Assembly (NCBI RefSeq): GCF_009914755.1
Contig: NC_060927.1
From: the human T2T-CHM13v2.0 reference genome, Homo sapiens
Reading direction: 5' to 3' (one strand)
DNA: 64,000 bases
The notes beneath the pieces were generated by a model. That model worked only from the letters and a program-made list of their open reading frames with translations. It ran no database searches and was not told where the DNA came from. A program made the translations under genes and the position numbers. Below are positions 1 through 64,000 of this stretch, piece after piece. Every line of letters starts with the position of its first letter. The first letter of the stretch is position 1.

Positions 1-943
1 AGCTCGGACTGTGGGCCATGCCTCTCAGGCGGAAGTCACTGGAGGGTGATACAGGCTGGGTCTCTGTGTTCAGCATTAGATATCTGTTTGATAAATTAGT
101 CTTAACCTCTACCTTAACTCTAATCTGTGCCTGGACCATCAATTCAGACATTATTATGCTTTGTTTCTCCATGGATTTCTCCAAAGAAAGGGGCAATTGT
201 TCAGTAAAGTGGAGTGCAGGAGAGAATCTAGGGGGTTTAACTTCTTAAATCGTTTAAGAGTCTGACTCCATTTTTATCTTTGACTGCTGAGAGCTTTCAT
301 GCCCACCTCCTCCTTCCTCTTCTGCCTCATATTTGAGCAAGTTGGTAAGAAAGCTGGTGCTGCCCCCTGGACACAGCAGAAAGTTCAACCTATGTGGGGG
401 AGTGGATTTTCCCTCATCCAACCGCCTATCTATGATAAAAACCAAGTCTACTTATTCTCATTCTTGCTTTCGAAACGTTCTCAAGCTCATTCCAGACTAG
501 CCTGGGTGTTGTCCCACTATGTTTAGAAAGTTCCATGATGTAATACAATGTGTTCTCACCTCTTGGTGTGTACATGGCGTCATCAGTCAGGACGTCTCAC
601 CTATTAATTGGGAGGGGTTCATCCCACCTGCATTGGATGGCTGTAAGAAATAGATTTCCTATGAGGTTTTCTTATCTTAGTCTTTTTCTTTTTTTTCCAT
701 TACCAGTTCCAAAGCAGTTCCTATGTCTTTTGAGTACTATATGGTACAAGTTGGTGGACTTTCACATTTTCCCATTAACTACAGATTCATTTTCTTGGGT
801 CTACTAAGTCAGTTACTACTTGCCCATTTTTCTCTAGTTTCCAAATTTTTGCTGACTTTTTTGTTTGTTTGTTTGTTTGTTTTGACCTCACCTCTTTTTC
901 TGCTTTATCCATTTCTTAAAAAACAAAAACAATCCTTCCCATA

Positions 944-1256
944 GTGGGGGGGTCTGTGGTTGGGGGGCAGTGAGGTGGGGATGGTTAATGGAATAGAAAG
1001 AATGAATAAGACCTACTATTTGATAACACAACAGGGCGGCTATAGTCAATAACTTAATTGTACAATTTTAAGTAACTGAAAGAGTATAATTGGATTGTTT
1101 TTAACTCAAAGGATAATTGCTTGAGGGGATGGATACCCCTATTCTCCATGATGTGCTTATTTCACATGCATGCCTGTATCAAAACTTCTCATGTACCCCA
1201 TAAATATATATACCTACTGTGTACCCATAAAAATTTAAAAAATTTGAAAAGAAAAA
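944..1256 (+). mobile_element. L1 3' end fragment (L1MA-like)
   Basis: Typical L1M 3' UTR (aataagacctactatttgata...gtgcttatttcacatgcatgcctgtatcaaaac...tgtacccataaaaattt) with an A-rich tail. Similar flanks aaaacaatccttccc / aaaaatcccttccc suggest a TSD. Confidence 0.75.
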
Positions 1257-2974
1257 TCCCTTCCCTAAATTTTTATTGAGTTAAGGAGATAAGAAACAAA
1301 ATTATAAACATGTATTTAAGCTGCTGTCTTTACCCAGAAATCCTGAGTGGGCTCATCTCTTCACACCTTGTCAACAATGGGTGCTTTTCTCATTTATTTA
1401 GTAAATGGATTTCCCTGAAATCCGTACTATGTTCTAATTGCTTTGACAACTGAGATTATTCATATTATTGGATTCTGGTCTAAACTACTTGTTCATATAA
1501 CTAAAAGCCTAAAGGACAATTTCATGATTTGTGGCAGATTCTCACATTTAGCCATTTGGTTTACCCTAAATTTGCTTCCATTTTTTAGTAGTGCTCTATT
1601 GTAATGCAGATGGAAAACATCACAATGTTCTAGAAGGGAACTGAAATGAAAATGAATTATCTATACCTATCTCCACTCCACTTATGTAAGGGAAATTGAA
1701 AGATAATCACTTCATGGGTATCCATTTAAAATAAAAGCCACTTTTCTTTTCTTATTGCTTGTGAAAATTCAACCCATCTTTTGAACAAATTTAGCAGTGA
1801 TTTACAATTTTTGGTTAAAAATGCCAGACTTAAGATTTCAAAATGCACTCCTTTGTTAGAAAACAATGATTTCATCAAATGGTAACCCTACTTTGTCTTA
1901 ATAGTTAATTCACAGGTTGGTGAATCTATTTATTATTAAATGTAATTCAAAGGTTATTTTCACAGTAAAAGCATACAGATAAAAATTAGCCCCTTCTCAT
2001 AAATACCAGAGTCCTAGTCTCCCCTCTCAGAGGCAGTGGACTACATTAAATTTATTATTACATACGTTTTGAGAAATTATTTATGTGAATACAAGCATAT
2101 ATATGAATATGTAAGCTTTTTTCATATAACAAGAGCATTTTTGCTGTTCCATGCCTTATTTTATTAACTGTACATTTCTGAAGATTTGACTGTATCAGCA
2201 CATTTAGATCTTCCTTATACTTTTAATATTTTTGTGAAAATAGAATAAATACAGAGAAGTGCACAAAACATAGCTAAATGAATCAACACAAAACAAAAGC
2301 CCACAAGATAACCACCTGGTTTGCCAGGCAATCAAGCACTCCTAGGCTTTCACAAGGCTCCTTCATGTCCCCTCCAAGTCACTAACTTCTCTGTCTCTGT
2401 CAAAGGAAAATACTTTCTAGCTTCTAGCTTCTATGGTAATCCTGTCCTTGCTTTTCTTTAGTGTTATACCTAGGTGTACATCCTTAAACAGTACAGTTAA
2501 GTTTTGCCTGTTTTCAGAATGTCAGGTAATTCAAATCATACAGTAGGAGTTATTTTGTGTCTGACTTACTCCGTGCTTTCTATTCATCTCATCTATTCTA
2601 GGGCTTTTATATGCTCTAAATTTTTCCTTCTTTCTGGGCCTTGCTGCAAATTTGTAATTCTGTTTCTCCCCCTACCTCTTTAGAAGTTATGCATTCTATA
2701 GTTCTTTTACTTGTGAACCACCAAATTATGATATACTTCATTGGTTCTTAAAACCTTACATTAATTGGTATTTTATACTTTTCATGGGCAATGAAAAGAT
2801 TCTATATTCCTTTCAGACATCTCACTTTTTTTTAGCCCCTTCTAAAGTCTTAAGCCATTATTAGGTACTTTAATTCTGTCTTTAATCTGTATTTAAAATA
2901 TGAATGTCAGTGTGTTTTATTTATGTTTAAAATTTATATATTTAAAATCTTATTATTGTCATTAGTCTCATTTA

Positions 2975-4690
<1,716 letters not shown>

Positions 4691-5666
4691 TAGTCTACTT
4701 ATTTAAATTTGCCCTATATTCATAGCTCTTCATCCCTTCCTGAATTTGAGCTTCCACCTGGTATCATTTTCCTTCTGCCTGAAAAACATGCCTGTAGTAT
4801 TTCACTTAGTGCAGTTCTACTGGCTTCAAATTATGTTTTCTGTGTCTGAGAATTATTTCACTTTATTCTTGAAATATTTTTGCTACAATTTTGGGTTGGA
4901 AGTTATAATTTGGGGGTTGCAATTTTGGGTTGGAAGTCCTTTTCTTTGATCACTTAGAATAAATTTTTCTCTCATCTTTGGCTTCTATTACCTGTGTTTA
5001 AAAGTCAGGTATTTGCCTAATTGTTGCTCTTTTGAAGGCAACCTGCCTTTTTTGTTGTGCCTTCTGACTGCTTTAAAAGTTACTTTCTCTTTGGTTTTTA
5101 ACATTTTTGGTGAGGTACCTGGTTGTTTATCTTGTTTGAGGTTTATAGGGCTTCTTGAATCTGTGAATTAATGTCTTTCAGTTTTGGAAAATTGTCCTTC
5201 ATTATTTCTTCAAATAATTCCTACACATTCTCCTTTCTTTTTCCTAGGATTTCACTTATGCTTTCTCACTGTGTCCTCTGTTTCTCATCTTTCTTTCTAA
5301 TGTTCCATCCTTTTGTTTCTCTTTGCTTCATTCTGAATACTTTCTTACAGATCAATATCCAGGGTACTGGTTCTCTTTAACTGTCTAGTCAGCTGTTAAA
5401 TCAATCTATTGTTGCTAATTTCACTTATTTCCCAGTTCTTGTAGTTTCTGTTTGGTTCTTTATCATGGTTTTCAGCTCTCTGCCAAAATTCTCTATCTTG
5501 TCTTGTCTCTTTGAACAAAAAAAGTATGGTTAAATTCTATATCTAAAAACTAACATCTGAAGTGCATGCGAGTTTTATTTTCAGTTATCTGTTTGATTGT
5601 TTTCTTGTCTCTGAGTGCCTGGCTATTTTTTACTGTGTGTCATTGTATTTGCAAAAATGTTGTAGA

Positions 5667-6018
<352 letters not shown>

Positions 6019-6084
6019 TTATTTTACTGGTCATCTGGGGCATTGATACTCTGGAATCACCTTAATCTAATTTTATCCACACAG

Positions 6085-6162
6085 CATGTAGGAGAATACT
6101 AACCCTGCACAGATTGTGATGGTGATGTGGAATATACTAAAGCCTAGAACGCACCTCCTCTG
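6085..6162 (+). other. HHLA2: HHLA2 5' UTR exon (78 nt)
   Basis: Acceptor ttttatccacacag and strong donor CTG|gtaagt. The junction ...cctcctctg|catgactaatatg matches my recollection of the HHLA2 mRNA leader. Confidence 0.7.
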
Positions 6163-7164
6163 GTAAGTAGGGAGATATACAATGAGGTTCCAGTATTATC
6201 TGTGCAGCTATTTATTTGAAAATTACTGCATGACCAGGAAACATTTTAATTGCTTTGCAAATATTATTAACATAATTCTTATAACAGTGATTTGGAGGTG
6301 AATATTATTATCCCTGTTACTAGATGTGAAACTGAGGCAAAAAGGAGTTAGGTAACTTGGACAACAGTACACAGCTTTAAATAGACCTGGGCTTTGAATC
6401 CAAGTAGTAAGAGATGATGCTGTTGAGGTGAATTTAGACTTTGCACACTATATTATTCTGAGAAATGGTAAATTTTGGAATTATGGGGGAGGGCAGTTAG
6501 GAGTGGCGTTTTTTACTTTGTCTTATGACTATAAATTTTAAACTGCATTATCTATGTGCTACTTTGATAGTGGTGCTGGGGTGTTCAGGAGAAAATTGCA
6601 GTAGTAGTTGTTATATAGGGAAGGGAACATGCCAGGAAAGATCTCAATTTGTGTTCACTCATTGCTGCAGTTCAGAATTGGGAGGAGGCGGAATTGTGGA
6701 TTAAGTATGGGGTCTCTAAAGACTCTTTTGCACTGAGAGCAGCAAGTATGAAGAAATTACATCTTAGAATCAGAGTTTGTGCTGGATTCATGCGTGGGAT
6801 TTGTTGATTGTGTTTCTCTCCACAATGACTGCTCAGGCTGCTTCAGCATGAACAGTTGGCTCAGTACCCAGAGAGTGTTTGATTAGCTAAGTTAGGATGC
6901 AAAAAGCCACACACTATAGAGGAAATTTACCCTGGAATAAATGTAGATCATTTAGTCAAATTGCTATGTTCTCAGCATGTTAAGACTTCCCTGTAAGAAA
7001 GTGCCACAGGAGCTTTCTTAGAAGTACAAGTAAACAGAACTTACTTTCCAGGAAACCTGAAAAGCATGACCTAACATGTGATTCAGGATCAGCCAACATG
7101 GCCTTGGAGGAAAAGAGCCCCTAAAAAAAGAAACGTCCTGACTGAGTCGTGAAACTGATCCTAT

Positions 7165-8715
7165 AGGGGGTTTTATGAGTCAAAACTCTTGGTTGCAAAT
7201 GACAGAAATCAGATTGAAGCCTAATCAGAGGCATCAAAGTAGGGGAGGGGTGGGCAGCACAAATTACTGTCTTTGGCTTGACTGCATTGCATATTGGTAT
7301 AAATTTGTGCTTGCTGGAGTTGGACAGAGACCCAAAATGTTTTCAGCGGGTCTAAATATACTTCAAAGATTCTGAACTTAAAGGGGAGTGGAGGAATGTA
7401 TTGGCTCATGATACTGGGAACAGGCATGGCACTAATTCACAACTGACTGGGTCCGGTCCAGAGGCTGAAAAATTACCACTGCTGATCTTGCATCATCAAC
7501 CACTCTTGATGTCTGCCCCTCTCTTTGTGGGCGTGTTAACTTCTGCTGCACCTGTGCTTCTTCCGTATTGCTATGGAAGAGGGACACAGGCATCTTTCAC
7601 TCTTCCTAGATTAGTCAGCCCTGGGTCAGGTATTTATGAACAATCTACTACTGCATAACATATTACTCTAAAAATTAGCATCTTAAGACAAACATTTATC
7701 ATCTCAGTTTCTGAGGGACAGGAATCTGGGAGCAGCTTAGCTGGGTCATTCTGACTCAGGGTCTTTAATGGGGTTGCAGTTAAGATATTGCCCAGGGTGT
7801 CCATCATCTGAAGGAGCTGGAGAAAATGCTTCCAAACTCATTCATGTGGCTGCTGGTGGGAGGATTCAGTGCCTTGCCATATGGGCTCTCTGTGGGGCCA
7901 TTCACACAGCACAGCAGCTGATCTCTTCAAGAGTGAGTGATCAGAGAGTGAAAGAAACCAAAATGGAAGCCACAGTGTCTTTTATAACCTCATATCAGAA
8001 GTGACATATCATAATTTCTGCTGTATTCTATTGGTTATACAGACCAGCCCTGGTACAGTGTGGGAAAGGACTATACAAGAGTCTGGATACCAGGAAGTGA
8101 TCATCAGAGGCTGTGGTAGGACCACTGCAGGCAGAACTCTAAGGCGGCCCCCAAGATTCTTGCCCCCAATGTACACACTATGTAATTCTCTCCCTTTTAA
8201 TGTGGGCTGCACCTGTGAATATGATTGGATAGTCACTGCTTTAATACGGTTACCTTTCATAACAAAGGTAAAGGAATTTTGCAGATACAATTAGCAATAG
8301 CAATAGATTTTTGAGTTAACCACAAAAGAGATTATTTGGGTGGCCCTGACCAAGTCCAGTGAGTCCTTTAGCAGAGACTCAAAGACTTAAAGCAGTGGCC
8401 CCTGATGGCCTTGAAGAAAGAAACTGGGATGATGTGAAATGGTGGGTGTCTCTAGGGTCTGAGGGCCTCAGTGCTACCGCTGCAAGGAACTGAATTCTGC
8501 CAACAACAAGTGAGCTTGGAAGGGGATCCCAAGCCTCAGATGAGACTGGAACCCTGGCTGACAGCTGGACGGCAGCCTGGTAAAAACCCTGAGTGGAGGA
8601 CCAAGCTGAGCTGTGCCAAGATGCCTAACCCACAGAGATAGTAAGATAATAAATGTATGCCATTTACCTGCTAAACTTAGGGCATTTCGTTATTCAGCAT
8701 ATAAACATATATAAT
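7165..8715. mobile_element. Cluster of ancient MaLR LTRs (MLT1-type; about three adjacent pieces)
   Basis: MLT1-like motifs: ttggttgcaaatgacagaaatc (~7190); catttatcatctcagtttctgagggacaggaatctgggagcagcttagctgg (~7692); gaactgaattctgccaacaac...gtaagataataaatgtatg (8487-8660). Boundaries approximate. Confidence 0.65.
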
Positions 8716-8956
8716 GCCTGCTTGTGAAAGATAAGGGTTAGGTGAAGGTCTTCTCTGTCCATATTTCCTCAAATTGTGAATTGTGGCGAGGTCCCCAAGG
8801 AAAGAAAGTGCTGTTAGAGGGACAAGGGGAATGCAAAGGCTGCTAGGCAAACAGTCTACAGCTGCCGCAGTTTATTAGGGTGTTTCAAACCTGGGCATCC
8901 CACCCGGTTCGAGAATATGTCATCAAGCAAACAGTGCTCTCCATTGCCGTCTAGAA

Positions 8957-9085
8957 CATTGTTCTCAAAATGTGGTCTGTGTACAACCAGTGATGGAACT
9001 CTCTGGAGTGTTTGTTAAAATGCAGGCTCCTAGGTCTCACTCCAGATATATTGACTCAATCTCTATGGGGATTTGTATTTTTATT
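8957..9085. mobile_element. MER5-type hAT-Charlie MITE fragment
   Basis: gttctcaaaatgtggtc...ttgttaaaatgcaggctcctaggtctcactccaga is characteristic of MER5A/B. Confidence 0.6.
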
Positions 9086-9979
9086 TATCATTTCATAGTT
9101 TTTATATTTTGAAGATTTTTCAAAATCAAAAAAAGTTGAAGGAAACAGAAGTGTGAGCATTTGTTTGCCTCTCACTGAGGTTCATCCATTGTTAATATTT
9201 TATCCCATTTTCTCCTCATATACATATTTATGTGTATAATTTTATTGCAGAACCATTTGAAAGTAAGTCACAGTAATCATGACATTTCACCCCTAAACAC
9301 TTTAGTACACATAGCCTACAAATAAAAACTACCTCATATAATCACATGCCCTTCTCACACTGTAGAAATGAAACATTGATGTATTAGATAAAATACAGTG
9401 AAATTTTTCCAATAGGCCTCAAAATGCCCTTTGGAGTATTGCTTCTCAAAATTTGATCCTTGGACTTGTAGTATAGCACCAGCATATTTTAATAAGAACC
9501 CAGTGAATGACAAGCACACCCATTTGCCCTGTAGCAAGTTTTTGATTGAAGATCTAATCAAAGATTGTATTACATCTGGCTATCAAAGTTTTCTTTACTC
9601 TTTACCATCTCTGAGCTAGAATAGTCCATTTTTTCCCTATTCTTCCTTCCTCTGCTGCCTGCCTCCCCCTCCCCATTCTACCTTGATGAAAACAATCATG
9701 AAATTTTAAAACACTCTCATGCTTTTGAAACTAACCACATAAAGTTGTATAAGTGCTTAATGACTGGTACAAGCAAGATGGAGAGGAATCTTGTGGCAAG
9801 CGAGATCACTAAAAGTTGACAGATTTCATGAAAGACGTGGCATTTCTGTAGATCTTAAAATTGTAGACCACGTTAGTTTCTTTTGACTAACTAGTCTAGG
9901 AAACAAAGGACATTCACTTTAAAAGGTAAGCTGGAGCCAACTGAGGAATTTGGTTCAAAAGCAATCAAAATTTTAATTT

Positions 9980-10039
9980 TTAAAAATAATTTCCAGACTC
10001 AGAAAAATGTTAAAAATAATTTCCAGACTCAGAAAAATG
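9980..10039. repeat. Perfect 2 x 30-bp tandem duplication
   Basis: ttaaaaataatttccagactcagaaaaatg repeated twice, head to tail. Confidence 0.95.
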
Positions 10040-11204
10040 GAGGCTACTTAACTGGGCACAGTTACCTCCAGGCGGTGGGACTAGTGAGTTCCAATATTTT
10101 AGTGTATTTTATGTAATTCCTTTGCAAAAAGGCATTATTGTAAAATTCTGACTTGCATTATAAATTTCATATGAAAATTTTCCATAACAGTAAAAATCCA
10201 GCATTAAAAATCATTTCATAAATAATGTACATTTGCATATCATAGTTTTCTTTCTTCCCTGTCATTGGACATTTAAGTTGCTTCCAAATCTTCACTGCAA
10301 TAAGAAGCCTGTTCATACAATTATTACTTCTCTGATTATTATAACAGAGTCCTAACAGTAGAGTTGCTGAGACAAAGCTTACAATAGACTCAAACTGGAG
10401 TGTGTGCCCAACTCATGCAAATTCATTTGCAGGCTCTGATAGTGCCATCATTCTCAGTCTTAACCCTGACCGTTCTGAGCCAGTAATAGAATATCTAGAT
10501 TCAAGTTGGGTGAAAAGAAACCTGGAAAGCTGACATACAAACAGGGAACTCTCAGGTGAGGATCTGGTGCAAAGATATCAGGCTTCTAAGCTGGGTTTTG
10601 ATGTTGCTTCTCCTGTTCCTCTCCTTCCTGAAGCTGGTTTATGTAGCCCTTCCTTAGGTTGTGTGAGCAACCTTAGAATCCTTCCCTCAAAACTCCATGG
10701 TTTGCTTGTTATTCTGGGTTCCTTTCTGTTGCCAACAAAAAAAGAAACCCCCAAATAATATTGATGGTGGATTGTATATGATAGACACCTATAGAAAGGT
10801 AATATTTGGAATTAGCCATTGGACTTCATTGGAGTAAAAGGCAGTAAGGCTCCTTTCTGCATTCTGGTGCAGAAATTTAAGAGCTCATGGTAAGTGATGG
10901 CCAAACAGCTAGTACATCTATCACCCTCAGGCAACTGGGCATCTCTTTGGAAGTGAAACTTCAGGTGTCTGGATAGCTGATACCAAAACGAAGAGAATGG
11001 AGGCTGATGAAGCATCCCGACTTCATAAATTATGTGGCTAATTCTGGTCCAGAGTCACATAGTCATTAAGTAGAGGTGACGTGATTCAAACCCACACAAT
11101 CTCATGTCATAACCTTAATTCTCAACCACTTCTTTTTATTCCCTTGCAAAAAGCAGCAAAGTCTCTTTTATATGAAAAGAAGTGAATGCCAATGGCTCTT
11201 ACCC

Positions 11205-11367
11205 ATAGAGTTGTCAGATTTAGCAATTAAAAATACAAGATTCCCAGTTAAATTTGAATTTCAGTATAAGTATGTCTGAGGGCTAGGATATTCTTGTACT
11301 AAAAAATTATTAGTTTATCTGAATTCAAATTCAACTGGACATCCTGGATTTTATCTTGCAACCCTAT
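11205..11367. mobile_element. MER53-like palindromic hAT MITE
   Basis: Terminal inverted ends atagagttg(t)cagat... / ...atcttgcaaccctat and internal ccagttaaatttgaatt / aattcaaattcaactgg. Confidence 0.7.
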
Positions 11368-12469
11368 GTGGTCCAACCCTATATGTCTTTTCAGTGTTGC
11401 TCTCTCAGTAACCAAAAAAAAAAAAAAAAAAAAATTAATTTAAATTCAGCACATACATGCCTCAGAGGATAGAGAGGAAAAAAACTTTTTAAGAGGAAAT
11501 TTTAGAAATTCAGATCTCGCTGAAATCATTGCTATAGTACTCACCAGTTAGTCTGTATTCAATGAGCTAGCCTAGGCAGCCAGCTTTAATTTCAAGTTTG
11601 ATGGCCTGATGAGTGCAAACCATTGCTGAATGCTGTCCTACGCTAGATGACATTGAATTCCTTCCCCTTCATTATGCTGGGGTCTTTTTGGCTCAAAAGA
11701 TTGTAAGAGCTAGTATTGATTTGGACACATGTATCTGTGTGTCTCTGACCCACCTATCTCTCATTCTGTTCTGCTTCAGGACCCAGAAGAATCTTTTCTT
11801 CCCATGGGAAGTAAATTGCGAAGGCAGGCCACAGAATCCTTTAAAATGCACATTACTGTTCTTCATAGGCCAAGACTGTGAAGTGGGAGGGTGCAATGAA
11901 AATGGGGTTTCTAAATGAGCAGAGTTAGGAGGAGTCATGCTGAAAACAGGCAACTGGAGACTCCAAGTGGGTGTAGTCACAGATCCAAAGGCAATGCAAT
12001 AATCAGGGCTCAGGAAATGGTCAGAGAAGCAGAAGTCTCTGGCTTAGATTAAACATGGAATCTTTGGGAACCAAATTGATGAGCCAGCTTTTAAGGTCTG
12101 TGTTTCAGTTTTACTTTTTGATACAAAACAAAACCCAAAACTTTCATTGCCCAAGTGTCATCAGTGCTGTATCAATGCTGAGAAACTAGATGGGAATAAG
12201 GTACGAGTATCTGCATGTATATCGTTCAGTCCTTTGAAAATAGCCTAGGATGTGGTGTTGCTTCTGATCAACTATTTTAAATGTATGAGGTAAACAAATT
12301 ACTGCCACTTGGCTCTCCTATTGTAATAGACTTTTTGAAAAAGGATGGGGAGCTAATTTGTGGATTCAGAAAGTTGCCAAGGATAGACATCCATCCCTAT
12401 TATATACTCAGAGACAAATGTTTTAATTATATCCCACAAGGCCTATTATGAGTCACTTTAACTGACGCA

Positions 12470-15400
12470 CAGGTATAATCTATCCAGGAAAATAGTATCC
12501 ACCAAGTATTTGCAACAGAGGGGATTTAATTCAGGGAACTGGCAAATGAAATCAAAGATGGTGAGGAGTGCAGGTAACAGCAGAACGTCACTTTCATGCT
12601 GGAAGGATGCTATGGGATCCCAGGGGTGAGGTCACCTTATGGAAGCTGGAATGGCAGATCTGCCCATCAGGAGCTTGAGTCATGGAAAAGATGGAGCTGG
12701 TGCCAGAAAAGCTGTCCAGCATATCATGACTTAATCAGGTGGTGATTCTCACTGCAACTGCTGTTCCATATGTTGTCCCCTCATTGGAGCAAATTAATGC
12801 AGTGACTAAGGCAGATCTGAATACTGAATGATTCCTGTGGCAAATCCTAACAGAATTGCAATAAAAGTTTCTAGATCTTGGAGAAAGGCTTTGCTCCCTT
12901 TAGCAAGTAATTAATTATTCTTTTCAGAAAATGTATCTGAGTGAGTCAGTATACAGTGCATGAAGATGTTTGAGTTTTAGATTCTATGATCAGGGATCCA
13001 GGATCCACAAGAAAGACAGGGACAAAGTTGAATGTGCCTGGCCACATTCCATCAAACCCCTAAAGAATAAATGAGTTGCATGAGCAGATTGTTTACATGC
13101 CCACTGAGCCCACCATACTGCTGTTTCATCCACAACCTGTGCTTGTGGCCTCATGGGGAGTCCCTTTAACAAGCTATTGAGTACAAAGGATGACTTTTCA
13201 GGATAACAACTACCACTGACTATAAGTAGATTTTGCAGCTTTAGAGTCTCTGACAGGGCTAACCCTAAAAGACGATGGAGAAGGGAAAGCCTCCCATTAG
13301 GTAGAATGTTGGGTAATACATGTCATTGTAACTTTACCTGAATGAAGATGAGGCCTAAAGTCAGGCTCTGTAACAAGTTCTTGGGCATGTTGGTCAAGAA
13401 CATAGAAGAAGATTGACTATACAATTAAGAAAAAGGATGCAATCATGGAACATTCAATGGATCCAGAACATGAGACAGTTAAGGAGTGTGTTGAGCAAGC
13501 ATGAAAAGGAGGCTGAACTGACCTGACGGTATGAATGCGTATTCATGTGATTGACAGCTGCTGCTTCGGACTTTCTGATGAGCATCCAGATAGAACATGA
13601 CTGAGGCAGCCACAAAAGTAGTGATAGGGGCTTTGTACAGACTCCACCACACAGTCTTTCCCTCATCAAAGCAGACCATGCTAATACAGTAGCTGAGTGA
13701 TCCATTTGTCAACCTTAGAGACCAGCCCACATCTCTGATATGGCATCATACCTAGTAAACACAGTGAACTCCTTGTTGTATTATATCTAGTTGCTCTCAT
13801 TATGGAAGGGAACAGCATTCTCTTTTCCTACTTCCTCCCTGTTGTGCCCCTGCCAGTACTACCAATTATGAACTTTCCAAATGCTTCATACACTATCTTG
13901 TTATCCCACCCAAATTGGCTATGAGGGGAGTTATTTGATCAAAAAGAAAGAATAAAGGCAATGGACTAATTAAAATGTAATTCACTGTTTTATGTTCCCT
14001 ATTTATGAAGTAGTTAGCCTTATGACATTGTGCAATGGTCACTAAAGACAGCACCGCAATCTCACAGGGGATCTTCTTCCATCTGATGATGTAGCTACTT
14101 TGTAGACCACTGGTTAGGCACTGAACTAGTGTTTGAAATAAGAAATACTTTCCCCACAATTAAAAGACATGGATCTAGGAACCAAGGAGTGAGGAGGGAC
14201 TGATGTGTCTAACAATGATAACTAATTAACCTATTCCCAAAATTTTTACTTGCTGTCCTTCTTAGGGTGACCCATCTCTTGTTAGTACTTAAGGAATGCT
14301 TTCATCATGTAATATATACTGTGATTCTTCTAAATTGGAAGCTAAAACTGGTAATTTGGGCTCTTCCTGCTAGGGGACAACAAATGGCAGAAAGTGGGAT
14401 ACTGTGTTGGCTGAGGTGACTGACCTTGCCTAGTAAGGGGAGATGCAATACTGCTGTACAACTAGATCTAAGAGGAATGTGAAAGGAACTCTGTGGATCC
14501 TTACTTTTCCTCATGTGCTCAGTGGCAAAGATTAATCAAAGATGATTGCCCTTCTATGCACAAGACCACTAGGAACTGGAACAGCGCAAGAACCAAGGTT
14601 CAGGTTATTCCATTAAAAAAAAAAAAATGAGGGGCCGGCCAAAGGTAAGGAGATTACATTATGGGTAATATCAAAGAGAATACCTAATACCAGTTCTGGG
14701 TTCTGGCTTGGGGATAAATGGCAGAAAGATCTGTTTCCTTGCTTGATGTGTCATGACTTAGCGCAAAATATTTTCTCTCCATATTTTACACACAGTGTGC
14801 TGGTGGTGGTAAAGTATGCCTTTTGGACCAGAGGTTGAAGCGGATTTGAGGGGAAATGGCATTTCCAAGAGTAGTACTATTCAAAGTGGGGGGTCTGCAG
14901 ACTGATGCTGGTGTGTGAACTGTTTATTACTGGTTCATGATGAGAGAAATGCAGAACTAGAGTATTTAAAATTATGCTGTCAAGGTGGCATTAACATTTC
15001 TATGCCTATTGTATATACTAATAAAAACTGAGGCTTGCATTTGATGTTAATTTCATTTTTCTAGCAATTCATTTTTATTACATTTTCCCAATGAATTTGT
15101 CCATGACAGATTAGAAACAAAAGTTTACTGCCGCTTTGCTACTTATAGTTTGAGAAACACTGATCTTAATGAGCAGTGGCCTTGTGAAATATATTGTAAC
15201 TCCCAGATGCAGCAGCTGTGGGTAACTTTGGTCGCTTGCCACTGTGAAGATGAGTGAGCTTGCCATGGTTCATAGAGTATTTAGGTGGGTTAGGTGGAGG
15301 TATCTTTGTCTATGTGGAATCTATGTGTTTGTACCGTCAAAGTTGAATGAATAGAAATATACCAATGAGTTAACTGAGCAGCTTATATCTTGATGTCCTC

Positions 15401-15720
15401 CCTTAATCACTGGATGTCCTAGTCATGGCCAACTTTCCCAAGAGTGGAAATACATAACGAAAGCTCACCCTCCCCAGAAACTTTAGAAGGTGGAACAGAG
15501 ACCTATCCAGGTGGAATTTGATTGGAACTGAGTCACTGTATGACAGAACCCAGGAAGTGTCCAGGGTTCCTGTGTTGACTTTCTTGGAATTGTCTGGGCC
15601 TTTGCTCTTTTTGGTGCTTGGTCATTCTTCCTTGAGTTCTGGAGTTACCAGTGTCCTTCTAATTTCCTTCTTGCTTATGTCCTAAACCTATTTGTTGCTT
15701 GTCACTAAACTCACCTTAAA
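12470..15720 (+). mobile_element. Highly degenerate ERVL/MaLR-like LTR plus internal remnants, with a nested hAT fragment
   Basis: Scattered resemblance to ERVL internal sequence (e.g. ccagcccacatctctgatatggcatcatacc, tgcccctgccagtactacc). No intact ORF; boundaries uncertain. Confidence 0.35.
14870..15162. mobile_element. hAT-Charlie (Charlie4-like) fragment
   Basis: Ends resemble Charlie TIRs (agtagtactattcaaagt... / ...tttgagaaacactg). Confidence 0.5.
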
Positions 15721-15864
15721 TGATACAAAAGGTCTTGCAATTTTAAAGGCATTTGAAAAATATCACCAAGTTACTTTCTAGGAACTTAATTATCAGTGTA
15801 TGGCCTCACCAATAATATAAGCCACTGTCTCCAGGTATTTTTCTCAGAACTGAATATAAAATGT

Positions 15865-16030
15865 ATATAAGTGTATGTACAAACGCACACACACATATGT
15901 ATATATGTAGCGATACCTGTCTATATATATAGAAATATATATCATAGATATCTAAATTTGATATCTATGTATCATATATCATAGATATATAGATTTGATA
16001 TCTATATATCAAAGATATATATATATATCT
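15865..16030. repeat. (TA)n/(CA)n low-complexity microsatellite region
   Basis: Runs of tatata, cacaca and gatatcta. Confidence 0.85.
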
Positions 16031-18708
16031 TTGACATTCTGCCAGGTAGGATATTGGGACTTTAAAATATTTCATATATTTGAATATTATTGAAGGTGAA
16101 ATTGTAGGAGATATGAGGTGTCAGTACACTTTTATGTGCAAGTTATAGAAACACATTTCAAATGAGCTTAAGCAGAGGGATTTTATTAGCATTACACAGA
16201 ATAGCAGGTTACTGGGGAAGTTTGTAGAATTGAATTAAGAAGCATGGGAACCAAGTTATGAGGACATGCTTGTTGGGGGGCACTCGTGTGCTCCTATGCA
16301 CTTGACTGTTTACCATCAAGCACTCACCCTCAGCCTTCCTGTTCGCTTCTCATCATTGATTGATTTCTTTCTGTTGAAGTTCTCTTTGTGTGGCAGGAAT
16401 TATTGCTGCCAGCAGTTCCAAATATATGTTTTCTCTCCACAAGCCTAGCAGAAAGAGCCCTTGTTTAATTTGCAGTAAGTAGTACTCTGGCCCTTCTTGG
16501 ATCACATGTCCCCCTCCCACCTTGGACAGGTTGCCATGATTATTCACACCTGGATTAGTTAGCCTATCCTTAGATGGAGTGGTGGAGCAGACCATTGTGA
16601 TCAACAGTGGTTAATAATCCCTCCAGAATGAGATAAAACAGGGAGGGAGAGTTGTCCTGGAGGCAGGATTTCTGGGCATTCATAAATGTCCCCTACACAC
16701 TTAGCAAGAGCTCTTTGCCTTTTGGGCAGATGTATTACATATTCAAATCAATGTTTTCAGGAGACTAAGATGGCAATGGTACATAAGTAGCTTGATCATA
16801 TAATTTATCATTCAAATTGGGACACTTTTGAAAGTAAAAGAGGCTACTGTTAATAATTAATGGAATGCCTGTTTGCCACAGGAAAGCTGAGCAACTGAAA
16901 GCAGACAAACGATTTTGGAGTTGTTGCACTAACTTCTGATGTGATACAGGTCTAACAGTAGTTATGACTATAAAACCATACACAGTTTTACAATCACTAT
17001 CAACCACTTGCTGAGAGGAAATAACTTTTTGGAACCAGGTATAAGACTCACAAAAAGGTCAAGATTCACAAAAAGATTAAATCTACAATGAAATAAACTA
17101 TCAGCTTCTCCATAGTTTGTTCTCAGGGGAATCACCCTGGGGTGGTGCTATGACCTGTGAGATTTCACAGTAGAGTGGTTAGTAGAAGGCCTCAAAGTCA
17201 TAAGCCCAACTTAATTTAGTCTTGACTTTGCTGTTTGTCAATTACAAGCTTCAGCAAATTACTTAACCTCTCTGAACCTCAATGTCTTCATCTATAAAAT
17301 GGAAATTATAATACTTCATGTGATTGTGCCTAGAATTATGGTGTATTACTATATGCTATATTAGTATATAGCACATATATATATATATAATTGTAATGCA
17401 TATATTAGTATATGTTTAGTAATACTGAAAGGTTAGCATTAATACTACCAAAAGGGTTAATAAAACGCAAGAGAAAAAAGAAAATTATTGATTTTTCTTT
17501 TAGCAGGTAAAATCTCCTAGTAAACACTGTTCATTGATTCTTTCTTCCATCTGTTTTTACTTACGTGATCTGCTCCTCTGATCTGACAATTCCTCCTGCC
17601 AAACTTACCACAAGTACAAAAGAACACTCCATTTGTTGGCCAGGGAAGAGTGGCTGGACCTCTCTCATTTGGTTTAAAGATGTCTTTGGTTTGTCAGATG
17701 TGTCACTTTTGCCTTTCAAAAATAGTTTCAGGATTGGTAAGAAAGAAAAATCTGGTTCAAAAGACTTTGAATAGTGAGCATGGAGTGAGGAGTGGCAACA
17801 GATGTGGCCCCAAATAAGACTTGGACGGTAAAGGTAGATGGGAATTAGGATCATAACTAGAGAGGACAACAGGGTCAAGGAATGTTACTCAGTGTGTGGG
17901 AGCCTGGGGAAAGAGCCCATCTGTGAAGGGCCAGGCGGATTAGAAGGAGGGCTAAGGTTTAGGGAAAGATAGGAAGGGAGAGAATTGAGGCAAGGAGGAA
18001 TTGCCAGAGATAGGTTAAAAAGGGAGAAGTGTAGATGACAGAATTTCTATTTCTCAAAGAAGGTGGTAGCTGATCTTTAGACAGTAAGAGATTGGAAGCC
18101 AATGCAAGGAGACTCATTCTCTAGTGACTCATGCTGGGCCTGGATCTCACTGCCTGAGCAGATGGGGGCATGGGTAAAGATGCCCCACTTAAAGAAATCT
18201 TCTTATTCTATAAATCGCTCAGCATTGGTTACACATGCTCCCTCTCTCGCCTAAATTTGCCAGTCTTTACTAAACTCAGAAAACTTCGTTGGAGAATTTC
18301 TAGTTATAGAAACAAATAGAACCGAACAAAGGTTGACCTACCTGGTATATCTGGAAAGCTTGATTTATATAAACAGACCAACATACCCATCTGTTCAAAT
18401 GCATCAAACTCAAGTTCTCTGCATTTGAAAGTCTATATACCAAATTAAAGCTTTTATACTGTCCCTTCTTTAGTCTTTAGTGTTGAATTTATAAAGTTAA
18501 GGCATTGAAATACAAATAGTTATGTCATAAGATGTCAAATTCATTTTTCCTACAAATATTTAAGTCCCAGCTATACAATCTGAAGTTATTTTATTACCTT
18601 ATAGCCTCATTTTTAAAGATCTCTTGAAAACAAGGATTTACTCTTTTTTTTTGTTTCTTTGAAAGAAAGAAAGAAACAGGGGTCCTGGAGAGTAAAATAG
18701 CCAAACTC

Positions 18709-19144
<436 letters not shown>

Positions 19145-20023
19145 TAAAAATAAATAGGAATTTTTAAGTTAATGTGGTTTTTCTGTCAGAAAACTCCTAT
19201 AAAAACCATAAGGCACATTAAACTTACTACAAACTTCTAATGGCTCATAACTAACGTTTGTTTTAGCTTCAAGATTAAAAGTGTTTTTGCTACCATTACT
19301 AAGCAAATGTGTGTCTCTTACATTTTACATTACTCTGTTAAAATATAACACATCTTCTTTCAACATTTTGTTGTGAAAGGAGACATTTGTTTTTCATTGA
19401 TTTATTTAAACAAACAAAAAAAAACAGAGCCCAGTTCTTGTGTCAGTAGCTCTTCATCCCTTAGTTTTCTTAATTAATTATCTTCATTATGCGTTACTTT
19501 CAAATGTTTGGAGACATTTGAAAATCCAACTCACAGTAGTTTAAATGTATTACTTAATTAACAGGAAGACTAGAGGTAGAGGACTCAGCACAGACAGGAG
19601 CAGAGACTCAACAGTGTCATCACAAACCCAGCTTCTTTCCATCCATCTGCTCTGTCATCCTTGTTACTGTGACTTCTTAATCCCCCTACTTGTTTCCTCA
19701 CAACTGTAAGATAGAAGCTCCAGCTCCAGACATCAAATCAATGCTCTGAAAGTAGAGGGACGGGGTTTGCCATCATGTTCTGCTCTTGCATCCAATTTAG
19801 AGGCTCTCACTTCCATCCCAAGCCGGACATGCTCATCTCATTTACCTTTCTGAACAATTTGTCAGTTCTTTTCAATAGAGGCAGTCGCGTCCTGCAACAC
19901 AGCTTGACAGAGGAGTTGTTAGCAAGGAAGGAGGGAAATGGTACTGGTGTCTGTCACAGTGTCCTTCCAAATTTAATCATATCCTACTAAAGTCTTCTTT
20001 TAATGGTATTCTATTACATTTAG

Positions 20024-20404
<381 letters not shown>

Positions 20405-23400
20405 TGATCTTTCTAAAACACAATCTGACTTCATCATTAGCTTTCTAGTATGGCTTAAAATAATGGTCATGCTGTACCCCTGGGACATCTTTCCAGCATT
20501 TTCTCTTCCATGTGGACTGCTGGGTATTATTATAATCGCATAGGATTTATGTTCTCTCTTGCTGCTGCATCTTTGTTCTATTGTCTGTCCAGAATAACCT
20601 TCTACTCTTCCTTATAGGCCAGTGTCTCTTTGTACCTCAAACCTAATGCTTTGAGAGGTCTTCCTTAACACCCTGCCCCTTCCAAGCTCAAGCGTCTTTC
20701 CTGTTTCCTTCCACAGCACCTGGTGGGAGCCCTTCTTCCTGCCTGCATCTCTGTATTATGATTTGTTTATGTAATTCACCTATCTTTTGGTACCAGATGG
20801 AGCTTTCTGAGATTAGGGACTGACTCATCCCTGTACAGTTTGTGACCCGTAGGTGATGCTGAAATCATATATTTTTAATGGCAGGAAGGATGTTAAAACT
20901 TTCTGGATGACAGTGTGGGGTACCATACAAAGAATGACCTAGTCCTGTTTCCTAGGAGGTCAAGATAAGTTGGAGGGCATTTTATTTTTTCTTGTTTCTC
21001 AGAACTTGAACCTTTCCTGGCTCTAACTTAGGTATGGATTATGAGTAGAAGACAAGGCTTCTGAAGCAATGAAGCTTTACAAACCAAAGTTATTTGGAAG
21101 AATTGACTCTGAGCACCAAAAACTCACTGGTACAAAGCCAACATGATAACCACTGTACTTAGGAAATGACTCACTGAACTGCATACATAGAACTAGGCCA
21201 GGAGATTTTCTTTTCTTGTGTACCAGCTAGTCAGGTTAGCAACCGCTTTAAATTCTGAGGACTGATAGCCACTAATTCAGATGTACATAGGTGCAAGTAC
21301 TTGATAGAAAGCAGTCTATTTTAAAGTATCACTTAATAAAAGCTCTAAGCAGTCTATGCAGGTAGGAGTAAGTCTTATAAAGATTGGATTTGCCTATTCT
21401 TCACACCAATTCCTTGATTCTGATATTCAGTTACAGGTCACCCGCCCCAGCACCTTGATATGTAGATACAAGTAGGCGTTCTTTACTTTGGGATATGAAA
21501 AGATGACAAAGGGATTGAGTGGGAATGATTAACCTCATACTGGGGAATGACGATTGCTGGATATATCACTTACCACACAATAGATGTATTTAAATGTAAC
21601 AGCTGTAACCAGCATAGGATGGAATTCTGATATCAGGAGTAGGTGATAAACTTAAATTGACATTGGAAAAGAAGTTTCCAGCTTCGTAATTCAGTTAGTC
21701 CAGATGTTTTGACCCCACAGACTGTCGATCCTCCTCAATGTTACAGAAACTTGGTCCCAGATTATGTGTGTTGAGAGTTCACTGTATCATTGTAGAGCTT
21801 TCATTACTTCAGTGGAAGTCCTTACATCTGACATAATCAGATGTATCTAGTTAAAAACTAGTTAGTCTAGCTAAGAAAAAGTTATTCAAATTATACACTT
21901 TGAATGTTTTAAACCTAAACATAAAAGTCCACTCATTTTCTAGTCTTTTGGGAAAAACAGAGTCAAAGCCTTGTCCTGAGTATGGTGCCACTGTTTGATT
22001 TTTTTTTTTCCTGTATCCATAGAACAATTTAATCAATAATGCATTATTCAGTATTTCCAGTTTTTGTTTCTTAAAAATGGCCAGAGACCTTTGCATTCAA
22101 ATATGTACAGAAAAGTCCAGTTCCTCCTAGGCTCTACAATTGGCTTTGAATCTTTTGCCATTGTCTCTCCCACACCTAATACAATAACTGATTTTTTTTC
22201 ATCTTTGTTGTGACTTGCTTTTATTTAGCTTTTCCAAAGCATTCATCTTATTCAATTAGTCATTGAAGATAGACCAGGTTTGGTCTTGTCCTCCCATTTA
22301 ATCAATTAACATAACATTTTGTTAAATTATTTGATGATAACCCACTGAACTGCAGGGGGTAGAAGTGTACAGAAAGAGTGCACTGGCTTTCCAGAAGCAC
22401 TTGGTGTGCCATGGGCATCTAGCAATATGTTTTACAGAGAAAAAGGTGACTAAGAAGTCCTTGGCCTTACATGTGCACATGTTCAACACTAACTTTATTT
22501 AATGGAGTTTTGTTCAATTGCTCACTACCTTGATGTATTCGACAAAATGCCTGCTGTCTGCTGTGTTAACCCTGGCAATTTCTTTTGTCTGTTTTCTTGG
22601 CTTTGCAGCATTCTTGCTAAACAACAACAACAACAACAAAACCCCACTCTGTCTAGCTATATTCTTTCTGATATAGAGAGCTATTAAGGAGGATTATATT
22701 ATCTACCCATTTGACAAGAAGAAACATTTCGTGATTGAAGGCTGAGCTGGAAAATGGTCCCTGGAAGCAGGAGTAGTTCCCTGGACTTTACCCCACCTTG
22801 TGTAATGTGGATTCCTGTTCAAGTGCTTCATCCTGGGCTCTGCTTCCAGGGAACCAACCCCTCCCAAGATGGGGAATTGAGGGCAAGTAAAGAGAGCAGT
22901 GTTCTCATTAACTGTATGAAAGCTGTAAGGAAGATTGAGAAGCAGGATGACACAGAGAAAGATGCTAAGAAAAAAATGTGGCTTCAGGTGAAGGCTCAGC
23001 CTGAACCCAAGGGAGCTCTGGGCTACAGGATGTTTCTTGCCTTGAAGCCACCACTGGGGCAGGGAGTTGCAAAGCAACATAACCTGAGAACTGCAGCTTC
23101 CATCATCCAAGTACAATCCTCCAAAGAAGGCTGAAGTTATGTGAGCAGGTAGCAGCAGCTAAGCAACACATGTGTGAAAACTAAATTGATAAAAGCAGTA
23201 AAAGGGGATCTTTGTAGGTGATTAACTGCAAATTCACAGAATATCAGATAGTAAATGTGTGGTATTGTTAAAATAACTACTTTTATTGGACCCAATTTAT
23301 GAGCCTCCCTAAATTTTCTGGGTTTCTCTTGTCTCTTGGGCCCTCAACTGGTTAGACAAAAAGAGACCAGCCCCAATTTCCAAAGGTCACCAGCTGACCC

Positions 23401-25269
23401 GTCTCCTCTGGGAAAGCCAACTTCAACATGTCCTCTATTATGCCTTCCACCTTGGGAAGTGCAGCAGCTGCAGAATCCAGACATGACCCAAGGAAACACA
23501 CAGACTGTGGTTTCACCTTTCACCTGTTTCCAGACTCAAACACAAAGCATCATGCAGTTAAAATGCCACACAGTAAGGCATGGCATTTGGCTTTCGTAGT
23601 GCTTTTCCCAAGGGGCCATAGGCACAACCAGGAAGAGCATAGGAGCTAATGCCAATGGGGAAAACTTTAACCACTGGGGGGCAACTTATAGATAAATTCC
23701 TTTTTGCTCTCTTCCTCTGATGGATTGTTTTGAGCTGCTGTGGTTCTGTGGAGCATGTCTAGAGATTGTCCCTTGTGACTGAGCAGGTGGCTCTATTTTC
23801 CATTCTGAATCTGTGGCTGGCAAAGCAAGCACCACCTAGTATCTGTTTTCCATTCTTCCTTGTTTCACTTCCCCTTTTCCCTCACTCTTCCTGCCCTGCA
23901 ATTGCACCTCCTCACCTCCCCCAAAACATGTTAGCACATAATCTTAGCTTGATTTCCAAAATCAAAAATAAAAACACACCAAAACAGAACCGAAGGCAAA
24001 GACAGCACCCCTAGAGATCAAAGTTTCAGTACATGTATAAATCCCCTAAATGGTGGGATTTCACTGTGAAACATCAGGAGAGATATTTTGAGTAAAGAGA
24101 GGGTAATCCTGAAATTGTTCTTTTGTTCTTTTTCTGTCTAAACAGTCAATCTTATTAAAATCTAAGTGGATGCTAAGGAACATCCCCAGGATGCTACAAA
24201 GAGTTTTCCTTTGTTAAGACGTCTTTTACAAACTAGCTCGGTGTCATGAGCACTGTGGTGAGGCACAGAAAGTAAAAACAATGCAGAGGAGAATGTAGCA
24301 ACCTAGAAGCTGCTTTTCCTCAAAGGAATGCAGAACATTCATGAACTGGCATAATGATGAGAGTGATGCAAAACATTCTTCTGTTTCAAAAAAGAGAATT
24401 GACCTGTTCTTGTGGCTCTGGTCAGATTGAGACCAGCAGTTATGAGGCCAGGACTAGTCTTTTAAAAAATATATTGACAGATAACATTATATGTTTTTAT
24501 CGTGTACAACATGATATTGTGAAGTACACATACATTGTGAAATGGTTTTGAGCGTTACTAATGTGCAGGCTAGAGAATCTGTCCCAACTGCAAGTGATGT
24601 TTGCATCATCATGTCACAATTAGTACTGATGGCTGTGGTCAATTTAGTCTGGAGCTATTAAGATGGGTATGGGGGAGCTGTTCTGTTTTCGCTATTTTAT
24701 GCTTGTAGAAATGGCCTCAATTTTCTCTTCTGTCTGATTAGTCTTAGCATATGGATTTCTTTTTTGCCATATTCTATTGCAGAGGCTGCCTCTCTCTGCC
24801 TTTCTCCCTCACATCTGGAATCCAGCCAAAAGTACCAGAACAAGATGCTTCTCACATTTGGGCCCTTTTGTAAGGGTGCTGATTGCAACTTGGGCAACTT
24901 CAGTATAATCTAAGGTGGAAGCTTTCTGCTGCTTTTGGGGAAAAAAATAAGTGTCTAAAAATAAAACCTAAGCATAAAAATAGGGCCAAATACTCATTAA
25001 CTGCCTCACTTAGCTGAATGCTGAAATTATTTCAACAGCACTAAATCAAGCCTTTGTGTAGAAGAGGTTGGGCATTTTTTTATTCATAATACTTTATCTT
25101 AGATGATAAATGGGTTACTGTAATTTCTCACTTTATTCAAAACATGAATTAAATAGTCCTCAGAGACTCAATTTTTGGCTCATGCTCATGCTGACCCTTG
25201 AATTGGAGCACTTGTGTTCACAAGTCTCCAGGAATGTATTTTGTGGGCTGCTGTGGAAAAGGATTGGGG

Positions 25270-26300
25270 GACAGACAGGACCAGGAGTGGTGGATTCAAG
25301 GCTTGGGATGCTAGGGTTAAGAATTTGGATCTTACATTAGGTGTGGTGGGAAGCCACTGGAGGGATTTAATTAGGAGAATATTATAGAATGACTTCTTTT
25401 TTTAAAAAATATGACTCCTGACTGCTGTATTGACAGTGGATTGGAAGGAGACAACAGTAGGAAAAGGGTAACCAGCCGAATGCGTATTTGTAGATATCCA
25501 GGTAAGAAGGGATAGTGGCTTTGGAGCAGGATGGTAATGGTAGAGTTGGAGAGTAGGCAAATAATGGAGTTTATCTAATTCATTAACAACAACAAAAAGA
25601 TTGGTTAATAGATTAGATATGGGGCATAAGAGAATGGAAGAGTCAAGATTGATTTCTAAGTTTCTGACCCAAACAACTGGAAGAATTTGGTACTAGGTGA
25701 GATGAAGCCTGGAGAAAGAACAGGATAGTTTTTGCTGTTTTGTTGTGTTTGGGGTGGGTCATAGAGAAGTGGAAAAGGAAATGAGGTGGAAATGGCTCAT
25801 GTTAACTTAGGGAATCTAAATGAACAGTTCAGAAGAATAGTTGAACATATGACCTTGATCCAGTAGATAAGTTTGAGAATCCTTGATGTACAGATTATAT
25901 TCAGAGTGTGAGATGAACTCGCCTAAGGAGAGAATAGAGAGAAAGTAGAAAACCTGGTAACATTCCATATTTCCACATAAATAGGGCAAGCAGAAGAGAA
26001 CCAGTAAAGGACTTAGAAGGAACAGCAGTAAGGAAAGAAAAACTAGGAGAGTATGATGTTCCAGAAACCAAGAGAAGACTCTTAACAAAGGCAGGTAACA
26101 GTCAATTACATTAAATGCTGCTACGAGGTTGAGTTAGATGAGGACAAATAATATCACTGTTTTTGGTGTTCTTGGTAATACTGACAAGGGCAGTTTATGA
26201 CATGTCATGCAGAAAAGAGCCGAGAGTTGGTAGGACATTGTAAAGTGGGAAATGAAGACAGCTATTTAGACAATTATTTCAAGAAATTAATGGAGCTGAG
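25270..26300 (+). mobile_element. Ancient L2 LINE fragments
   Basis: Purine-rich L2-like motifs (ggaagccactggagggattt, tccaggtaagaagggatagtggcttt, tcaagattgatttctaagtttctgac). Confidence 0.5.
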
Positions 26301-26458
26301 AAATAGATAATCAAGAGTAAGGGGAGAATTTTTTGTTTTTTCTCATGCTTCTAAGATGGCTGATTGGAGCATTTATGCCTATAGAATTGATTCAGGAGAG
26401 AGAGAGAGATCCTGATGATGTAGTAGAAAGGAAATATGATTGCAGGGACAAATTTCTT

Positions 26459-27451
26459 TTTTTTTTTAAATTATACTTTAAATTCTGGGTTACATGTGCA
26501 GAACATGCAGTTTTGTTACATAGGTATACAGGTGCCCTGGTGGTTTGCTGCACCCATCAACCCGTCACCTACATTAGGTATTTATCCTAATGTTATCCCT
26601 CCCCTAGCCCCCCACCCCCTGACAGGCCCCGGTGTGTGATGTTCCCCTCCCTGTGTCCATGTTCCACTCCCACTTATGAGTGAGAACATGCAGCGTTTGG
26701 TTTTCTGATCTTGTGATAGTTTCCTGAGAATGACGGTTTCCAGCTTCATCCATGTCCCTGCAAAGGACATGAACTCATCCTTTTTTATGGCCGCATAGTA
26801 TTCCATGGTGTATATGTGCCACATTTTCTTTATACAGTCTATCATTGATGGACATTTGGGTTGGTTCCAAGTCAAAATTAAAAGAACTAGAGAAGCAACA
26901 GCAAACAAATTCAAAAGCTAGCAGAAGACATGAAATAACTAAGATCAGAGAAGAACTGAAGGAGGTAGAGGAACAAAAAACCCTTCAAAAAATCAATGAA
27001 TCCAAGAGCTGTTTTTTTTAAAAAAAAAATCAACAAAATAGATAGACCACTAGCCAGACTAATAAAGAAGAAAAGAGAGAAGAATCAAATAGACACAATA
27101 AAAAATGATAAAGAGGGTATCAGCACTGATCCCACAGAAATACAAACTACCATCAGATAATACTATAAACACCTCTACGCAAATAAACTAGAAAATCTAG
27201 AAGAAATGGATAAATTCCTGGACACATACACCCTCCCAAGTCTAAGCCAGGAAGAAGTCAAATCCCTGAATAGACCAATAACAAGTTCTGAAATTGAGGC
27301 AGTAATTAATAGCCTACCAACCAAAAAAAGTCCAGGACCAGGTGGATTCACAGCCAAATTCTACCAGAGGTACAAAGAGGAGCTGGTACCATTCCTTCTG
27401 AAATGATTCCAAACAATAGAAAAAGAGGGAATCCTCCCTAACTCATTTTAT
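26459..27451 (-). mobile_element. 5'-truncated, 5'-inverted L1PA (twin priming)
   Basis: Poly-T then the L1 3' end on the - strand (26459-26873), joined to an ORF2 segment on the + strand (26874-27451). Perfect 14-bp TSD gggacaaatttctt at 26445-26458 and 27452-27465. Confidence 0.95.
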
Positions 27452-28390
27452 GGGACAAATTTCTTGAATACAGAAAGGTGTGAGATGCAGAGTACAGTGA
27501 AGGGTTTGGCCTTGGATAAGAGCAGAAGGAGAGACAAAAAGAGTGCACCTAGATGTTAATGGGTTGGTTGAGTCAGTGATAGGAGGATGAGGGAGTAGCC
27601 ATAATCAGTTACAACAATTATGAAGTAAGAGCATCAGCTGGAAAAGAGATGAGAACAGGGAATGTCAGTTTCAAGAGAAGGTAGCAAATATTGGAGTCAT
27701 TCTAGGCAATGGGAAGATGAACCTCTAGCAAGACAATGGACATGGAATGTTTCAGGGTTACGTTAAACAAGGTGAATTTGAGTTAATTTTTGCTTGGAAA
27801 GAGACAGTAATTAAATTTCAAGGTTTTTTTTAATGGCATATAGAGGCAAAAGGTATTATTACATGTTTACATATTTTCATAGTAGAAAAATGAGTTTAAC
27901 GATTACTTGTAATCTTACTCTTCCAAAATAATCATTGTGATATCCTTTTATATATTATACATGCAAATACTTCCATAGGAAGAAATATAAAGGTCTCAAT
28001 TTTGATAACTAATACTATTTTGGAGCAGTTTTGACTTTACCAACTATCTTAGTTATTGCTCTAAGAGAAATAAAAACAATTGGACTCATAACTTTGTCAT
28101 ATTGCAAAAGTATTTCTATATTTTGTTGCTTTTTCCATTTTTATAGAGATAATAGAAAATGTACAGTTTTGTTAAAAGGCCTTCTTCCTAAGGTCGTGTT
28201 TTCAATAACTTTCTTATAGTCTTTAAAATGTAAAAATGAAACTCTAAATTATTAATCTACCAGGTTTTATTTTGATAAGATGTGATGAAGGAATCTAATT
28301 TTACTTTTTTAAAAAAATTGTTATTTTAACAGGAGTTACATGTGCAGGCTTGTTACATGGGTATATTGCATGATTAATTTCACTTCTTAA

Positions 28391-28791
<401 letters not shown>

Positions 28792-29620
28792 ACCAAATGA
28801 TACCTTTAAAACTTTCTTTTAGAGATTTTAAAACCAATTGTATGCTATTCTTTAAACAAGCTATTTCTTACAGTGTAAAAATTAACTTTAATCCTATCAT
28901 CTGGGAAAATCAGTTACATTGTACTTGCTTGAAACTGTATTTTTGTGTATACACGTTTTGCCATCTATATTTTCTCACTTTTTTGAGTTTTTGAAACATG
29001 CTTTGTAACCCATGAATTTAATGGCTTGCACTAGTATTGGATATGTAAAAATATATTTTCAGGTTTTAGTTGTTCTTTATGTGTGATTATAAATAACATC
29101 ATAGTTAACACCACTGGCACTTAATATTGAATTTAAATTGGTTTTAGTATTTTCTATCATAAAAGCAAATGTGTCCATGTAGAAAGCTTTAAAAATAACA
29201 AATTATTATCCAGAGAACCACTGTTGCAGATATACTAAATCTTTATTCATTCAAGAGCCATGTTTCAGCACCTGTTAATAGCAGTCACTGCTTCAGATAT
29301 GAAACCTGCTCTTCAGAATTAACATCCTCATATACTTAGTCATATATCTTGTCAGTATCCTATGATCAGAAATGTGTATGTTTTAAAAAAGGAACCATGC
29401 TATTTAGAAATTGTATTGTAATCTAATTTTTCTCTGATAACCTATTAAGAAATTCCTTCCATGCCATTGAACCATCCTTTACAATATTATATTTAATGGC
29501 CACAAAACAATTATTCGTATGAATGTACCACTCTTTTCCAATTCCCTTTTGCATTTTAAATCCATAACATGTGCACTTTACTTCTCTTTGATAGCATGAC
29601 TAATATGTTCTGCACAAGAC

Positions 29621-29684
29621 ATGAAGGCACAGACAGCACTGTCTTTCTTCCTCATTCTCATAACATCTCTGAGTGGATCTCAAG
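29621..29684 (+). CDS. HHLA2: HHLA2 coding exon 1: signal peptide (exon begins 29595 in the 5' UTR)
   Basis: ATG at 29621 gives MKAQTALSFFLILITSLSGSQ + G|gtaatt; acceptor ttgatag at 29594. Confidence 0.96.
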
Positions 29685-31232
29685 GTAATTTCGTTTGTAA
29701 TACAAGTGTTAGTTATTTGCATTATCAGATAGAAACATGAGCACACAATGCAAGGTGGCTATTTCCTCCATAGCCACAGCATCGTGAACTTTCCTAAATC
29801 ATCAGTTAATCAGAAGCAAGGAACAGGCTGGAAGTCTGCATGAAGACTAAAAATTATATATATTTTTTCTGTCCACTCTGATTAAGACTCTTTCTAATCT
29901 GTTGTCTGCTACCAGAAGTAAGTTCACTGGAAAGGCAAGTTTGATTGATTGATTTTTTTTTTTTAAGTGTAAGCTTGGTACTTACCACTTGACAGAAGGC
30001 ATTATCAGCTTTGCTAGGTCCTATGACAGGCATTCTTAATTATCCAGTGAAACATTAGAGGGGTTTAGCAGAGCAATTAGAGAGATCGACAGTCACTCTT
30101 TTCCTTTCCCATCTTTCTGTGTCTTTCTTTCAGCATAATGCCACATCCCTCTAGCTCTCTGCAGAGAGATTAAGTCTCTCTGAGGAAGAGAGGCGGGACA
30201 TGGTAGGGTAGAAAGAGCCGCAGAAGGGAAGGTAGAGGATAAAGACTGTGACAGAGCCACTTGGGCACCCAGTTCTTCCATCTTGGGTGGCCTGGGCCAT
30301 GAGCCAAAGGAGTTACTCCATTGTCCAAAAAATAAGGTCCTTTCCAGTGCTAATATCTTAGAATCCATAGACAGGGCACAAGATCTACTTAAAATATTTT
30401 GTAAATCAAAGCAGTTAGATTACCTCCTTCAATGATAGGAAGTGTCTGGGTATATTTTCTTTGCAAAAATCTCTTATTCTGTTGATTTCATTTGCTTTTT
30501 GAAATTAACTTGTGAAGTTGACAGTGAAAAGAAAACAAAACAAAATAAGTAAATCAAGAGAATTGGGGATTAGGCTTCCAGATTTATCTCCAGATATTCC
30601 TTACCTACATTTTGACCAACTCAGGATATCCTGAGAGCAGTCTTAAACTCAAAGCAAATGAATGACTCTCTTTCCCTTTTGGACTCCTCCTGCTCATGTC
30701 CTTCCCTATTTAGATCTAGTGTACAGATATCAGATTCCTGAACCCAGCATTGTCTTCTATGTGCTCCAAATATTTTCTTACCCAGTCAAGCTGAGTTTAT
30801 TCCATTCTTTTAGGGCCTGCTGGCTGTTGCTAGCTGGATAAACTAATTTATTGTTGCTATAGTAGGAGTTAAATGTGAATGTGTTCTGGGAATGAAATCC
30901 AATGGAGTCTTTTAACATACATGATTTCCAGGCCAGGATTGGAAGAGAGATAAGATTATTGATCAAGTGGGCAGCAAACCAGTGTTTCTATGCCTTGGGC
31001 TGTTACCAGTTCTCCCAGTTACATTGCATAAAACAGATATTCAATTAAAATTAAAACTCAAACACAGAGCTTCACAGGTTTGTTTCTAATAATCAGACAA
31101 GTGTTTTTGATTATGTGGTCTACTAATAATCAGGCTGCTAACCTAGGATAGTTCTTCTGGGTAGTTCTGGTATAATCCTGAACAAGCACATGGCATTAAT
31201 TTTCTTTATAACTTCTCTGCTCTTGACTGTAG

Positions 31233-31586
31233 GCATATTCCCTTTGGCTTTCTTCACTTATGTTCCTATGAATGAACAAATCGTCATTGGAAGACTTGAT
31301 GAAGATATAATTCTCCCTTCTTCATTTGAGAGGGGATCCGAAGTCGTAATACACTGGAAGTATCAAGATAGCTATAAGGTTCACAGTTACTACAAAGGCA
31401 GTGACCATTTGGAAAGCCAAGATCCCAGATATGCAAACAGGACATCCCTTTTCTATAATGAGATTCAAAATGGGAATGCGTCGCTATTTTTCAGAAGAGT
31501 AAGCCTTCTGGACGAAGGAATTTACACCTGCTATGTAGGAACAGCAATTCAAGTGATTACAAACAAAGTGGTGCTAAAGGTGGGAG
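31233..31586 (+). CDS. HHLA2: HHLA2 IgV1 exon
   Basis: ag|GC...GGA G|gtaagt, 354 nt, phase 1-1. GIFPLAFFTYVPMNEQ...DEGIYTCYV...VLKVG (B7-family V-set). Confidence 0.98.
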
Positions 31587-32920
31587 GTAAGTGTGCATGT
31601 AAAGTTTCATGAAACAGCAATGACATCATTCCATGTTATTAGTAAGCGTCTTTTTCCTAATATGCCATGAGCTTCCTTCCAAGTCAATACATGGAAATCT
31701 ACTTATTTTTAACGCACAGCAACTTGTAGTATACTAATGTTATAAATGATACAACTGTTCCCCTGTTGGTGGGTATTCAGGCATTTCCAGTGTTTTACAT
31801 TACATGGTTGTGATGAACATCCTTATAGTTGTACTTAATACTGGGAAATAATCTGAAAGCAAAGTACCAGAAGATTTAAATGGGTTACTGATACTAGCAG
31901 CATAAGACTATCCACTTTCCCCTTAGTCTTATCCGTACCAAATAACTGCCAATATCATGACTGAAAAAATATTGAATTGCTGATTTAAATTGCATTTTTC
32001 TATATTATAAATGAGGTTAATTTTATATTATATGCTTTCCTTCTCTGTATTAGCTATATATAACACTATACCTATATAACTATAAGCCATTAATATAGTT
32101 AATACATACAGTTATATACAGTTAATATCACTCAGACAGAGCTTCATGGTGGTTATATTATACAGTTAATATAACTATATAATATATTAACTGTATTAAT
32201 ATATTAACTGTTGCTAATTCTCATAGTTACATTGAACCAAACAGGTATTAGATTAAAACTGAAGAAATTCAAAGAGCTTCATGGCTCCTAATTACCGGAT
32301 TACCAAGAGTTCCTGATGATGTGCTCTGTTAATGATCAGGCTGCTGATCATTTATATTTAATATAGTTAGTATGCATTATAATATATAGAACAATCTTAC
32401 ATATAGATATATATATACACACACACATACATGCAGTATTTTCTAATGGGTTGTTTTTCCCAGCACTTGTTTCTTTTTCTTCTGTCCCTTTTAGCTGCTT
32501 CAGACCTTGATTCAGAAATCACAAAATTATGTGTAAACAGTCAAATAGGTGCTCTGAGTCAGTATTTGAGGAGTGTAGAGTGCCGCATGAACTCTACTTT
32601 ATAGACTTAGACATCCTCATTTTGGTTTTTCAATGAGGCCATTAGATTTCTTTTCCAGCTATGTTTCTAGAAAATTGAGATTGCTAGTTGCCACATACCC
32701 ATGCCTGCTCTTTTTTTATTTCTTCTAGATAACCACACTATATCTTAAGGTTCTACAGAGGTGTGTGTTTGTTGGTTTGTTTTCCCTTTCAGTAACTGCC
32801 AAGTTTTGCTCATAAAATTTAGCTTTTCATTTCATGGATATTAAAAAGTATTCTGCACAGACGGCCTATAAAGAAGCTAATGATGGCAGTTTTTCATGCG
32901 CCCTTCTTTCTCCTATGTAG

Positions 32921-33187
32921 TTTTTCTCACACCCGTGATGAAGTATGAAAAGAGGAACACAAACAGCTTCTTAATATGCAGCGTGTTAAGTGTTTATCCT
33001 CGTCCAATTATCACGTGGAAAATGGACAACACACCTATCTCTGAAAACAACATGGAAGAAACAGGGTCTTTGGATTCTTTTTCTATTAACAGCCCACTGA
33101 ATATTACAGGATCAAATTCATCTTATGAATGTACAATTGAAAATTCACTGCTGAAGCAAACATGGACAGGGCGCTGGACGATGAAAG
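32921..33187 (+). CDS. HHLA2: HHLA2 IgC exon
   Basis: ag|TT...AAA G|gtagg, 267 nt. VFLTPVMKY...LICSVLSVYPRPIITW...YECTIEN...WTMK. Confidence 0.98.
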
Positions 33188-33835
33188 GTAGGCTCCACAG
33201 GACTTTCTGTGTACACGTGCTGTTTCAAAGTTGGGGGGTAATGGGGACTGATTTGCAAAAAAAGAAAGGAAGATGAAAGAAAAGAAAGCAAATCCATCTG
33301 CAGCGGTTAGAAGACCAAGACCGAAGCCCTAGGGCTGGTTCTTCTGGCTGTATTACATTAAGCAATCATTCTTACTTTTGAGCATTAGTACCTCATTGAT
33401 AAAATAGAAGTAATTCTTACCTTGCTATGTATTTATGAGTTGAGTGAAAACATTCATGAAGTGGAAAGAAGCAAATCTATTCTTGAATATTAATGTATTT
33501 GTCAATGGCTCATCCTTCAAACAGGATTTTCTACCAGCATTGCTCTTTAAAAGATCAAAGGAGAAAGAATACTTGTCTTTCAGCAGATCACAACTTCCAA
33601 TCTTACAATTAAACAAAATATTAATGAGTATTATTGCTTCTTTTTAGTTTCTTTACATAGTATTAGCCCATCAATCTTTATCCAACACCTCTATCACAAC
33701 ATGGTCAGTTTTTAGCGCTCGTTCCTCTCATTTATTTGAACAGATCCAAACTCTGATCAATCTCTATATCCAAAACCTGTTTAATAAAAAGTAATTTGCT
33801 ATCTCCATATCCAAGTCCAAGAAAATTTGTTTTCC

Positions 33836-34136
33836 TTTTTTTTTTTTTTTTTTTGAGATGGAGTCTCCCTCTGTCGCCCAGGCTGGAGTACAGTGGCATG
33901 ATCTCAGCTCAATGCAACCTCCACCTCCCAGGTTCAAGTGATTCTCCTGTCTCAGCCTCCTGAGTAGCTGGGATTACAGGCACATGCCACCACATGTGGC
34001 TAATTTTTGTATTTTTTTAGTAGAGACAGGGTTTCACCATGTTGGTCAGGCTGGTCTCGAACTTCTGACCTCGTGATCCACCCATATCGGCCTCCCAAAG
34101 TGCTAGGATTACAGGCGTGAGCCACCGTGCCCAGCC
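33836..34136 (-). mobile_element. Alu (AluSc/Sg-like)
   Basis: Reverse Alu; TSD tgtttttc. Confidence 0.96.
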
Positions 34137-35650
34137 TGTTTTTCATTTTATTAGTAACAAAGCAAAAATTTTCTGTCAGTCTCCCTTATAGGGGGAAAAT
34201 GGAGGTTATCTTTTTTTTTCAGTCTTCTCTTTCCTAGCATCTCATATTCTCAAAATGCTCACCAAAAATATACTGAAATTGTGGGTGATTCACCACATTT
34301 ACATGAGTCCAGTGTTAAAGGCATGAGTACCCAATGTTCATTCTCCATCAGTCAGGCAGCAATGGAAACATGGGAAAGGGTTGCAAATGTTAATATTATA
34401 AATATTGCCTTTGGAAAATCCTAATTTCTCATGTTCATTTAGAATTGAGTGTCTTGAAGCATGAACAGTTCTTTAGGCTCAGTACTGTTTGGTCTCATTG
34501 AAAAGCTATTACGTGCCAAGTTTTGTTGCTCACAGACTGTGAACTTAAGAACATGGTCTCTACTGATTTCTGGATCCACAGCATCTAGTACAAATATAAA
34601 AATTAAACTAGGAACATAGCTTACAAAGGGAGTGATTAATTCTATTCTCTGTGGTTGGACATGAATGGGGTTGTCACAGAATATGTGCTTAAGAAAGTTG
34701 CATAAGGGTAGAATTTTAGAAGAGTAGTAGGACATTCCAGGAGAAGAAGAATATTCCAGGTAAAAAGCACAGAAAAGTAAAATTGCCTGGATTTGTGGAA
34801 TCAATGGATCAAGAGATGAACCTGGAGAGGGAGGCCAAAAACAGATGAAAGAACTTTTACACGTTGCTAAGGAGCTTGTTGAGTCTTGGAGGTAGGATAG
34901 ATCAGAAGAGGGATTTGAACCATCAGAGAGGCCCTGGATTTGCCTTTTGGAGGGCTTACTTTGGCATCACTCTCCTGCAGGTAGACTGGAAGCCAGGTGA
35001 GTCTAGAGCCAGGGGGAACAGTCCATGACAGTCCATAGAGGTCAGCCTACAACACTACAGAACGGGAAGGACAAGATGGAGCTGGGTCTGGAGGGGCAAG
35101 CCAAGAAAATTCAGCAGTCTCTCTTTAAAAGAGCTCAGTCCAGTGGGGGTTGCCTGCACACAGCTGGAAATATTCTTATATGAAGAAAAAGAGATTTTGT
35201 CTAGAAAAAGAGATTAAGAAGTAGTGAGGCCATAAAAGTTAGAGACCACTAGGGAGTAGGTAGGGTACCAAAAGGGGTGTTCTGGGGAACACCAGCATTA
35301 GAGGGGCCAAGAGAAGGAGAACATTGAGTTTAATAGGCTAGTAACTGGTAGCAACATTCCTGAGTGCTTACTGTCAGGTTCTAAGAGTTAAAACAAGTAT
35401 ATCACCCCTCTAGCTGGCCCTGGCTTAGCCCTCCTTGAAGGTCTAAACTAACCTTGGTGGGAAACTTTAAAATAGTGGTAGTAAAACTTGTCTTTTAAGA
35501 AACCACAGTACAAATATAATTAGTTTCCAAAAAGTTATTTCCAAATATATCAGTATTAGTGCCTTTGTTCTCTGCTTTCTAAGTGTAACTTAGAGAATTC
35601 TTTTGAAATGTTTATCTTCATTGATGTTTTCTTTTCTATTGTGTTGTTAG

Positions 35651-35968
35651 ATGGCCTTCATAAAATGCAAAGTGAACACGTTTCACTCTCATGTCAACCT
35701 GTAAATGATTATTTTTCACCAAACCAAGACTTCAAAGTTACTTGGTCCAGAATGAAAAGTGGGACTTTCTCTGTCCTGGCTTACTATCTGAGCTCCTCAC
35801 AAAATACAATTATCAATGAATCCCGATTCTCATGGAACAAAGAGCTGATAAACCAGAGTGACTTCTCTATGAATTTGATGGATCTTAATCTTTCAGACAG
35901 TGGGGAATATTTATGCAATATTTCTTCGGATGAATATACTTTACTTACCATCCACACAGTGCATGTAG
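35651..35968 (+). CDS. HHLA2: HHLA2 IgV2 exon
   Basis: ag|AT...GTA G|gtaagt, 318 nt. DGLHKMQSEHVSLSC...DSGEYLCNIS...HTVHV. Confidence 0.98.
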
Positions 35969-37591
35969 GTAAGTTGCAAGTAGGTTTGGATAATGGGTTT
36001 TGGCTGTAGCATTAGAGGTTTGTGAATATCAAAGAGAAAATTAGGTTGACTTTTCAAGAATACATTGATACCCTCTCAAAATATAATCCACAGGGATATT
36101 TCTGGTCAGGATGTCGATTACCCTCCCTCCTTCAACCACACAAAAGTCCTGTTTTGAAAAAAAAAATTACTCCCACAGATTTCCTTTCAGGATTTTGGGG
36201 CTTCAGAAATGAGGAGGAAACACATTTTGATGACTCCATGCGCTGAGCATCTTCCATTTCTGCTCACTGCTGTGCCTAATATATACCTTAGGCCTAGGGT
36301 TTGGGGATTCAAGGCTAGAGACACATTAGGAAGTTACAATCGGGGTCCTGAAGAATGCTGGGAAATCATGACAGTGTCTATGAACTTGGAAATAGTCACC
36401 ACACAATATTTGAAGCACCAAGTATATATTCCTAGTTCAGTTCATTTTTACCTCTGTTGATAGTTCACTGCCAAAAACCATTATCTAAAATATTTCTAGT
36501 CAACTAACCATCAAGTCATGGAATATATACTCATGAAGCTGACCTTCTAGGTGAGCTGGATGGTCCCACCCTTAAACTATCAACTTCACATCATGGCAGA
36601 CCATGGCAGCTCTTTCTGTCCTTCAATAAAGGTATTTGAACCAGTGGAACTTATGTTTTAGAAATATTTCTATCATTTCAATTGTGAAGATTAGGAGGAA
36701 TAACATTTGAAGTTTTGGTGATTCTACGTAGTGAGATTTGGAGACAAGAGCACAGAGTTGTCCTTTAGGTTATGTGATCTTCAAATACTTGGAAGCTTCT
36801 GGACATTGAGTAATAACACTCCCTTTGTAGAGCTGCCACTTTGAGAGTAGAGAATGAAAAACTGGGGCTGCATTTGAAGCTCCTATTTTTCTCCAAAAAT
36901 AAAAGTGTCAGTTTTATGTAAAATACAGTTAAGCCTGCAATCTATTTTTAAAAATGTTGCCTCATGTTGGATTAATTTTGGAGTGTAAAAAAAAAAATAG
37001 TCAAGAAGAAATGTCCTAAAGACTACATATGGCCCGTCTTCCCACCCAGAGATCTAATTTTCAGTTCACACAAAGTGAAACATCAGGACCATTCCATCTC
37101 TGACAAAAGAGTATTTTCAGAACCTCTCATTCTCAAATAAATGTTGGCCAGGTGGGGCTGGGGGAGGGTGTGCTCACCCTTCCCCACGAGGAAGAGGACT
37201 TGGCAGGAGCCACCCCAGCAGGCCAGGGAACAGGGCAAACAGTCTTGGTACCTTAAATATCATCCTTTCAAGGATGACTTTTCCATTTGTTGCCTTTCCC
37301 AGGAGGTGCTACAACAAGATGGGGGGTACTTATGATTCCTCGAATCTAGATCTGCTCAATTAAGGTTGCACCAAGCTGAATGGAATTAAATAATCCTTGC
37401 TAAGTTCTGCTGCTGAATCAATATGTGACCTTGGGCAAATATCCTTACAGATGGGGGAACCTGAGGGTCACGAGTACAGTGAGAAGTAGCTATACCTTGT
37501 AGGATTTCCTTTAGGAGGAAGAAAAATGCATATGAAAACCCTGTAGAAAGTCAACCTAACATTCCTACTTAATCTCTCCTTTATATAGGTA

Positions 37592-38637
37592 CAGTAGTCC
37601 CCCCTTTCCTTGGGGGATATGTTCCAAGACCCCCAGTGGATGCCTGAAACTATGGACAGTACTAAACCCTATATATGCATTCCCACATGGTACGAGGATT
37701 AATCTGTCCTTCCATGTTTATGCCTTGGTGCCTCATTCACACTTCTATGAATACAGGTTCTATTGGGCATCTTCTTCCAGCAGAGCTTGCTTTCATTGCA
37801 ATTAAAGATTTGCTTTAGATGGAAATGTGGCTGTAGCTTCTTCATCAGCAGACACAGCCTCTCCAGTAATTTTTATATTTTTCAGTCCAAGCTGATTTCT
37901 AAATCTGTGTAGCCATCCTCTACTTGCAATAAATGGCCTGTTTCAAGGGATCTCTTGCTGAAGTCTTCATATCAGCCCAAAGCTTTCCAGTGCAACATAT
38001 CATCAACCAGAACACATTTCTGTTATGTCTTCCACCCTCAAATTTAATGCCATTTCCATCTTAACTCAGCATATACAACACACTGTGGCCATAACTGTTG
38101 TAGTTTGAGATGTGACTGCAAAACTAACACAAATTTTCTTCTTTCTTTCTTCACAATTTTACAGATAGAAGATTCATTTTCACCATAGATCTCAGCAACC
38201 TCAATATATGATTTTTCATAAGTCAAGGGCTTTAATTGTTTTAGTTCAAAGAAGCACTTTATGGCTTCTTTTTGGTATATCCAAATTGCCAGCATCACTA
38301 CTCTTGTGCTTTGGGACCATTCTTAAAGAAAATAAGGGTTACTTGAACACAAGCATTGTTATACCATGACAGTCAGTCTGATAACTGAGATGGCTAGTAA
38401 ATGATTCATGGGGGTAGTGTGTACAACGTGGATATGCCGGACAAAGGGCGCAGTCACGTCCCAGGTGGGATGCAGTGGCGTGACACGATATTTCTTCATG
38501 CTACTCAGAATGGCACACAATTTAAAACTTAAGAATTATTTATTCCTGGAATTTTCCATTTGGTTATGTTTGGACTACAGTTGACCATGGGTAACTAAAA
38601 CCTCAGAAAGTTAAACCAGGGATAAAGCGGACTCCTG
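37592..38637 (-). mobile_element. Tigger7/MER44-family DNA transposon
   Basis: ta|cagtagtccccc TIR, then gttccaagacccccagtggatgcctgaaac; far end gataaagcggactcctg. Confidence 0.8.
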
Positions 38638-38985
38638 CGTGGAATTTCAGAATGACACAAATAGGTGGAGAGATTAATATTTTATTAGTTGTAAAACACT
38701 ATAGTATGTTCATAGAAAATTACATTTGTTATGTAAAAAGAGGTATTCATTCTAAAGGATAGCCACAAACATTTTCCCCCTGAATTGACCTTTGTGCTCT
38801 AATGCTTGCTGCCCTCGTTTTAGCAGAACATAGACCATAAGGTTAGCAGGGTTCTGACTTTGGTAACCCAGGGTCTCTGGAGTCCCCATTTCCATTAATA
38901 CTAATTTCAACAATTCTAGTCCTGACCAAGATGCTGGAGAAAGTTTAGGCTCCTCCAGTTATTTCTGAGGAGCTCCAAACACTAT

Positions 38986-39540
38986 CAGCAGGTCCTCCTT
39001 TTCTGCAGTTTGTTACACAAAGTCAACCACTGTCTGAAATTTTTAAAAGGAAAATTCCAGAAATAATGTTTTAAATTGTGTGCCATTCTGAGTAGCATGA
39101 TGAAATTGCATGTCATCCCGCTCCATCCTGCCTTGAAGGTGAATCCTCCCTTTGTCCAGCATATCACACCATGGATGCTACCCGCCTGTTAGCCCTCCTG
39201 GTAATCAGATCTACTGTCATGATATCGCAGTGCTTGTGATCAAGTAACCCTTATTTTATTTAAGAATGGCCTCAAAGCACAAGAATAGTGATGCTGGCAG
39301 TTCAGATACACCAAAAAGAAGCCGTGAAGTGCTTCCTTTAAGGGAAAGCTCTCAAGAGGAAAAAAGAGCCTATGTCGAGGTTGCTAAGATCTACAGTAAG
39401 AAAGAATCTTCTACCTATAAAACTGTGAAGATGGAAAAAGAAATTAGTGTATAGTATGCATAGCGTTCAGTACTAAGGTTTCAGGCATCTACTTGGGGGA
39501 CTTGGAATGTATCCCCCAGGGATAAGGCGGGGGACTACTG
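38986..39540 (+). mobile_element. MER44-family (Tigger7) non-autonomous element
   Basis: Ends ...caggcatctacttgggggacttggaatgtatccccc..gataaggcgggggactactg. Reverse-complement homology to 37592-38637. Confidence 0.8.
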
Positions 39541-40141
39541 TGCCTATTATCTCTGTGGTCACCTGCCACCTCTAACTCAAGACCAGGGCTTCTACTCATC
39601 TCCTTTTATCACCTCTGAACTTACCACTGTTCCCTTAGGACCCTGTCTTCTCTAGGCCAATGGCAGACTGCACTCTTACTTCATCCTCCAAGGTGAACAC
39701 TGGGCTGAGGCTAATTTATGGACATAATTATTCCTTTATAAAAATGTGTTGTTTCTTATTACAGTATAAAGCAATAGAAACTGAAAATGCATAATAGATG
39801 TATTACCTCTCCAGTTTTCAGACTTTTCTCCCAGCTCCCACACCTCCACCAATCTCCAATAATATTATGGTATCTGTAGGTTTCCCACAATAGATACACT
39901 GAGACTAGGAGATATTTATGCTCAAGACAAACTCTCCTGTCCAGTCTGGGCTCTTGGCTTTATCCTAAAGGACGTTTTTATTATGCAAAGTGTTTTCATA
40001 TGAATTCAGCCTCCTACCTGTAATGCAGAAATAACTAGTTTTTAAAATAGTAAACATACTCCACCCTTACCCACCCACACATTTCTTATCTGGTAATTCT
40101 TCTTCCAGTTCACAGACTTTGTTTCTCCTTTTTTTTTTTAG

Positions 40142-40246
40142 AACCGAGCCAAGAAACAGCTTCCCATAACAAAGGCTTATGGATTTTGGTGCCCTCTGCG
40201 ATTTTGGCAGCTTTTCTGCTGATTTGGAGCGTAAAATGTTGCAGAG
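40142..40246 (+). CDS. HHLA2: HHLA2 stalk/transmembrane exon
   Basis: Poly-T ag|AA...AGA G|gtaat, 105 nt. EPSQETASHNKGLWILVPSAILAAFLLIWSVKCCR. Confidence 0.97.
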
Positions 40247-41771
40247 GTAATAGAAGAATTTGGGCTCTGCCCCACGTGTTCCACATCATGTATATTAAAG
40301 ATAACATGGAAATACATGCCCAAACAGCTACTGGGCATGTAATTGATCTGAATTTTCTGGAATGTCATTCACAAAATTCACCCAAAATCTTTTAAAATGC
40401 TCCTACATTTCCACCTAACCATTCTACTTCTAGGAATTTATCTCACATTAAATGAGCAGAGGTACACCAAACTATATACAAGCATATTCACTGCAGCACA
40501 CTGCTATTGCCTTTAGGTTTCCTACTATTTTCAATAAATAATTGGGAAATTAATTAAAGATCATACTTTACTTTTTAAAATTTTAATCTAGTATTAAAAT
40601 GATAACCAGGATGACTTAATCATCCTGCATTGAAAAGTAACTGGAAAGAAAAAAGCCAAAGCTTTAAGATGTTGCCTTTGGAGTGATAGGACCATGAGTT
40701 CTTCCTTACCCTCACACCTCAGAAGGAAGCCAGATACCTCCTTAAGCCCCTGGGCTCTGCCTGTTCTCCCTTGCTCTGAGTTTAGTCAAGGTTGGTGCTC
40801 TGATTGAAACTGCATTGTTCTTTTCTTATGGGTCATTTCATTTTAATTGTTGTTCAATTAATCTTTTTCTAAATTTTAGGCAAAAAATCTTACCAGTAAT
40901 TTAAAATATCTTAAGATGCCATGATCATGGGAAGTACTTTTAGGGAATACTTTCCTAAAGTACTTTGCTTTTAGTACCAGAATTTTGAGCTAGAGAGCAT
41001 CTGGGCAAAACTTAGATCTAGTTGATCTCCACATTTTACAGATCAGGAAACAGGAATCCAGGAAGTTAGCTTAAGTGCCAAGTAGGCATGTGAAACAGAT
41101 TTAGGTGGATCATTTAATATCACCAAGCCAGCTAATGGTAGAGGCAGGTTGAGGCCCCCAGAAGCCCTCCCTTATTCCATTATCCCCCTGAGAAGGCTCT
41201 GGGTGTCCTGGGAACTTGAGATAGATCCTATGTCTCTTTTATCTGTCCTTCTGGTTGATATTTGGCTATTGCCCCTGCTGAAGTTAGGAGATTAGGGTTA
41301 TAGCAGAAACTATTATTGAAGATACAGTTTTAGGGGCAATGGAGAGCAAGCATTTCACCAATTCTAGCCCTGTGATCATTCGTACTAATAAGCAGGATAG
41401 TTCCTGTCCCTTGGCTGGCCAGATGGAGTAAGACCACAGGCAGTCTAGCCTGTCCACGAAGATCAACCGTTGACCTAATATACTGATATTTGTGATTGGA
41501 TTAGGTTCAAATTATGGGAGGTGGTGCTACATCCTACTCAAGAATGATAGTTTAGTTTCTTTAGTGGAAGTCTGCATAAGTCAGTTCTCAACTGAAAACA
41601 CATGGCACACTCAAAACTGGATAAAGAACTTATGAGACAGTATATTCATGGCTGGGAGCACCCGAATCACTAGCAAACTTAAACTTGAAGGGACAAGGAC
41701 AGAGAGCAGTTCCCAAAACTTGGAAGGAGAGAGTCACGTAAGATTAGTTGCCTTGTAAGGAGAGTGACTTA

Positions 41772-44731
41772 CTTCTTTTTTTTTTTTTCTTTCTTTTTAA
41801 GTTCTGGGATACATGTGCTGAACATGCAGGTTTGTTACATAGGTATACATGTGCCCTGGTGGTTTGCTGCACCTATCAACCTGTCATCTAGGTTTTAAGC
41901 ACCACATACATTAGGTATTTGACCTGATGCCCTCCCTCCCCTTTACCCTCATCCTCCAACAGGCCCCAGTGTGTGATGTTCCCCGCCCTGTGTCCAAGTG
42001 ATCTCATTGTTCAATTCCCACCTATGAGTGAGAATATGCGGTGTTTGGTTTTCTGTCCTTGTGATAGTTTGCTGAGAATGATGGTTTCCAGCTTCATCCA
42101 TGTCCCTGCAAAGCACATGAACTCATTCTTTTTTATGACTGCATAGTATTCCATGGTGTATATGTGCCACATTTTCTTTATCCAGTCTATCCTTGATGGG
42201 CATTTGGGTTGGTTCCAAGTCTTTGCTATTGTGCATAGTGCTGCAATAAACATACATGTGCATGTGTCTTCATAGTAGAATGATTTATAATTTTTTGGGT
42301 ATATACCCAGTAATGGGATTGCTGGGTCAAATGGTATGTCTGGTTCCAGATCCTTGAGGAATCGCCACACTGTCTTCCACAATGGTTGAACTAATTTACT
42401 CTCCCACCAACAGTGTAAAAGCATTCCTATTTCTCCATATCTGATCTCTAGCATCTGTTGTTTCCAGACTTTTTAATGATCACCATTCTAACTGGTATGA
42501 GATGGTATCTCATTGTGGTTTTGATTTGCATTTCTCTAATGACCAGTGATGAGGTGCTCTTTTTCATATGTTTGTTGGCTGCATAAATGTCTTCTTTTGA
42601 GAAGTGTCTGTTCATATCCTTCACCCACTTTTTGATGGGGCTGTTTATTTTTTTCTTGTAAATTTGTTTCAGTTCCTTCTAGATTCTGGATATTAGACTT
42701 TTGTCAGATGGGTAGACTGCAGAAATTTTCTCCCATTCTGTAGGTTGCCTGCTCACTCTGATGATAGTTTCTATGGCTGAGCAGATGCTCTTTAGTTTAA
42801 GTAGATCCCATTTGTCAATTTTGGCTTTTGTTGCAATTGCTTTTGGTGTTTTAGTCATGAAGTCCTTGTCCATGTCTATGTCCTGAATGATATTGCCTAG
42901 GTTTTCTTCTAGGGTTTTTATGGTTTTAAGTTTTATGTTTAAGTCTTTAATCCACCTTGAATTAATTTTTGTATAAGGTGTAAGGAAGGGGTCTAGCTTC
43001 TATTTTCTGCATATGGCTAGCAAGTTTGCCCAGCACCATTTATTAAACAGGGAATCCTTTCCCCATTGCTTGTTTTTGTCAGGTTTGTCAAAGATCGAAT
43101 GGTTGTAGATGTGTGGTGTTATTTCTGAGGCCTGTGTTCTGCTCCATTGGTCTATGTATCTGTTTTGGTATCAGTACTATGCTGTTTTGGTTACTGTAGC
43201 CTTGTGGTATAGTCTGAAGTCAGGCAGCATGATGCCTCCAGCTATGTTCTTTTGCTTAGGATTGTCTCGGCTATATGGGCTGTTTTTTGGTTCCATATGA
43301 AATTTAAAGTACTTTTTTCTAGTTCTGTGAAGAAAGTCAATGGTAGCTTGATGAGAATAGCATTGAATCTATAAATTACTTTGGGCAGTATGGCCATTTT
43401 CACGATATTCATAAGTATGAAATTTTTTTCCATTTGGTTGTGTCCTCTCTTATTTCCTTGAGCAGTGGTTTGTAGTTCTCCTTGAAGAGGTCCTTCACAT
43501 CCCTTGTAAGTTGTATTCCTAGGTATTTTATCTTCTTTGTAGCAATTGTGAATGGGAGTTCACTCATGATTTGGGTCTCTGTTTGTCTGTTATTGGTGTA
43601 TAGGAATGCTTGTGATTTTTGCACATTGATTTTGTATCCTGAGACTTTACTGAAGTTGCTTATCAGCTTAAGGAGATTTTGGGCTGAGACAATGGGGATT
43701 TCTAAATATACAATGACATCATCTGCAAACAGAGACAATTTGACTTCCTCCGTTCCTATTTGAATACTCTATTTATGTCTCTTGCCTGATTGCCCTGGCC
43801 AAAACTTCCAATACTATGTTGAACTATGGTGAGAGAAGGCATCCTTGTCTTGCGCCGGTTTTCAAGGGGAATGCTTCCAGCTTTTGCCCATTCAGTATGA
43901 TATTGGCTATGGGTTTGTCATAAATAGCTCTTATTATATTGAGATATGTTCCATCAATGCCCAGTTTATTGAGAGTTTTTAGCATGAAGTGGTGTTGAAT
44001 TTGATTGAAGGCCTTTTCTGCATCTATTGAGATAATCATGTGGTTTTTGTCACTGGTTCTGTTTATGTGATGGATTACATTTATTGATTTGCATATGTTG
44101 AACCAGCCTTGCATCCCAAGGATGAAGCCAACTTTATCATGGTGCATAAGCTTTTTGATGGGCTGTGGATTCAGTTTGCCAGTATTTTATTGAGGATTTT
44201 CGCTTTGATGTTCATCAGGGATATTCGCCTGAAGTTTTCATTTTTTATTGTATCTCTGTCAGGTTTTGGAATCAGGATGATGCTGGCCTTATAAAATGGT
44301 TAGGGAGGAGTCCCTCCTTTTCTGTTGTTTGGAATAGTATCAGAAGGAATGGTACCAGCTCCTCTTTGTACCTCTGGTAGAATTCGGCTGTGAATCTGTC
44401 TGGTCCTGGGCTTTTTTGGCTGGTGGGTTATTAATTACTGCTTCAATTTCAGAACTTGTTATTGGTTTATTCAGAGATTCGACTTCTTCCTGGTTTAGTC
44501 TTAGGAGGGTGTCCGGGAATTTATCTATTTCTTCTAGATTTTCTAGTTTATTTGCTTAGAGGTGTTTATAGTATTCTCTAATAGTAGCTTGTATTTCTGT
44601 GGGATCAGTTGTGATATCCCCTTTATCATTTTTTATCGTGTCTGTTTGATTCTTCTTTCTTTTCTTCTTTATTAGTCTGGCTAGCAGTCTATCTATTTTG
44701 TTAATCTTTTCAAAATAGCAGCTCCTGGGTT
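41772..44731 (-). mobile_element. Host L1 (L1PA7/8-like), non-inverted 3' part: ORF2 C-terminal half, 3' UTR and poly(A)
   Basis: Poly-T at ~41776 and minus-strand ORF2 fragments ([26 protein letters not shown]). TSD gagagtgactt at 41760-41770. Confidence 0.95.
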
Positions 44732-47111
44732 GACAGACACCTCATACAGGAGATCTCCAGCTGGCATCAGGCTGGTGCCCCTCTGGGACAAAGCCTCCAG
44801 AGGAAGGAGCAGGCAGCAATCTTTGCTGTTCCGCAGCATCCACTGGTGATACCCAGGCAAATAGGAACTGGAGTGGACCTCCAGAAAACTGCAGCAGACC
44901 TGCAGAAGAGGGTCCTGACTGTTAGAAGAAAAACTAACAAACAGAAAGCAGTAACATCAACATCAACACAAAGGACCCCCATACAAAACCACATCCAAAG
45001 GTCATCAGCCTCAAAGATCAAAGGTAGATAAATAAATGAAGATGAGGAAAAACCAGCACAAAAATGCTGAAAATTTAAAAAACCAGAATGCTTCTTCTCT
45101 TCCAAATGATTGTAACTCCTCTCCAGCAAGAGCACAAAATTGGACGGAGAAAGAGTTTGACAAATTGACAGAAGTAGGCTTCAGAAGGTGGGTAATAACA
45201 AACTCCTCTGAGCTAAAGGAGCATGTTCTAACCCAATGTAAGGAAGCTAAGAACCTTGATAAAAGGTTACAGGAACTGCTAACTAGAATAACCAGTTTAG
45301 AGGAGAATATAAATGACCTGATGGAGCTGAAAAACACAGCATGAGAACTCGTGAAGCATACACAAGTATCAGTAGCCGAATCGATCAAGCAGAAGAAAGG
45401 ATATCAGAGACTGAAGATCAACTTACTGAAATAAGGTGTGAAGACAAGATTAGAGAAAAAAGAGTGAAAAGGAATGAACAAAGCCTCCAACAAATATGGT
45501 ACTATGTGAAAAGACCAAACCGGTGATTGATTGGGGTCCCTGAAAGTGATGGGGAGAATGGAACCCAGTTGGAAAACACACTTCAGGATATTATCCAGGA
45601 GAACTTCTCCAACCTAGCAAGACAAGCCACTATTCAAATTCAGGACATACAGAGAACACCACTAAAATACTCCTTGAGAAGAGCAACCCCAAGACACATA
45701 ATTGTCAGATTCTCCAAGGTTGAAACAAAGGAAAAAAATGTTAAGGGCAGCCAGAGAGAAAGGTCAGGTTACCTACAAAGGGAAGTCCATCAGACTAACA
45801 ATGGATATCTCTGCAGAAACCCTACAAGCCAGAAGAGAGTGCGGGCCAATATTTAACATTCTTAAAGAAGAGAATTTTCAACCCAGAATTTCATAACCAG
45901 CCAAATTAAGCTTCATGAGTGAAGGAGAAATAAAATCCTTTACAGACAAGCAAATGCTGAGGGATTCTGTCACCACTAGGCCTGCCTTACAAGAGCTCCT
46001 GAAGGAAGCACTAAATACAGAAAGGAAAAACCAGTACCAGCCACTGCAAAAAAACACCATAATATAAAGACCAACAACACTATGAGGAAACTGCCTCAAC
46101 TAATGTGCAAAATAACTAGCCAGCATCATGATGACAGGATCAAATTCACACTTAACAATATTAACTTTAAATGTAAATGGACTAAATGCCCCAGTTAAAA
46201 GACACAGACTGGCAAATTGGATAAAGAGTCAAGACCCATCAGTGTGCTGTATTCAGGAGTCCCATCTCACATGCAAAGACACACATAGGCTCAAAATAAA
46301 GGGATGGAGGAATATTTACCAAGCAAACGAAGAGCAAAAAAAAAAAAAAAAAAAAAAAAAAGCAGGGGTTGCAATTCTAGTCTCTGATAAAACAGACTTT
46401 AAACCAACAAAGATCAAAAAAGACAAAGACGTTACATAATGGTAAAGGGATCAATGCAACAAGAAGAGCTAACTATCCTAAATATATATGCACCCAATAC
46501 AGGAGCATCCAGATTCATAAAGCAAGTTCTTAGAGATCTACAAAGAGACTTAGACTCTCACACAATAATAGTGGGAGAGTTTAACACCCCACTGTCAATA
46601 TTAGATCAATGAGACAGAAAATTAACAAGGATATTCAGAACTTGAACTCAGCTCTGGACTAAGCGGACCTAATGGACATCTACAGAACTCTCCACCCCAA
46701 ATCAACAGAATATACATTCTTCTCAGCACCATATAGCACTTATTCTAAAATCGACCACATAATTGGAAGTAAGGCACTCCTTAGCAAATGAAAAGAATGG
46801 AAATCAAAACAGTCTCTCAGGCTACAGTGCAATCAAATTAGAACTCAGGATTAAGAAACTCACTCAGAACCACACAACTACAAGGACACTGAACAACCTG
46901 CTCCTGAATGACTACTGGGTAAATAATTAAATTAAGGCAGAAATAAATAAGTTCTTTGAAACCAATGAGAATGAAGACACAACGTACCAGAATCTCTGGG
47001 ACGCAGCTAAAGCAGTGTTGAGAGGGAAATTTGTAGCACCAAATGCCCACATCAGAAAGCAGGAAAGACCTAAAATCAACACCCTAACATCACAATGAAA
47101 AAAACTAGAGA
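44732..47111 (+). mobile_element. Host L1, inverted 5' part (5' UTR remnant, ORF1, ORF2 endonuclease); continues at 53333-53428
   Basis: ORF1 fragments MRKNQHKNAEN..., MIGVPESDGENG and ORF2 start [19 protein letters not shown], all disrupted. Confidence 0.95.
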
Positions 47112-47116
47112 TTCAC

Positions 47117-53319
<6,203 letters not shown>

Positions 53320-53332
53320 AAAAAACTAGAGA

Positions 53333-53428
53333 AGCAAGAGCGAACAAATTCAAAAGCTAGCAGAAGACAAAAAATAACTAAGATCAGAGCAGAAATGAAG
53401 GAGATAGACACACGAAAAACCCTTCAAA
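53333..53428 (+). mobile_element. Remainder of the inverted host-L1 segment
   Basis: Resumes the host ORF2 sequence (agcaagagcgaacaaattcaaaagctagc...acccttcaaa), followed by the TSD copy gagagtgactt at 53435-53445. Confidence 0.92.
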
Positions 53429-53541
53429 GAACCAGAGAGTGACTTTCAATTGAAGGACAGAGCCATACCAAGGTGACCTTACAGGGAAACAGCTGGGAGA
53501 GTAAATACCTAATTTCACTCTTCCCTGTCTCTGATCTACAG

Positions 53542-53592
53542 CCCAGCTAGAAGCCAGGAGGAGCAGACACCCTGCTGATGGAGCCCAACAAG
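53542..53592 (+). CDS. HHLA2: HHLA2 cytoplasmic exon A (51 nt, phase 1-1)
   Basis: ctacag|CC CAG...CAA G|gtcagc; AQLEARRSRHPADGAQQ as recalled for the canonical protein. Confidence 0.92.
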
Positions 53593-54284
53593 GTCAGCCT
53601 CCCATGTCTGAGAGAAGAATGGATTCTGGTTCTGGAGGAGCAGTCAAAAGATATCGGCAAAAACTCTGTCACAGTATTGGCCACTTTAAAAAATAGATAT
53701 ATTCCATACTTCTGCAGTGAGATGGGCTGAAAATATATTTGAAGCTGTTATATGAAAAGCCACAAAACCTTTCCTAGCTCCAGCTCCCTGGTTGTAGTTT
53801 CATGACTGTGGTTCATATGTTTTATTTTTAAATTCCCTTTTCTATTACTGTTTTAAAATGTACTTTGTCTAAGATATGTATTAAAGGGCCATATTTTAGG
53901 AAAGTCCATAAGGAGACCTTCTTTGAGAAATGACATATCCCTTTTTCTTTAACCATCACTCTCATCCCCTCTTTGGCTATGACATTTCCATTGTTAGCAG
54001 TTGGTAGGAACCAGGCCAAGGATCACAAGGAGCCAGGAATTGCTGAGCTGACTGAACTGCCTTTATTCCCCCGCTTTGGAGCACCTGGATCAACCATACA
54101 CATTTACTGCTGCTTCTGATGATGTGTTTTTACACTGAATGCATTTTTCATGTTGTTTGTTAAAGATATGCAGGGAGAGTAACTCAGATGATTCTAATAA
54201 CATGATTATATTGAGATAGGACTAAGGGAGAATTTTGGTGTTTGCAAAGAAATTATTTTTAAGTTCTCTTTTTTTTTCCTGTAG

Positions 54285-54349
54285 AAAGATGTTGTGTCCC
54301 TCCTGGTGAGCGCTGTCCCAGTGCACCCGATAATGGCGAAGAAAATGTG
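54285..54349 (+). CDS. HHLA2: HHLA2 cytoplasmic exon B
   Basis: Poly-T gtag|AA...GTG|gtaagg; ERCCVPPGERCPSAPDNGEENV. Confidence 0.95.
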
Positions 54350-55046
54350 GTAAGGCATTATTTCCTTTATCAAACCATATACAGTATAAAAATGCTTCTT
54401 TAAAAGGGTAATTGAAGTTCTGACTGATTCACATATCATCAAGCAAGACTTTTATACAGAAAAAAACAGCAGCAGGGGTTGCAGGATAATATAGCATGAA
54501 AAATATAATTAGGCTTTTCCCAATGTCTATAATTAAACAGGCTCTACTTGCTTAAATACATGGTTGTTCTTCTTGTCTCCTATTGTTATTTGTAGAGATC
54601 TCCAATGGCATTGTGCATATGAGGGTGAGCCAATGTACTTATTCTTATGATAGAAGCATGAAACATGGGATTGTATGCAAGTGGAAAGAAACACAACTAT
54701 AATTCACTTGCAAATTATAGTTTGATTGTATACTTCCTTTTTACTGCATTCCTTTTAGTATTTATGTGTTCCATTAATCAGAGTATAAATAAGGGCCAGG
54801 AGTGTGGTAAACTTGTTTTTTCCACTGTTAAAAACCATGAAACAGCTAGTAGGGAGATTAAAATTAACTGATAAGACTCAGACTTATTTTATAATGGTCT
54901 CATGGATCTTTAATTTCAGATGCAAGCAATAGACTAAAGCTTTTTGCCGCCCACCCCAAAACACTACTATCAATAAATATTTAAGATATAAATGGTTATT
55001 CTGACTTGAACAACAGACATTTAGAGTCTATTTTTCTTGGTTCTAG

Positions 55047-55067
55047 CCTCTTTCAGGAAAAGTATAG
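55047..55067 (+). CDS. HHLA2: HHLA2 terminal coding exon (PLSGKV*); 3' UTR follows to ~56070
   Basis: ttctag|CCT CTT TCA GGA AAA GTA TAG. Exon sum 64+354+267+318+105+51+65+21 = 1245 nt = 414 aa + stop. Confidence 0.93.
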   Translation, partial: PLSGKV

Positions 55068-55652
55068 GAAATGAGAGAAGACTGTGACAACTCATGACCT
55101 GCATCCTTAATATCCAGTGACTTCATCTCCCCTTTCTTCACCACAATTCCAGGCAATGGCCTGTCGGACCAGACAATTCTACCACTGCAAAGAGTTGTAA
55201 CCATTTTCTGGTATCACATTTATTTTTCAAGACATACTTTTCAAGACATCATTCACTGACCCACTACCTGCATTGAGTATAAATGCCTGGATGTTAAGGA
55301 TTCCAATTTAACTTTGAAAAGAACTGTCTCATTCATTTACATTTCTGTTACAGTCAGCCCAGGAGGTTACAGTGAGCTCTCCACTAAGAATCTGGAAGAA
55401 ATGCATCACTAGGGGTTGATTCCCAATCTGATCAACTGATAATGGGTGAGAGAGCAGGTAAGAGCCAAAGTCACCTTAGTGGAAAGGTTAAAAACCAGAG
55501 CCTGGAAACCAAGATGATTGATTTGACAAGGTATTTTAGTCTAGTTTTATATGAACGGTTGTATCAGGGTAACCAACTCGATTTGGGATGAATCTTAGGG
55601 CACCAAAGACTAAGACAGTATCTTTAAGATTGCTAGGGAAAAGGGCCCTATG

Positions 55653-56112
55653 TGTCAGGCCTCTGAGCCCAAGCCAAGCATCGCATCCCCTGTGATTTGC
55701 ACGTATACATCCAGATGGCCTAAAGTAACTGAAGATCGACAAAAGAAGTAAAAATAGCCTTAACTGATGACATTCCACCATTGTGATTTGTTCCTGCCCC
55801 ACCCTAACTGATCAATGTACTTTGTAATCTCCCCCACCCTTAAGAAGGTACTTTGTAATCTTCCCCACCCTTAAGAAGGTTCTTTGTAATTCTCCCCACC
55901 CTTGAGAATGTACTTTGTGAGATCCACCCTGCCCACAAAACATTGCTCTTAACTTCACCGCCTAACCCAAAACCTATAAGAACTAATGATAATCCATCAC
56001 CCTTCGCTGACTCTCTTTTCGGACTCAGCCCACCTGCACCCAGGTGAAATAAACAGCTTTATTGCTCACACAAAGCCTGTTTGGTGGTCTCTTCACATGG
56101 ATGCACATGAAA
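55653..56112 (+). mobile_element. HERV-H (LTR7) solo LTR in the HHLA2 3' UTR
   Basis: Runs tgtcaggcctctgagcccaagc...catgaaa with a perfect 5-bp TSD ctatg (55648-55652 / 56113-56117). Contains U3 tandem ~31-bp repeats and a TATA-like cctataag. Confidence 0.96.
56048..56053 (+). terminator. HHLA2: HHLA2 poly(A) signal AATAAA within the LTR7 R region
   Basis: AATAAA with downstream GT-rich tgtttggtggtct. HHLA2 (HERV-H LTR-associating 2) is known to polyadenylate in this LTR. Confidence 0.9.
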
Positions 56113-56576
56113 CTATGAACATAAGAATCTCTGAAGTTAGGTTACACTTGACCACACAAGGCTTGCATAGTTGAGTGACTAGCCATGAAGATAATTTAAA
56201 CAACTCTTCTGGCTCAATTGGCATATTGCTAATCAATCTTCTAATAAATTTAGATTTTCATATAAATTTTTAAGCAAGAGAAGGGAGAACTCAGCTAACC
56301 TAATCTGTTTCCCTTAATTTTAGTCATCAATTTACATAAAAGAAACAGTCTAATGTTAATGCTTGTGAACTTGTCACTATAACCAGGCTTTTGTGTGACT
56401 TAGTAGATCAAGGTTTCAACTCTATAAGAGAAAGCAAATTCTGAATTGTGGTGTAACTGCCACCTGGTCCAATTTTATCTGACCTCAGTTTCACAATCCT
56501 CTCCTTGTATGTAGTTAACTCTGTTTTTGCTACAATGTTGTGATGGGTTATCACAAATAGCAAAGTATTAAGAATT

Positions 56577-57255
56577 CCAGTCAGAATGTTAATTATTAAA
56601 AAGTCAAACAATAGATGCTGGCAAGGCTGTGGAGAAACAGGAATGCCTTTACACTCTTGGTGGGAATGTAAATTAGTTCAACCATTGTGGAAGACTGTGT
56701 GGCGATTCCTCAAGGATCTAGAAACAGAAATACCATTTGAACCAGCAATCCCATTACTGGGTATATACCCAAAGGATTATAAATCATTCTACTATAAAGA
56801 CACATGCACATGTATGTTTATTGCACTATTTACAATAGTAAAGACATGGAACCAACCCGAATACCCATCAATGGTAGACTGGATAAAGAAAATGTGATAC
56901 AAACACCATGGAATACTATGCAGCCATGAAAAGGAATGAGATCATGTCCTTTGCATGGACATGGATGAAGCTGGAAGCCATCATTATCAGCAAACTAACA
57001 CAGGAACAGAAAACCAAACCACATGTTCTCACTCATAAGTGGGAGCTGAACAAGGAGAACACATGGACACAGGGAGGGGAACAACACACACCAGGGCCTG
57101 TTGCAGGGTGGGGGGCGGGGGAGGGAACCTAGAGGACGGTTCAATAGGTACAGCAAACCACCATGGCACACATATACCTATGTAACAAACCTGCATGTTC
57201 TGCACGTGTATCCCAGAACTTACTTAAAGTAAATTTTTTTTAAAAAAATAAATAT
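56577..57255 (+). mobile_element. 5'-truncated L1PA 3' end
   Basis: ORF2 C-terminal fragment ([21 protein letters not shown]), 3' UTR and A-rich tail. Confidence 0.93.
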
Positions 57256-58117
57256 AACTTAGATATCTTTTAAAAAAATTCCATTGTGAAGAAAAACTCC
57301 ATTGAGATAATATTTGTCTACCATCTCTGCTTCCCCCTAGCCTTGGTTCCTTTTTAAAAATTGTGTCCTAGTGAGAGAACATGATACTTAATAATAAAAC
57401 TGGATGCATCCCCAAGCTGAAGTTTTACTTTACTGAGTATGTGCCTGGGGTGTGGAGAAACACTAGCATCCTAACTTCAGGATTGGTAATATGACAACAG
57501 CAAATTTCTAAGAAAAGGTTTGGGATATAGAGATGTTTCCTGAATATAAACATTGGCTTATTAAAGGATAATTCCAAACATTTTTTACTGAAGTTTTAAA
57601 AAATTACTATTCCAGGAAAAAAAAAAAACCCTAGAAAAGTTCCATGTTAAATGTTTCATGTTGTTTTCTCATTGCGTTAAGACCGATGGTAAGAAGGAGC
57701 GACTGCTTTGGATACAGCCCGACACACATACCTGCTAGTTCACTCTGTGGCTGTGCATCCCTCTCCGCCAACCACAAAACTCAAATTTGGTTCACCTTGC
57801 TCAAAATGGTACCCTGATTTTTCAAGAGCATCCACTTTGATCTGTCTGAGCCAACCCTGACAATTGCAGTCCTCTTGCCACTAGACTGGTTCAGCATAAG
57901 CAGATAAAGAAATCTGCTCACTAGGGTATGAGGAAAATTATTCCAGAGGTCTGTTTCTGGGAAAGTGTTTCTCCATTTTAAGAAGAGACAGGTTATCGTA
58001 TGGGGAGAAAATGCTCAGGACTGCTGAAGTCCTCTTACGGCGACAAGAGATTCCGACAAGAATGAACCTGGGTCCTCTGATACCACTGAGTCCCTGAATT
58101 AATCGTCAAGCTACCCA

Positions 58118-58660
58118 TATGAGTCAGGGTTGGATCAGGGAGGCAGAATCAGAGAATGACAGAATAAAGATTTATTATAGAGCTTCAGCCTTACACAATT
58201 GTGGGTGCTGGTGGAGAAGTCTAGGCCAGGCTGTTCCCTCTGCATCTGGTTCTGGGCCTGAAGTCACTGTAGGTCGACTGTGAATGCAGCAAGGATGAAG
58301 GGAAGTCCATAAGAACAAACAGAACCCATGTCTGTCTCACGGCCTCCACTGCAATGCTGTGTGTGATCTCAGGAAAAGCTGATGCTGGTTGCCATGGAGC
58401 TGCACACACACCTGGCCAGTACTTTGCAAAGCTGAAGGAGGAGGCTGGCAGGAGCTGGAAGAGCTCTGGGTCCAGGGAGCTGTCTCTGGTCTCTTCTAGC
58501 TCCCCTTTTTGGCCTGGAGTCATATTTTCAAGCTGTCACCATGCTTGGGTCTGTACACTGACCTTATGAGTATAAAATAGCTGCTGATCAAATTAATGCA
58601 AATTTCTTTATGACCTACTCCAATCCAGAACCATGAGAGAGAGGAATTCCGGGACATGTT
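58118..58660. mobile_element. Ancient ERVL-type LTR-like element
   Basis: gagtcagggtt...aaagatttattatag...ccttacacaattgtgggtgctgg resembles MLT2/LTR41-class LTR ends. Family uncertain. Confidence 0.5.
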
Positions 58661-59333
58661 CCTCCAGCTGAGCCAAATCGGTACTGCACAAATCCAGCAT
58701 ATTACCTGTCACTGAATGTCTCGTGTGGGGTTACCTCCATGTTTAAAGCATGTACCAGCATATAGCCTACATGTGTGTTGATTAGGAGAGTTTTGCCTAC
58801 ATGTTCAAATTGCCTAACTATAGCTATATTTATATCACAATGCTGAGGAGATCTTATGACTTCCATTCTACCACTGCTGGCTCACAATATACATTCATAG
58901 ATTTAGGGGTGAATCAAGCCAAAGTTGCCTAACTTTAGTAAAAACCATTCACCAACATGCCCTAGTCCCCATGAAGCGTGACTGGTCTAAGGACATCTTC
59001 TATGAGTCCTACCCATTAAGAGGAAATATGGACAAAGGATCAAGTATTTATTCATTTTTTAAACATCAGAATTGAAAAGGTTCTTCCATTTATTTAATCT
59101 GTCATGTGAAGCATTAGAAGGTAGTTTACTTGCATTTGAGGATCAAAAAATCCCCATTAACTGTGGAAGCAATGATATTCCCTTTAATTATTTTTCTAAT
59201 TGCCTTGTTTATATGGTGTGAAAAGCAATTTAAACATGTTTTTAAAAATGTTTCCATGCAACCTAAGTTTTTGGCCATGAAACAGCACCTTCCTTGTACT
59301 TCTCCAGCTGTTGTCCTTTCAAAGCAGGGGATG

Positions 59334-59348
59334 CTATTCTTCTTGAAC
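59334..59348 (-). CDS. MYH15: MYH15 last coding exon (VQEE*), followed by 3' UTR
   Basis: Minus strand tttttcag|GTT CAA GAA GAA TAG; in phase with the upstream exon ending FGKK. Confidence 0.85.
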   Translation of the reverse strand, partial: VQEE

Positions 59349-60271
59349 CTGAAAAACAGAATGTCAGTGTGTTCTGTGAATTTCCTGTGATTTTCACCAG
59401 TGGAACACATGTCCAGAACCAAGCTGAGTCCCTTCCAGAGGTAAGCAGGCCTTAGCCAACTCTTCATTAACTTCAAAGGGAGGCAGGGAATTGAGGCAAT
59501 TATCTGCATTACAGAAAGCAGACCCTGGTAATTCACCCCAAGGGCATGCTCGGTCACTCTCAATTTTCTGCCTGCCTTGTCTTGCCAATGAAGGCAGCGC
59601 CCCCCTTTGCCAACCCCATAAGGAGAAAGATTCTGCAGCCACATCACCAGTTTGCTCCCCAGCCCTGACACAGAATTCTATCAGCAAACCTCTTCCTTGT
59701 GCATATGACAGTTGAGGATTTTTTGGCTTTTCTTCTGTGAAGGGGAAACAATTAGTCATTGCACTGCCAAGGAAGGTTTTCCTATTCCTCTCTGGCCTCT
59801 CAAAAGCAATTTCTACTTCACTCACTCTGTTCTTTGTTGAAAATAACTGTGACAAAGTCGAATGCATGGCATCTGTTTTGAAGGCCCTTCAACCTCCTGC
59901 AGCTGAATGCAATTGCAGCACATGGGAAGCACCTCCCTAAACAAGTCATTACATGGGGTTGCTGGTGGGCTCTGCAGAGAAGACCCTAAATCCAGTGCCA
60001 CAACACTTCTCAAATTGAGGCCAAAGTTCAAACCACTTAATTGCCCCTCTCGCATAGGACTTATCCTTGAGGCAGCTATTCAGGCATCAGTAAAAAATTT
60101 CTGGAGTCTCTCAATGATTCATATTTCTTATATTTAGATCTAAGTATATTCAATATAACCAACTCTTAGGCTCTCCTTCAAAAGAGATGCTTTTGACCTC
60201 CCTTAAGGTAGTATTTATGCATATTATTGGCAACCCTATCAACTTACCTTGCAGGGTTACTAGTCATTCAG

Positions 60272-61118
60272 TTAGGGCCTGGATTCATTTGTATAAAATA
60301 ATCAGGAGTCCATGGAACAAAGATGATTTTAAAAAGCACAGATGGATCGGCTCAAAATTTGGAGTGAACTCTTTCCATAGTAGACACATGTGTGACTTTT
60401 TACCATGTCAATATGGAGTCCAAGAGGGAAGACGTTTAAGATTGAGGCAGTGAAGGAAAACAAATGCAAGAGTCTTGCTTTGTAGTTCTCTGCTTTATAT
60501 TCCTGATTCTGCCCGAAAACACAGAGAAAGAGGGCTGGTGATGCACCACGTTTAAAAAAATAATAATAATAATGAAATGATGGTGCCTAACTATGCCAGA
60601 AGCTATGCTCAGTGATTTCAGGCAATCTATTAGCTAATACCACATTATCCAATCTCCTTTGATTCCTTTCGCCTAAAGCCAGACCTCGTTTAAAAACTGT
60701 GTGTTCCTGGGAAAATTTCAACAAGGAAGCCAAGACTACCTGACCCTACCAAACATTTAGTACATTGTTCTTTGTCACTCTACCAGTAAAATCAGGGCAA
60801 TGGCCTCTACCATTAGATTAGAAGAGCCATTTTGTGGACCAAAGAGACATAGAAAGATCCTTTCTCTGTGTTTTTGGGCAGAATCAGGAATATAAAGCAG
60901 AGAACTACAAAGCAAGACTCTGGTATTTGTTTTCCTTCACTGCCTCAATTTTAAACATCTTCCCTCTTGGACTCCAAATTGATATGGTACAAAGTCACGT
61001 ATGTGTCTACTGTGGAAAGAGTTCACTCTGAATTTTGAGCCGATCCATCTGTGCTTTTTAAAATCAACTTTGTTCCATGGACTCCTGACTACTTTACACT
61101 AATGAATCCAGGCCCTAA
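60272..61118. repeat. Long inverted repeat: 259-bp arms (60272-60530 / 60860-61118), 329-bp spacer
   Basis: Manual alignment of the left arm with the reverse complement of the right arm: 241/259 identical, no gaps. Confidence 0.97.
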
Positions 61119-61383
61119 ATCTTAGATCCTGCAAGTTAACATGGAAGTAAGCATTTGAAAAGTATAAATACAATGTGCATGTCACTCAAATGCTTAGCAT
61201 TTCATCTACCAGGACAAGTATAATTTAGCAAACATGGGAAGATTTTATTGGAACCCTTTGTTCTTATCTTTTAAAAGCTTTTAAGGAGAAAAACAAATTT
61301 CTTGTTATACTGGTCCATGCAATGACATCAGCCCTAAACAAACATGATTAAAGAGTTAGAACAGAGTTGAATATCTGCCATAC

Positions 61384-61518
61384 CTTTTTCCCAAACTCTC
61401 TTGCTTTAATTTTGAGTTTATTGACTTGAGATTCTGCCACCTCTGCCCTTTCCTTCACTTCATTCAACTCATGTTGCTGTTTCTTATACTTGGAAAGGTA
61501 TTGATTGGCTTGTGTTTC
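61384..61518 (-). CDS. MYH15: MYH15 penultimate coding exon (myosin tail)
   Basis: 135 nt with ag|...|gtatg; [45 protein letters not shown], the end of a sarcomeric myosin rod. Confidence 0.95.
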
Positions 61519-62477
61519 CTATAAAAATAAAAAAAAAAAAAAAAAGAAATCTCCATGCCTATATAGTCAGGTGTTTTTTTTTTCTGCTCTGACATGAGAA
61601 AGTTGAATAATGTGAAAAGAATCTAAACTTCTGAGTATTGAATGGGATATCATATTTTGGTATGATATATTAGGATTCAGACTTTCTAGCAGGTATAAGA
61701 TCCATTTTTTTATAACTTTTGTTCCTTGGAAATTCAGAACCTAGTTGGCACTTTTCATCAACTGGATGCAGTAAAGCTCTCACAGACTGAAAATGTGCTA
61801 GAATAACCACAGTTGTCTATTTTGTCATGAGTTTAACATCCTATTCTACCCCTGGGTAGAGGGGGCTTGTCTTTAAAATTATATGGGTCAACAGGTAATT
61901 ATTAGACCTTGGGCTAGAACAGGTAGTGTTTTAGGCCAAATCATTGAAATAATCAAAACCCCTCAAGAGTTAATATTAGGGATAAATCAATATATATGAC
62001 ACTTATCAATTACATTCCCTGTAGTTATAGATACTGACCCAGGGATGGCAAGTACATTTCAATTTATGGTGGTTTTGTCCACAACCATATCCAGGATCAT
62101 CAAGAACAAATACTGTGAACCATGTTTATGTTTACCCAAGGTTTTGGGATGAGGGAGGCCCCAGGGTGACTACCTTGCCCAAAACTGGCCTTCCCTACGT
62201 GACACTCTGCTTTTACCTATCTCATTTCTTGTTGTGTACCTGTTTGGGTGCAACCACAAAGGTAAAGGAGAGAGCTCTGGCTTCCTGGAGGGAAAAGCCA
62301 CGCACATTTTTGCCATGGGTGAGAATTCTAACTTGAGAAAAAAAACTGAGGATGAGCAGACTCTAAGCTGCGCAGGCCCTCTCTGACAAGCTGCTTGCTG
62401 AGCTCAGGGTCACAGATCTCCCTTAATCAAAACAACACTGGGAAATCCATGAGGCTGAAACTTCCCCAGGCACTCAC

Positions 62478-62573
62478 CGCCACCTCGACTTGCTGCTTGT
62501 AATTTTGCACTTTTAGCTGAAGTTTATCCATCTGAGTTTGCATCCTGCTCAGATTCTTCTTGTCTTCCTCTGC
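62478..62573 (-). CDS. MYH15: MYH15 coding exon (myosin tail coiled coil)
   Basis: 96 nt with cag|...|gtgagt; AEEDKKNLSRMQTQMDKLQLKVQNYKQQVEVA, homologous to the EEDRKN...LQLKVK exon of other MYH genes. Confidence 0.95.
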
Positions 62574-64000
62574 CTGCAATACATAGGCATGTATGGGAAG
62601 GTGATTCAGAGGATCCAGCAGTCTACGTTGGTGTAGTCTCATGTGGGGAAATAAGGATCAGGGAACTTTATTAAACATCATCTCAGAGTTGTGATTTTAA
62701 CAATGGGTTTAACTCACCCAAGTTCCAAGAAATTGATAAATAGAACTGTCAGTACTAACAGTCATTTGTCCTGATCCATCAACCTTTGCTGAAATGGGAG
62801 TTAAACCCATTAGGTTCAGTTTGGGTCTTCAGTCTTTCCAGCTCAACCAAGCTATATCTGCCTGAAGCTATATCTGTATACTTAAAATTAGTAGTGAATT
62901 ATCTACTGTTATATTTTACTTTAAGGTGGTGGTAGTGGGGGTGCATTCAGATGACGAAAACAGCAATAGCTTTAGCTATAGCTAAATAAAAAGCTGTATC
63001 TTTATTTAGCAGGAATGAAGTGCATTATTATAAAAGCCACATATGCAAAACTGAAAACCAATTGCTCCCCAATCAAAACAACTATTCCTTTGAACTTTCT
63101 AATTGACTCTTGGTTTTGAGTAATAGAACTATAGAAAAGATAAATTTTCTGGAATTCTGATGCGGAGATAGCAAGGAAGATTCTACAAGCTGTGGGGACC
63201 ATGGTGTGCCCATTCTCATTGCCTCAATTACAATCCAGCCTCGGGCTGAAGAAAGGAAATCTGGTGGGATAATGTTTCTCAACTGTGCTCTGCAGAGCCT
63301 TTGGTATTCCAGAGAGAGAGGAGGCTAGAGGCAGGCAGGTAGATAGGGGTCTGCCTGCCCCCTCTTTCCTCATGCCCCTTTAACTGGAATATTTCCATAT
63401 TGGAGCTATTGTACTTTTCAAAGGAAGAAAATATCTCAATTTGCTCAGGGTTGAGAAGCTGATTTAATCAAGAAAGATCTACTACTGCTTAAAATTGTTT
63501 TCTGGCTCCATTTGACCTATTCCATCAAGTATGAACTTTTTTGGCAGCTTTAATGTTCCCCCTACTTACCTTCCATTCCCCCCACCACCACGAACCCACT
63601 CCAACCAGGTCACATTCTCCTGTTTCCCCAGAGCTCCCCTGCTCACTCTGTCCTCCTTAGGTTTAGCCAAGCTATTCTCATCATCTGGAATGCTCCCCCG
63701 CCACACACACCACCACCTTAAAGTACCATGTAAAAGTAGATATTAATAATTACTAATTTTAACCATCAGGAGGCAGGGATGAATATATATGAAAGAACCT
63801 AGTTGGGGAACTGAGACAAGTCTGGTTCAAATAAAATCCCTTCTTTGTTTTTATCTGCCTATCCCTCAACTTGTCAGGTTTATAAAATTCAAAAGACTCA
63901 TAGCATTATGTGCTTACAGTAAATTATAAAATCAACACAGGTTTAATTGCTAATAATCAGTTTACTGAGAAGAGAGTAAATTGGTCATAAAGGAGGCCAC

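What the first reader, a model, noticed from the sequence alone, without database searches (positions are those of the whole stretch)
60272..61118. 259-bp gap-free, 93%-identical inverted repeat in the last MYH15 intron: candidate long hairpin RNA or flip switch
Seen: arms 60272-60530 and 60860-61118 differ at 18 sites with no indels around a 329-bp loop. I do not recognise them as Alu, L1 or LTR. Of the 18 differences, 13 are transitions: 9 form G-U pairs in a + strand RNA and A-C mismatches in MYH15 pre-mRNA. The stem starts 265 nt after the donor of the penultimate exon. Known: A-C mismatches in long stems are favoured ADAR sites, long hairpins can yield endo-siRNAs, and MYH6/MYH7/MYH7B host intronic myomiRs, while I know none for MYH15. 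Inference, alternatives: (a) a functional hairpin/small-RNA or splicing element; (b) arms homogenised by gene conversion with a recurrently inverting spacer; (c) an uncatalogued DNA transposon with long TIRs (flanks tta|gggcc...ggccc|taa recall PIF/Harbinger TWA sites); (d) a neutral primate inverted duplication.
Basis: partly seen in the sequence, partly recalled or inferred. Interest (0 to 1): 0.8.

Follow-up and report, generated by a model that had tools for sequence, protein, structure and literature searches.

The report
Single-copy inverted duplication in MYH15 intron
A 259-base stretch of the last MYH15 intron is present twice in opposite orientation, found nowhere else in the human genome, and looks like an old one-off copying accident that is decaying neutrally rather than a mobile element or a proven RNA gene.

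Summary
Arms 60272-60530 and 60860-61118 are 259 nt long with 18 mismatches (13 transitions), no indel and a 329-nt spacer, and the repeat ends sharply on all four sides.

Searches of the window's own genome with the element, one arm, the spacer and the whole intron found only this locus. The same tool gave 9,494, 2,868 and 26 first-look candidates for three repeat-containing controls, with hits down to 68% identity. The arms are therefore not a recognisable interspersed repeat. TTA...TAA continues the inverted repeat and is not a direct target-site duplication.

The 18 differences look neutral:
- they are spread as at random;
- 3 are at CpG sites;
- the 9:4 G-U asymmetry is not significant (p 0.27);
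- there is no coding constraint;
- there is no Rfam match.

The longest perfect tract is 46 nt, which argues against ongoing inversion or gene conversion.

Best reading (about 0.65): a locus-specific inverted duplication of unique intron DNA. From the 7.3% arm divergence I infer an age near the ape/Old-World-monkey split. It must fold into a long hairpin in MYH15 pre-mRNA and is a plausible ADAR substrate. I found no evidence of function. Other species, RNA editing and small RNAs could not be tested here.

The parts
60272..60530 (.). left arm of the inverted repeat (259 nt)
   Evidence: only self and the other arm match in the genome
60531..60859 (.). 329-nt spacer, unique, not palindromic
   Evidence: self only; inner flanks show no inverted similarity above shuffles; GC 39%, as in the arms and the window
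60860..61118 (.). right arm, reverse complement of the left arm with 18 substitutions
59349..61383 (-). last MYH15 intron, which hosts the repeat; donor GTATGG, acceptor TTTTTCAG
   Evidence: hub annotation; splice sites read; the whole intron is single-locus
60851..60865 (.). small palindrome AGAAAG-ATC-CTTTCT across the junction of the spacer and the right arm; the 7-mer AGAAAGA also occurs at 60525-60531, at the inner end of the left arm
   Evidence: read; not tested for significance; a possible junction microhomology, unexplained
60244..60255 (.). 12-nt outer-flank match (TTACCTTGCAGG), inverted partner at 61128-61139, 11 of 12 bases
   Evidence: 30 of 2000 shuffles reach the score with 40-nt flanks; not significant with 80- or 160-nt flanks

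Best explanation
This is a one-off, locus-specific inverted duplication of ordinary unique intron sequence. A 259-bp piece of the last MYH15 intron was copied once in reverse orientation about 330 bp away. The likely cause is a replication or repair template switch, in which the growing strand copies the opposite strand and then returns. The two copies have since diverged by neutral point substitution to 7% (about 3.5% per arm). By recalled genome-wide divergences (human-macaque about 6.5%), this places the event near the ape/Old-World-monkey split. Because both arms lie in one intron, every MYH15 pre-mRNA must be able to fold into a 259-bp hairpin with 14 unpaired positions. Such a hairpin is a plausible nuclear ADAR substrate and is removed with the intron. 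Shown: the structure, its single-locus status and the neutral-looking substitution pattern. Inferred: the mechanism, the date, and that it has no selected function.
For: 1. Single locus. The element, one arm, the spacer and the whole 2,035-nt intron each match only this locus in the 3.1-Gb assembly, with 1-2 first-look candidates.
2. Controls with the same tool:
- A 339-nt LTR-like repeat gave 9,494 candidates at 86-89% identity.
- An old repeat pair in the HHLA2 intron gave 2,868 candidates at 68-79%.
- A 6.7-kb query covering the repeat gave 26 candidates. Its matches to other loci, 68-88% identical, fell at window 58109-58484, apart from two 34-nt poly-A matches and one self inverted pair at 62882-62964/63671-63762. 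The repeat matched only itself.
3. Terminal motif. The 19-mer has 689 matches at up to 3 mismatches, against 200 for the reversed control. None of the 28 other loci fetched (1-2 mismatches), among the best matches, shows similarity beyond the seed (best E 0.029 over 32 nt).
4. Neutral-looking differences:
- Transitions to transversions are 13:5, and 3 differences lie at CpG sites.
- The longest perfect run is 46 nt, and 45% of random placements of 18 differences give a run at least that long.
- The absence of indels has P about 0.11-0.22 under a recalled indel:substitution ratio of 1:8 to 1:12.
- In the one frame open in both arms, 15 codons differ up to the stop: 12 replacements, 1 nonsense and 2 silent.
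5. Composition. GC of the arms and spacer (39%) equals that of the window.
6. Mechanism. One-step creation of inverted repeats by template switching is documented in primates, for short events (PMC10710096, passages read).
Against: No other species could be examined, so the date, which arm is the copy, and neutrality all rest on this one sequence. Documented template-switch events are much shorter (fragments from 15 nt, stems of 30-55 nt in PMC10710096) than 259 nt. No clear junction microhomology was found; there is only an untested 6-bp palindrome at the inner right junction. A low-copy, very old repeat family cannot be excluded. The old repeat in the MYH15 3' UTR gave only about two dozen candidates, so many old copies are missed by the first look. 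The sharp GGGCC...GGCCC ends beside TA do resemble transposon termini.
Confidence: 0.65

Rival explanations
1. A solitary or very low-copy non-autonomous DNA transposon with 259-bp terminal inverted repeats. It would be either PIF/Harbinger-like with a TWA target site, or Tc1/mariner-like with a TA target site and GGGCC termini.
For: The architecture is two long inverted ends around a short unique core, 847 bp in all, with sharp outer boundaries. The ends GGGCC...GGCCC are flanked by TA on both sides. The terminal 19-mer is 3.4 times commoner than its reversed control.
Against: No second copy was found in the genome by a search that finds families at 68-89% identity (against 33, 34, 50). None of the 28 other fetched loci, among the best terminal-motif matches, extends beyond the seed. 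TTA on the left and TAA on the right are reverse complements, not a direct 3-bp duplication, and there is no 8-9-bp duplication (read). Arms only 7% apart would imply an insertion about as recent as, or later than, the end of DNA-transposon activity in anthropoids. That activity ended about 37 Myr ago (abstract of PMC2997546 in the listing). Sister copies of that age would be similar enough to detect.
Confidence: 0.12
2. An older inverted duplication whose arms were kept alike by gene conversion. Recombination between the arms would also flip the spacer (a flip switch).
For: 259-bp arms that were identical at birth could recombine. The innermost 62 nt carry 1 difference against about 4.3 expected (my count; not significant).
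Against: The longest uninterrupted identity is now 46 nt. This is far below the roughly 200 bp recalled as needed for efficient mammalian homologous recombination. The differences are placed as at random, with no conversion-like mosaic. Nothing links spacer orientation to any function.
Confidence: 0.1
3. A selected RNA element. The hairpin would be kept because it yields small RNAs (a myosin-hosted miRNA or endo-siRNA), acts as an ADAR editing or retention signal, or shortens the effective intron for splicing.
For: A very stable stem forms in either strand: -498.5 kcal/mol for the - strand and -491.8 for the + strand. It lies in a transcribed intron. Three other sarcomeric myosin genes host intronic miRNAs, and the review names none for MYH15 (PMC6402096, passages). 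There are nine A-C mismatches in the MYH15 strand, a context recalled as favoured by ADAR.
Against: No Rfam family matches: the one hit is MIR5148 at 61140-61209, outside the arms, E 0.13 and 23.5 bits against a threshold of 93.5. The stem is about 7 times longer than the 35-bp miRNA stem preferred according to PMC10710096. The strand with better pairing is the + strand, antisense to MYH15 (arm duplex -431.7 against -419.5), and the 9:4 bias is not significant (p 0.27). Five transversions break pairing in both strands. The differences are placed at random. Two full-text searches pairing MYH15 with 'inverted repeat' or 'RNA editing' found nothing on this locus.
Confidence: 0.08

Closest known systems
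Intronic inverted-repeat dsRNA of the inverted-Alu type (ADAR substrates)
   Same: Two inverted copies within one intron, a few hundred nt apart, fold into a stem of about 260-300 bp in pre-mRNA. That length is typical of edited human dsRNAs (median 297 bp in PMC11838218).
   Different: The arms are unique sequence, not an interspersed repeat. In that preprint more than 90% of predicted dsRNAs and more than 99% of edited ones are repetitive. Its non-repetitive ones are short, with medians of 75-144 bp. Editing at this locus was not testable here.
Template-switch mutations that create inverted repeats and new miRNA hairpins in primates (PMC10710096)
   Same: An inverted copy of nearby sequence arises in one step inside a transcribed region, starts perfect, and then gathers mismatches.
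   Different: Reported events are tens of nt long (fragments from 15 nt, stems of 30-55 nt). Here the copy is 259 nt with a 329-nt spacer. The comparison of parent and child sequences that defines such an event could not be made.
Non-autonomous DNA transposons with terminal inverted repeats (PIF/Harbinger 'Tourist'-like, or Tc1/mariner-derived MITEs)
   Same: Inverted ends, a short non-coding core, sharp outer boundaries, and TA or TWA next to the ends.
   Different: Only a single copy was found, there is no direct target-site duplication, the inverted ends are far longer than is usual for MITEs (recalled), and no transposase-related sequence was found.
Hairpin-RNA (hpRNA) endo-siRNA loci of Drosophila and mouse oocytes (recalled)
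   Same: A long, near-perfect intramolecular hairpin derived from an inverted duplication.
   Different: There is no small-RNA evidence. Human somatic Dicer is recalled to process long dsRNA poorly. The hairpin lies in an intron of a gene with narrow expression.

Membership tests
Interspersed repeat / DNA transposon (any superfamily) | Multiple dispersed copies in the genome | tested here: not met
   The element, arm, spacer and intron match only this locus. Controls gave 9,494, 2,868 and 26 candidates. A very old low-copy family cannot be excluded.
PIF/Harbinger | Direct 3-bp TWA target-site duplication on both sides | tested here: not met
   The left flank is TTA and the right flank is TAA on the same strand. 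These are reverse complements, so they continue the inverted repeat and are not a direct duplication.
Tc1/mariner | TA duplication flanking the terminal repeats, with family-typical termini shared by other copies | tested here: inconclusive
   TA lies on both sides of GGGCC...GGCCC, but a 2-bp palindrome is weak evidence. None of the 28 other fetched loci, among the best terminal-motif matches, shares more than the seed.
hAT / MuDR | 8-9-bp direct target-site duplication | tested here: not met
   The flanks read show no direct 8-9-mer next to the arms.
miRNA / myomiR | Match to a curated miRNA family, or a stem-loop of about 35 bp | tested here: not met
   Rfam at E up to 1 over 59300-61600 gives only MIR5148, 23.5 bits against a threshold of 93.5, outside the arms. 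The stem is 259 bp.
Intronic long dsRNA / ADAR substrate | Long near-perfect intramolecular duplex inside a transcribed unit | tested here: met
   The fold of the - strand is -498.5 kcal/mol, z -28.7. It lies within the MYH15 intron 59349-61383 (hub annotation).
Intronic long dsRNA / ADAR substrate | Observed A-to-I editing clusters on both arms | not testable with these tools
   No RNA-seq or editing database is available here. Full-text searches found nothing. The held supplements of PMC11838218 and PMC7006430 do not contain 'MYH15'.
Invertible segment (recombination between inverted repeats) | Long uninterrupted identity between the arms, and both spacer orientations present in populations | tested here: not met
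   The longest perfect tract is 46 nt; the threshold of about 200 bp is recalled. Orientation polymorphism was not testable.
Template-switch inverted duplication | An ancestral state with one copy, and a derived state explained by one switch-and-return event | not testable with these tools
   No other vertebrate genome is held. Only the derived state is seen.
Protein-coding or transposase remnant | Open frame with a family match or with purifying selection | tested here: not met
   No Pfam hit reaches its cut-off for the 6 translated frames. In the frame shared by the arms there are 12 replacements, 1 nonsense and 2 silent changes. The window holds 30 stop-free stretches of at least 111 codons, so the 111-codon frame is not unusual.

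The most novel reading that the evidence does not exclude
A lineage-specific hairpin-RNA locus built from unique sequence rather than repeats. The MYH15 last-intron hairpin, or an antisense transcript in which 9 of the 13 transition differences pair as G-U, would be processed into endo-siRNAs or miRNA-like RNAs, or act as a dedicated ADAR-edited nuclear retention or splicing element. That would give MYH15 its own hosted regulatory RNA, parallel to miR-208a, miR-208b and miR-499 in MYH6, MYH7 and MYH7B.
Probability: 0.05. Interest if true: 0.6.

Novelty: new member of a known kind. Interest (0 to 1): 0.2.

Why it matters
If the best reading holds, this is an ordinary relic of a structural mutation. 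Its main value is as a clean example of a long hairpin made from unique DNA, because it is single-copy and reads from it map without ambiguity. That makes it a convenient natural substrate for measuring ADAR editing or dsRNA sensing without the mapping problems of Alu pairs. It is also a candidate large-scale case of the template-switch process so far described for short hairpins. It would matter more only if primate comparisons showed that pairing is conserved, or if RNA data showed processing.

Tried and rejected
- **Known RNA family.** The Rfam scan found nothing above threshold.
- **Repeat family through the terminal motif.** There are 689 genomic matches against 200 for the control. None of the 28 other loci fetched, among the best matches, extends beyond the seed, so I read the excess as compositional.
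- **A second copy within the window.** None found.
- **Extension of the repeat into the flanks.** Only a 12-nt match at p about 0.015, and not significant with longer flanks.
- **Palindromic spacer.** Rejected.
- **Coding remnant.** Rejected.
- **Viral or prokaryotic origin or contamination.** An exact 35-mer from the longest perfect run has no match in the prokaryote genome contigs or the viral contigs.
- **Mitochondrial insert.** Not tested directly, because the held assembly has 24 contigs. I judge it unlikely because no other nuclear locus matches.
- **Profile search with both arms.** The tool takes protein alignments only, so this was dropped.
- **Literature.**
  - MYH15 with 'inverted repeat' or 'RNA editing' gave 1 and 3 papers, none about this locus judging by titles and abstracts.
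  - The held supplement of the dsRNAscan preprint is 11,065 characters of PDF text. It holds neither 'MYH15' nor the coordinate prefix I recalled. Its Tables S2 and S5 and its web resource were not seen, and they may list this hairpin.
  - The 3 held supplements of PMC7006430 also hold no match.
  - The coordinate prefixes used came from my recall of hg19/hg38 positions and may be off.
- **MIR motif as a sensitivity control.** A recalled 20-nt core motif of the MIR repeat had no match in the window, so I used other controls.

Full report
**1. The observation**

The repeat finder gives arms 60272-60530 and 60860-61118, 259 nt, 93% complementary, 329 nt apart. A base-by-base comparison gives 18 mismatches, no indel, 13 transitions and 5 transversions.

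From that list, 9 transitions would be G-U pairs in a + strand RNA and A-C mismatches in the - strand (MYH15) RNA. Four do the reverse.

The boundaries are sharp. The next five bases inward all mismatch, and outward only one of the first six bases matches. Local alignment of the outer flanks finds one 12-nt inverted match, 60244-60255 with 61128-61139, 11 of 12 bases. With 40-nt flanks 30 of 2000 shuffles reach it, and it loses significance with 80- or 160-nt flanks. The inner flanks show nothing.

The host intron is 59349-61383 on the - strand. It has GTATGG at the donor and TTTTTCAG at the acceptor. The stem starts 265 nt after the donor and ends 923 nt before the acceptor.

The - strand RNA folds at -498.5 kcal/mol (z -28.7 against 20 shuffles) and the + strand at -491.8.

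**2. Is it a repeat family?**

The window's own 3.1-Gb assembly was searched with four queries: the whole element, the left arm, the spacer and the whole 2,035-nt intron. Each time only this locus came back, with 1-2 first-look candidates. The tool warns that it uses a loose first look, so I ran three controls.

| Query | First-look candidates | Identity of hits |
|---|---|---|
| 339-nt masked stretch, window 4061-4399 (I recognise it as a MaLR/THE1-type LTR; that label is recalled) | 9,494 | 86-89% among the 40 scored |
| Second inverted repeat of the window, in the HHLA2 intron (38200-39400) | 2,868 | 68-79%; it is two inverted copies of an old interspersed repeat |
| 6.7-kb query, 57300-64000 | 26 | 68-88% to window 58109-58484 (MYH15 3' UTR) |

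In the third control, the matches to other loci fell on that 3' UTR stretch, apart from two 34-nt poly-A matches and one inverted pair within the query (62882-62964 with 63671-63762). The MYH15 repeat again matched only itself.

The search therefore sees families down to about 70% identity when they are reasonably abundant. It could still miss a very old family of few copies.

A pattern search with the terminal 19-mer at up to 3 mismatches gave 689 matches against 200 for the reversed control. BLAST of the element against the 28 other loci fetched, among the best matches (1-2 mismatches), found nothing beyond the seed; the best was 32 nt at E 0.029. No other copy lies in the window. An exact 35-mer from the arm is absent from the prokaryote genome contigs and the viral contigs.

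**3. Transposon features**

The arms begin TTAGGGCC and end GGCCCTAA. TTA on the left and TAA on the right are reverse complements of each other. They are part of the inverted repeat, not the direct 3-bp duplication that defines a PIF/Harbinger insertion. A TA on each side is compatible with Tc1/mariner but is weak evidence. There is no 8-9-bp direct duplication.

The arms differ by 7.3% (Jukes-Cantor). A transposon whose ends were identical at insertion would then have landed about as late as, or later than, the last DNA-transposon activity in anthropoids. That activity ended some 37 Myr ago (abstract of PMC2997546, seen in the listing). Sister copies of that age would be about 85-90% identical to this one. 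The THE1-type control shows that such copies are found easily. I therefore give the transposon reading about 0.12.

**4. Signs of selection or homogenisation**

None was found.
- The 18 differences are spread as at random. The longest perfect run is 46 nt, and 45% of random placements give a run at least that long.
- Three differences lie at CpG sites, and the transition:transversion ratio is 13:5.
- The absence of indels has a probability of about 0.11-0.22 if indels are 1/8 to 1/12 as frequent as substitutions. That ratio is recalled.
- The 9:4 split of transitions between the strands has p = 0.27.
- The strand with the better duplex is the + strand, antisense to MYH15: arm-arm cofold -431.7 against -419.5 kcal/mol.
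- A 111-codon stop-free frame crosses the left arm. The window holds 30 such stretches, so this is not unusual. In the frame shared by the arms there are 12 replacements, 1 nonsense and only 2 silent changes. None of the 6 translated frames reaches a Pfam cut-off.
- Rfam gives no family. The only hit at E up to 1 is MIR5148 at 61140-61209, 23.5 bits against a gathering score of 93.5, and it lies outside the arms.

A longest identical tract of 46 nt is well below the roughly 200 bp I recall as needed for efficient homologous recombination in mammalian cells. Present-day inversion of the spacer or gene conversion between the arms is therefore unlikely. Either may have happened soon after the duplication.

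**5. What it most likely is**

I read it as a single inverted duplication of unique intron DNA that is now decaying neutrally (confidence 0.65).

One-step formation of inverted repeats by template switching during replication is documented in primates, and some of those events became miRNA genes (PMC10710096, passages read). Those events are tens of nucleotides long, so this would be a much larger event of the same kind.

I could not identify junction microhomology. One curiosity is a 6-bp palindrome, AGAAAG-ATC-CTTTCT, across the junction of the spacer and the right arm (60851-60865). The 7-mer AGAAAGA also occurs at the inner end of the left arm (60525-60531). This was read and was not tested.

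From recalled genome-wide divergences (human-macaque about 6.5%), an arm divergence of 7.3% points to an origin near the ape/Old-World-monkey split. This is an inference, not a measurement.

**6. What it does**

Physically, every MYH15 pre-mRNA carries a 259-bp stem with 14 unpaired positions (9 A-C and 5 transversion mismatches). It lies in an intron and is removed by splicing. The expected consequence is nuclear A-to-I editing when the gene is transcribed, as for inverted Alu pairs.

Some context from the literature:
- In the dsRNAscan preprint more than 90% of predicted human dsRNAs and more than 99% of edited ones are repetitive. Non-repetitive ones have median lengths of 75-144 bp, and edited dsRNAs have a median of 297 bp (PMC11838218: abstract, section 10 and passages). 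A 259-bp stem of unique sequence is thus in the upper tail of a known class.
- That paper's thresholds for suspected MDA5 substrates are more than 300 bp and more than 96% paired. This stem does not meet them.
- Barak et al. report that long dsRNA is much less depleted in pre-mRNA than in mature mRNA (PMC7006430, passages). That fits a tolerated intronic hairpin.
- The myosin review names miR-208a, miR-208b and miR-499 in MYH6, MYH7 and MYH7b, and none for MYH15. It describes MYH15 transcripts in brain, testis and pituitary, and MYH15 protein in rat extraocular muscle and muscle spindles (PMC6402096, passages).

**7. Limits**

No other vertebrate genome, repeat library, editing database or small-RNA data was available. 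Three things rest on this one sequence:
- the date of the event;
- which arm is the copy;
- the claim of neutrality.

Two full-text searches for MYH15 with 'inverted repeat' or 'RNA editing' found nothing on this locus. The supplements I could search did not contain MYH15. The large tables and the web resource of the dsRNAscan study were not visible, and they may already list this hairpin.

**8. Verdict**

The feature is real, accurately described, and not chance. It is not a recognisable mobile element. Nothing supports a functional hairpin or a switch. It is most likely a neutral, single-copy inverted duplication of primate age. Interest is low to moderate (0.2). As for novelty, it is a new member of a known kind.

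Noticed in passing
window 38245-38396 and 39190-39341 (similarity runs over about 38240-38640 and 39000-39400): A second inverted repeat, in an HHLA2 intron: 152 nt gap-free at 84%, 793 nt apart. It consists of two inverted copies of an old interspersed repeat, with 2,868 genomic candidates at 68-79% identity. The family was not named.
   Followed up: partly
window 41769-44731 and 50320-53431: Large inverted pair of L1-like fragments in an HHLA2 intron. The gap-free arms reach 810 nt at 90%, and BLAST blocks reach 2.2 kb at 87%, about 5.6-8.6 kb apart. This is a far longer potential dsRNA in HHLA2 pre-mRNA than the MYH15 hairpin. The L1 label is my recognition of the sequence, not a tool result.
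   Followed up: no
window 58109-58484: An old interspersed repeat inside the MYH15 3' UTR exon. It matches about two dozen loci on many chromosomes at 68-88% identity. The family was not identified.
   Followed up: no
window 62882-62964 and 63671-63762: A weak inverted pair (76% over 83-92 nt) in the next MYH15 intron upstream. It may be two copies of an old repeat.
   Followed up: no
window 60851-60865 and 60525-60531: A 6-bp palindrome, AGAAAG-ATC-CTTTCT, lies exactly across the junction of the spacer and the right arm. The 7-mer AGAAAGA recurs at the inner end of the left arm (read). It may be a trace of the duplication junction. Its significance was not tested.
   Followed up: no
window 60118-60453 (+): A 111-codon stop-free frame runs from the left flank into the left arm. 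It has no Pfam match. The other arm has a stop in the same frame and mostly replacement changes. The window holds 30 frames of this length, so I judge it chance.
   Followed up: yes
window 61522-61556: A poly-A run just beyond the penultimate MYH15 exon explains two 34-nt, 97% matches to other chromosomes (sequence read). It is low-complexity sequence and not a repeat family.
   Followed up: yes
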